NCBI RefSeq assembly: GCF_001447785.1
Contig: NW_015170278.1
Location: 1,851,144 to 1,915,143, forward strand
DNA length: 64,000 nucleotides
Source: Gekko japonicus
Taxonomy: Eukaryota
Direction: 5' to 3'
Both the position numbers and the translations under genes were made by a program. How positions within the stretch are numbered: the first letter of the stretch is position 1; every line of letters begins with the position of its first letter. A model generated the notes under the pieces. That model searched no databases and was not told the origin of the DNA. It worked only from the letters and a program-made list of their open reading frames with translations. Shown here piece after piece: positions 1-64,000 of the stretch.

Positions 1-870
1 CCTTCTCCCCGCTTGCCACCCCTCCCCACGCCAGGGGCGAGGCGGCCCTGCTGCCGAGGAGTCCCTGCTGTGCCTCTCGGAAACTTGCAGGCTGGATGGT
101 CCGGCGCCCCCTGCCCTCCTGCGACAGACGCTAGNNNNNNNNNNNNNNNNNNNNNNNNNNNNNNNNNNNNNNNNNNNNNNNNNNNNNNNNNNNNNNNNNN
201 NTGCCTCCCCCCCACACACAGTGGCTTTGCCATTCTCGGCTTGCCCGCCTTCCTTCACCCCCCCATGGCCCGTTTGGCACGTTGCAGCCGCCCCCCCGTC
301 CCCTTCCCCAGCAGCCACCGTCCGCGCAAAACGGTCTATTTTGGCACCGCCTCCCCCCCCCACACGCCGCCAAAAAAAGAGGGGAGAACTCGCGAAGAGG
401 CCTCACGCTGTTGCAGGGCAGCAGAAGCGCCTGGCTGGCCCCAATTAACACCTTGTGACGCGTCAGCCCTAAAACGGGGGTGCCAGAAGGGCAGGCAGGC
501 AGACAGACAGACAGACAGCCAAGCGGTGAATAAATGCTGCTCATTAAGCTGCTGCTGCTGCCTTTTCCTCCTCGGATGACACCCCGGCCTGCGAGGTGCT
601 CTCTTCTCTCTCCACCTCCAGACCGGCCGGGAGCAAAGGCGAAAGGCGGGCCGGGTCGGCTGCCTCAGTCAGAGCAGCGCTTCTGTGGCGGGGAGGCGGG
701 GGGCGCTGGAGGGCCCCGGACGACGCCCCCCCTCGTTGCAGGCCAGCCGGCGTGGAGGCCACATGGGCAAGACGGGCTGCAGTAGACAGGCCGCACCGGG
801 GATGCACGTGATGTGCGCCTGCAGTGCCGGGTTGCATGTATTTGCGCACAAGGAAGACTCGAGGTAGCAA
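1..870. promoter_or_regulatory. CpG-island-like GC-rich segment (possible edge of a neighbouring promoter or regulatory region)
   Basis: High CpG density, palindrome TGACGCGTCA at 456-465, E-box CACGTG at 805-810. No credible coding frame. Confidence 0.35.
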
Positions 871-939
871 GCAAGCTCTGCCTGAGGCTTTGGAGAACTA
901 CTCCAGATAGAATAGACATTTTTTTATGTTAGATGGACC

Positions 940-1357
940 CAGGGCCGGCTCGCCCGCCCCGGGTGGTGGCCTTGAACTCCTAGGGGCAAATTCCACCTCA
1001 CGTGAGAGGTCATTCTGGTTCCCCCAGCTCTCGTGGGACTCTTTAAAAAGTAATGGCCGCAGGCGGTCGAGAAGTGGGCTCCCTGCAGCGGGGCGCCCGG
1101 CGCCTGCTCTTTACACAAGATGGAGGGGGGGTGGGGGGCACCCTCGGCACCCTCTCAGGGGATTGCCGGGGGTCTCTTTGGAGAGGGAGTGGGGGGCAGC
1201 AGGCGCTCTCTCCAGGCCCCTGGTGTCACTCTGTCTCTCTCCCCCACCCCAGGCAGCCAGCTGGGAGGTCTCCAGGCCCCACCGGGAGGTTGGCATCTGA
1301 GGGGGGCGCCACAAGGCAACCTCGCCTAGGGCGCACAAACCCCTAGGGCCGGCCCTG
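940..1357. mobile_element. hAT-like MITE with CAGGGCCGGC terminal inverted repeats
   Basis: CAGGGCCGGC at 940-949 and GCCGGCCCTG at 1348-1357. Flanking 8-mers (gatggacc / attgctgc) do not match. Confidence 0.6.
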
Positions 1358-3300
1358 ATTGCTGCTCCGACTGCAGGGCTGTGGTCGCTGGAACGGAGTC
1401 CGCCGGTTCTGTCGAGGGGCTGGCAGACGGTTGCAGCATAGGCATGATATTGGGGCTATCTGATGTCGCTGGCTCCGATGGTTTGTCTGCTTGTCTCGCT
1501 GGCTGTTCGCTGGCGGCAGGCTGCGCGCTGGCCGCCGGGGTGTTCCTCTCGGGCTCTGGTTCCTGGGGACTGGGCAGCTCCTCGTCACTCTCATCTGGGG
1601 ATGCGGAGGGCAACCCTGGCTTGGCTGTGAGGAGACGGCAGCAGAGCGGGTCGATGTGCCTCCGGAATACCTGGCCGTCCTTGGTTGACACCTCGTAGGA
1701 CAGGGGCCCGGTTACCCTGATAACTTTGGCAGGGATCTACGCTGGGCCTCTGGAGAAGTACCAAGTGTAGACGGGGTCACCTGGGAAGAATCTGCTTGGC
1801 TTTCGGGGGTCAGGCTGTGTTCCAGAGCATGGTCTGGGTGCAGTCTGTCGAGGCGGGTGGTTAGGCGCCTGCCCATGAGGAGTTCTGCGGGGCTACAGCC
1901 GGTCATTGAACACAGGGTTATACATTGGCTGAAAAGGAAAGCTGTGAGCTGGTGATCCCAGTCCCCATGGATGATCCTTCGGAGGGACCCCTTCGTAATC
2001 CTCACCATCCTTTCCGCTTGGCCATTGGTTGCTGGGTGGAAGGGAGCGGAGCAGATGTACCTGATTGAGTAGCGGCCCATGAACTCCTGGAACTCGCCCA
2101 AGGTGAAGGCCATCCCGTTGTCCGTCACAACAGTGTCAGGTATGCCATGGGTGCAGAAGGCCCGCTGCAGGGTGCGGATTGCTGCTTGGGATGAGGTGGA
2201 GCTTACCAGAACCACTTCCAGCCATTTAGTGTAGGAGTCCACTAGAATGAAGACAATCTGTCCCTGGAAGGGTCCCAAAAAGTCAAGGTGAAGCCGGGAC
2301 CATGGTTTGTGTGTGGACTCCCACTGATGCACTGTGGTCCTGGGGGGCTCTGGTTGGGTTTCTTGGCATGCCTCACAGTGCCTTACACAGTCCTCTAGTT
2401 CGCTGTCCAGGCCAGGCCACCATACATAGCTGCGGGCCAGCGCCTTCATACGTACAATTCCCGGGTGCATTTTGTGTAGCACCGCTAGTACTTGTTGGCA
2501 CAGCGGGGCGGGCACCACCACCCAGCTTCCCCACAGCAGGCAGCCCTTGTGAGCTGACAGCTCATCCTAGCGGGAGGAGAAAGCCGTGAATTCTGGGACC
2601 GGATAGGCGTGGTCCTGTAGGGCCTTGTTTATGGTGCATTTCTAATCTGCACATATGTGGATGTCGCCATTGGGCTTAACAGGGGTCACGATGGGGGTCT
2701 CCCAGAGAGCATGCGGCATGGGATCCAGAACCCCTTGGGCCACCAGGCAATCCAGCTCCCTGTCTATCTTGGACTTAAAGGTGAACGGGACGCACCTGGC
2801 CTTCATATGGATGGGCAGCACTGCCAGGTAAAGATTTAGGGAGATGGGCGGACCGGTGTAACGACCAAGAGTTCCATCGAAGATAGCAGGGAACTCCTTG
2901 GACACGGTATGAAAATCAGTAGACCACATATGATGCACCCCCGTCACTCCGAATCCCAAGGGTGCGAACCACGACAGTCCCAGTAAGCTGGTGAGCCGCG
3001 CTTCCACCACCACCAAGTCCAAAAGTCCCTTAAAGTTCTTGTACTGCACATGGAATTTCCCCCACCCTTTAATGGCCACCGGGTTCTTTTGAAAGTCTCT
3101 GAGGGTGAAGCCAGCGGGTCTCAGGTGGGGACCCCCCTGCGGACAGAGCCTCCTGAGAGTCTCCATCTCGCAGGGCATTCCTTCAATTAACAGAGTCACT
3201 TTAATCTTATCAGGGGTGTCCCGGGGCAAATTTAGTACCTGGTGTTGGTGGACTGCGGTTGTGTGAAGCTCCGCTGGTTCCTGGTAGGTGGCAGAATGTC
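1358..3300 (-). mobile_element. Internally deleted Ty3/Gypsy retrotransposon pol remnant (gag end, protease, RT start, integrase)
   Basis: ORF 1712-2521 has the H-H-C-C zinc motif (HKMHPGIVRMKALARSYVWWPG...CEAC) and an rve core (LHLDF, TDNG, NGQAERMV). ORF 2642-3229 is protease-like plus the RT N-terminus (WETPIVTPVKPNGDIHICAD). Stops and frameshifts present. Confidence 0.92.
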
Positions 3301-3501
3301 TCCAGATTAAACTGAAGACAGCTCTAGCAGGAGCTTAAATGCATGCAAAACACCACACCCAACACACACACACTCCCCGTGATAGGCTATTTACATAAGA
3401 ACTGCTGTTCTATAGGTTCCTTCCAGGATCCTGGCTACCTATTGTTTAGTAACCCCAAGCTAGGTCCTTCACAGAGTCCTGTTCAGGCTCAGTACATAAC
3501 A
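3301..3501 (-). mobile_element. Partial LTR, probably the 5' LTR of the Gypsy element
   Basis: Minus strand begins TGTTATGTACTGAG at 3501. Similar to the solo LTR at 46111-46714 (shared gcatgcaaa..caccacaccc..gataggctatttacat..ctgttcag.ctca.tacataaca). Confidence 0.6.
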
Positions 3502-3984
3502 CATTAGAAACCAAGATGGTTGCGTAGAGGATCAGGTGGCTGGAAGGGGCAGATTTAGACTGCTGGCATACAGGTAAACCACTAAACAGGGAGGAAGCAG
3601 AATTCCAGCAAAATCTCTAAGCAGGAAGTTATAGTAGCAGTCCCAGAGAAGTAGGGAGAGAGCTGGAAAACTGACCTCATCCACAGATTGAAGATTTATC
3701 ACACTCCAGTATTGGAACTTGATGCCTGTGGTTAGGCTAACTGTTCCCTAGCAGAGTTGCATCTGTCTAAGCCCATTGACTTCAATGTACTTGCAGGGGT
3801 GTATCTCTGCTCAGAAGGATGGCACTGCAAGACACCCAGGGCAGAAACACACACTGCAGACTGGGGTGCTAAGCATGCCGGGGATTACTTTAGACCTGAC
3901 ACCTAGACTGGAGAGGATCTGGAGATGGCTGTGCCCTGCATCATGTTCTAGGGTACCTGCCACACCCTTCCTATCCACTAAAGT

Positions 3985-4202
3985 TAGGGTTGCCAACCTC
4001 CAGGCGGTGGCTGGTGCTCTCCCTGAATTACAACTGATCTCCAGACAACAGAGGTCAATCCCCCTGGAGAAAATGGCTGCTTTGGAGGGTGGACTTTATG
4101 GCATTATATCCAGTTGAGGTCCCTCCCCTCCCCAAACTTTACCCTGCCCAGTCTCCATGCCCAAATCTCCAGAAATTTCTTAAACTTGAGTTGGCAAACT
4201 TA
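3985..4202 (+). mobile_element. hAT-type MITE of the TAGGGTTGCCA family
   Basis: TAGGGTTGCCA...TGGCAAACTTA termini and 8-bp TSD actaaagt/accaaagt. Further family copies near 10715, 11265-11705, 14490-14850, 15298-15510, 40165-40380, 52238-53150 and 54587. Confidence 0.7.
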
Positions 4203-4394
4203 ACCAAAGTATTTGGAGCTACTCTGGCACAGCAGTCTGGTAAAACAGAAATGTCACATGCTGTTGAAAAGGCTTCTGTCAATCCAGAAATGTGGAGTTT
4301 AAACAAATGCTCTGCCCATGAAATACTGATGCACCGAGTTGCTTGGGGCAGGGTTTCTAAATCAGGATCCTTTTCATGCTTGGCTAAAACAGTC

Positions 4395-4590
4395 ATGGGT
4401 CCAGCCTACCCAGTCTCATCAGACCTCAGAAGCTAAGCAGGGCTGGCCCTGGTTAATATTTAGATGAGAGACCACCATGGAATACCAGGGCTGCTAAGGG
4501 AAGGCAGACAATGGCAAACCATCTCTGAATGCCTGTTGCCTTGAAAACCCCTATGGGGGTCGCCATAAGTCAGCTGCAACTTGACAGCAA
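4395..4590 (+). mobile_element. 5S rRNA-derived SINE (5S head plus RTE-like tail)
   Basis: cagtctcatcagacctcagaagctaagcagggctggccctggttaatatttagatgagagacc resembles 5S rRNA. Tail gtcgccataagtcagctgcaacttgacagc followed by an A-run. Confidence 0.7.
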
Positions 4591-5227
4591 AAAAGGAAAA
4601 AAGGGGGGGGAAACTTGACAGCAAAAAAGGAAAAAAGGGGAAAAAAGCAGTCATGGAAGGGACGATTAACACCTCTAAGTGTAACAGCTCTAAGAGGGTG
4701 GTTTTTACTGATAATTAATCTGTCAACATAATGGCTGAGTCCCCAAAGAGGGGAGAATAGTACAGGAAATCACCTTTGCTCTTGTCAGCAGTTTGGTATG
4801 CTTCACCATGGTCCCCTCAGTTCAATTTACTAAACCTTTAAATGGGAAGATGGAGAATTTTGTTATTTGCAAGGGTTGCCTGGCTTACAAAATACTTCTA
4901 AAAGCCATGTGGGTAACTTGACATGCTCTGTCATTGCTGGTATCCATCTTTTGATGTTTGCAAAAGTGGAAGCAGTCAACAGAGTCTTATCAAGCCATGA
5001 GCGATTCCCTTGGTTCCGCTCCATTATTGTTTCACTGTTGTATTGGATCTTAGGTTCTTTGGATATTTTTCAGCATGAAAATTGATAATGGAGTGTGTGT
5101 GTGTGTGCAGGAGGAGGTACTTATTCCTTTAATTATTAAAAATAGATTTATCTATCTTACTTAACTGGCTTCCTTGAAAGAAAACACTTTTTCTTAATTT
5201 CTGTTGCATCTCTCTCTCTCTCTCTCT

Positions 5228-5741
5228 CTTTTTTAGCCCCCGGAGGGGATTTTTTATTATTTTTTATCACACTACAAAACTACTACAGAAAAAAAAGGGG
5301 GGAAGGGGGGACTACATATATAGGATAAAGCAATAGAACCCACTACTAACTAAAACCCCAAGAGAGGAGATCCTCATTAGCTTAGTTACAACAAATCTTC
5401 ACTTCATTTAGGTTATTATAAACTGAGTCAAACATTCATATTACTTTCTTTTTCTTTAACTCTTAAATTTAACTGTCTAGGAACAGTACCCCCAATCATC
5501 CCATTCCAGAGTTCTCAAAGGCATAATTCAGAGTCCTTCAGCCTTCACTTCTCCTTTCCTCGTCTCTTCCGCAGCTTATAAGGACTTTTTGGAGCGGCTG
5601 CCCCTTGCTCTGCCAGAGAGTCCTCTCTGGAAGAACCTGAGTCCAGCTCGCCACTAGACTTGCTGTCCTCTTCTTTTTTCCCATCCTCTGGTCTTCCCAG
5701 CTGAACCCTTAGGAATTCTTGAGCTTTCAGAACAGAGTCAA
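5228..5741 (-). mobile_element. 5'-truncated ORF1-only L1 derivative (half-L1-like), subfamily A
   Basis: C-terminus DSVLKAQEFL...EQGAAAPKSPYKLRKRRGKEK is nearly identical to the 19224-19769 ORF. It is followed directly by a ~300-nt 3'UTR, AATAAA and poly(A). Confidence 0.75.
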
Positions 5742-6393
5742 CCCAGGGATTTCTCAACCTGAACCTGGAGTTGGCTTCCCTAACAGTAATATGCTTTGAA
5801 CATTTTAAAGTGCTATCTAAGTCTTACATACTACCATTACCAATTATATTTGAATATTTAAGAACAGAGGGCTGCTGCTGCTTTTGATTGTCTCTCTGTA
5901 CTTTATTAGGAAATGACTCTGAAGTATGTATTTGGCTCATGTGCTCATGCCCATTTTGGCTTCCCCACGTATCGCAGCAGTACAGTTAATTTAGACATCA
6001 CATGAATGGAGCTGAATGTTGATACAGGATAATGGTCTCCTCCTGCTGCTACACAAAGCCATGACATTTGTTTTTGACGCAGAAGACATAAGGCCTTGTG
6101 ACAATGTCCTTTTACATCTATGTCATCAATTTCATATTTTTTTTTTTTTTTAGAAGCAGAGCAACAACTGTTCTGAGAGTTTCTTGAAATGTCTCATTTT
6201 CACTTCCTGATAACTGGTATGACTGCATTGAAGGATCCAGCAGCATTTCCACTTAAAGCAAGTGTACCAGTTCAGAGCCCCAGGGCTAATTTCTCTTCTA
6301 CTGGTGCTGTTAATTATTGACTGAAATGGTTCCAAACGAGGGGATTTACCTCCCCCCCCCCCCACCTTTTTTTTTTTAAATCAAATTCAATTT

Positions 6394-7067
6394 NNNNNNN
6401 NNNNNNNNNNNNNNNNNNNNNNNNNNNNNNNNNNNNNNNNNNNNNNNNNNNNNNNNNNNNNNNNNNNNNNNNNNNNNNNNNNNNNNNNNNNNNNNNNNNN
6501 NNNNNNNNNNNNNNNNNNNNNNNNNNNNNNNNNNNNNNNNNNNNNNNNNNNNNNNNNNNNNNNNNNNNNNNNNNNNNNNNNNNNNNNNNNNNNNNNNNNN
6601 NNNNNNNNNNNNNNNNNNNNNNNNNNNNNNNNNNNNNNNNNNNNNNNNNNNNNNNNNNNNNNNNNNNNNNNNNNNNNNNNNNNNNNNNNNNNNNNNNNNN
6701 NNNNNNNNNNNNNNNNNNNNNNNNNNNNNNNNNNNNNNNNNNNNNNNNNNNNNNNNNNNNNNNNNNNNNNNNNNNNNNNNNNNNNNNNNNNNNNNNNNNN
6801 NNNNNNNNNNNNNNNNNNNNNNNNNNNNNNNNNNNNNNNNNNNNNNNNNNNNNNNNNNNNNNNNNNNNNNNNNNNNNNNNNNNNNNNNNNNNNNNNNNNN
6901 NNNNNNNNNNNNNNNNNNNNNNNNNNNNNNNNNNNNNNNNNNNNNNNNNNNNNNNNNNNNNNNNNNNNNNNNNNNNNNNNNNNNNNNNNNNNNNNNNNNN
7001 NNNNNNNNNNNNNNNNNNNNNNNNNNNNNNNNNNNNNNNNNNNNNNNNNNNNNNNNNNNNNNNNNNN
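6394..7067. other. Assembly gap (others at 135-201, 20677-21003, 35479-36012)
   Basis: Runs of N. Confidence 1.
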
Positions 7068-8424
7068 ATTCAGTTACAACATCAAAGACAAATTAGCAAT
7101 AAGAAGGATCTTTATTCAGTACAGAGCACAGCAAACAGACTAGGAGATTACAAAATAACAAAGGCTAGGGCAATTTGCCTTAACTACACATTGAAGATAC
7201 ATAGTTACCACATCAGGAACATCCACAGTCCAGAATAGTCCAAGGGATTTTGAATGGAAACCCCATTTTTGCACAACCTTGTGCTCCAGTTCACAAAGCA
7301 ACTCTTTGTCTCTCAAGAGGCCGCATTCCTGGTGCAATAAAACAGACAATGACCAGAGGAGGAAGGGAGAACAAGAGCAAGAGCAAGAGAGCTCACTCCC
7401 ATAGGGATCAAACAATTATACCCCAATTCCAGTCACAAATTCGATGTGGCCATCAGTCAATTGCGAGTGGGCATGGGTGTGCCCAATTGTTGGTTGCCAT
7501 GGTTGCTAACATCAGGTTTGTGGGATTGGCTGGAAGTTTGGAGACCCTGCCTGCAGTCAGCTGACCCAAACTCCAGCTACTTCATTGTGTACACGACTTG
7601 TCGCATGTGGGCCAGAAAGTGTAGCCATGAGGTCTGGCTTTTGGCATGAAAGTGTGAAAGAATGTGGGTTTATGGCATGGCTATTGAGGCCATGTGGCCT
7701 CACCATTTGGCTTGCAACAGGAAATAAGACACAGCATGTTATCAAAAGACATCACAGGAGAAGGCATGTGAATATAGAAGCAATATTTCTATACAGGGAC
7801 AAAGCTTCAATTAAGTATCACAATTGAGACAGCAGACATAATTGAAAAGGCCAATCTTACTGCAAACAACCCCAAATGTGTTTTTCAATAGAGACAGTTT
7901 AGTTAGTCCCATGATGGGGGGGTGTCTCGTGGTTTGGATAAATGTTAAAGTAGGTAAGGTGATCTCTTTTATTGGACTGACATTGGTTAATTAGATTTTG
8001 CCACAATAACTCCCCTGACGCTGGTCTAATAAAAGGCATTATATTTCTTGTTTTATGCTGAAGCTGCATGTTTTTGTTGTGAATTGCTCACAGAATGAGG
8101 GCTGAAGAAGTCATTACCTGCAAATGTGTGTATCTCACTCTAGACAACTTTCTCCCTGCAAAAAGCTTCAGGAGGGGTTATAATACGAACAGTGGGAGGT
8201 GTGTTTATGTCCCCATCTGTTTGCCAGAGCAAGTGAAACTGTCAAAGAGATAGAAATGATCACCCACGCAATGATCTCTCTGTTGAATTAAGTGTGGCTT
8301 ACTTCTTGGTAAGATTGCTTAGGGTTGCAGTTGATCCATTTTACTGTGTTTCCAGTTACATGTGTCGTAGAATGGGGTAGAACGGACAATAGCACTGGAG
8401 AAGGAACAGAAGAGTTTCCAACCC

Positions 8425-8730
8425 CCTGCACAATGCAGGAAATTCACAAATACCTCTCCCCACACACCCCCGCAGTGACCGCTGTTCCACACCCAGAAGA
8501 TGTTTTAAAAAAAACCCTCCAGGATCCCTGGCCAAATTGGCCTGGAGAAAAATTGCTTCCTGGCCCCATAGTGGCGATCAGCATTTCCCTGGGCGTGTAA
8601 AAAAGGGCTACAAGAACTAAACACTGATGCAACCGTTCCTGCCCTCCCTTCTCGTGATTTGCCTAAGTTCACAGAATCACATTGTTTTTAAATGGCCTTC
8701 TAGCCTCTATCTGAAAACCTCCAAAGAAGG
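8425..8730 (-). mobile_element. CR1 LINE 3'UTR fragment
   Basis: Reverse complement matches the 3'UTR of the CR1 copy at 58800-59060. Confidence 0.75.
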
Positions 8731-8967
8731 ACATTGTAAAAAAAAAAAAAGGCTGGATATATCGTGGGGAACAGCATGGTTGCCACCATTTCAAAGGTTC
8801 TCCGATCCTCCTTAGTTGCCAACTAAGAAAATGGCTGGCAAAGATTCCCACAGAATCCTAATTAAAATAGTATTCCGTTTGTGATTGTCAAACTGAATAC
8901 ACCAATTCATAACAATGTTATTCAATGATTATGATGCATGCTAAATGGAAATACTGCACATGTCGAG

Positions 8968-9245
8968 TGTTATGGACGTGGACCGCCACCAGGGGTCCGC
9001 GGCTACAGTCAAGAGCTTAGCTCCTCCAGACAATAGGAACTTAGGATCCTAGTTCCCCCAGCATGAACCAATAGGAACTTTGGCGGGAAATTCAAACCCT
9101 CCCATGGGACTGTGGGTGTGCTGGGTGGGTGCGTATATAGTTGTCCTTGCATGGCCGTTTTGCAGTTCCAGTGTTAAGTACAATAAACGTGTGCAAGGGC
9201 ATGTCGTTGTCCGAGTCCTCCATGCGGCAAACCCAGTACTTTTCA
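8968..9245 (+). mobile_element. Solo LTR (Gypsy-type)
   Basis: TG...CA termini with CCAAT, TATATA and AATAAA in order. 5-bp TSD tcgag/tcaag (one CpG-type transition). 3' end aacccagtac.. resembles the other solo LTR. Confidence 0.75.
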
Positions 9246-9802
9246 TCAAGTTTCCATGATTATCAAATCAATTATATAATTCCATTATTTTCAGATGTTT
9301 AAAAGACTGAATTGTCATCAAAAACACACTGGGAGCTATGAGGGGGAGGGGAGAATGAAGAAACAATACAAACACAAGGCGACAAAATCTACCGACAAAA
9401 TAAAAAATGAACTGAAAGGAACTTAATGGATGGGTAATTGCATGGAGAAAGTTACATTAAACCTGACTGCTCATTTTGTCCCTGTGTTCTAACACAGCAA
9501 TATGATTAAGTTAAAAAAAAAACATTGTCATAACACAATCCAAATAACCCGGGGCAACAGCAGGCTGAAACCGGGCTGACCACTGAAGGGAGGTAATGTA
9601 ATGCAGAATGGGGGGGAAATCCGGAATAAAAAGAAGGTTGAACTTGATTTTAGTGCAGAATAGAGGGGAAACCTGGATTAAAAAGAAGGTTGAGTTTGAT
9701 TTTAGTGCAGAATTGCTTGGAGGGCGCTGTGGTGAACATGGATTAAAAGTAGAGTGCAGAAGGGGCCTGAGGGAGGGTGCTGGCATACCACAGTTAACCC
9801 AG

Positions 9803-10329
9803 ATTCAGGTTGATTAGGGAACATGTACTCAAATTAGCTCAAGTGTGTGTGGTAGTGGGTGCATACAACTAGCTTACCTTGAATTAAAATGTTTGAAACT
9901 CAGCATGCATTAATCTTTTCTGCAGGATGACACAGGCTGTGAGAACAGGCTCTATGAAACAGGCATCACATTCATTCTGGAGTTTGGTTTCTCCCCCGAC
10001 GATCTGGGCCACGCCCCCAACGTGAGCGATGTGGCTGCGTCACCTCTGGTGACGCAGCTTCGGGGGCGGAGTTCCCCCCGGGGCCCGATTCCGCCACGAC
10101 GGAAATCGGGCCTCCAAAGTGGGGGTTTCCCCGCCCCCACTTGGCAGCCCTAATTCAGGTTGATTAGGGAACATGTGCTAGCTCAAGTGTGTGTGGTAGT
10201 GGGTGCATACAACTAGCTTACCTTGAATTAAAATGTTTGAAACTCAGCATGCGTTAATCTTTTCTGCAGGATGACACAGGCTGTGAGAACAGGCTCTATG
10301 AAACAGGCATCACATTCATTCTGGAGTTT
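9803..10329. repeat. ~180-bp direct duplication (9803-9985 and 10153-10329) flanking half of a MITE
   Basis: The copies differ by a small indel and a few substitutions. The spacer 9986-10152 ends in TGGCAGCCCTA, with only one TIR. Confidence 0.9.
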
Positions 10330-10770
10330 CAGTCTTCAATTGAGACGCTGCGTTGTGTAATGTCCTGCCCCCTTGAAAATAGCTACAGAAGCTGAGTTGC
10401 AGAATGGTGTCCTAAATGTGCACACTAAGTGTCCTTCCAGTATCTCTGTTCAAGACAGATGTCACATTGCATGGTATTTTGCGTTTAATTCCAACCTCTT
10501 GTTATTTAACTAAGTTAGCACACCTCAACTAAACTGACAAATGGTTAAGTCAGATGGTTAATGTCAAATGGTTAAGTTGAACTAAATGCTTGCTTTTACT
10601 CAGCCAAAAAACAGCCAAAACCTCAGCCAAAAACCAAAGGCCTGCCTTTACTCAGCCAGATTTTTAAAAAAATCTTTTGAACCAGCAGGCCAATTAAAGG
10701 GGGTGATATAAACCTAGAGTTGCCAACCTCCAGGTAGGTGCATAGTGTATCATTATTTCATCCTAGTCAG

Positions 10771-11102
10771 TTGAGAATGACAGGAGTACTCCGTCCATGA
10801 ATGTTAGCTGCATAATGTGTCTTTTGTAGGACCGGCCCCCCAAAAAAGCATCCATGCAACTATTAAGGAAACTGTCCCCCTTTTTGGAAGACTTCATGCA
10901 AGGAGAAGCGGGCTTTTAGTTCTGGAAGCTCCCGTTGGGGCTTGACTTTTAAAACACTGATGCAAAATGGTCTGGTAGTTATCAATCTGTATGTACTGAA
11001 TGTTACTGCTTATTAATGAATTACACAGGTGTGAAACCTGTGTAACTGTAAATCGCTCAGAGCCAGCAGCTCTGCCAGATTGAGCGATCAATAAATCGAA
11101 AG

Positions 11103-11133
<31 letters not shown>
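10771..11133 (+). mobile_element. LINE 3' end (L2-like terminal stem-loop, (ATT)n tail)
   Basis: tgtaaatcgctcagag...tgagcgatcaataaat followed by (ATT)n. Confidence 0.5.
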
Positions 11134-11134
<1 letters not shown>

Positions 11135-12219
11135 CCTGACTAGGATGAAATAATGATACACTATGCAATTTACTAAATGATGATTATAAATAGAACACAT
11201 TAGTTTGTTATACGTTTTTTGGAGTGTATATTTATTTGTTGCTAGATTCTCCTAACACTGCAGCTCGGGTTGCTTCAACCTCCAGGTAGGGCCTGGAGGT
11301 CTCCCAGGATTGCAGTTCATCTCCAGACGACAACGATCAGTTTCCATGAAGAAAATGGCTGCTTTGGAGGGTAGACTCTCCAGCATTACAGCAGGGTTGC
11401 CACTCTGGGTTGGGAAATACCTGGCGATATCGGGGATGGAGCCTGAGGAGGGAAGGTTTGGGGGAGAGGAGGGACTTCAATAAGGTATAATGCCATAGCG
11501 CCTGCCTTCCAAAGTGGCCATTTTCTCCAGGTGAACTGACCTCTGTCACCTGGAGATCAGTTGTAGTCTCAGGAGATCTCCAGCCACTAACTGGAGGCTG
11601 GCAACTGCACATTATACTGCAGTCTCTTCCTTCCCCAAATGCTGCCTCTCCCAGGCTCGTCTCCAAAATCTACAGGAATTTCCCAACCCAGAGTTGACAA
11701 CCCTATGCCCACTTTATCACCTTAGTGGGTGTTTGAAAAATGAAAATGAGCAGCGTGTGAGCCCTTCTTTGAAGACTGAAGCCAAGGAGACAAGGATTAG
11801 AAAGGATTCTCTCTCCTCTGGAGATCAGTCACAGTAAGTCAGTTCTAGTTAGTGCTTGCACACAGTTCTGTTGTTGACCTGTGACCTTGAGGTCAGAGGC
11901 TGGCAAATTTAGGGTTTTCAATTAGAGGGTTATATGATTCCGTAAAGCCAGTTTCCAGGCTGCTTTCACTTAATCCCCCCCCCCAAGGGCACTTGTACTT
12001 CCCCCCCCCCAAGGGCACTTTTCTTCCCATTCCATCAGGCCCAAAGCTAGACATTTTACAGTGAGGAGGCAGAAGTGTGTGTGTGTGTGTGGCTGTCATT
12101 AATCATCTTAAAAACAGCAAAACCAAACAAAGTCTGATGTGCTCAACGGTTTCTTAATCTACTAATTTAAACTGAGGTGGATATTAAGTCTCAGGTGCTC
12201 AAGTATTCATGTAGACCCA

Positions 12220-12445
12220 GAATAGCCAGTGTTGTGTTGTGGTTAGAATATCAGACTAGGATCTGGGATCCCTACTTTGCCATGAAAGCTCATAGGGTGG
12301 CCTTGGGCCAGTCAGTTTGTCTCAGCCTAACCCACAGGATTGTTCATGTGAGGATAACAATGGAGGGGGGGGGAGAAATATATAAGTTGCTTCGGGCCTC
12401 CACTGGGGAGGAAAGCAGGCTATAAATGACTAAAGAAACAAATAA
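12220..12445 (+). mobile_element. Squam3-type tRNA SINE
   Basis: A/B-box-like head, gtggccttgggccagtc core, L2-like tail. Similar copies at 13218-13445 (+), 14965-15200 (-), 26000-26465 (-), 39560-39680 (-) and 47480-47800 (-). Confidence 0.7.
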
Positions 12446-15400
12446 TTTAGTGACCACTTGCTGAGGTTTGGTTTAAAACACAGTCCAAGTTTTCTGTCAA
12501 CGTAATATCTGCACTTTGCAGACATAAAGCCACAGCCTTACTGGTGGCAGTGGTAATGCTTCATCCAGCTATATGAGACCTCTAAATATTTGGAGGAATT
12601 GCAGTAATTTGGAAGTAGAAAAGTGTAATCCTAAACGTCTTCACAAATGGAGCCACAAAAAAGAACTCAGGTTTCAGTTAATGGTAAGGGGAGGCGGAGG
12701 ATGGCAGGGCAGAGATCGGTGTGGTACTAGAGAATATCATGATCCAGCAGCTATAACTTATTCAGCCTGTAAAACACAGCATGTTTTGTTTTAGAACTTT
12801 ATCTCATGTTTTGTTAATGAATTCTTAAGTGTTTACATTATTTTAAACATTATCATTTGTACAGGAGTGTGGAGCTAAGAAGTCATATAGTGTACAAGCC
12901 TAAAATAACTAAAATGTAAAAACATGTTTTTGGGATTTATGAAGCAAATAGATGTGTAATATGCCATACCTCAGCCATCCAGGGAAAAGACATTTGATTA
13001 TAATCACGTTAGGAATCCTTTGTTGATGTAATCTTAGTAACTATATTCTTCTCTTAAGAGATGCTGCAGGATATTAGGCTGCGGTGAAGATTCAAAACTT
13101 TGTTGGGAAAAGTGGGGGTTAGGGGAGATGGCTATTAACCAGTGATTTAATTATTAACATGGGAAATTCCAGAGTTACACTCACCTGCAAATCACACCCT
13201 CCAATCTAGAAATTCACTGAGCCAGTGTGATGTAGTGGATAAAGTGTTGGAACAGAACCCAGCAGGCACAGCTTCAAATCCCCAGTCTGCCGTGAAGCTC
13301 ACTGGGCAACCTTGGGCCAGTCATTCTCCATAGAACTCATCTACCTCACAGAAGTGCTGTGTGGTCAAAGTGGGGAGGTAGACCCATGGATGCCTATTTG
13401 AGGTTCTTGGAGGACTGGTGGGATAAAAAGTTTTACTGGATAGATAGATGGAATATACTCCCACTAATTTATCTTATCTTGGACAAACATTCCTTTCATG
13501 ATTCTGTTATGACTCAACATCCTCTGAATGGTTGCTAATTCTATAATATATTCCAGCATGTTGTATGCATTTTTTCTGCAAAGTCTATAGAATGGCAGGG
13601 TATCTGACACACATAGACATGAAGGAGAAGACTCAGAGCAAACACTTGTGAGCTTCCCCACTAAAATAATCTGGTGGAGCCTCCCCCAGGAGCCACTAAT
13701 GTGAAGTTGGCTTCCACTAGGGGCAGAGCATTAGCAGCACTTGCACTGAACCGTGGGATGCTGTCCCCTGTGAGGCTTATGGAGTGTCCCTCTAATGGCT
13801 TTAGGAAGCTCACAGGCACCTTCCTATTCTATCAAGCCTTTAAAGATTAGTCTTCTGTGATTTCCAGTAAGGCTATATTCATTTCGGATGCAAATTTTTA
13901 GCATATTATGCTAACATTTTAAAATATTATTAGTTACTTCACAATTGGACGGTACACACATTGGGTATAAATTAATGCATTAATAAAATTGATATACCTA
14001 TGTTAGCAAAGTCTCAATGTGTTTGTGGAACTAGACATCATGCTGTCTCTACTAAAGTATGCCTTTGTTATCAGGTTTCTGGAAATCTGGGAGGTGCCCT
14101 GTGAACAGGGTTTATAGCACATCAGCCTATGAAAATCCTGGTTCCCCCTTTTCATTTCTAGCTAAGAGCCCTTTTGCCACCCAAATGCATTTAGACTATA
14201 ACAAGTGGGGATGCACAAGAAACGTGCGGGAGTGGCTATCCCATCCCCCCCACCTCTGCTTCTTCCCCTCCTCCCCTTACTTCTCTCCAGAGGTCATTTA
14301 GGGGGGGAACGCGGGGGAACACAGTTCCCCCGGGTGAGGTGCAGGGGGGCGGGGCACACAACGAAGCCCCGCCCCCTGCTTCCGGCCGCCCCACTTCCAG
14401 CCCTCAGCCTACTTCCCCCCCAGCAGCAGTGGCAGCAGCCACCCTCTAGTAATCACAACAGATTGTCCAAATACAGAGATCAGTTCCTCTTAGGGTTGCC
14501 AGATCCATGTGGGGAAATTCCTGGAGATTTGGAGGTGGAGCCTTGAGAGAATGAGGTTTGAGCTTGGAAGTGATCTCAGCAGAGTATAATACTATAAACT
14601 CCACCCTTCAAAGCAGCCATTTTCTCCAGAGGAACTGATCTGTGTCATCTGGAGAGCAGTTGTAATTCCAGGAGATCCCCAGCCCTCACCTGAAGGTTGG
14701 CAATATTAGTTCCCCTGGAGGAAATGACTGCTTTGGAGGGTGGAGTCTATGACATTATATCTGTCTGAAGTTTCTCCCCACCTCAATCCTCAGCATCCCC
14801 AGGCTCCACCCCTCAAATATTCAGGAATTTCCCAACCTGGAGTAGCTATCCCCACTCTTTCTCACCCAACAGCCAACCTACCTTTCTGCCCCTCTGTCTT
14901 CAGCTTTCTGTCTCCTTTCCCCTTGCAGCTTCTACTGAGGAAAACTATGGTCTTTCTCCAAAGTGTGGACTAAAGCAGTTTATATTATTCTCTCCTCCAT
15001 TTTATCCACACAACAGGTTAGGCTGAAAGTATGTGACTGGTCCAAAATTACCCAGTGAGCTTTCAGAGCAAGACTGTGATCTAAACCTGTGTATCGGAAA
15101 CCCTAGTCCAAAATCACCCACTGAGCTTCCACAGCAAGATGGTGATCTAAACCTGGGTCTTGCAAACCCCACTCTGAAGCTCTGACTATTATACTACACT
15201 GACCGTCATAAGGTGGCTGCTATTGAACAGTAGCAAGTAGTCAGGCCTAGTTAAGTCATCCAAGTCAGGTGGTATCAACTCATCCAGAGGGTGCTGCTAG
15301 GCCTTGATTTGCCAGTCTCCAGGTGGGACCTGGAGATCTCCCAGAATTACAACTGAACTGCAGACAACAGAGATCTGTCCCCCTGGAGAAAATGGGTGGA

Positions 15401-18400
15401 CCCTGTGGCATTATATACAGCTGAGGCCTCTCCCCTCCCCAAACTATGCTCTCCTCAGACTTCACCACAGAATCTCCAGGAATTCCCCAACCTGGAGTGG
15501 GCAATCCTAGTCCCAGTCATTCATACTGCAGGGGGAATCCTTCCAAATTGAGCTCCAGTTCTGCTTTGTGCTTCCTTCCTGCTTTTCACTTCTTTTGCTA
15601 TCAGCCAGTTTCTCTCTCTCTGTCGATATGGCAGGGTCTAGAGTAGATCCCTGCAGCGGGAAATTCAACTCTCCCTGAGGTTTGTTAAAAAACTGTTTGG
15701 ATTTTTATGTAATCCCATGGAATCCCCTGAGTCTGTAGAAAAACTTGCTGGGGGTGAGTGTGCCCCCTATCTGGAGAAATAAGTATCCACATGCAGAGGG
15801 GACTGTTGAGAATTAGATATATAGATGTTCTTAATTGCATATGAAGGCAAGTAGGATAATACAGTTTAAAGGGAAAAGGAAAGAGGAGTTCACCTTCTTA
15901 AATCTCAAGGCAAACCACAATATACTTAACAAATGAATTACAGCACTCAGGTCTCTGGAGAAACCGTGCATAAGTTCCTAAAAAAATAAACACTGTGTAT
16001 ATTACTGAATCATGGCTGTAAAATTGCTGGAACTCAGTAATCCTGCCGTGAAGGAAGTGTGACTCTTGTTGAAAAACACTGTGAGACACAACAGGTTAAG
16101 TTTACTACATGGATTCAGGAAGTCATGAATTATGTGAATCTTGGTTTGTTTTCATTTCCCTATCTCTGTTGACTAATTGATATGAATATTTGGCTACATA
16201 CGTATTGTGGTAACCAGGCTTTTCAAATAGAAACCGGAATGCCTAGAACAATTAATCGTTGAGATCAGCTTTCTTAGAAAAGAAATAGATGTCCCATCAA
16301 ACACCTACATTAGTGCCTATAAGGCACAGTCATATTTCACTTGAATGTCACAATGAAATCCATCTCGCATCATGTATTAAGACCTGTAAAATAAGCAGAG
16401 AGAGCACGCGCTTTAGTTACAACATGTAGCACTGGGTCTTTTTTTAGCTATAAATGAAATGATCTGTTCTAGTGTGGGGAATTTGTGATGTAATCCCAGT
16501 GTGGGAGTACTTGAAAGCTGATTTGCTGGGCTTCAATAGCGAATGACTGTGTCAATTGCCCAAGTTTTTCCTGGCTTGTTCCTCTGACCATGCCCTCCTC
16601 TTCTTGGCACTGAGCTGTTGGCTCCCCATTTTCTATTCAGGGCTGCTTAGGAAGAATCTATGGAACTTAGCAGGTTTGGGGGAAAGCTGAATAAGTGCCT
16701 TCCTTTAGCTGCATAGGCCTGGGATATCCTGTCTTAGGCACAGGCTTTGGTTCACATCCCTTCTAACCCTGTGATCCACCCACAAACTTATTCAAGCACA
16801 CCACCTATTGCAGCATGTTTACTTTCTTCCCCTGTTAGCCAGGGATGCCAGCCCTTGCTATCAGGCCTGCTTGAAATGTCTACACATGCCATTGTGTTTT
16901 CTTTCACATTGTGGAGGCTCCTTAGAAACCTCATCAAAGCAGTCTCTTGTCCAAGTGCCAATGGAAAGTGAACTGGAGAATGAACAGCTCATGCCGAAAC
17001 AAAAGTTACCCTTTCCATTTCCTCATAACTCCACTGTCACTTAATCATAGCCTCCATCCACACATTACCTGCCCTTTCACTCAATATGCATCTGCTTTAG
17101 ACTGAGTGCTGCATTTGTATGACTCACAAAACCTCCCCCTGATATATTTGCTGTCCTATGCCAACCCTGTGCATCACGCGGAGATGTGGGGAAAGAAGAG
17201 GGAGAGGGCTGTTTTGGAGCAGAAGGCTGTGATCAATCAAATTCAGCGTTGATAGAGTTGTGAGCTCTTTGGGAGAACGTTTCTAGCCCTCTGCAGACGA
17301 TCAGACTTGTAGAAATGAGTGCACAGTGGAGAGGAATGGCCTTGCCCTCTTTGGACAGGAACCTGATGCCTGAATACAGGCTCCTCATTGCATGTAGGCT
17401 ATGAATGAGAATTCTGCACCTTCTGTGTCTGCTCATAAGCTCTAAATGTGTGCTGGGTAAGTAAGTTTGTAAGCTGTTGTGCACAACATGGTGCAAACAG
17501 TGTGTGGAGGTTAGGGTCAACAGGAATGATCCCATTTCTTCCCCAACCCCCAGTACATTTATTTCTTCAGTGTTTGGCTATCTGCACATAGTGACCGCCT
17601 TTTAATATCAAACAGAATTATTTGTAAAGTTCCTAGCATCGTAGGATACTGGCAGGGTGAATTTCTAGGTTCCAAGGTTTAAACCTCTGTTCAAGCCAAG
17701 CCATGGCTGACCTGGAAACCTTGGTCTTTTACTGCAGATCTTTAGAGACAAGTGCTGGTTACTCAATAGTACTGAGTTTCTGAGAGGGATGGGGTTTTAA
17801 CATATTCCAGGCATGATATTGTATTATTACTGCTGGAGCATTTTCAGTAAAGAAGCGGCATTTCCCTCTTATCCAAGCTGTGAGAAGTGTTAAGCCTTTC
17901 CAAAGTCCATTTCCATTAGAGGAAAGAACAGCAAAGGCTTAATGGCACACTTGTGAAAATGTCTTTATACACGAACAGAATAAAAAGGAATGTCTGGATG
18001 CAGGCCCCAGGATCTGACACATTCAGCGCACACCAGGCTCTTCCTGGCAAATCTCTGCTATCTGAACTCCAGAGTCCCAATTCAAAGCTTCTTCTGCAAA
18101 CCAGGAGCTCACTGTCAGTGTGTCTGTGGCTCCCAGTAATCCCCATCAGTTTGCTGTAGGTCACTAGCAAGTATGGGGTGTTGTTGTTTTTTTTGCCTTT
18201 CCAGCGAGGGCAAGAGACTTAGAGCTTTCAGTACAAGTAGGGTGGCCAACTGACCTGGGGAAAATGTCCCATCTTTTCATAAAAGGCTTGTTGTTGCTAG
18301 CCATTCAGTCATGTCTAACTCTTGGTGATTCTATGGGCCAGCTTAATGTATTGAAATGAGCTGTTGGAGCTTTTCAATGGCAAAGAGGTAAATAACATAA

Positions 18401-18651
18401 CCTGGTAAATAACATTCAATTAAATCACTATTAAAGGGACGGGGCACTTTTCTTCATGCCTGTTGGCAACCTTAAGAGCAAGGCTTTGGTCCATTGGACG
18501 GACTGACCAAACTAATAGCATTCTTGTGCTGCTCTGACATTGACCCTGGCCATACTCCTGTAAAAGGTATGTAGGCTGACCATGGCCATTTCCACACAGG
18601 TTTCCTACCCCAGGTTCAATGCTGTTGGGAAGTGGGGTGTTTTTCCTGCTT

Positions 18652-20225
18652 CATAGAATCATAGAGTTGGAAGGGATCTCCAAAGTCATCTAGTCCAACC
18701 CACTGCACAATGCAGGAAATTCACAAATGACCCCCCCCCAGGAACCACTGTTCCACACCCAGAAGAAGACAAAAAACTTCCAGGATCTCCAGCCAAACTG
18801 GACTGGAGAAAAATTGCTTCCTCTGACCCCATAGTGGCAATCAGCATTTCCCTGGGCATGTAAGAAAGGGCCACAGGAACTAAGCACTGAGGCAAACCTT
18901 CCTGCCCTCCCTCTCATGATCTGCCTATGTTCACAGAATGCGCATGGCTGTCAGATGGCCATATAGCCTCTGTTTGAAAACCTCAGAAGAAGGAGAGCCC
19001 ACCACCTCCCAAGGAAGTGTTTTCCATTGAGAAACCGCTTTAACTGTCAGGAAGTTCTTCCTAATGTTTAGCTGAAAGCTCTTCTGATTTAATTTCAACC
19101 CGTTGGTTCTGGTCTAACCTTCTGGGGCAACAGAAAACAACTCCGTACCATCCGCTAGATGACAGCACTTCAAGTACTTAAAGATAATGATCATATCACC
19201 TCTCAGAGAATCTTAAAGAACTTATGAGTGAGCTACTTGCCCCAGCAACAGATATAAAGGCGGAACTGTTACTCAACGACATGGATGTGGCCTATAGGTC
19301 ATATTCAGGATACATAAAGAAAAATAATCTGCCTGGGGAAATTGTAGTAAGATTCTCGAAGAGGCACGTTAGGGATGCTATCCTGAAAGCAGTGGCTGCG
19401 ACACCTCTGAAGGCAGGGGAGAATGCTGTCAGAACGCTTAAGGATATTCCATTTGAAGTAAGGCAATGCAGAAAGAAATACAAAGAACTTGTGCTCTTCC
19501 TCCAAACAAATTCAATTGGATATAAATGGCTATTTCCAGAAGGAATAACATTTAAGATCAAAGAGAAGAAGGTAAAGATTGACTCTGTTCTTAAAGCTCA
19601 AGAATTTCTAAAAGAACAGCTGGGAAGGTCGGAGGACGAGAAAAAAGAAGATAGTAGATCCAGCGGCGAGCTGGAAACTGGTTCATCTGGCGAGGACTCT
19701 TTGTCTGAGCAGGGGGCAGCAGCCCCGAAAAGTCCCTACAAGCTGCGGAAAAGAGAAAAGAAGAAGTAAAGGCTGAAGGACTCTGAATTGTGCCTTTGAG
19801 AACTTTGGTTCCTGGGGATGATGGGGGGCACTGTTATTGGGCAACTAAATGTAAATGGGGAGGGTTAAAAGTTGTAAAAGTTTGACACAGTTCATAAGAA
19901 GCACAAAGATGAAAAGTCTGGATGCAGAAAGCTAGTTGGAGGGTCTCCTCTCTTGGGTTTTTAGTCAGTAGTGGGTTCTTTACTTTTTCCTTTATATGTA
20001 GTCTTCCCCCTCCCTTTTTCTGTTGTAGTTTTTGTAGTGTTAAAAAACACCAATAAAAAATCCCCTTGGGGGCTCAAAAAAAAAAAAGATAGTGATCATA
20101 TCACCTCTCAGTTGTCTCCTCTCAAAGCTAAACATACCCAGCTCCTTCTACCTTTCCTCATAGGACTTGGTCTCCAGACGCCTCACCATCTTCATTGCCC
20201 TCCTCTGGACACATTCCAGCTTGTT
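18652..20225 (-). mobile_element. CR1 LINE 3' fragment (18652-19206 and 20112-20225) interrupted by a half-L1 insertion
   Basis: catagaat tail repeats at 18652, ORF2 C-terminal sequence matching the 58305-59100 copy, and continuity across the insertion. Confidence 0.85.
19207..20087 (+). mobile_element. ORF1-only L1 derivative (half-L1-like), subfamily A, with long TSD
   Basis: ORF 19224-19769 encodes an L1 ORF1p RRM/CTD-like region (PGEIVVRF, LKDIPFEVRQCRKKY, YKWLFPEG). Then 3'UTR, AATAAA at 20052 and poly(A). TSD aaagata(a/g)tgatcatatcacctctcag at 19180-19206 and 20085-20111. Confidence 0.85.
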
Positions 20226-23200
20226 TACGACATCATGGTGCATTCATGCACCTCTTGGGGTTTCCCTGGTTTTTCTATGATCTTTTGCTTTGCTCCAAAG
20301 TTTTGGGAAAGACCACAGTTAAGCCTGCATGGCTGTTGTATGTGTGGGAAAGTGTGGAATTTCCCACCCACATGACAGCCATTTTCCCAGACCCAGCGAC
20401 AGTAATTTCTTCCCTATTCCATAGAGGGTTTTTTTTCCTCTTCAAATTGGTAACTTAAAAAAGCACATCTTGCTTCTTTTGTTGTGAAGATATAAGGGGA
20501 AAAGCATGTCTCCACAACAGAAGGAACTAGAGACTTTCATTTTTAAAACAAAAAGTAAAACTGGGAATTCACAGAACCTGTTACAATTTTTGCTTTAACA
20601 GTATAGTGATATACCAATATGAAATTGATGATTCTTAATTTTAAAAAAAGTTGAAAAAGTTTGTGGACCAGGGAAGNNNNNNNNNNNNNNNNNNNNNNNN
20701 NNNNNNNNNNNNNNNNNNNNNNNNNNNNNNNNNNNNNNNNNNNNNNNNNNNNNNNNNNNNNNNNNNNNNNNNNNNNNNNNNNNNNNNNNNNNNNNNNNNN
20801 NNNNNNNNNNNNNNNNNNNNNNNNNNNNNNNNNNNNNNNNNNNNNNNNNNNNNNNNNNNNNNNNNNNNNNNNNNNNNNNNNNNNNNNNNNNNNNNNNNNN
20901 NNNNNNNNNNNNNNNNNNNNNNNNNNNNNNNNNNNNNNNNNNNNNNNNNNNNNNNNNNNNNNNNNNNNNNNNNNNNNNNNNNNNNNNNNNNNNNNNNNNN
21001 NNNNGAGCCTCACCGGTCTTCCCCCCGGCTCTGAAGCTTGTCTCCCCCCCCAGCTCCAAAGCCGCGGCGGCGAGGCAGTCTGCAGAGCGTTCCCTGCGCA
21101 TACGCAGGGGATGCTCTGTTACTTTTGGGGGGATTTAAGTATCCCCCCAATATTTTTTTCAGGTATTCAGATTTTTGTGCACACCTGGGGACTGCCCCAA
21201 GTGTGCACGAAAATCTCCCTCCCCCCCAGGTGCCCCCGATGCGCGGATTTAGGTATCCGCACGCCAGGGGGCGACTTCAGTATTAGTATATGGATAAATA
21301 CACTGTTTCATTTGTTGTGAAAGTAACGGAAAAGGACTTCTGACTCTTCATGTCAGAAGGGACTCAGTTTTGCTAGACTGTGCTCTCTGTGTGACCCTGG
21401 GAGTGTGGGGGGGGGAATCCTGTTTTAGAGTATCTTAAACATTTCTTAAACATAGAACATAAAAAGTGGGTGGAGGTAGCTGTGGATTTCTATCATGAAG
21501 CAAATGTAATTAAAATGAATTTCCCCTAGAATAGATAAGTTTAAGATCTCCCCCGAACCCCACCCAAACACATACATTTTTGAGAATGTCTTTCTTTGCT
21601 TTTGTTAACAGAAATGATTGCTTGAGCAACTCTGATCCCCTCTGTCCCATTCAAGCTTAGATCAAAGGAACAATAGCAAAGAGTGTTGATGACAGAAGTC
21701 TGGCTAAAGGAGGAAATTCCCCAAGTGCCCCAAAGTGGGTGAGTGGCAAGCACCACTGTTGGATCCCCACCCCCGTGACCCAGGAGAAATAAAATCCTCC
21801 TTGGCGATGTTGTGTGGCATGTGCCTGAACAACCTGCATGAGGTCATTTCTGCTGAGTGGGCTGTAGTGTTTAGTGCACAAGGCAAATGGTTGGATGGAA
21901 GGAGGGGATTACATGGGATTCTCAGAGCTTGGCAAAGATTCAGATCTGGCTGGTTATTGCTAACTAATGCTGCCTTTATTAAAAAGGATTTGTGGGAAGG
22001 GGGTTAAGAGATTGGCCAAGTATATATGCAAAAGCTAGAATGGAAAATAAACAAATCAGGGAGAGCCCTAGTGAGAAAAGCGTGAAAAAGGAGGAGAAGG
22101 GCAGGAAGCAAGAAGAGCCAGCTGGGAGTATGTGAGCCAAGGCATCAGGGTTGTCTTTGTGTTACTGATACTGTGATTGATTAAACAAGATACTCATCCT
22201 TAGCTGGGGTCCCTGAAAGTATTAGCAGGCTGAAGCCTTGCTGGTGGCCACATTCTTTTCTGTCTTGCAGTATCAGAACCTATGGTACGATATCCAAAAA
22301 CAACAGCAGAGTAATACCTTTTATTAGGACCAACCAAAATGTGATTCTGAAGGGTCTGACATTTGTGTGTCACTTCCTCAGCTCAGCATTATTCACTGCA
22401 GCACACTGACCCCTAGCAACATGCTTCGGCATTTCACTAACTGCGGAATTGTATTCCTCTGGAGGCATTCACAGGGGTGTTTCCTCATAAGGAAGAATCC
22501 TTAGAAGATGGAATCTTCTCTGATTTTTATTTGGTTTCATTTGGGAGTAATCTGGGATTTATAGCTGTCAGTAGCACTGCATCTTAAAATTTAGAACTGG
22601 CTAGTGGCCACTGCAGGTATAAGAGGTGATCAGTCTGTTAAAATTGGGAAATGAGATCTCTTCAGAACCTCCCAATGATTGCTTTCTGCGTATACACTAT
22701 ATGGAAGACAAGATGATAAGCTACAAAATTATGATAATAATTCATCATGATTATTTTTAATATTGAGGCAGCAGAGATGTGTGGAACCTCAGAAAGTGCC
22801 CCAACTGCATTAATGCTTACAAAATAGCCTGTTTTATAATTGTCCCTAATAGTCCCCAGTAACACAATATCCTGTTACCATATAATGAGCCATACAGTTG
22901 TTTGCAAATTTTATTTTTGTTTCTAATAAGGGGCTGGATGACTCCTCCAGGACTTGCTTTGCATAACAAGGGAGTGCACAAACAAGAAGCAAGTATACTT
23001 AAAGGAATAATAGGCAATTTATGTGGGTAGTGGGTAGTCTTGCTGCTCTTTAAATTTAAAACAACATCATATAGCGCTGAATGCTCCAGTATGGGGACGG
23101 CGTGGTAAGTGAACACTCAGGCAGCAAACAAGTCATAAAAAGATTTTTGGAATGAAGCCCCCCCCCAAAAAAAAACAACAACCAAAAACCAGCAGCAGGA

Positions 23201-23329
23201 GTGGTGGAATGTGAGTCATTAATAATTGACATTACAGATGATAATGTGTCCATCATACTTCCACAACATTTCATATAGCACTCACAGCAACGGATGTACT
23301 TATCGGAAGATAGAATTACATTTTCCCAA

Positions 23330-23850
23330 AGATTACATACAATAATAGGGAAATATGATATTGCTGTAACAGCAGCACAACTTAAACGGAAGACATTGAT
23401 CTGGATGATGGAGAAAAAAAAATATGTGGGAACTACAAATTTATTGTGCTACAGCCTCACCATATGGCAAGAACCATAGTGGCTGTGGTCATTAGTTCCC
23501 TGTCCTAAAAAATGTGAGAGTTTCGTGCCATACCTTTGAGAGGAACGTCAAAACAATCCAAAAGTATGGGAGAAGATCCAAAGGTACCTGAAAATTCTTG
23601 CTACTTGATGAGAACAAGAGAAACTAGAGAATGGGGCTGCAACTATTTGGACTGTGTCAGCATTACTTTCAGGTTTCACAAACGATAAAGAGGATCAGAG
23701 CATCTCCACTCTGTGATGAAAAGCAGAAGAGACCAAGACACATTGGCAGCTTTTGTCTCCCTCCACTGACCTTTCTGGACAGTATTAATCAGCTGCATGG
23801 AAAGCTGTGGAAGCAATCTGCGCTGGGCTGGAATGTGCTAACTGGAATTT
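23330..23850 (+). mobile_element. Highly degraded non-LTR retrotransposon remnant (Vingi/I-like?)
   Basis: ..YDIAVTA.. resembles a decayed YADDIA motif, and ASPLCD...HI..FC resembles a C-terminal zinc knuckle. Fragmentary. Confidence 0.3.
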
Positions 23851-24171
23851 CATAGCTGTGATATCTCTCTCTGAAGAGTGGTTGTGGTATGCTATTGTGA
23901 ACTCCTCAACTTTCAGGGTTGATGATGGGGCCTGCAACTTTGTTTCTGAAAATTACGCATGCTTGTAGGAAGACAATAGCCCATTCTGAGCTATGTAGAG
24001 GCCCAGACATTCTACACTAGAAACCTCTAAGCAGCATTCCATGCAGCGTAATTCTAATCATATTCACTACTTCTACTTTATGCAGTGGGACATCTTTCAA
24101 GTAAGCACGGGCGGGCTTGCAGTTGTAGAAAGGATAGGATGAGGAAGATCTGCTCAATCTGAGAAAATGCT

Positions 24172-24500
24172 GTTTGGTGTTGTGGTTAAGTGTTTGTGGT
24201 TAAGTGCGCGGTTAAGTTTGGTGTTGTAGTTAAGTGCGCGGACTCTAATCTGGGAGAACCGGGTTTGATTCCCCACTCCTCCACTTGCACCTGGCTGGAT
24301 GACCTTGGCCAAGCCGTAGTTCTGATAAGCTGTCCTTGGAAAAGAGCAGTTTCTGTCAGAGCTCTCTCTGCTCCACCCACCTCACAGGGTGTCTGTTGTG
24401 GGGAGGGGAAGGGAAAGGAGATTGTAAGCCGCTCTGAGACACCTTTCGGTAGTGTAGGGCGGGGTATAAATCCAATCTCTTCTCTTCTTCTTCTCTTCTT
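24172..24500 (+). mobile_element. Squam3-type SINE, long variant with (CTT)n tail and reiterated head
   Basis: tggttaagtgcgcggactctaatctgggagaaccgggtttgattcccc head (5' part repeated), L2-like 3' end, cttcttctt tail. Confidence 0.75.
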
Positions 24501-27500
24501 CTCTCTGTATATGAAAATTACATATTATATATATATGAGCTTCATCTGTAGGACCCCTTTAGGAAGTAGAGGGCCAAAACTGCGACTTGATTTATCTCCA
24601 ACTTTTAAGAATCAATGACCCGTCTGGTCAATGTCAAGATAACAGGACAGCTCTTTACCCCTGCAGCAGTGCCTACGGTTGCTCCCAGAGGCATCATGGA
24701 GGCTGCAATACCGTTTACTGGTAAGTGAGACCCATTGACTGCAATGGAACTCAGTACTTGTGACTGAGCAGCAAGGAACAGAATTAAACTATTCCCTCAT
24801 TTATTTGCTGTTTAAACCTTGCCTGGGGAATTTGAAACAGAAGACATCTGCAGGAGCCCTTAATAGAAAAAACCTGCTGGTTAATATTGGCAGAATAATG
24901 TTGCTTCTTTCCGCCCAAAATTCATACATGGAACATTTACTCAATAACAGCCTATTGTGTTTATTTGAGAACTATGTTAATTATCAGAATGCTTGCCATA
25001 AAAATGCACTCCTTGCTTCTTTCGTAGAGGGCCACTGGCATATGGTAAAGCAGTACAGCTGTTAGTCTGGCCAGAATCTTTCACATCTCTGATATCTCTA
25101 CTGGTCCTCCTGTCTAAAATACAAGCCCTTTTACCCCTCTCCTTCCTAAACTCTTCCTCGGGGATCCCAGGGCAAGCCCTGAACTAATTGGATTCAATTA
25201 GCACTCCCTCCTTTATGACACACTGAAACTGATTGCATGCTGGACCTCCAGCACTCCCTTGCCTGGTCCTGACATCTGTTTAAAGCGTTTTCCCTGAGAT
25301 TTCAGTCTTGCCTGCAAGCATTTGTGTCTCCACGTATCCATGTAATGCACAATGCAGTATCCATCCCCCGCTCCTAATGTCTGCGTGAATATCTCATCTT
25401 GCTTGTTATATGTGAATGAATATGCCAATGAACAATCCTAAGTAAATCTACTCAGAAGTAAGCCCTATTTATCCAGTGGGGCTTACTCCCAGGAAAGATG
25501 CCCTAGGATTGCAACTCTTAGCATGTGCCTAACCAAATGATGTTTAGCTTTTGAGAGAAAGGCAAATCTCCACTCAAGGGAAGCTTCAGTGGGAAAGATG
25601 GTTGTGTACTGTGAGAAGCAGTTCAAAGTTTTTTTGCGGGGTGCAAAGCACTGTCCAGTGGCCCCACCATTAAGTACGTCACTCCTTCAGGTATACATGC
25701 ATGGACATGCATACCCTCCTGGAAAAGGAAATAAAGCATGATTCTTGCATGCTCCTTTATGATCCATTGTCACTAGCAAAGCTGAAAGGAATGTGAAAGT
25801 CTCTTGCTTTTCTCCCTCCAGGTACTCTCCCTGCCTTGAATGGAAGACTGCATCAGAGGTCCCCTATAACACTGCGGGGATCTGGTGTGTGTGTGTGTGT
25901 GTGGGATAATCTCCAATTACTGATGGGAATGGATGATCCAGGTTTTTGTGGTCTGCAGTGGGTTCTCTCCCATTCCATGAATTTCAGGAGACACCTCCAT
26001 CAAGAAGGAGAGTTGGATTTATACCCTTCCCTTTATTTGGAGTCTCAGAGTGGCTTACAGTCTCCTTTCCCTTCCCCTCCCCACAACAGACACCTTGTGA
26101 GGAGGAAGAGGAGGAGGAGGAGAAGGAGATTGGATTTATACCCCATCCTTCACCACCCAAAGGAGTCTCAGAGCGGTTGGTTTATAATCTAGTCACGCGG
26201 GATCCTTGGGTGTTCCCATGTATAAATTGTTTTATATTGTGCTTTTATTGTATTTTATTGCACTTTTGTGCCTTATGGCTGTAAGCCGCCCTGAGCCCGC
26301 ATGCGGGGAGGGCGGGGTATAAATGAAATTAAATAAATAAATAAATCTCCTTTCCCCTCCCCTCCCTACAACAGACACCCTGCGAGGTAGGTGGGGCTGA
26401 GAGAGCTCTGAGATAACTGGTCTTGAGGGAACAGCTCTGAGAGAACTGTGACTGACCCAAGGTCACCCGGTGTGGCATATGCAAATAAGTTATGCTAATG
26501 TGTTGTGCCAATGAGCTCCTGCAACTCTTTTTCTACGAAATGACCCCTTAGTACACCAAACTGGCTAAAAGATATAGGCACCACCACCCATTTTTCATAG
26601 AAAACCAAGAGACTTTCTCAAACAACTTTAAGACTGTGTCTGTTATCAGCTCATCTCTGCGGTGTTCTGGACCCTAAATTCTATTCCTATTCAAATTCTA
26701 ATAATTCCTGGGCCCAGAAATGTTAACATGGGACCCAAGTGTAAATATTATCCATATTTTAAGGGTGCCTAATCCTCTTGAAATAATATATTTCATTTCC
26801 TGAAAAAATAACATAGGATTTTGCAGTTGCCACTCCTGCTGGTAACACCAGATTGGTGAGTCCTTGAGCATCTTCATGATGGAGTACCAAGGAGGAGGTG
26901 GGCAGGGAGAATTCGGGTCAAAGCCCCTTTGGCTAGAGTAGCTAGAGTAAAGGGGAGAATTTTTGCAGGAGCTTTTTCTGTCATCACGGCAGTATTAGGG
27001 CAGGTAGCTAGTTGAAATTCATATCATGTAAATTCATTCATGTAAAAGGCACTACTATTAATTGTAGCACACCTAGATCAGCCTGAAGCTGGATGAGGAC
27101 GATGGAGCAAACTGATAAGTACAACCAAGGTTTTGCATAAACGAGGCTTAAACTACCTTTTCGTTTCTGACACTTCATGAGGACAATGTTAAGATGGCAT
27201 TAGAGGATGTCATGATCTGGCCAACTCTGGACAATTGAAAGTTTCAGCTTACACAAAAAGTACTTTAAATTCCATGTCTTTAAATGGATATTTCCATTTC
27301 AACTGGCAGAATCATGTCAAAGATACATCAGAACTTTAAGACTTCCTCAAGCAAAGATGTGTGTGGGTTCTGTCATTCCAGTCCACACTAAAAAGATCCA
27401 GGCAGACTCTGTAACATTTAAGGCTGATAGGCAGGAAACTCAGCAAGGCATTAGATGATGGAACTTGTTATATATATATTTTAAAATCCTACTATTCCCC

Positions 27501-28108
27501 CAAGAAAATGTTCTTCCCCTCCCTCATTCTATCTTCACAAGAACCTCATGAAGGCAGTCATTCTAGTAACTTAGTGAACTTCATGTTACACACTAACCAT
27601 TACACTACACTGAAGGTGTGGAAGCAAGTGGAGTATTTGCTTAGAAACCCCTGCTATTATGAAATCCTCCTCAAACCCCTGGATTTTGCTTTTATCAATA
27701 CGAGAATACTGAGAATCACTGTAAAATGGATTTTTTTAAATAAAGGTTTTGATTTTGAAGAGAAAGTCCGAAACACCTTTCCTTCTAAAAAGAAAACGCC
27801 CAGCAGTTCAAAGCAGTTTAAAGAGTGGTTTATAATACGTAACACTATGGGAACTTTCACACATGCTAAATAATGCAGTTTCAATCCACTTCAGCAACCG
27901 TTTGCAAGTAGATTTTGCCATTTCACACAGTAAAATCCAGTTGCAAAGTGGATTGAAAGAAGATTGAAAGTGGGCTTGGATGGAAGTAAGGTCCACTGTG
28001 CTCGATGACATTTACTTCCAAGCAAGTGCACAGAGAATTGCAGCCCTATTGATTTGGTCCTTGCATTCTGTTGTCTTGCTTTGCAACCAGAGCTACTTAT
28101 ATTGTCAT

Positions 28109-28314
28109 CAGTGTTCCCTCTAAGCTGAGTTGGTGTGAGCTAGCTCACCGTTTTTTAGCTTCCAGCTCACACATTTTTGTCTTAGATCAGGAAGAATGGC
28201 TCCAGAGCAAACTAATTTATGCAGTAGCCAAATGGCTTGCTCACAACTTTAATGCCGGTAGCTCACAGAGTAGAATTTTTGCTCACAAGACTCAACAGCT
28301 TAGAGGGAACATTG
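28109..28314. mobile_element. hAT MITE about 0.7 kb upstream of the semaphorin TATA box
   Basis: TIRs CAGTGTTCCCTCTAAGCTG / CAGCTTAGAGGGAACATTG and perfect 8-bp TSD ATTGTCAT. Confidence 0.85.
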
Positions 28315-28729
28315 ATTGTCATATCTATTGGTTGGATTTTAACACTAAGTCAAACAACCCATTTTTATTTTTTTCCCTCTCTGTTAAAAAATTCCCTAAA
28401 TCTATTGGCACCCAAGCAGGGTGTGCATACAACGACCTCAGTTTAGAGGAAGTTGAGGTACTGGTTCAGCTAACTGGACGTTTGGCAATAAAAAGAATCT
28501 GAAGGGCAGTTCTGGAACTTTTCCGCTGGGATGGAATCCTAATCAATACATTTCTTTAGTATGGGGGAAGGAGCTAGTTGAGGTCGGGGTGGAAAAGCTA
28601 TTGTAAGCACGGGGAGCTGGTCGGTAGGAAAATATTCCTGGCCTTGGTTTTTTTTTTTTTTTAACCTCAGTCAGAGATCGAATTCATTCGCTTTTTGAAT
28701 GAATGTGGGACAGGCAGGCAGTGGAACTA

Positions 28730-29240
28730 CAGCAGGGAGCCGTTTGGCTCCGTGCTCTTCCTTCCAGCTCTACAGGAGGCGAGAGGGAGCAGAAGGACTG
28801 GAGAGTATTAAAATACCACACGCACGCGGCCCGGAGGATGGCTCCTTTTTCGGGAGCCCGGTGTGGGCAGCTAGCTGGGCGGCGGACGCGTGCAGTTGCC
28901 GGGAAGCCCTCGCAGGCAGGCCTCCTTCCTTTCCCCTCATCGCTTGTTCTGTGGCATTCCCGTTGCAAGGAGCTGGGTGGAGCCCTGCAAGTATAAAACT
29001 TTGCAGTAGGCTTGCAGCCGGCTGTGCTCCTGAGGGCAAACAGCGTTTTGTTAACTGAGAGAGGGAGAAAGCGCGGGCTCTGTTGGAGCCCTTCTGGCCG
29101 GCTGGGACTCTAGCAGTTGGCGGTGATCCCTGACGGGACTGGAGAGAGGGATTAGACCCCACTGAGATTACAGCGAACAAGGGCTCCCTGCAAGGGGAGG
29201 GCAGCCGCGGCAGCAAGAGCGGAGTGAGAGGCAAGTGACC
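28730..29240 (+). promoter_or_regulatory. CpG-rich promoter and 5'UTR of the semaphorin gene, TATA box TATAAAA at 28992-28998
   Basis: Local GC/CpG enrichment, GGGCGG box near 28877, canonical TATAAAA ~250 bp before the ATG, ATG-free leader. Confidence 0.7.
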
Positions 29241-29364
29241 ATGCCGCGTGGATACATCTCCTTCGCTGGCCTGACCCCCTGGTGGTGGCTTATCATGGGG
29301 AGTCTCTTTGCCAGCTGTGAGGCCACCAAAGGCAGCGTGCCCCGACTTCGCCTCTCATATAAAG
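29241..29364 (+). CDS. SEMA3G: Coding exon 1 of a class-3 semaphorin (signal peptide and start of mature protein); best match SEMA3G
   Basis: Translates MPRGYISFAGLTPWWWLIMGSLFASCEATKGSVPRLRLSYK plus 1 nt, then AG|GTAAGC donor (phase 1). PRLRLSY(K/R) ending exon 1 in phase 1 is characteristic of SEMA3 genes. W-L-x-G-x-L...SVPRLRLSY resembles SEMA3G more than SEMA3A (NVPRLKLSYK) or SEMA3B/F (LSF). Kozak accATG, no upstream ATG after the TATA box. Family call is strong; paralog call is moderate. Confidence 0.85.
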
Positions 29365-29843
29365 GTAAGCTTTGTGAATCTATTTCAGTACTAAGCAGGT
29401 CTCTCTCTCTTTAGTCATGTTGATAGATAGTCATGTTGATAGATAGTCCCATTTCACAGATGTGGAACTGAGGCTGAGAAAGGGCCGCTTGTCAAAGAGA
29501 CTACGGGGGAGTTGGGGGTTGAAGTCTAATTTCCCAGGACCCTCACATGAAATATCAATCAACTTTTGTTTCAGTTGGACTGTAATGAAAATTTAAAACC
29601 CGCTTTGTCCAGAATCTTCACAGTTTTGATCTAATATTGATTTTCTACAGTTTCTACTGTGGATTAATAGCATGTATGTCGTAAAAGAGGCGCAGAGGTT
29701 TTTTTTAATAAACGTAATGGTTGTTAATTAAAACATTTCACTTTCTGGAACACAGTGAAATCACTGTGTCCCTGAGCAGTATGGGCAAGGGATGGCCTCT
29801 GACTTCATACCCATTTTTCTGGATTCACTATTAACTCCTGAAT

Positions 29844-30102
29844 CCCACATGGAGAGTTTTTTGGACCGAGATCCAAATTCTTAAAAGAGTTGGGGAATGT
29901 TATAATCCATTTAATATCCTTGGTCATGATTTGTGTGTCAAGTTCAGTAGGAAAAAAGGCAGGAAAATGCACAAAACCCACATGGAGAGTTTTTTGGACT
30001 GAGATCCAAATTCTTAAAAGAGTTGGGGAATGTTATAATCCATTTAATATCCTTGGTCATGATTTGTGTGTCAAGTTCAGTAGGAAAAAAGGCAGGAAAA
30101 TG
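29844..30102. repeat. 126-bp tandem duplication (29844-29969 and 29977-30102)
   Basis: Near-identical copies separated by a 7-bp spacer. Confidence 0.9.
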
Positions 30103-33100
30103 GCATAAAGAAGAAAGATCTTGGTGTCAGGTGAGAAGCAAAACTTGGCTGGTTTTGTAAGTGTTCCAGGGATCAAGAGTGCAAATATGATGAAAAGTGT
30201 GGGTGTGTTTTAGTTACATGGAGATGCTGGGGAGAGAGAGTTGTATGTACTTTTTAATGCATCAGAGTTCACCCCCCCCCGCGTCAACTCCTTTATCATT
30301 CGTGCAGGAACACATCCAACGGCACTATTTTCAGTAACACGTATCTGTACATTGCACAATACATAGGGGGGGAAACCCCTTGTGCAACCAACTGGCAGGA
30401 CATCTAAAGCTTAATTTTCTTGGCTCAGAGAATTAGGAAGCCAGTCAGGTATCCTTATAGGATGTGCTCAAGGATAGGAGAAAGGATGAGCAGAAGGGCC
30501 CCCCCACTGTTCCCCGTGTCTACAAATGTGAGAAAGAGACTTCAAAGGCATGTCCCCACAAGTGAGGGTTGCCAGTTGACCAGAAAGATGCTCTTGTAAC
30601 TGTAAAGGCAATCTGGTGTGTAATAATAAACAAAGTTTTTTTTACAGCATGCAGAAGACCACTTGCTAACTTCTGCTTACCATGTTGCAGTAAAGGCACA
30701 AGTTCTGGGGCCAGTAAAAGAGTTAACAACATTAAATCCACCCTGATTCAAATCCTGCTTGGATTTGGTCCTTTCTCTTTGTCACAGTGGTATCCAATCA
30801 AAAGAACACCATGTTATCAAATCTCCTTTATTTTTGGGAGTACCGTTTGTACCTATGGCAGTTGCTTCTTTTCACCCTTGCGAGAGTATGTCAAACGGTA
30901 GTACAGTCAACTAAGGGCCAGTGCATGGCAGGGCTTTGCTCACAGGGATGTGCTATTTGTGTGAAATTGTATGTTTTTCTTCATCAGGGCAGCCTATACT
31001 GCTGATGCAATTGGCAGAATTATGTTGGCTGAAAAAATTGCTCCCATGGTCACAGACGCCATGATGGTCACATGGAAGCTCTCATACATGCAAATGCTGT
31101 GACCTGTTACTAGGAGACCAAGAAATATAGCCTATAGTAGGTTAGAGAAATACTGGAGTCTTTATGAACATGTGAAGAAACCTCATATGAATTTGATGAC
31201 TGATTAGAAAGCATCAGACAAGTCAAATAATTGATCTGACTAGTCCAGTAATGATCTTTTCTGATTATTTCTGGCTCCTCAAGTCTGACACAGAGGCCTT
31301 TCCCATCCTGGCTGTTTAAAATTATTTTGTTAGTTGGGGAAGCCAGAGATTGAACCTAGAACCTTCTGTATGCAAAGCTCTGTCACTGAGCTATGTTGCC
31401 CCTTCCTATAGTCTGTTTTGTTTCAGCTGTCAAGGCTGTGTTGTCATTGGCCTGAAGGTGAAAGGGGGGGGGAGAGAGACAGTGTCTTGGAACAGGTGGC
31501 ACCCATGGGAAGGAGCTGGAATGCTCTGAGGAAGTATCCCAAACCCTTGCAAGAAGAAACTTCTCAGCAGTGAGTCATGACTAGTCCTGAGATATTGTTT
31601 CACTTGGCTGAGGGAATAGTCCATTCTAGGTATCAGGGTAGCAAAGTCTGAACTTGTGTGACTAGGGTAGGCTGAAGGATATGCCTGCTTTCCATATTTA
31701 TATGCTGTATATTTCCTTACCTGGACTAGTACATAAGCCAGGATTGATGGCTTATTAGCCAGAAGCTTCCCTCCCTTCTTCATCATCACTCACCTGCCAT
31801 CATTTCTCAAAATGTTAATGACTTGACAGATCTGTAGTACCATATTATTCATACAAAGTATAGTGTACTAGGACAGTGACTGGTTGTCAATTGTCCTCAG
31901 TCACAACAGAAAATGAGGCACTTTCTAGAATCAGGGATGGTGGCTATATGGAGCCTTTCCTTCTCTTCTGTGTCTAGACTAAAGTAGGGACTTCTGGGAA
32001 TGGTGATGGATTCCCAGTAGAGAAGCAGGAACCAGGATACAGCTGCACAATCCAGGACACAGCTGCAACAGTGTACTGAATAAGGGGATCTCTCCTTAGC
32101 CTCTTGCAATATACTTTGTGTATGTTCAGTATTACAGTAACCATTATTCTCAGAGTCCAAGATAGAAATAATGACCTCAAAGGCTAAGTTGTGTTTTAAG
32201 GCCTGGGACAGGAATTCCTGGTGTTTCCTGATGCTGCAGGGTTGGCAGCATTCCAGTCAGAAAGACTAAAGTTGTCATACTTGATGGAGAACCCATGCTC
32301 CAAACTCACTTAAGTCAATAGGGTTCTCTTCTGAGAATGGAAATCCTGGGACAGAAGGGTACCGCAGTTGCCATGTGTGGTGTAAAGCGTTAGCACTTTA
32401 GCTTCTTGCAGTACAAAGCGAGTAAGAAGGAGAAAGTGCAAGAAGCAAGAACCAGTGACAAAAAATCTGGGCTCATGGCCTAGCAAGAGGGTGTGATTGT
32501 TTTTGAGGGCTGGCTCTTATGAAGGCTCTTATGGAACTTATATTGATTCTCATGGGAATATGTGGAAGGGATTATTGTTTGTGAGTAGTATGAGATCTCA
32601 CTGAGATATTTCTACAGCTTAAATAGCAGCTGCACATGAGTAGACGGAAACTCCGCTTTTTGACAAAAGAGAAGACTCTTCATTGATCCAAGATCCAACT
32701 GCGTGTAAAATGAGAGCCTGTGAGCAGCAAACAAAGTCTCCTTAACCTCAAACAGCCTAAGGGAAATGGGGCAGCGGGGTTGGGGGGGGGGGGGGGAGAG
32801 AAGACTGCCTTTAAGAGCTGCTGAAGGACTTCAGGAAACACAAAACAGAAGAGTTGGGTTTGTGCTGTCTCTGATAGGATGCTTATGCAAACTTTTCAGA
32901 AGACAGATGTGGTATTGGCTCCAGCCCAGCCTGATGTGAAGTTTGTAGCTTACAGTCTGAGAGTCCCAGAGCTGGGAGAGGTAATGAATGTATTTATTTA
33001 GACTCTTCAGTGGTGGTTTCAGTTGAAGCCTTAAAGGTTTCTGTGGTCATGGTCATTTTCGTTTTCAAATGAGAAAGGGCCAGTCCTGCATCCTGAACTT

Positions 33101-34789
33101 CCTCTGGGAGCTTTAGGAAGGAAGAGGACTAATCTCGCCTCCCCACAGAAAGAAATTCTTCATCAGGCCCAAAACCCTTGTTATGGAGTCCAAATGCCAA
33201 AGAAGTTGTCTTGAGGGCCCAGGAAGGCCATGGGCGCCAGAGACCTGGCAAAACAGGAAAAATCATAATGAACATATGGCTTCTAGCCCTCTGATTCGCT
33301 ACAGAAGCATAAGGCAATAAGACAAAAACTAACTTGCCAAATACAGTTTGATACATTGGTTTTCTAAAACCTTTAAATCATAATAGGAAGTATTATAAAT
33401 TGAGCCAAGTAGGAATATTTTGCAAGCAGCTTCAAACTAGGAGGATCTGTGTGACAATTTGTTTTCTCAAGACCTGGTATCTTTTTGGGGATTTGCTGCA
33501 GCTGAGATGGAAGATGAAGTTAGTAGACTAGTATAGTTCTTAGGAGAGACCTCCTGAGAGCAACCACTAGCTTCAAGAGATTCCTCACTTTCAAATGGTA
33601 TACATCCCACCTTGCTTGATTAGAACAGGTATATTACTACTATTCCACAGTGGTACCTTGGCATGATAAAAACAAATTTGGGCCCCCAGGGTAACCCAGG
33701 CCTCTGGAATTCTGTGCCCTTAGAATCCCCCCTCCTTTAGCAACCCTGCTTCTGGATATCCACAGACCTTAGGGAGCCCTGTGTGGCATGAGTGTTGGAT
33801 TCTCCTATATAACACTATTAGCGATGCAATGTACCTTACAGCCACCTCCTCTCTGCTTTCTCTTCTGTTGGAGCTGGAGGATGAGAAAGTGCAAATGTGG
33901 TATAACCATACTCTAACAAAATGGAGAGCTACCAATTAAAAATACATTCCCAGTTTCAAAAAAATGCTGGCTGTGAATCTTCTGTTTTTTGCTTTGGAAT
34001 CTAGTATCTTTGGCATTCCCACAGAACCCAACGGCTCTATTTCTGTGTGGAAATCTACGGTTGCCTTACCGATTGTTATTTTGAGCTACCCCTTCACATT
34101 CTTAGGCATTGCTCCAACTGCCTTGATTATCACTAGAGTAAAGTGTAGGTCCTGTTTTAATAATAGCTCCTATTATTTTTCTGTGAGCATTTATATACTG
34201 CCATACAAACTATGGGTAGCTTCTCTTGAAGAGGTGTTGAAAGAAATAGTTTCAAAACATCCAATCTTGGTATTTTAATGGATCAGGACAAGGGCCTTTC
34301 TTTCAATCAGACCCTTGGAAATATCCTAAATTTGTTTTTATCATGCCAATCACTCCATTAAAAGCTGATTTAAATGTTACCTCACTGGCGTGGCTGGATT
34401 CCACTGCTGAAAAGTGCTCTCTGTAAATGTGGAAACATCTGAATCTGCTTTCTATGTGAATTGCCTGAGTTGGAAGAGATTCACAAGTTATCACGACTGC
34501 GCTGACCCCAAAATAACTGCATTCTGATATCTAGCATTCTTTCCCCCTGTGCTTGGTCTTCTGTTTCTTTTATGAGAGAAGAATAGCAATAATTGCTAAA
34601 GATTATGAATATTTTACAGGATAGCATGGGGCATATTCTAACCAACTGCTTTTGGCTGGTACCAGGTTTGTTTCAGTAAGGGACCAAAGATTCATTTCTG
34701 TGCTTTTCAACATTAAAACTAAAGATTCATTTTGAATAAAATGAGTCTCCTGTTTATCAGGAAGGCATCTTTAACATCAAAAATAACAT

Positions 34790-35012
34790 GTACATGCCCT
34801 GACCTGGATAGCCAAGGCAAGCCCAGTCTCGTCAGATCTCTGACGCTAAGCAGGTCCGATCCTGGCAAGTACTTGGAAGGGAGACCTCCAAGGAACACCA
34901 GGGCTTGGGATGCAGAGGCAGGCTACTCAAGCCACCTCTCTGAAAACATCCAAGCCCCGGTAGGGGTCACCAGAAGTCACCATGACTTCCAGGCACGCAA
35001 GCACACACACAC
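34790..35012 (+). mobile_element. 5S rRNA-derived SINE
   Basis: gcccagtctcgtcagatctctgacgctaagcagg...gtacttggaagggagacc 5S-like head and (CA)n tail. Further copies at ~48620-48800 (-) and ~57580-57740 (-). Confidence 0.7.
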
Positions 35013-35389
35013 ACAAAATAGCCCCCCCCCCATTATACATTGCAGGAAGTTTGAAATGTGATTGTGAATCAGCCCTTTTTCCACACACACACACAAAATA
35101 GCCCCCCCCCAAGACATGTACATTATACATTGCAGGAAGTCTGAAATGTGATTGTGAATCAGCCCTTTTCCATATCCCTCAATTGATTCCGAAACACATT
35201 AGAATTGCCTTTGTGTTTTTTCATATGTATACACCAACAGTAGGAAAAGTGTTGAAAAGTAAGTGGCATGTGTAAATCTGGCTGTAGGTACAACTGACTG
35301 GAAATACTAATATATTTAGCAATTACGTTACATTCATGAATTTTTCACTAATTAAACTGCTGCAGTTTTACTAGTAATAATAGTGACAC

Positions 35390-36152
35390 CACAAACAATG
35401 GAGGCCCAGGTAGCAGTCACTGCCAGATCAGCCTTTTACCATCTTTGGCTGATTAGACAGTTGGTTCCCTTCCTTGACNNNNNNNNNNNNNNNNNNNNNN
35501 NNNNNNNNNNNNNNNNNNNNNNNNNNNNNNNNNNNNNNNNNNNNNNNNNNNNNNNNNNNNNNNNNNNNNNNNNNNNNNNNNNNNNNNNNNNNNNNNNNNN
35601 NNNNNNNNNNNNNNNNNNNNNNNNNNNNNNNNNNNNNNNNNNNNNNNNNNNNNNNNNNNNNNNNNNNNNNNNNNNNNNNNNNNNNNNNNNNNNNNNNNNN
35701 NNNNNNNNNNNNNNNNNNNNNNNNNNNNNNNNNNNNNNNNNNNNNNNNNNNNNNNNNNNNNNNNNNNNNNNNNNNNNNNNNNNNNNNNNNNNNNNNNNNN
35801 NNNNNNNNNNNNNNNNNNNNNNNNNNNNNNNNNNNNNNNNNNNNNNNNNNNNNNNNNNNNNNNNNNNNNNNNNNNNNNNNNNNNNNNNNNNNNNNNNNNN
35901 NNNNNNNNNNNNNNNNNNNNNNNNNNNNNNNNNNNNNNNNNNNNNNNNNNNNNNNNNNNNNNNNNNNNNNNNNNNNNNNNNNNNNNNNNNNNNNNNNNNN
36001 NNNNNNNNNNNNATATTGAATTGTTTTATAATTGAACTGTTTTTAGATGATTTTATGATAAATTCAACTGTTAATTCATGCATTATATAAGTCGCCCTGA
36101 GCCTGCTCCGGCGGGGAGGGCAGGGTATAAATTGAATAAATAAATAAATAAA
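35390..36152 (+). mobile_element. L2 LINE fragment spanning an assembly gap
   Basis: MEAQVAVTARSAFYHLWLIRQLVPFLD before the gap. taagtcgccctgagcc...gggtataaat (TAAA)n tail after it. Confidence 0.7.
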
Positions 36153-36314
36153 TGTAAAAGGATTTTATGTGTGTCTTTTTATTGTAGACATATCATCTTC
36201 CATTAGCTGTCTTCTGAAATGCTGGCAGTAGCGTGCCTAGACAGTAAAATAATAACCCACGTAACCCATTTTTGTATCATGCGCTAGCTCATTGACTGCT
36301 GTATGGCCCTCTAT

Positions 36315-36528
36315 GGGGAAGGGCCGTGGCTCAGTGTTAGAGTGGAGCATCTGCTTGGCATGCAGAAGGTCCCAGGTTCAGTCCCTGGCATCTCCGGTGA
36401 AAGGATCTAGCAGTAGGTAATGTGAAAAACCTCTATCTGAGACTTTGGAGAACTGCTACCAGTCTTAGACAGTATGGACTTTGGTGGGTAGAGGGTCTGG
36501 TTCAGTATCAGGCAGTTTCACATGTTCA
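36315..36528 (+). mobile_element. tRNA-derived SINE with CR1-like tail (Squam2-like)
   Basis: ggccgtggctcagtg...gcatgcagaaggtcccaggttcagtccctggc tRNA-like head and tail ggttcagtatcaggcagtttcacatgttc. Confidence 0.6.
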
Positions 36529-37232
36529 GTCTTGAAAAGATAGCCCTCTTCCAAGCTTGGTTAGAAGTACAGACAGCACCTGTTACACACCGCCATAAAT
36601 GCCCAGACAAACTGAGCTGTAATGGGGTGATGGTGAGGAGGATTTGGGCACAGATCTGGCTGAGTGCTAAATTCTTCTAGAGCAGTGCAGTAAGCAGTCT
36701 ATGCCAGATCCCACTTGGAGAAGTGGAATGGTCAAGGTGACCTTTTTTATTTTCCTTCTTTCAACGAAACACATCACATCCTCGCCTTTCTCCCTGGGCA
36801 CACAAAAGTGTCTTGCTCACCTCTCACCCTCTCTGTTTCCATTCTCTTGTAGTTTATTTTTAAACAGCTCATCCTTCTGTGCTGTGGTTTATTTATTTCT
36901 TTTTAAATAAGGAACTACCTCTTGGGCTTGCAGCTTCAACTCCCCCTACACAGCAGCCTTTGTGGAGGAATACTTCGAATGGTTACATTTGTTGAAGGCC
37001 TGGCCACTGTGGAATTTTATCTATCCCGCTTTCTGTGCCTTTAGTTAAGTAGCATTAATTTCAACAAGCTATGTTAATGATCTTTTTTCGGTTTAACAGA
37101 GAGATCTATGGATCTTCAAATCTTTCATAGTCTGAGCTTAGCATCACTTTAGGTTGTATTCTTAAAATCCATATATACGAGCAAAATTTATTATTTGAAA
37201 GTCTTATGGTTTGCAGACTGTTACCTGAGGAT

Positions 37233-37520
37233 TTCATAGAATCATAGAGTTGGAAGGGACCCCCAGGATCATCTACTCCAATGCCCTGCACAGTGCAGGA
37301 AATTCATAACGACCTCCCCCCACAACCTCACTGACCCCTACTCCATGTCCAGAAGATGGCCAAGAAAAAAAACCCAAAACCCTCCAGGATCCCTGGCTAA
37401 ACTGGCCTGGAGAAAATGGCTTCCTGACCCCACAGTAGTGATTGGCATTTCCCTGGGCATGTAAGAAAGAGCCACAAGAACTAAGCACTGATGCAGCCCT
37501 TCCTGGCCTCCCTCTCATGA
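37233..37520 (-). mobile_element. CR1 LINE 3'UTR fragment
   Basis: catagaatcatagagttggaaggg tail and 3'UTR as in the other CR1 copies. Confidence 0.8.
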
Positions 37521-38829
37521 TTTCATTAGTTATTCCCTACTACATTTTTCATAAAAAAACATGTTTTTCTGGTGTGTGTGGGGGAAATGGAAATTTAGGG
37601 GAAATTGAAATATATGCAATACTTAATTTCTTAACTAATCAAAACTCCATACTACATGTTTTGAGTGAGTAAAACCTTGTCTTTAAAAGCCTTTCATTCA
37701 TTCCAAAAGAGAAAACATACAATTGGAGGTGTCCCGTCCCCCCCCCGGGCTTCCCACGTACTCCAAATTTTCTGTTGGAAAAACTGGAAATAGCCCTGAA
37801 TCCCCATGGTTCTTTTCTCCACCCCCACCCCACCCTACCCCATTACATCACAAATCCTTGCTTGTAGATTTAGTTGAATGAGCCCGTCTGCATTTTTCAT
37901 ATGGGTAGCCGTGCACAAAAGACTACTCTGAGATCACACATCAACATCATGGTGAAGAGAGCACCAGGCACAGAAGCTGAAAACATAAGTTCTACAGCTG
38001 TAAAGGCTGCATGTTTGGTGGGGCAGGAGGGTGCCCAGATATAAGGGAAATGACAGAAGACTGGGAATTGGATTGGGAGTTCCATTTTGCGAACGTATGA
38101 TTCAGTAGAGTAGGAAGGGAGAATACAATCCCCAAAAAGCACAGGCTGACTGTGCAACATTTTGAGGAGGTGCCAAGTCAGACAAAAGTGTCAACCACTA
38201 GGATTAACTGGACAGAGGCAAAACCCTGCCCCACCCACTGGAGTTCTGGTGAGCATTGCTGGATGTTCTTTCCTCTTCTTGAGACCAGCTGCCTCACGTG
38301 TTCATAGTTTCCTTTATAGTGTGTAAGTACATTCAAGGAACTAGTGTGTTTAGCAAGATAAGACCAGCTACTTTTGTGTGGGATCGTTTTAGTTTGTTCA
38401 GGTGTGTGTTTTGTACATGGCAAACACCCAAGCTAATTATTTGTTTTGGGGAATTTGGCCATCTAAGAGAGACCCTGCTCTAAGCTCCCTTGTCCCAGAT
38501 TGTGTTTTGGGAGATAGAACAGCCTCAATAATTGCCAAAAGGGGAGGTGATATTTTTCCCTTGAATGCTGTAGACTTCTCTTATAAAAAATCAAAGTCAG
38601 AGCAGTATCACATTTTTACACAATGCAGGGATGAGCATGTGCCTTCCTGATAATTTTTCACCTGGCGGAGAAATGGAAATGTGTCTCTATGTCCCTTTCT
38701 CCTTATGAAAGGAAGATGGAAGAGGAATGAGTCTGAGCTAGCAGACAATTAAAGTTATTGTTTGGCTTTCCGCCTATCCCCCTTCCACCATAATACACCA
38801 AAATCAGTTCTAAGTTCCCAAAATATGAT

Positions 38830-39373
38830 GGGTGCATTCAGACGGCTCTTTAGATCCGCGCGAGGCACGGGTGCCTCATGGATTTAAATGTAATGTCTAG
38901 ACATCAACTTCTGGGAAATGTCTGTCTTCCGTGAGCATCCCGTTTTACCACGCTTTGGAGTCGTACCAAAAGGATACTACTTTAAATCTAGAGTTTTTGG
39001 TTCCGACGGGCCACTCGTGGACTTTCTCCCATCTGATTGTTCCAGCGCGCAATTAAAAATGGCACCCGTTCAGGATGGTCTGACGTCAGACCATCCCGAA
39101 TGGGTGCCATTTTTAAAAAAATCTTGGTTCTGCGCATGTGCGAATAACCAAGGACACAATATCATGCCTATGCGCAAACTTTTGTTTTTTTAAAAAAGCC
39201 ACTACACGCGTGCCTCATTCAGTGGACGCCATCTAGACAATCCACAGCGGAAGCAGTGCGCAGTAAGGCGATTCCCCCGGGGGATGTCTGGTCGTGCGAA
39301 AATGGATTTAAAAGATCGGGATCAAATTTGAGCCAGCATAATGGTGGGATTAACTGTCCATCTGAACACACCT
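38830..39373. mobile_element. PIF/Harbinger-like MITE with central palindrome
   Basis: TIRs GGTGCATTCAGACGG / CCATCTGAACACACC, flanks tgatg on both sides. Confidence 0.6.
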
Positions 39374-40855
39374 GATGTTCCACAAAACATAACAAAGTGA
39401 CACATATACAAAGCTGTAAAATATGACTGCCACCTTATTCTCCCTGTGGTAGTGCTAGCCCTGATAATCTAGCATCCATGGTCTGTCTTTGTTTAAAACA
39501 AATGCGTCCCATTCTTTCTCCCAGATTCTTGGGTTTACATATATGGGTTTTCCCTCATTTATGAGATGTATGATAATTGCTCCAAGATTACTTAATGAGA
39601 TTCATAAGTGAGCAGGAATTTGAACCTGGGTCTCACCAGTCCCAAGTCTAACATATATCCATTATATCACTCTGGCTGTCATAGAGAAACTAGCAGAACT
39701 TCATTAATTCACATCCTAGTATGAGAAGGTAGGAGATTTTGGTTGGCTGCCCAAGCTTGACCCTCTTCTACACTGAAATCATGTACTAGGTAAAAGCTGG
39801 AACATGCCTTCTGCTGAGATTTTGGTGGCCTCATGTCAAACATCAGGATGTTCCATCCAGTAAGTTCTGATAGCATTTTTATAATTCTTATGTGATCAGT
39901 ATCTGGAACAGCTATCATAATCCTACAGGTCCAAATTCACACCTACCGCTGCCCCCTCCCACTATTGCTGTGAAAAACAGACATTTAAATGTACAGGGTT
40001 TGTGAATCACTTGACGGCTATCTATGATGGTTGGTTTCTAATCACATTTCAATGTTCCTGTGCTTTACTTTGCATACGTGATTCCAGTCTAAACCCAGGT
40101 ATTGACTCTTGATTGTGAAGTATCCTAACTGTGCCATCCTTAACACAGTATACCCTTTTAAGAAGGGTTGCCAGCTTTGGGTTGGGAAATTCCTAGAGAT
40201 TTTGGGGGGTGGGGCCTGGGATGGGCAGTGTTTGGGGAGGGGAGGGACCTCAGCAGGGTATAATGCCATAAAGTCCATCTTCCCAAACAGCCATTTTCTC
40301 CAGGGGAATTGATCTAGCCTGGATCTAGCCTTGGAATTCTGGGCGGTCTTCAGCTATCATGTGAAGGCTGGCAACCCTATTTCTAAGCTTATTGAAGTTT
40401 GGGGTCTTAGAATGGTATAAGTCATTGTAAATAACACGATCCTATCTTTAGCTTGGTTTGTCCCTTCCAGTCCTTGTCTTGCTTTTCTTTTATTTGCTTT
40501 CTATTTATTTTGAAGGGTCTCGGAGCAGTTTAACACTTTTTTTTTCCTGATGGCCTTTCCAATGTTCCAGAGGATTCCTGTCATTTTCCCTCTTGTAAAG
40601 GCATAATGGGATTTGCCCAAGGTCATCTACTGTTTATGCAGGAGAGCTCACACTGAAAGTCATCCATTATAACTCCCCATTCTTCTCTATGTATTTATTT
40701 CTTTGCTAGGAAAGCACTCTGTAAATAGTTTACATAAAAACTGGATGGAGCAAACCAGAACATGTTTAGCCAAAAATTTGAAAAACCTTGGAAGCAGGTT
40801 AGACAGACCTAGATAACTGCTATATGGGGAGGGGTTCAGTCACTCACGGAATTAT

Positions 40856-41070
40856 AGGAGCAAAGTTTGAGTCCAGTGGTACCTTTAAGACCAACAAAGT
40901 TTTATTCTAAGTATAAGCTTTTGTGTGCATGCATGTATGTATCTGAAGAAGGGTATGTGTACACGAAAGCTTATACCTTGAGTTAACCTTTGTTGGTCTT
41001 AAAGGTGTCACTGGACTCAAATTTTGTTCTGTTGCTTTAGACCAGCACGGCTACCCACCTGAATCTATCT
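40856..41070. mobile_element. Penelope-like pseudo-LTR inverted structure containing a minimal hammerhead-like motif
   Basis: Inverted arms tttgagtccagtgg.acctttaagaccaacaaag / ctttgttggtcttaaaggtg.cactggactcaaa. Core CTGAAGA...GAAAGCTT at 40943-40972. Confidence 0.65.
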
Positions 41071-43706
41071 TCACAGAGTCATAGGTACAGATGCCATAGC
41101 TCTGTTCTGGTTCCCCATAAAGAAAACTTACGAAGTTGTATTAGCAGCCTCTGGGTGTATAGGAGATCCCGGTCTTAGGACAGGGGGTTGAAAAGAGAAG
41201 ATCATTTCATGTTTAGACCCTGGTTAAAATGTCTGACTAGGACCAGGGTAGGGGGGCAGAGGCTGAGCTCAAATTCTAATTCAGCCGTGAAACTCCTCTG
41301 GCTACCAGCTGCTCCCCACAGCTGATAGCCCCCCCCCTTTGCTCTTTGGAATGTTGTCGGGCCGTGCAGATTCTACTTCTTGTGGCATTTAAGTATTTAG
41401 CTCAGAGGGCAAGCTAGGATTATGCTTCAGGTGGCAACTATTTCACACTGTTCTTTCCTTCAACTCTGCCCTGCCAGCCTTCCCCATATATGTGGGGTGG
41501 GGGAAGCAAGTATATGCATTGTCAAAACAACCACAGTCAATTGCCCCACTGGGGTATGGAGTGTGTTCCCTGGCTAGTTGCTTGTGAATGGTGTTCTGAT
41601 AAGGAATCTCAAGCCTCATTGGCACTTATCTGCCCTGGAGGAAACAGCTGTTTGTGGCAGGCACTGCCAAGATTTTTCCCACAGAAAGGGAGAGGTGCAT
41701 AGGCTGTAGTATATACACTGACTTTTGCCAGACATAAACACGAAAATGGGGTTTTGAAAATGTTATTCCTACTAGAAAACAAACTCTTTCTTTTATATAT
41801 ATAGTGAATCTTAAAAGTCCTGGATTGCAAACCAAGAAAGTAACCCCAAGTTGTTCTGGATTGCTTCAAGTTTAGATGTGTGCTGTCCAAGCGCACTCGA
41901 GTTTGTCCTGGAGAATTATGAGATCCATAAGAGCACAACAATTTCAAATTAGGAGCTGGAAAAGTAGAGTGGTTGTATCCCCTGTGTGTAGCTATGACTT
42001 TGATGCGTGAGCCTTGAGTTAAGTCTATAACTGCCGTGTGCAGGTGCAGCTAAACTCTGTTGCACAGCTGTGGGCATCCCGCAGGAATACACTTGCTGCC
42101 TTACGCTTCTCAACCGAGCCTGGGACATAGCAGGCTGCGTAACGTTGTGTGCAAAGCAGGGAAGGGGAGGATTCAAGCTTTGTGTATGAACAGAAATCAT
42201 CTCTACTGACTTGTCTTATCATGATCTCTCTGCTCACTCTCTAAGCTGTGTCCGTGTAGTGGAGAAGTGGTGCTGGTGGCTGCTGCTCAGCATTCTCCCT
42301 CTTGGGGCTCACCAAATGCCCTCCCAATCCCAAGCCTGGGTATCTTATGACGACAGCTGCAAAATCTTGTCGTTTTGTGCTGGAGTCAACTAGTGGGTAA
42401 TAAAATATTGGTTTTATCACGTTCTTGAACTTTAAATGTTTTATAGCATTTTGGTGATTTTTTTTTTCTTATTTGCTTTGGCTCTTTGTAACTAGGCTAA
42501 AAGTTAAGAAATGAATATATGACCTCCCATCCTCCTTTGCTCTCTGCTCTTCCTTTTGAATCCAAGAGGATTGATTGTCCTTGGTGGGCTCATTCTTCTT
42601 TGGACCTTAATGCTCTTTGGCATGCAGCTCTGTCAGTGAAAATGAACCATTTCCCCTACTCTGGGACCGGTGAGAATCCTAGTCCTGAAGAGCCATTAAG
42701 TGTGTTGGGCCACATAATTAAACATGTGAAAAGCTGCAGTAATATTTCCGTGAATCTTATTTTTGTCTGAGAAGATGGCCTTTGGTTCAATTTATAAGAA
42801 TTTTCCCTTACAGCTTTAAAACTCTAAGTTAGGACTTGGTGGGGAGGAATACCTCCCTTCCAAGTTTATCTTTTTGGACTGCCTTAAATCCTTCCCTGTC
42901 TTTCTAACATTGTTCATAGAAGGACATCTGTAGTCTTTATGAACCTTCTCAAGGGCAAAAAAGTGAGTAACAAAATCCAGGGTATGGAATGAAGTGATCA
43001 TGTAGGAGAGGTTGAGTTAGCAATTCCCCCCAGATTCCATGCCCAGACTGTGGTTTCCCAGACTATGTGGGGCCCTTGCTCTGGCAGTTTCCCATTTGTC
43101 ATGCCAGCAGCAGACTCTGATCAGCTCGTGGTCGTGTTGTTAGATGAAAAAGAGACTGTTTAAGCAGAGCCAGGTTTCTGTCTTTTCCCCAAGTACCATG
43201 GAGACACAATAATGTGGTTGGGAAAGGGGCAGTATGAGGTCTTAAACATAAGAACATAAGAACATAAGAGATGCCAATGTTGGATCAGGCCAAAGGCCCA
43301 TCCAGTCCAACACTCTGTATCCCACAGTGGCCAGAAATACCAGTGCCATCAGGAGGTCCACCAGTGGTGAGGGGTGCTCTATGTCTGTGAAGGAGCTCTG
43401 GGCACAAAGCCCAGGCTCTCCTCACATTGGTAAATTAGGTGATGAAGAAAGAGACCATTATTTTAACCACAATGAACAGGGCGGAGAACAACACTTGGAA
43501 ACAAAAGTCCTCTTTGGAAGGGCTGAATCCTTGTTTCTGTTGAAGCGATAGTGTTGTGAACCTCTTATAGCTCAGCAGTAGACCATCACTTAGTTCAGCC
43601 TAAGAACATGTGGAACCTGCTTGACCAGACCTTTAGTCCATTTAGTCCAGCATACTGTCCTGGAGGGCCAAAAAACCAGCAACCAAAAACCTCTGCAACA
43701 TACTCC

Positions 43707-44697
43707 TTTTTTAATATAATTTTTAAAATTATTTTCTTACTACAAACACTAACAACACTACAAGCACTACAACACTAAACTAGAATATAAGCGACACAAG
43801 GATCATAGAAAATGATTGGTCATTAGCTTAGGCAAAGTTCCCTCTATAGTGAAATTAATGGAATGGAGTTATTTCTTATCGCTTCCTTACAAACTGGTAA
43901 TTATATGATTAAATCAGGTAGTTACAGTTTAAACATTTTAACTTTCAAGCTTATAAGATTATATTATTTCGGCTTTTTTTCTCTGAACTTCTTTTTATCA
44001 AAGTTCCATTGGACCTTCAAGTGTTTTGGGGCTGCCGCCCCTTTATCTGATTCGGAGTCCTCTTCTGGATTACTGCCCGCCGTATTTCCCGAACTTTCTG
44101 ACCCATATGTGCTGCCTTCTTCTTCCAAGTCTTCTTCTGTTGCTCTCTTGTCGTACGCTGGTCTTTGTTGCTGTTCCAAAAACGCCTTCGCTTTAAAGAC
44201 AGAGTCAATCTTTTCTTTTTTGTCTTTAGAGTTGAAGACAAGTCCCTCAGGTATTATCCATTTGTATGGTGTGGAGTTTTTCTGCAAAAAGCTAGTTAAG
44301 TTTTTATACTGTTCTCTCTTCCTTCTTATTTCAAATGGTATGTCTTTTAAGACTCTATTTTCTCGTCTTTGATTTTTAGAGTTGTTCCATTTGTGGCCTT
44401 GAGCACCACCATGTCTTTTGTAGATCTCTTTGAGAATCTCACCATTATTTCCCCAGGCAGGTTTTTTTTTCTTAATAAATTCTGGATATGTCCGATAGAT
44501 CATATCCATATTGCTTTGTAGTACATCCGCTGTTAAACCTGTCATTGGGGCCAACGCTTCACTTAAGATTTCCTTCAGTTTCTCACCTCTCTGTTCAGGA
44601 ACACCTTGAAATCTCAGAACATAAGTTGATTTTTCGATTTGGAGTCTTAAAAGCTGGTCTTTGTCAGAGATCCTGTCTTTCTCCAGCCTTTGCAGTT
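43707..44697 (-). mobile_element. ORF1-only L1 derivative (half-L1-like), subfamily B
   Basis: LRFQGVPE, LKDIPFEIRRKR and YKWIIPEG motifs (frameshifted mid-ORF), acidic tail with GAAAPK, short 3'UTR and A-tail. TSD CAACATACTC at 43696-43705 and 44698-44707. Confidence 0.8.
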
Positions 44698-46110
44698 CAA
44701 CATACTCTTGAGGCAGCAGTCTGGCGGTGATCAACAGAAAACTGCTGATGATTGGTGCTGGACAGACTCTTCCATCTTTTTGCTAGGTTTTATTGTGCAT
44801 GTTGCAGTGATCTATGAAATTAAGTGGATCATGAAGCATAACACAGTAGCTCCTGTTCCCAGATAAGGCATGACTAGATTATGAAGCCCTGACCTAAATG
44901 ATGCCATCTGAATTTCCATGGAAGGAATCATCCTGTCTTAGTGGACTGCTCTTGGAATTCTAGTGAATTGTGAATATTAAACACACATAATGTGATGAAT
45001 GCATTACATTGATACTTGGTGGATTCTCAGTGCCCCAAAAGCTGAAGGAACTTGCAGTAACATCATAGCAACGCATTTCTGACATGACAGATCTTCATTA
45101 CTGAAGTCACAATCAGAGATATGGAGGGAGCCCTTAAGAAGTGATCGTTATGAATGATATTGGCTTCAGTGAAATTTTTGGTAATAAAATGGATCCTTTC
45201 ACAGCAGATTTGTGATGGGGGAAACCTTTAGCTCTCCATAATGTGCAAAATCTATTGTTGTTCTTCCCAAAAGAATGGATTTCATGGAATCATCACACTC
45301 TCTGAAGAGGATCAGGCGTAATCTCAGAACAGTACTCTTGTAGTTGACCCTCATCCCCCTTTTTACTACTTCCATCATCAATCTCTTTCTCTGGTGACAA
45401 TACTTGAGCAGGAGAGAAGTCTTGCCAGATTAACGCAAATATAAAAGCTCCCTATTCAAAGAGGAATTTGCTAGGGGAAGTTTTCTTAAACAACAAAAGG
45501 CTGAGAGCCTGTGCCAATGCTATTCTGAGGCAGCAAAATATTATTTCTGTTCAATAATAGAAAAATAAATGGCTTCTTCTGATGTGGAGCCATGTGAGGC
45601 TTATGTTCCCTATAAACTTTCAGGAATAGATAGGCAATTACATGACTGAGAGCAGACCTAAGTGATTCAAGAACCTTCCCAACATGCTCAGTATGTAGTG
45701 TGTGTATTTGTTGCTGTTGTAGTTCAGACAGTTGGCTTTAATGTGGTAGGGTTACCCCATTTTCTGAGCACTCAAAGCACAAATCTGTTGCTGTTTTGGA
45801 AAATACTATTTTCCCCTCTACCAATAATTGCAAATGCATTTGTATTAGAAGGTCTCTTTCCATATGTCCCTGTGTGCCAACTACAGTTGTCAAGCAGCCA
45901 TCTGTTAGCTACCCCACCACATAGGGTGGCCCGTCTGGCATTGGTCAAAGCCCGGGCCTTTTCCATCGTGGCTCCAGCTCTGTGGAATGGGCTCCCTGAA
46001 GAGGTGAGAGGGGCCCCCTTCCTTGGAGATCTTCAGGAGGCCCTGAAGATCTCGCGGGTTTTAAGGGGGTTTGAATGGCAGGCATCTTTGGGGGGGGGAG
46101 ATTTGGAGTT

Positions 46111-46714
46111 TGTTAAATACTGGGTTCTGGACGCATTGCAGTGAATCAGCACTAGTTTATTAAGAGATTTCAGGAACACTACTAGGACTGAGGAGCTGCA
46201 GTGGCTCAAGTGGTTAAGACGCTGAACGGCAGGCTGTGGAAGGTCGGTAGTTCAGCAGTTCGAGACCCGGGTGCCGCATGACGGAGTGAGCTCCCATCTC
46301 TAGTTCCAGCTCCTGCCAACCTAGCAGTTCAAAAGCAAGAAATTGCAAGTAGATAAATAGGTACCACTTCGGTGGGAAGGTAACAGTGTTCCGTGCGCCT
46401 TGGCGTTTAGTCATGCCGGCCACATGACCACGGAAACATCTTTGGACAGCGCTGGCTCTTCGGCTTTGAAACGGAGATGAGCACCACAACCCTTGAGTCG
46501 GATTTGACTGGCTTTCGAGCAAGGGAACCTTTACCTTTTTACTAGGACTGAATTCCAGGGCTTGCCGCCCTGCTTATAAAGCATGCAAAGACCACACCCT
46601 AACACACCCCACTCCCAACGATAGGCTATTTACATTACACTACTATGCTACTGGTTAACTTCAGAATCCTGGTCAGCTATAGTTCCAGGTACTGTTCAGA
46701 CTCAATACATAACA
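46111..46714 (-). mobile_element. Solo Gypsy-type LTR, itself interrupted by a Sauria SINE
   Basis: TGTTA...TAACA termini, perfect 5-bp TSD GAGTT, AATAAA on the minus strand, similarity to 3301-3501. Confidence 0.8.
46192..46539 (+). mobile_element. Full-length Sauria SINE (Squam1)
   Basis: Characteristic body (cctgccaacctagcagttc, gtagataaataggtacc, catgccggccacatgacc), ACCTTT tail and 12-bp TSD TACTAGGACTGA. Confidence 0.9.
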
Positions 46715-47078
46715 GAGTTTGCTATTTTATTTTTGGTTTTAACTAAAAAATGTTTTTAACTAATATTTTAAGCTTGCCTTGAACCCCAAGAAAAGGTGGG
46801 ATATAAATGTTTTAGTAAAATACACAAATTCTATGTGGAGAATGTGCAAGTTGGAGGCACTAGTTTGGTAGTGTCTGTGACATAAATGGTGACTAGTGGC
46901 ACAATTCTTTCACACATACCCTGTCCATCTGTTATTTATGAATTCTTGGGGATTTTAAATTATTTTCTGGAGGTGTTCCAATGAATGCAGGTCAAGCACA
47001 CAAGAATGTGACATGGTAATCTTGTTGAATTTAATAGGTCTGAGTATGGTTAGTGCCTCTACAGAAAACTGCTAAATA

Positions 47079-47476
47079 CAGGGGTCATTTCGTAGAAAAA
47101 GAGGTGCAGGAGCTCATTAGCATAACTCATTTGCATACGCCACACCCCCGGACATCACCGGAAGTGTGTCAAAAGGCAACACCCACCGCTCAGGCTCCAC
47201 TGGACTGTTTTGGATTGCTAGCTATTGTGGGGGAGGGGGGAACGTGCAGATATGTCCTCGCAGAGGAGGGAGAGCTTGTACTTGAATAAAACTTGGTCTT
47301 AAAGGTGCCACTGGACTGTTTTGGACCGGGGGGAGCTCTGCAACTTACCTGGCTGCTTCTTGCTCTGACTGAGGGCTGCTGGGAGCAGGGGGTGGGGCTT
47401 GTTGCATGTGCCCGCCCCCTGGGCTCTTTACTGCTGGAGCTCTGCTCCTGTGTGCTCCTGCAGGAAATGACCCCTG
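47079..47476. mobile_element. hAT MITE with CAGGGGTCATTTC TIRs
   Basis: Perfect 8-bp TSD GCTAAATA. Carries an ATTTGCAT octamer and a short Penelope-like piece. Partial inverted copy at ~26465-26549. Confidence 0.85.
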
Positions 47477-50400
47477 GCTAAATATATATTATTATAATTT
47501 ACTTCCTTTGTACTCTGCTTTTCTCCCCAGTGAAGACCCAAAGTGAATTACATTGTTCTCTTCTTTAAGTTTCTCTTGTGAGGTAGCAGTAGAAAAGAGC
47601 AAGAGTCAACTAGCACATTAACAAATAACAAAATTTGTGGCCGGGTATGAGCTTTAGTGAGTCACTGCTCACTTCTTCAGATAGGTTGGGCTGAGATTGT
47701 GTGGCTGGCCCAAGGTCATCTAGCAAGCTTCCATGGCAGAGTGGAGATCGGAACCTGTGTCTCCCCGATCCTATTCTGATAACTCTAACCACTACACAGA
47801 GCCATAGCTGGTGTTGGGGTGCATGGGGCGGTGCACCCTTTTGCAGCTGCAGTGCCCCCACCAGCATGTCAGAGCTGGAGCCCGACTCTCAGCTGGCCTG
47901 GGCATGATCTGGCATCCTGCCTTGTGCCCCTCCTCCCCCGGCACTTCCCTCCACGCCAAGGGCAGCTTCTCTGATGGGGGGGGGGGACGATGACGATGAT
48001 AGATGGGAGACCAGGAGCGCCCAAGCAGACCTCCCTGGTGTGCCAAGCCAAGGGAGAGGGCCTGGACCCCCTACCCTCTTTCATCCCCTGAGAAGGAGCC
48101 CTGCCCCCCAGGTTTGACGATCTCCAAACTGGTCCTGCCACTGCAGGAGCCCAGCCCTGTGCGCCCCTTTTCCGGATTCCTGCACCCATTCGTCCAGTTC
48201 CCAGCCAGCGCTGGTGCCGCCTTGCCCCTTTCCGACACACCCATGGTCTTCACTTTGCCCCTTGTTGTCATTCGGTGCTTTGTTTTTGGTCACTGGAGAG
48301 GGAGGATTCGGTGCACTTTTTTGAAGACTAAAGGTTTTGCTTTGCTCTTCCTGTGGAAGGAGGAAACAATACTGGCCCACCAAGAAGCAGGAAGAGTCGG
48401 CGATTGAGATGGGATGGGGGATTGGGGTGTGGGGTGCTGCAGATAAGCGCATTTAATTTAATTTATGTAAGAATTGATGGGGTGTGTCCAACCCCCTCAT
48501 CTTACACTGCAGATAAGCGCATTTAATTTAATTTAATTTAATTTATGTAAGAATCGATGGGGTGTGTCCAACCCCCTCATCTTACCACTCCACTAAACAA
48601 AATTGTGTATGTGTGTGAGAAGTGCCTTCAAATTGCAGCTGACTTATGGCGACCCCGGCAAGGGGTTTTCAAGGCAAGTGAGGAGCAGAGGTGGTTTGCC
48701 ATTGCCTTTCTCTGCAAAGCCTTCCTTGGTGGTCTCCCTTCCAAGCACCAACCATGCTAAGGTTCCACGGTCTGACAATATCTGGCTATACCAGGCTGGC
48801 TTCACTCCCATACATATATATATATGTGTGTGTGTGTGTGTTTCCGCGTGTGTATACACACACACACACACACACACACCCCACCTTTCCTTTAGGCACA
48901 GTTTTGAAGCCTTCCTCCAAATTAAGTGGTTCTTACATGGGAGGAAGAGCCACTTAGGCTGGAGGAAGGGCCACTTGAAGGATGGTTGGATCCACTTCAA
49001 TAGGAATGATGCACAAGTGGTAAAATGTGACTGGAGAATGTGATGGAACAGTATTATTATTATTTTTCAGTTCAGTTATAGAAGAGGATGAAGAAGCATA
49101 GGGCAGAGAAACAAAAATGGCTGTTAGCAATCAGACAGACTCGTTTTATTTATGTACAATATATGCAATTAGATTCCCTTCTAAAATATTTACCTGACAT
49201 ACAATTAAAAAAATACTATGTCAAACTAATTTTCAGGTGGTTGGAGGAGAAACAACCCTAGTATGGAGGAGAGGAGAGTGTTGTGTTTTCTGTCAGGTAA
49301 TAGGCAATCGTTTGCCTTAACAGAAGTCTGAATGTTATCTTTTTGTACTTCAGGCATCACACCCAGCCAGTGTGATCGCATTTAAAAAGCTTCTGAGAGT
49401 TTTAATTTCAATTAAATGCAGTGCTATCATCTTTGCTGTTCTTGAAAAAGCTGGAAACTCAGATCCCAAACTTGTTCATGTCCCAGACTTTCACCTTTAT
49501 GAGTAAAGGTTCCCCCCCCCTCACTTTTATGCCCTTTGGTTGTGCATGTTTATATTCTCTGGGAATGCATGGGAATGAGGACGGAGGGCAGGGGGGGTCT
49601 GTCTCTCTTATGAAACAGCTGCAAGACCCCTTTGCTGGTCCACTGCCCTTCAATAATAATCCTTCATGAGCTGATGTGTAAGGAAGGAGACTGGATGCCA
49701 TACACACAGCAGGGGGTATGGGGCCAGGCCAGAAGGGTGGCAGCTGTCAGGGAAGGGTTCTTGCTGGGAATCTCTAGGATCAGGCCCTCATGAGTCAGGA
49801 GGGTCTACAACTGTTTGGAATCTATTCCTGGCAGTGGGAATTGTCAGAGGGAGAGGTTAGGTTGCTCACAGGAGGGGCCTGGGCATAACGTGCTTGTTCT
49901 TGCATTTGAGGCAGTGCCCCAGGGATAGAGCCGAACTGAACATGGTTTATGGCTTCTGCACAGAGGAAATCATGCTGTTTCTCCTGCCATGCTTGAGTGT
50001 CAGGTGTTTGCTCTAATATGCTATTTGGTTTCGTATCATTTTGCACAGGTTTCTTTTATAGCTTTTTTTTTTTTTGCAGTGGAGACATATATAAGACTTG
50101 ATATTTGTGTGTATTGTAGTCTCTGTATGAGCTGATTGTTAGGTATGAACATTGTTTGCACAAAGGAGTGGGAATGGTCTTTACTATAAAAAGAATATGA
50201 CTTCATTTATAATTAAATGTGGCATTTATATAGTAGTTTTTGATTGTTCTAATATAATCATAATCCTTAGCAAAATCCTCTGTGGTAGATCAGTTTTTTT
50301 GAACTCTGTGTTACACAGAAGTGAGGCTAAAAGGCATGGGCTTGTTTAAAGCCACTGCATTCTATTATTTATTTAAATATTTTATCCCATTTTTCTTTTG

Positions 50401-52329
50401 TACTGGAGAACAGCAGCTTAAAGTGGCTTAAAATGAAATCCATATAAAAGTTACAATTTAAACAAACAACTAGGTTTGAGCCTAATAGCATCTTAAAGAC
50501 CAACAAGTATGAGCTTTCAGAAGTCAAAGCTCCCTTCCTCAGATATCTGAATAATTAAAATAAAAATATACAACCTGACAGGCCCTTCGGATGACCTTAA
50601 AGCAGGTGATGATTGACAAGGATATCCCAGGCTATGTACGATTTCTACTGGCACGGCTCACACAGGGCCAGACACCAAGGCCTTTGGGTCATGTCCCTGA
50701 GCAAGGCCAAGTTTCCAGTTCCCGCATAAAAGGGGAGGGGCAAATGCTCAGCCTAGGTCTTACTCAGATGTTCCCAATTTCCTCCCCAGCAATATGCAAG
50801 ATTTTAACATGTTAATGCTGTTTTTCATGTATATTGGATCAATCCTGAGCAGGTCTACTCGGAAGGAAGTCTCATTTTACGGTCAGGAAAGTGCATGTAG
50901 CCCACGTCCATGTTAATTTCTGCAGGATGAAGAGTGTTGCCTTACACAAAACTTTTTTTTTGTTCTGCGGTGACTATTACTTGGTTTAGCAAGTGTTGAA
51001 GGATATACTGGTTTGTATTCAACCACCCAGCTTAGAAAATTTAAGTTTGCTTTAAAGAGAGTGGCGATTCCACCCCCACCCCCCTGCTGCATCCCATTGA
51101 GTATCTCCTGGAAATTTTGTTCCTGGCTATCACCAGACCTCCATAAACAGCATAATATGTGTATGTGGCGTTGCCCCTATCCCCTCCATTGTTCTCTATG
51201 GTGGGAAAAACGTAACTTTTTTCCCGCTATAGAGAACAATGGAGGGGATGGGGCAACCTGTTTGAGGGCCCGTAGAATTGGACCCCCTGGTCCAATGCTC
51301 TTCAAACTTGGTCGGTATCTTGGGGAGAGGCTCCAGCAGCTACCCTGTGTGTTTGGAGCCTCTCCCTCAAACCCCCTCCCCTCCAGCCTCCAGAATGTAC
51401 CCTATGTTTTCGCCATTGACTTCAATGGCCCATAGGATATAATGGGGCCGAATTGCCGCCGAAGATCAGAGAATCTGAATCGGCCCGCAGCAGCCCGAAA
51501 GGGGTCCGAATGGGCCATTTTGGGGGGTGCATTCGGTTCAGACGAACCGAAAAAAATTTTTTTTTGGCACACTTGAGTCACTGGATTATTTAAAATAGTG
51601 ATTTCAGGGTTTGTACTGGAAGTGATGTCTGGCCATTGCTGCAGCTCTGTGCCCATGTCCCCATCCGCCCCCCTACTCCCAGTCTCCTGCCTGATGCCAG
51701 CCACTAACTGGAAACTATTAGCACATAGGTTAGATACACATCATCATTTTCAAATGTTTGCATGTAGTGCCTAAATTAACAATGCTCAAACTAACCTTTC
51801 TTTCCACAATTCTCTGATTAAGATCCTTCTGAATAATAAATTCAAAATTCTGACTGCTTATGGGCTGGTGTACACATTTATGATGTGTATACTGTTTGAA
51901 ATATCCTTTTGTGATGGCTTACCCGCTGTGCTGCTGTAACATGTAGAACTGGTCATCCTGTCCTTTCACTTCATGTTGTGCATCTTGTCCTAGCACTGCT
52001 CATTCTGGCATGGATGATGAAGAGTTAAGAACATAAGAGAAGCCAATGTTGGATTAGGCCAATGGCCCATCCAGTCCAACACTCTGTCACACAGTGACCA
52101 AAAATACCAGGTGCCATTAGGAGGTCCACCAGTGGTAAGCCATTGAGCAAGAATTGCAAACTCTGGCTTGGGACGTTCTTGCAGATTTGAAGGTGATACC
52201 CAGGAAGGGGTCTTCCAGTTTCTTCTAGACTCTGTAGTTAGGGTTGCCAGGCCAGTGGGAGTCTAGGGGGTGGGGGTATTGGGGCATTGTTGGGAAAGGT
52301 GTGATGTCACTTCCGGGGGGAAACTGGAA

Positions 52330-52890
52330 GTGATGTCAGTCTTCTTTAGGAAGAAGAAGAGATTGAATTTATACTCCACCCTTCACTCAGAGTCTGGGTG
52401 GCTTACAATCTCCTTCCCTTTCTCTCCCCACAACAGACAACCTGTGAGGTAAGTGAAGAAGAAGAAGATATTGGATTTATACCCTGCCCTTCACTACCCA
52501 AGGGAGTCTCAGTGCGGCTTACAATCCCTTTCCCTTCCCCTCCCCACAACAGCCACCCTGTGAGGTAGGTGGGACTGAGAAAGCTTTGAGAGAATAGCTC
52601 TGAAAGAATTTATGACTGACTGACCCAAGGTCACACCAGCAGCTGCATGTGGAGGAGTAGGGAATCAAACCTGGTTTCCCCAGATTAGAGTCCATGCTCT
52701 TAACCACTATACCAAACTGGCTTCAGTTGGGACTAAGAGAGCTCTTTTGAGAACTGCTCTTGAGAGAACAGCTCTGAGAGGACTGTGTCTGGCCCAAGGT
52801 CACCCCGCTGGCTGCATGTGGGGGACTGGGGAATCAAACCTGGTTCTCCAGATTAGAGTTTGCCACTTCTTAACCACTACACCAAACAGG
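52330..52890 (-). mobile_element. Tandem or nested Squam3-type SINE copies inserted in a TAGGGTTGCCA MITE
   Basis: Two (GAA)n-preceded tails and two heads (gattagagt..ct.ttaaccactac.ccaaac) on the minus strand. Confidence 0.7.
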
Positions 52891-53139
52891 TAAAACCGTA
52901 GAGTTTCCAGTGATTTGTAGAGAGGACTCATGTCGCTTCTGGATTTCCCGCAGAAATTATGTCATGCCATTGCCTATGCGGATTTAAAAATAAATAAATT
53001 CTGCCACCTTCCGTAGGAGGGGCCAGCAGGCAACAGCCCACTGAGGGTGGGAGATCTTGCATCCCAGCAGGCGTTTGGCATTTGTAGTCTAGAGATCAGC
53101 TGTAATTCCAGGAGAACTCCAGGCTGGATCTGGAGGTCT

Positions 53140-53670
53140 ATAACCCTACAATGAGTAGAGAGAGTCCTTGCATAATAAATATGACAGGTTTAGATGCTGA
53201 TTCGGTACACATCTTTTGGATATATCTCCACACCCCTGCCTTTTTGGCAATATATGATAGTTTATTAACGAGATATTGGGGGGAAGGGGAAATGCCTCTA
53301 GAACCAAAGGTGATCTTATTTTGTTATCTAAAAGAGAAGGTAGCCACCTCGTAAACAGAGCTAGTTTTGAGCCTGCGTAGAGCTGCAAAAATGGCAATAG
53401 CTGCAAACTGGAGAAAGATAGAATCCCCACCAAGAAGTAATTGTTTTAATTGTATCTGGCACATTGTGTTCTGGAAAGAACTGATGCATTATTCAGCATC
53501 TCAAAAGAAACAATTTTCAAAATGCAGATAAGTAAAAGGACTGACGGATTATATTTATTATGTTTTGGAACAATAAGATAGGAGGCAGTCTTTCTGTTGG
53601 CTTTATAACTATTTTAACTTGTTTTGTTTAGTTTTTTCTTGGCATAGAATGGTTTTTACAACAATAAAAT
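53140..53670 (+). mobile_element. Degraded L1 ORF2 3' fragment
   Basis: DADSVHIFW...MPLEPKVILF...AAKMAIAANWRK resembles the L1 ORF2 C-terminus. AATAAA near 53663. Confidence 0.6.
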
Positions 53671-54754
53671 ACTATATTACTCCCCCCCCCCCAAACAACA
53701 TGCATACCAGCTCTGGGCTTTTGGGATTGAGGTGGAACCAAAATATGTTTTAAAGAGCACATGACCACTTGAAAGGAACATCCTAGCAATAAAATTTCTT
53801 TCAGTGCTATAAAGTTATTATGAGAGAGAGATGCAGTTGCCATGCAAACCGAGGACAGGCTGTTCTGCCTGATGACCTTCCAGTGATGCCACATCTGGAA
53901 TTAGAACAAGAGCCATCCATTTAAATCCACTGATGTCCATCCCCAGAGCCTGTTAGGTCCCTAACAAAATGCCATAAAACTTTATTATAGAAATAGGGGC
54001 AGCAAGCCCAAACTTTCTTCCTAGAGCAGAGGCAGAAGTCAGACAAAGAGTATTATAGGAAAAGCAAGCCCAGTATAGTGAACTATACAGGAAAGACCAA
54101 ATTCTGAATATGACCCCTAAGCAAGGATGCCATAAGTGACAGTGGGGCCCTCCAACTTAGAAGGGGAGGTGGTGTATGATCAGTTTTCCCCCTCCCCATG
54201 GTGACTTGTGCAAGCTTTTGATTTTAGAAATTCTGGCACTTGGGCACCTCTAAACATACAAAGATATGGTTGACATGATATATGCTATCATGGTGTTACA
54301 GCTGCTGGCTAATCATTCCTTTATTGATCTAATTGCTGGCTAAATAGCTCAGCTTGATCAGTTGAATGGAGACTATTGATAAGAAGTGGTTTCCTTATAA
54401 ACAGGGATAACTCTTCATCTTTTCAAATGAAATACCTGTGATAGCTTGGAAAAAGTGACCCCTTAAATGGAGGGAAAAACTGCTTATAAATTACATAGAA
54501 TTTAGTTTCTAGATCTAAGGAGTCAACTTGATATAGTAGTACAATCACAGCAACACTTTCCTGGGGCTAAGCCCTTTTGGATAGACTAGGGTTGTCAGGT
54601 CCCCTCATCGCACTGGTAGGGGGATTTGGGGGGTGTTCTGGGACTTCCCTGACATGATAACGTCACCCAGAGGTGACGTCATCACATCAGGGACATCACA
54701 CAGTGACACTCTGGTTTTGGGCAAACCTCTAGGGTAAAACTGGGTTCAAATCAT

Positions 54755-55120
54755 AGAGTTTTGCCCTCAAACCCATAGCATTGCCGCACGGCATCCCCAA
54801 TGTGATGACATCACTTCTGGGTGAAGTTATTGTGTCAGGGATGCTTCACAGCGACGTCACTGTTTGAGGGCAGGGTTTCCCCTGCTGGCCAGCTGGCTGG
54901 CAGTGGACAGAAGCCCCCAAAACTGGTTTTTGGGGCTTCTGGGGCTCCCCCAGTTTTTGGGGTTTCTGCCTGCTGCCAGCCAGCCGGCCAGCAGGGGAAA
55001 CCCTGCCCTCAAACAGTGACATCGCTGTGCAGCATCCCTGAAACAATGACTTCACCCAGAAGTGATGTCATCGTATTGGGGGTGCTGTGTGGCAATGCTA
55101 TGGCTTGAGGGTAAAACTCT
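54755..55120. repeat. Long fold-back inverted repeat (~170-bp arms) within a MITE
   Basis: Arms 54755-54926 and 54950-55120 are reverse complements with scattered mismatches, mostly transitions. Confidence 0.92.
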
Positions 55121-56394
55121 TAAAGTGCTGGACTCGAATCTGGGAGAATGAGGTTCACATCCCCACTCTGTCATGAAGCTTGTGCAGGGGTCAGTAGGAT
55201 AAAAACCTAACAAAATAAGTAAATAAAATAAATTGGTGACTTTGGGACGAGGCTGAAGTTGGTTCCCAGTTTCTTATTCATTCCTTATTTGTGACTTGAA
55301 TCCAACCAAAAGCATTGAGGATAGTTTAAAAGTTCTGAGCCCCAAAATAAGGTTTGGACCACCATAAATCATATACCCCCACATTCAGGGGACTCTGCCC
55401 TTCGAGAGGACATATGATGTTTCCTGGTCCAAAGCCCAGTTCCTGTGCCAGCTGCTTCAAAGTGGGGTGCCTTAGGAAAAATAGCAGAGGCAGACACTGG
55501 GGCCAAGCTGTACCCCAAAATAATCTTTGGACAATCCCATATCACACATCCTCACACTCCAGTTTGTAACACTGCCTGGTTACAAACACTGGTTCTGGTG
55601 CCATGAGCTTTTATTTGGAGTGCTATCCAGAAGCCTGTATAAGGAACTGAAATGGCTGCATGCCCTCTGCTATACAAGAGAAAGTTTGGACCACTGCTGC
55701 TCTCATGCATCCCTACATTCGGAGGACTCTGCCCTCCAAGGGAATCTATGCTGTTTCCTGATCCAAAGCCCAGTTCTTATGCTAATAGCTTCAATGTTGG
55801 GATCCCCAGGACAAATGCACACACGGACACTAGCTGCCCTGAGCCTGTTCGCAGGATGAGCGGGATATAAATATAATAAATAAATTTAAAAAATGTCATT
55901 CAGTTGCTGACCGAGAAGTGGCACTCCTCAGAGAGGCATCAGGGGGAGATTACAAACTGAGATTGCTGAACTGAAGTTCATTCACATGTTTATAACAATA
56001 GACCTACCAGGTCTGAATTATTTCTTATCTCACTAATGTTCAGTACGCAAGCATTTCCTCTCTGTTCTAACCAAGCGTATTACAATGTGCATTGCTTCTT
56101 TGCATCCTCCTGACCCCTTTCTCTGCAACACAATTCCCACCTTCTGACTACGATATGATGACTCAGAAGTTCCCATTTCAGTTTGTATCTGACCAGGTGA
56201 GCTTTGACTCTTGAAAGCTCAGACACACACCCCCCCCCCCGAGATTGTTGATCTTCTCTAAGGTGCTACTGGGGAGAGTCTGTGTGTGTGAAGTGCACAG
56301 TGATTGGGTAGTTAGCCCCATGTGACTTGTGCAAGTGTCCATGGGATGCTTTAGTACTTAAAGAACTTAGTAAACATGACATAAACATGACAAT

Positions 56395-56773
56395 GGCCCT
56401 GATCACATGCAGAATTTGCCACAGGATACTCACAAATGCTGGCCGGATTTTACTGATGCGATCAAACGGACACATCTGGCCAGCGTCCCGCACCCGTCAG
56501 CAACCCGTAGCAGTCAGCCAAAGAAGCGGAGTTTAAAAGTACCCGGGAAAATCCACTATCAACTGGTTGTGACAGGCTGCAGCCGGATGCTCTCCATGTG
56601 ATCGCTCCAGCGCGCTCCTCTCACGCCCCTGCTTCCTGGTTGGAGCACGCCGGAAACACTAGCCGATGGAAACAACGCCGTCGTATCTGATCGCGTTGGG
56701 GTTTGTCAAATTGTGATGGCACAAATTGCCACACCTCCCCCCCCCACATTTTCCGGCACGTGTGACCGGGACC
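56395..56773. mobile_element. Harbinger-like MITE nested in the long-TIR element
   Basis: Imperfect TIRs GGCCCTGATCACATG / CGTGTGACCGGGACC, 3-bp flanks aat/tat. Confidence 0.45.
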
Positions 56774-58304
56774 TATGATGACATTTTCAAAGCTCTGTCA
56801 GGAGCTTAGTAAATGTGCATCTTCACATATGTGGGGCTGGCTCTTTACATCATTCTGTCATTGTCTATGGTTTGTGAAAATGCCTTGGAAAACTGGGCAT
56901 AATGATCTCACTTTTGAGGGCAAAATCATAAGTGCATTCTTAGAATAGTAACCTTTGCTACAGAAAGAAGGCTGTCAAAAGACCGTTTCCATTTGGGGAA
57001 GGATAGCAAGTAAGTGACATTCAAATACCATATAGTTTAGGAAATGGCTGTATAATTTTTGGCACAAAGACAGAAGGGGACTGAGAACTAAAGGTTCAAG
57101 AAGTGGAAACAACGTGAGTCTGTAAGAAGCATGAAGATTCACATTTCTTCTCTCCAGTGTGATAAATGCAAGGATTGGTTTCCCCCAATGAACAGAGGTT
57201 ATCAGTCACAGTTAATGTTGCCCAGCTAACACCATAGCTTTGTCCAGTCTGTGAGGCCACCAAGAATACTGTACTTAGTGATTATAAATGTAACCAGGGT
57301 TAATACGTACAGAGAAAAAATAACAGCTCAAGGTGCACACCTAAATTTTGATTCAAGTAGTTTTGTGCATCCATGAACTATGGTAACATCTCATGGTAAT
57401 GACATAGAACATGAATGTGCCAGTGAATGTGGACCTGTGTTTTCTGAAAAGAAATCTATACTCAGTTTTATTGAGAAAAAATGGCAAGGTATTATTGATC
57501 CTCATGATGATCAGTTATCTGTTTTTAAGAGACATTTTAGAGACAGCAGTGGAGAGGTGGTAGTTAGAAATTGCTCGTTGCTTTTTGCCATCAAGACATC
57601 TGACTTATGGTGATCCCGTAGGGTTTTCAAGGCAAGAGACCTTTAGAGGTGGTTTGCCTTGGTGGTCTCCCATCCAGGGCCAACTGTGCTTAATTTCCAA
57701 GATCTGACGAGATCAAGCTAGGCCAGGCTATCCAGGGTGGTTAGAAATTCTACCTTGCAGCAAATGCTTTTCCACTGAGCTACCTGATTCCACAAATGCG
57801 GAATTTAGAGCTTCCAACTTTTAATATATTATTATCTTTTATTTTATTCAAATATCTATGGAAGAACAATCCTGATGTTCTGTTTTTTCCCCCAAAAGGG
57901 GAAAAACCATAAGACTTCATCCCTCCTTTCTCTGTATCCCAACAGCATAACAGATGTACAACACAAAAACCAATGATGTCTTTTCCAGATACAAAGTTGT
58001 TGGCATAACTTATAGCACAGGACAACATTTTGTTGGCTTCCAGAAATCTGGAAAGAATAGCCGCTGACATCTGTCTATAGAAAAGCTACTGCTACTATAG
58101 GAGCTGCCGTCAGGCTAGGCACTATGCAAAGAGGAGGACAGTTCTGATTGGGGACAATAAACCTACAGATATCACAGCAAACATCAATTTTGATGAATTG
58201 ATTTTGTATGTTCTATACTGTTTTGCTTGAAATTTTAGTCACATCAGTAAGGGAACATAGAAAATTGAAAATAATAAAATAAATAACTTTTCAACAAACG
58301 TACA

Positions 58305-59100
58305 GTGTCCAGATCACATGAAGTGTTGGTACCACTTTACTCTGCTCTGGTTAAACCTCACCTTGAGTATTGTGTTCAGTTTTGGGCGGCACAATTTAAG
58401 AAGGACATAGACAAGCTGGAACGTGTCCAGAGGAGAGCAACAAAGATGGTGAGGGGTCTGGAGACCAAGACCTATGAGGAAAGATTGAAGGAGCTGGGTA
58501 TGTTTAGCCTGGAGAGGAGACAACTGAGAGGTGATATGATCACCATCTTCAAGTACCTGAAGGGCTGTCATCGAGAGGATGGTACAGAGTTGTTTTCTGT
58601 TGCCCCAGAAGGTCGGACCAGAACCAACGAGTTGAAATTAAATCAGAAGAGTTTTCAGCTAAACATTAGGAAGAACTTCCTGACAATTAAAGCGGTTCCT
58701 CAGTGGAACAGGCTTCCTTGGGAGGCGGTGGGCTCTCCTTCTTCTGAGGTTTTCAAACAGAGCCTAGATGGCCATCTGACAGCAGTGCGGATTCTGTTAA
58801 TTTAGGCAGATCATGAGAGGGAGGGCAGGAAGGGCTGCCTCAGTGCTTAGTTCTTGTGGCCCTTTCTTACACACCCAGGGAAATGCTGATTGCCACTTTG
58901 GGGTCAGGAAGCAATTTTTCTCCAGGCCAGTTTGGCTAGGGATCCTGGAGGTTTTTTTGTCATCTTCTGGGCATGGAACAGTGGTCACTGGGGGTGTGGA
59001 GGGGGAGGTATTTGTGAATTTCCTGCACTGTGCAGGGGGTTGAACTAGATGACCCTGGAGGTCACTTCCAACTCTATGATTTTATGATTCTATGATTCTA
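58305..59100 (+). mobile_element. CR1 LINE 3' fragment nested in the long-TIR element
   Basis: ORF2 C-terminus [17 protein letters not shown]...WNRLP, 3'UTR and (ATTCTATG)n tail. Confidence 0.92.
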
Positions 59101-59719
59101 AGTGAAACAGAGGGTTTTGCACAGCACAATAAATAACTTTGAAATAATTTTGACTGAGAGGCTGAACCTAGGATACCTAGGGCAAGGGAAAGTAGGGATC
59201 TCAGCGGTTCTAATAGGAGATTTTGGTACCAGAGGCTGTATTTGGCCCACACATCATTCCATGCATGTTGGTGCTGGGGGCACCCCACTTTGGAGCAATT
59301 AGCACAAGAACTGGGCTTTGAACTAGGAAGCAGCATAGGTCATGGGGGCACCCCACTTTAGGGCAGTGGCACAAAAACCGGGCTTTGGACCAGGAAATAT
59401 CATATGTCTTCTTGAAGGGCGGAGTCCCCTGAAGGGTGTGTGTGGATGATTTATGGTGGTCCAAACCTTATGTTGGGGTTCAGAGCTTTTAAACCATCCT
59501 CAATGTTTTTGGTTGAATTCATGAATAAGGAACGCATAAGGAACTGGGAACCAACTTAAGCCTCCTGACCTTGGGCCAGTCACATTCTTTCAACTGAACC
59601 TACCTAGGGTTGTCTTGAGGATAAAATGTGGTGTGATGTACACCACTCTGAGGTCCTCGGAGGAAGAGTGGCATAACAATGTAGTAAATGAATAAAATAT
59701 AGATGGAGTTTTGGTGGAA

Positions 59720-60195
59720 CATAGAATAGAATCATAGAATCAGAGAGCTGGAAGGGGCCATACAGGCCATCTAGTCCAACCCCCTGCTCAATGCAGGATC
59801 AGCCGAGAGCATCCCTGACAAGTGTTTGTCCAGCCGCTGCTTAAAGACTGCCAGTGAGGAGGAGCTCACCACCTCCCTAGGCAGCTGATTCCACTGTTGC
59901 ACAACTCTTACGGTAAATAAGTTTTTCCTAATATCCAGCCGGTACCTTCCTGCCCTTAATTTAAACCCATTATTGAGAGTCCTATGCTCTACTGCCAACA
60001 GGAGCAGCTCCCTGCCCTCCTCTAAGTGACAGCTCTTCAAATACTTAAAGAGAGCAATCATGTCCCCCCTCAACCTCCTCTTCTCCAGACTAAACATTCC
60101 CAAGTCCCTCAGCCTTTCCTCATGGGGCTTGGTCTCCTCCTTTTTGAAGTGAGGCCTCCAGAACTGCAAACAATACACCAGGTGTGGCCGTGTGT
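59720..60195 (-). mobile_element. CR1 LINE 3' fragment (second family)
   Basis: RPHLVYCLQFW...LEKRRLRGDMIALFKYLK...WNQLPREVV, with catagaat tail repeats. Confidence 0.88.
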
Positions 60196-61759
60196 GGGGC
60201 TGCAGATGTGTGCTCCAAAGATCTTCTGCCTGCTTTAGGAATGCTGGTTTGTCTTCATTTATGCTTTGTTTGTGTATTTCTAAATAAAACAATTAATCAA
60301 ACGGCACCATGAGTCTCCAGCACTCTCTTATCCAGAGAAATGAAGGTCAAACTAGACCTGATGCATGAGTTCCATGATTAGGAAATCCTGTGTATGTGCA
60401 TGAGTTTTACTGATTAGTCTCTATGTAAATCAGTAGCAGAATATATATTTGCGCCACATTCACTGCTTCTTTCCTTTCTTGATGTCAGCACTCTTGAATG
60501 TATTTATAACCTCTTAAGGGTTTTATCTCGCCCTATCTCTGGGAATTATTTTTCACTGCTTCTCCTTTCATCTTGCCCTATTTCTGGGAATTATTTTTCA
60601 TTGCTTCTCTTTCTTCTTCACAGGTCTCTTGTTTATGCTTCTGCCCTCCTCCTTCTCTGCTTGTTCTCTGTTCTGTTGACAGGATGCTTGTTGTGGTCCC
60701 CAGCTGGGATATAAATGTTTTTTGTGTGTCTGGTCTCTCACAGGATCAGGTGACTGTGGCCCTGTCAGAGCCCAGTCAGTTTTTTCTTGAGAAATAATTA
60801 CACAGCCCAATGCAAATAAGCAAAGAGTCAACTGAAAATAAATGACACAGCTAAAGAAAACAAAACTGGGACGTGTGTGCTGGAGCTCTTAAAATAAACT
60901 CCATCAAAAGGAAGAAAAGATATATATGGATGGGAATCTTTGGGAGGGGACTGAGCCCTGAGCAAGAAGGTGGACTGAAGAGCTGCCAGACGAAAGAGAC
61001 CCTAGACTGAAGCTACTAGTGCTGAGCTCCTGTTCTTTTGCTAATTTTATCTATCCTCATTGAAATCTGGCTTTGAGTGCAGTTCTTTATCAGCAGACAT
61101 TTTCACATTTTTCTTTATGGCTTGTTTCTAAGTTAGCCTTCAGTTCTAGTAGTGTCCTTGAAGGACAGCATTTTTATGTTGCCTTCCATGAGGCAAACAG
61201 CAGCTGCGGGAGGCAGGGAAGAAATGTGTACCTCCTGCCATAATCTATATCACTCTCTCCAGCCACATCCATATCACTCTCTCTATCCATCCACACACCC
61301 GCAGTTCAAAATCTCCATGAAGTTCTTGGAGTTGGCACTCGGCAGCCCTAGTCTCTACTGATCCATAATCAGCAGGACTATCCTGCCATCTTAGAAAGCT
61401 CTTGTCGACCCTTGTCTAAGGCATACTTTTCAAGATAATTTGGGGAGCCTCTGTTGGAGGCTGTGTGTGCAAGACAAGAGAGGCTAGAGCTGCTAGGAGA
61501 ATAGGCAGGAGCAGACTGCTTTTTCATGTGTGAACTTAATCATGGGATATATCATGGGGGATATAATCACCAACTAGTTCAGCTGTGGAAAGGAGCAGTC
61601 TTTGCCAAAAATACCAGCCAAGAGAGATGATTCAATCATGGACAGTCTGCCTTATGATTGTTCTAAAAATGTTGATCCAGTTAAAGTCCAATGCCCTGTT
61701 GTCTGGTTTTGAGCTAGCCTAATGCAGCTGCAGAAAAGGCTTTCTCCCAACTCAGCCTA

Positions 61760-62660
61760 CAGCGTTGATACAGCTGATCTGGTGACCTGGATCCACACAA
61801 CAGTAACGTTGAGACTAGACTACTGTAATGCACTATGCATTAATCTCCCCATAAAATCAATTTGGAAACTCCAATCGGTGCAGAACATTGTGGCTTGGCT
61901 ATTATCACGAGCTAGAAAAAGCACATATATTACTCCCATTCTACAGTTACCCCACTGGCTGCCCATCAGTTACCAGGCTCAATTTAAGACATTGGTTATC
62001 ACATACAAAGCCCTTCAAGGCCTTTTTGTTGTTGTTGTTGTTCAGTCGCACAGTCGAGTCCAACTCTTTGTGACCCCATGGACCCCATAGACCAGGGGTG
62101 TCAAACATGCAGTCTGCTGCTGCTGCTGCATCATAGCTTGCTTTGCCAGACTCTCCTAATCACTCAGCCATTTCATGTTTTAACCTGGGTCCAAGACTCA
62201 GAACTCTGAGCATGGGATTTCTGTGGTGAATGTCAATAAATCAAAAGTACATTTGCAGCATACAGAGCTAATGTTTTAAGCATGTTTTTATTTTTAAAAA
62301 AATCTTTGTGTTTGTGTCCTTTATTAAGTTTATTTCTCTGCTACCTGGCATTACATTTTATGACAGAAATGGCCCGGCCTAACAAGGTCTAATTTATGTC
62401 AGGTCCGGCCCTCATAACAAAGGAGTTCGACACCCCTGCCATAGACCATGGACCTCATAACTGTGAGACTGCCTTTCCCCCCTATGCACCGCCACAAGAG
62501 CATCACTCAACCTGCAAATGGGCAAAATCAACAATGGCTCATACTCATGCCTTTTCCATTGTGGATCCCCCTTTGTGGCATGGCCTGCCTGAGGAGGCCA
62601 TTCTCCTGGCTTTTTACAAAGTATGCAACACTGGATTTTTCAAGATGACTTTTCTACGCA
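61760..62660 (+). mobile_element. Degraded L2 ORF2 fragment interrupted by a BovB/RTE tail (~62028-62083, minus) and a hAT MITE
   Basis: RLDYCNAL...KLQSVQN...ITPILQLPHWLPI and, after the inserts, HAFSIVDPPLWHGLPEE. The stretch gttgttgttcagtcgcacagtcgagtccaactctttgtgaccccatggac is BovB-like. Confidence 0.75.
62093..62438. mobile_element. hAT (Charlie-like) MITE
   Basis: TIRs CAGGGGTGTCAAAC / GTTCGACACCCCTG and perfect 8-bp TSD CCATAGAC. Confidence 0.88.
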
Positions 62661-64000
62661 GGCAATAGAGTTACACTGTACTAAATGATTCACAAAGTTA
62701 CTTGGGTAAATTATTAGGGACTGTGGTCTATTCTATTGTGTTTAGCTTGCTGAAACTAGGTTCCTACCATGTAATTTTTGCTTCATTTAGTGTGTCATGT
62801 TAATACTTATGCTTTGCATCTGTTCTGTTTTTAGATTTCTGATTGGTTCTGCTACCCTAATCCTGTTGTATTGAATGTCCTGTTTTGTTGATTATATTGA
62901 CTCACTCTGTGTAATCTGCCTTTAGTCCAAGTAAGAAAGGCAGGCAATAAATAAATGAATGAATAAATAAATAAAATAAAATAAAATAAAAAGGACTGCT
63001 GCAGAACTCCTCCTGTAACTGAAGCATACTGTTCCGAAAGAAGCCCCAGCATGTCTTGTTATGGCTCTCTTTATTTGGGAAGCCTTCTGCTTCTTTTCTG
63101 AACATTCCTCCTATCCTCCTCAAGCTTTCTCTCTTCCTTCCCACCCAGCCAATCCAGAACCTTACTTCAGACATTCCCTCCTCCCTCCAGACCTGCTTAT
63201 AACCAACTTTTGACTCTTATTTTTCCCAGTCCTATAACAACAGCCTTTGAACTTATACGCAGCTTGACGTCTGCTTTGTTCCCTAGGTCCTGACTCTCTA
63301 GTTACAGTCTGCACAATATGGATAAATATTGTCTGGATGCTAGGACTGATTGGGGTACATCTATTTTGGTGCTATAGATATTTGAGTATTACTCTGACTA
63401 CTTGCTTGTGCTTTAGATCCTCTTAGTAAACTTTCTCTGATTTTTATGCCAAATCTCTTGTCTTCATCTCAACCTTGCACTGGAGCCTCTTTACTTTCTT
63501 AAAAGATCCCTAACATAAAAGTGTGGAGGTCTGGAGTTCTGAGTCCAGAGTGTGGCACTAACTCTGTCTGGCTGGCTGTTAAAACGTAAGTCGGGATATC
63601 CTTACAGGATAGGAAGGGAGAGACAGCAGAGAAGAGGTTTCACTCCCATGATTGGCTATTTTGTGTGACTCTGAGATCAGTATATAAATATATACGTGTA
63701 CAAGCTATCCTTGGAAACACCACCCTCCCTTGCAGGTACAAGCAAGCACTTAGGTAGATAACCAGGCAACACCACTTCTCTAGGTTCATCCAGCCATATG
63801 CCTCCTACTCTGACAAATGTTTTGTTGCTCCATTAAGTGATCAAAATAGCACTCTCCCTTCTAAGACTTGCGCCACCTGCTCTGGCTCTAGCTCCTTTAG
63901 CTGTGCTTTCCACAAGGGAAGGAGGAGAGTGCTACCACTGGCTTGCACTGATTTCAGGTGACTTTCTCTTGCAGCAGGTAATGTGTAAATTGGCACACGC

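What the first reader, a model, noticed from the sequence alone, without database searches (positions are those of the whole stretch)
55249..59564. ~4.3-kb long-TIR DNA transposon that splits a Squam3 SINE, with an unusually long (~11-13 bp) target duplication
Seen: 55249-55471 and 59347-59564 are diverged reverse complements of ~220 bp, beginning GAGGC and ending GCCTC. A Squam3 SINE stops at ..ggtgactttgggac on the left and resumes as ctgaccttgggccagtcac on the right. The duplicated piece is tgactttggga/tgaccttgggc, 11-13 bp depending on where the TIR end is placed. Inference: one insertion event younger than the SINE, later invaded by CR1, L2, a 5S-SINE and a MITE. Long TIRs plus a TSD of this size fit neither hAT (8 bp) nor Harbinger (3 bp); MULE-like elements (9-11 bp) come closest. 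It may be an undescribed family.
Basis: partly seen in the sequence, partly recalled or inferred. Interest (0 to 1): 0.85.

Follow-up and report, generated by a model that had tools for sequence, protein, structure and literature searches.

The report
Decayed long-TIR DNA transposon, 12-13 bp TSD
A 4.3-kb stretch bounded by 224-base inverted ends and a 12-13-base target duplication is one old, non-coding cut-and-paste transposon lodged in a lizard SINE; its shape is most like Mutator-type elements, but its family could not be tested, so it is a modest curiosity rather than a proven new kind.

Summary
Window 55249-55471 and 59347-59564 are inverted copies (224-nt alignment, 85% identity, E about 1e-67; K2P 0.13). 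The bases abutting them repeat the same SINE core motif: 10 of 13 positions match, or 10 of 12 with one extra base. No shorter direct repeat exists at the junction, and random flank pairs from the window reach this score about 6 times in 10,000.

Each arm also holds roughly 165-nt subterminal tandem units, three on the left and about 1.4 on the right. These occur nowhere else in the 64 kb. The interior contains nested repeats (CR1 3' end, SINE fragments, an L2-like tail, a MITE-like piece). None of 32 stop-free pieces shows a transposase or any other Pfam domain. One decayed PHD-like finger is present but is not statistically supported.

My best reading is one ancient insertion of a non-autonomous long-TIR class II element, structurally Mutator-like. 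Pack-MULE criteria in the literature accept TSDs of 9-12 bp. Penelope-like, KDZ/Zisupton, hAT and Harbinger readings fail their tests.

Family membership, copy number, TSD consistency and the empty orthologous site could not be tested. Unchecked scan notes report other foldback elements with 9- and 12-bp TSDs in this genome.

The parts
55095..55235 (+). Left flank: MIR/Squam3-type SINE head, then a 51-bp A-rich-tailed piece (55183-55233)
   Evidence: Aligns with other SINE copies in the window. The extra 51 bp are absent from the reference copies.
55236..55248 (.). Left copy of the target-site duplication (gtgactttgggac)
   Evidence: Matches 59565-59577 at 10 of 13 positions; Monte-Carlo p about 6e-4.
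55249..55471 (+). Left terminal inverted repeat, tip GAGGC
   Evidence: 224-nt alignment, 85.3% identity to 59564-59347.
55335..55831 (+). Three subterminal tandem units of about 165 nt (55335-55498, about 55499-55674 diverged, 55675-55831). Each holds a short internal inverted motif (GGTTTGGACCA / TGGTCCAAAGCC).
   Evidence: BLAST 73% between units 1 and 3; nhmmer E 9e-22 and 2e-6; the motifs occur only in the arms.
55832..55900 (+). Nested 5'-truncated SINE 3' end with an A-rich tail
   Evidence: 74-78% identity to 36094-36155 and 26284-26352.
56186..56224 (+). L2-like/SINE tail motif (nested fragment)
   Evidence: 77-82% identity to 50545-50507 and 47683-47645.
56397..56778 (.). MITE-like piece with short inverted GATCACATG motifs; boundaries uncertain
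   Evidence: Inverted repeats found; no other copy in the window.
57110..57260 (+). Decayed PHD-like finger remnant (two frameshifts, two stops); origin unknown
   Evidence: Translation; best PDB hit is the PHF2 PHD at E 0.5; Atlas top ten are all PHD, best score 0.91; Pfam silent.
57582..57736 (-). Nested SINE-like repeat; 5S origin not confirmed
   Evidence: 65-79% identity to three other loci in the window; no Rfam 5S or tRNA hit.
58300..59100 (+). Nested CR1 3' part with a 166-aa ORF remnant and an 8-nt tail repeat
   Evidence: 83-92% identity to four other CR1 copies; tail array 59073-59100; ORF.
59268..59341 (-). Partial inner subterminal unit of the right arm
   Evidence: 80-84% identity to 55409-55471 and 55746-55815; nhmmer E 8e-15.
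59347..59564 (-). Right terminal inverted repeat, tip GCCTC
59565..59577 (.). Right copy of the target-site duplication (ctgaccttgggcc)
59578..59705 (+). Right flank: remainder of the SINE (core, body, A-rich tail)
   Evidence: Aligns with the SINE copies.

Best explanation
This is one ancient insertion of a non-autonomous class II (cut-and-paste) transposon. Its ends are TIRs of about 224 bp, followed inward by tandem units of about 165 nt. These units are the likely arrays of binding sites for a transposase supplied in trans. The transposase cut the target, the MIR-like core of a Squam3-type SINE, with a 12-13-nt stagger, and gap repair duplicated that stretch. The two arms have since diverged by about 13%, and retroelements (CR1, SINEs) sit inside. 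By structure (long TIRs, subterminal repeats, long TSD, G-started tips) it is most like Mutator-type (MULE/foldback) elements. Shown directly: the TIRs, the duplication, the subterminal units, the lack of coding capacity and the nested repeats. Inferred: the transposase class, trans-mobilisation, and that the nested repeats arrived after insertion.
For: The TIR pair is 224 nt at 85% identity, E about 1e-67, with tips aligned to the base. The junction duplication matches 10/13 or 10/12, no shorter repeat is possible, and random expectation is about 6e-4. Its 15-23% mismatch is in line with the arms' 12% raw difference and K2P of 0.13, as expected if both date from one event. The motif occurs once in intact SINE copies. 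Subterminal units are found only inside the element. There is no poly(A) or microsatellite at either tip and no hammerhead, which argues against retrotransposition. MULEs are defined by TIRs that are often hundreds of bp long and TSDs of 8-11 bp (PMC6446971). Pack-MULE criteria accept 9-12 bp, and a MULE with a 12-bp TSD is reported (PMC4178011).
Against: Only one copy was seen, so the TSD length of the family is unknown, and 13 bp would exceed every published MULE range. No Mutator-type or other transposase remnant appears in any of 32 stop-free pieces of 40 aa or more. Two comparative studies report MULEs as absent or doubtful in vertebrates (PMC6446971; PMC4350176). TIR sequence alone cannot assign a superfamily.
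Confidence: 0.55

Rival explanations
1. It is a DNA transposon of a different or undescribed superfamily whose transposase regularly makes 12-13-bp staggered cuts. It would be neither MULE, hAT, Harbinger nor KDZ.
For: A TSD of 12-13 bp lies at or beyond the top of every eukaryotic cut-and-paste range found in the literature read here. No Mutator transposase remnant was found. An unchecked scan note reports another foldback element with a 12-bp TSD in this genome.
Against: There is a single copy and no protein evidence of any kind. TSD length varies within MULE families.
Confidence: 0.2
2. It is a Penelope-like or other retroelement inserted as a head-to-head inverted pair. The two outer ends would both be 3' ends, and the variable-length TSD would come from target-primed reverse transcription.
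For: From general knowledge, Penelope-like elements often carry inverted 5'-truncated partners and TSDs of variable length. Unchecked scan notes mention hammerhead-bearing foldbacks and head-to-head LTR-like units in this genome.
Against: No hammerhead ribozyme appears in either arm, even at E up to 10 on short stretches. The only RT remnant is an ordinary CR1 3' end that matches other CR1 copies, and no GIY-YIG remnant was found. The arms are made of tandem units rather than a coding 3' region.
Confidence: 0.08
3. It is not one event. Either two separate copies of a TIR-bearing repeat inserted in opposite orientation, or two separate SINE fragments happen to flank an inverted duplication.
For: The left SINE is irregular: only 16 nt of SINE core abut the left TIR, preceded by an A-rich tail. 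Squam3 copies with internal tandem duplications are known in geckos (PMC10702118). The SINE core is a common motif in this genome.
Against: Both arms end at the same base of the same motif, and the two SINE pieces are complementary with exactly 12-13 nt of overlap. No shorter TSD exists for either arm alone. No solitary arm occurs elsewhere in the 64 kb.
Confidence: 0.07

Closest known systems
Mutator-like elements (MULEs), including non-autonomous and Pack-MULE and foldback forms
   Same: TIRs hundreds of bp long, a long TSD (8-11 bp by definition; 9-12 bp in Pack-MULE search criteria), an interior unrelated to any transposase, and tips that start with G.
   Different: The TSD is 12-13 bp, at or above the upper limit. 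There is no Mutator DDE or SWIM remnant. The host is a squamate, whereas MULEs are reported as absent or doubtful in vertebrates (PMC6446971, PMC4350176).
Rehavkus (MULE-related group, Repbase; arthropods and annelids)
   Same: TIRs up to 400 bp, tandem repeats near an end, and a PHD finger in the encoded protein (PMC6446971). This element has long TIRs, subterminal tandem units and a decayed PHD-like remnant.
   Different: Rehavkus makes 9-bp TSDs. No transposase is present here. The PHD-like remnant is statistically unsupported and may be unrelated cargo. The repeats here are 165-nt units in both arms, not a minisatellite before the 3' TIR.
Zisupton / KDZ transposons
   Different: Their TSDs are 8 bp (Zisupton, Dileera) or 7 bp (Kyakuja) (PMC12730594). 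No KDZ domain was found. Among vertebrates they are known only from teleosts (PMC4350176).
Penelope-like elements with inverted partner copies
   Same: Inverted termini and a TSD of variable, sometimes long, size.
   Different: No hammerhead ribozyme, no RT/GIY-YIG remnant, and arms built from tandem non-coding units.

Membership tests
Mutator-like elements (MULE) | Long terminal inverted repeats (tens to hundreds of bp) | tested here: met
   224-nt arms at 85% identity.
Mutator-like elements (MULE) | TSD of 8-11 bp (9-12 bp in Pack-MULE criteria) | tested here: inconclusive
   The TSD is 12 bp plus one extra base, or 13 bp with 3 mismatches. Twelve fits the wider criterion; 13 fits none.
Mutator-like elements (MULE) | Mutator-type DDE transposase, or TIRs shared with an autonomous partner that has one | tested here: not met
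   No Pfam domain in 32 stop-free pieces of 40 aa or more. An autonomous partner could not be sought.
Mutator-like elements (MULE) | Several genomic copies with the same termini and independent TSDs of constant length | not testable with these tools
   No copy in the window.
Rehavkus | 9-bp TSD | tested here: not met
   Flank lengths of 6-12 at offset 0 give 4 matches or fewer; the 9-mer gives 2.
Rehavkus | Transposase with a PHD finger | tested here: inconclusive
   A PHD-like remnant lies at 57110-57260. Pfam is silent, and no transposase lies beside it.
hAT | 8-bp TSD (5-8), short TIRs, hAT dimerisation/BED domains | tested here: not met
   No 8-bp repeat at the junction. Only a zf-BED hit at E 0.06-0.1, below cut-off.
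PIF/Harbinger | 3-bp TSD, short TIRs | tested here: not met
   The junction bases differ (gac versus ctg).
Zisupton/KDZ | 7-8-bp TSD and a KDZ transposase | tested here: not met
   TSD lengths from PMC12730594.
Penelope-like elements | Hammerhead ribozyme in the terminal repeat; RT plus GIY-YIG ORF | tested here: not met
   No Rfam hammerhead at E up to 10 in either arm. No RT except a nested CR1.
Squam3 (Ther1/MIR-derived) SINE as the target | Similarity to the Squam3 consensus | not testable with these tools
The flanks align with other MIR-core SINE copies of the window. The family is described in PMC10702118.

The most novel reading that the evidence does not exclude
The element is a relic of a MULE/Rehavkus-related or wholly undescribed lineage of cut-and-paste transposons. 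This lineage would have been active in squamates and would regularly make 12-13-bp target duplications, longer than any described eukaryotic DDE superfamily. Its transposase would have carried a PHD finger. It would be the same agent behind the other long-TSD foldback elements noted, unchecked, elsewhere in this genome.
Probability: 0.15. Interest if true: 0.6.

Novelty: new member of a known kind. Interest (0 to 1): 0.3.

Why it matters
If other copies confirm a constant 12-13-bp TSD and a Mutator-type or unknown transposase, this would document a class of DNA transposon that comparative surveys list as absent or doubtful in amniotes. It would also extend the known range of target-cut stagger. 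As it stands, it is a clean, datable example of nested transposon stratigraphy inside a SINE-rich stretch: a useful annotation, not a discovery.

Tried and rejected
- **Sequencing runs:** There is therefore no empty-site test and no genome-wide copies.
- **Spurious TIR ORF:** a protein search with it, meant to pull other copies, found no candidates.
- **Metagenome scans:** two exact-pattern scans with conserved TIR 24- and 27-mers gave 0 hits.
- **Scan findings by sequence:** blank.
- **Interior domains:** Pfam on all 32 stop-free interior pieces of 40 aa or more gave no domain above noise.
- **PHD-like piece:** phmmer against 1.8 billion proteins gave three hits, all internally repetitive proteins with summed weak stretches and no PHD, so they are spurious. 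PDB searches of two pieces gave nothing significant.
- **Hammerhead/PLE idea:** rejected.
- **5S and tRNA origin of the nested SINE:** not confirmed.
- **Arm structure:** the arm folded as a single strand gave z = 0, so no special structure.
- **KDZ/Zisupton remnant idea:** no support.
- **Gene context:** the SEMA3G intron assignment was not checked.
Full report
**Observation**

The stretch was read directly. Inverted-repeat detection and BLAST of each arm against the whole window show that 55249-55471 and 59347-59564 are reverse complements over a 224-nt alignment at 85.3% identity (E about 1e-67). An alignment of the two arms read inward shows they begin at the same base, GAGGCT(G/T)AAGTTGGTTCCCAG, and that the flanking bases no longer pair. 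The tips are therefore defined to the nucleotide. The K2P distance between the arms is 0.13 (18 transitions, 8 transversions over 217 aligned sites). Neither BLAST nor a profile built from both arms (nhmmer) finds another copy in the 64 kb.

**Target duplication**

The left flank ends ...ttggtgactttgggac and the right flank starts ctgaccttgggccagtcac. Comparing the last k bases on the left with the first k on the right gives:
- 10 of 13 matches at k = 13;
- 10 of 12 matches if one extra c is allowed on the right;
- 4 matches or fewer for k = 6-12.

No shorter duplication can be hidden there. Under a generous scoring scheme (lengths 9-15, offsets 0-1), 122 of 200,000 random flank pairs from the window reach the observed score.

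The duplicated motif is the MIR-like core of a SINE, and intact copies in the window carry it once. The right flank continues through the SINE body to its A-rich tail. The mismatch level of the duplication (15-23%) is in line with the arms' 12% raw difference, as expected if both date from one event.

The left side is not a clean SINE half. After the SINE head (about 55115-55182) comes a 51-bp piece ending in an A-rich tail (55183-55233). Only then come the 16 nt of SINE core that abut the TIR. There are two possible explanations: a short fragment was inserted into the SINE, or an internally deleted SINE is followed by a 5'-truncated second copy. Irregular Squam3 copies are documented in geckos (PMC10702118). 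Either way, the duplication at the junction stands.

**Anatomy of the arms**

Inward of an outer stretch of about 90 nt, each arm is built from tandem units of about 165 nt:
- Left arm: three units at 55335-55498, about 55499-55674 (diverged; nhmmer E 2e-6) and 55675-55831.
- Right arm: one full unit plus a partial unit at 59268-59341.

Ten-mers such as GTTTGGACCA, TCCAAAGCCC and AAAGTGGGGTGCC recur in the arms and almost nowhere else in the window. Each unit holds a short internal inverted motif. As a single strand, the arm folds no better than shuffled controls (z = 0).

**Interior**

| Feature | Coordinates | Evidence |
|---|---|---|
| CR1 3' part with a 166-aa ORF remnant and an 8-nt tail array | 58300-59100 | Four other copies at 83-92% |
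| SINE-like repeat | 57582-57736 | Three other copies |
| SINE 3' fragment | 55832-55900 | |
| L2-like tail motif | 56186-56224 | |
| MITE-like piece, boundaries uncertain | about 56397-56778 | |

Rfam and ARAGORN do not confirm a 5S or tRNA origin for the SINE-like repeat. The remaining interior of about 2 kb has no stop-free stretch above 101 aa. All 32 pieces of 40 aa or more were scanned against Pfam and none gives a transposase, RT or other domain above noise. With only about 6-7% change per arm since insertion, a gene that was intact at insertion should still be obvious. The element was therefore non-autonomous when it inserted.

**The PHD-like remnant**

At 57110-57260 (+ strand) the translation gives the spacing of a BPTF/PHF2-type PHD finger. 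The pattern is C-x-C, about 12 residues, CDKCKDWF, then P where H is expected, two residues, N where C is expected, about 16 residues, then CPVC. It contains two frameshifts and two stops, each one substitution away from Cys or Tyr.

The statistical support is weak:
- The best PDB match is the PHF2 PHD at E 0.5.
- The ten nearest Atlas clusters are all PHD fingers, with a best score of 0.91, a level that 4-10% of shuffled sequences also reach.
- Pfam is silent.
- phmmer against 1.8 billion proteins returns only three internally repetitive, unrelated proteins.

I take it as probably a real but long-dead PHD finger of unknown origin. It may be transposon-encoded or captured.

**Mechanism**

Exact inverted tips plus a flanking direct duplication is the signature of a transposase-mediated cut-and-paste insertion with a staggered target cut, here of 12-13 nt. 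Two observations argue against retrotransposition: there is no poly(A) or microsatellite at either tip, and no hammerhead ribozyme in either arm, even at E up to 10 on short stretches. The subterminal unit arrays are the likely binding sites for a transposase supplied in trans; this step is inferred.

**Comparison with known families**

- **MULEs** are defined by TIRs commonly hundreds of bp long and TSDs of 8-11 bp (PMC6446971). Pack-MULE search criteria accept 9-12 bp with up to 3 mismatches, and a rice MULE with an imperfect 12-bp TSD is reported (PMC4178011). A 12-bp reading therefore lies at the edge of the known range, and a 13-bp reading lies just outside it.
- **Rehavkus** combines long TIRs, a tandem array and a PHD finger, but makes 9-bp TSDs and is known from arthropods and annelids.
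- **KDZ elements** make TSDs of 7-8 bp (PMC12730594).
- **hAT and Harbinger** TSDs do not fit.
- **Vertebrate surveys** report MULEs as absent or doubtful in vertebrates and Zisupton only in teleosts (PMC6446971; PMC4350176).

Structurally the element works like a non-autonomous MULE or foldback element. Membership is not established, because the transposase criterion is unmet and the copy criterion is untestable here.

**What could not be done**

Metagenome scans, a protein handle for other TIR copies and the scan's own sequence index all found nothing.

Word searches of the scan's notes list other foldback-type elements in this genome with 9-bp and 12-bp TSDs, and hammerhead-bearing foldbacks. 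These are unchecked first-reader notes and I used them only as leads.

**Verdict**

This is a real, well-bounded, ancient, non-autonomous long-TIR DNA transposon with a 12-13-bp TSD. It is most likely Mutator-like, and its family is undetermined. Interest is modest unless genome-wide copies show a constant long TSD or an unusual transposase.

Noticed in passing
window 54755-55120: A palindromic MITE-like hairpin with arms of about 170 nt (92% over the inner 123 nt, 87% over the outer 60 nt) and a 23-nt loop. It lies directly against the head of the left SINE. It draws several sub-threshold miRNA-family hits in Rfam.
   Followed up: partly
window 57110-57260 (+): A decayed PHD-like zinc finger with BPTF/PHF2-type spacing, two frameshifts and two stops. 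Atlas and PDB lean towards PHD, but nothing is significant. It is not known whether it is transposon-encoded or captured.
   Followed up: partly
window 59159-59167: The 9-mer GAGGCTGAA, identical to the TIR tip, occurs inside the element just after the CR1 tail. Chance expectation is about 0.03. It could be the trace of another terminus or a coincidence.
   Followed up: no
window 55183-55233: A 51-bp piece with an A-rich tail sits between the SINE head and the SINE core that abuts the left TIR. The target SINE is therefore irregular or composite.
   Followed up: partly
window 57582-57736 (-): A SINE-like repeat with three other copies in the window. By eye it resembles 5S rRNA, but Rfam gives no 5S or tRNA hit even at E 10.
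   Followed up: partly
window 59021-59093 and 59726-59798: The tail region of the CR1 nested in the element is an inverted match (81-84%) to a CR1-like fragment just outside the element beyond the right SINE. These are two CR1 insertions in opposite orientation.
   Followed up: no
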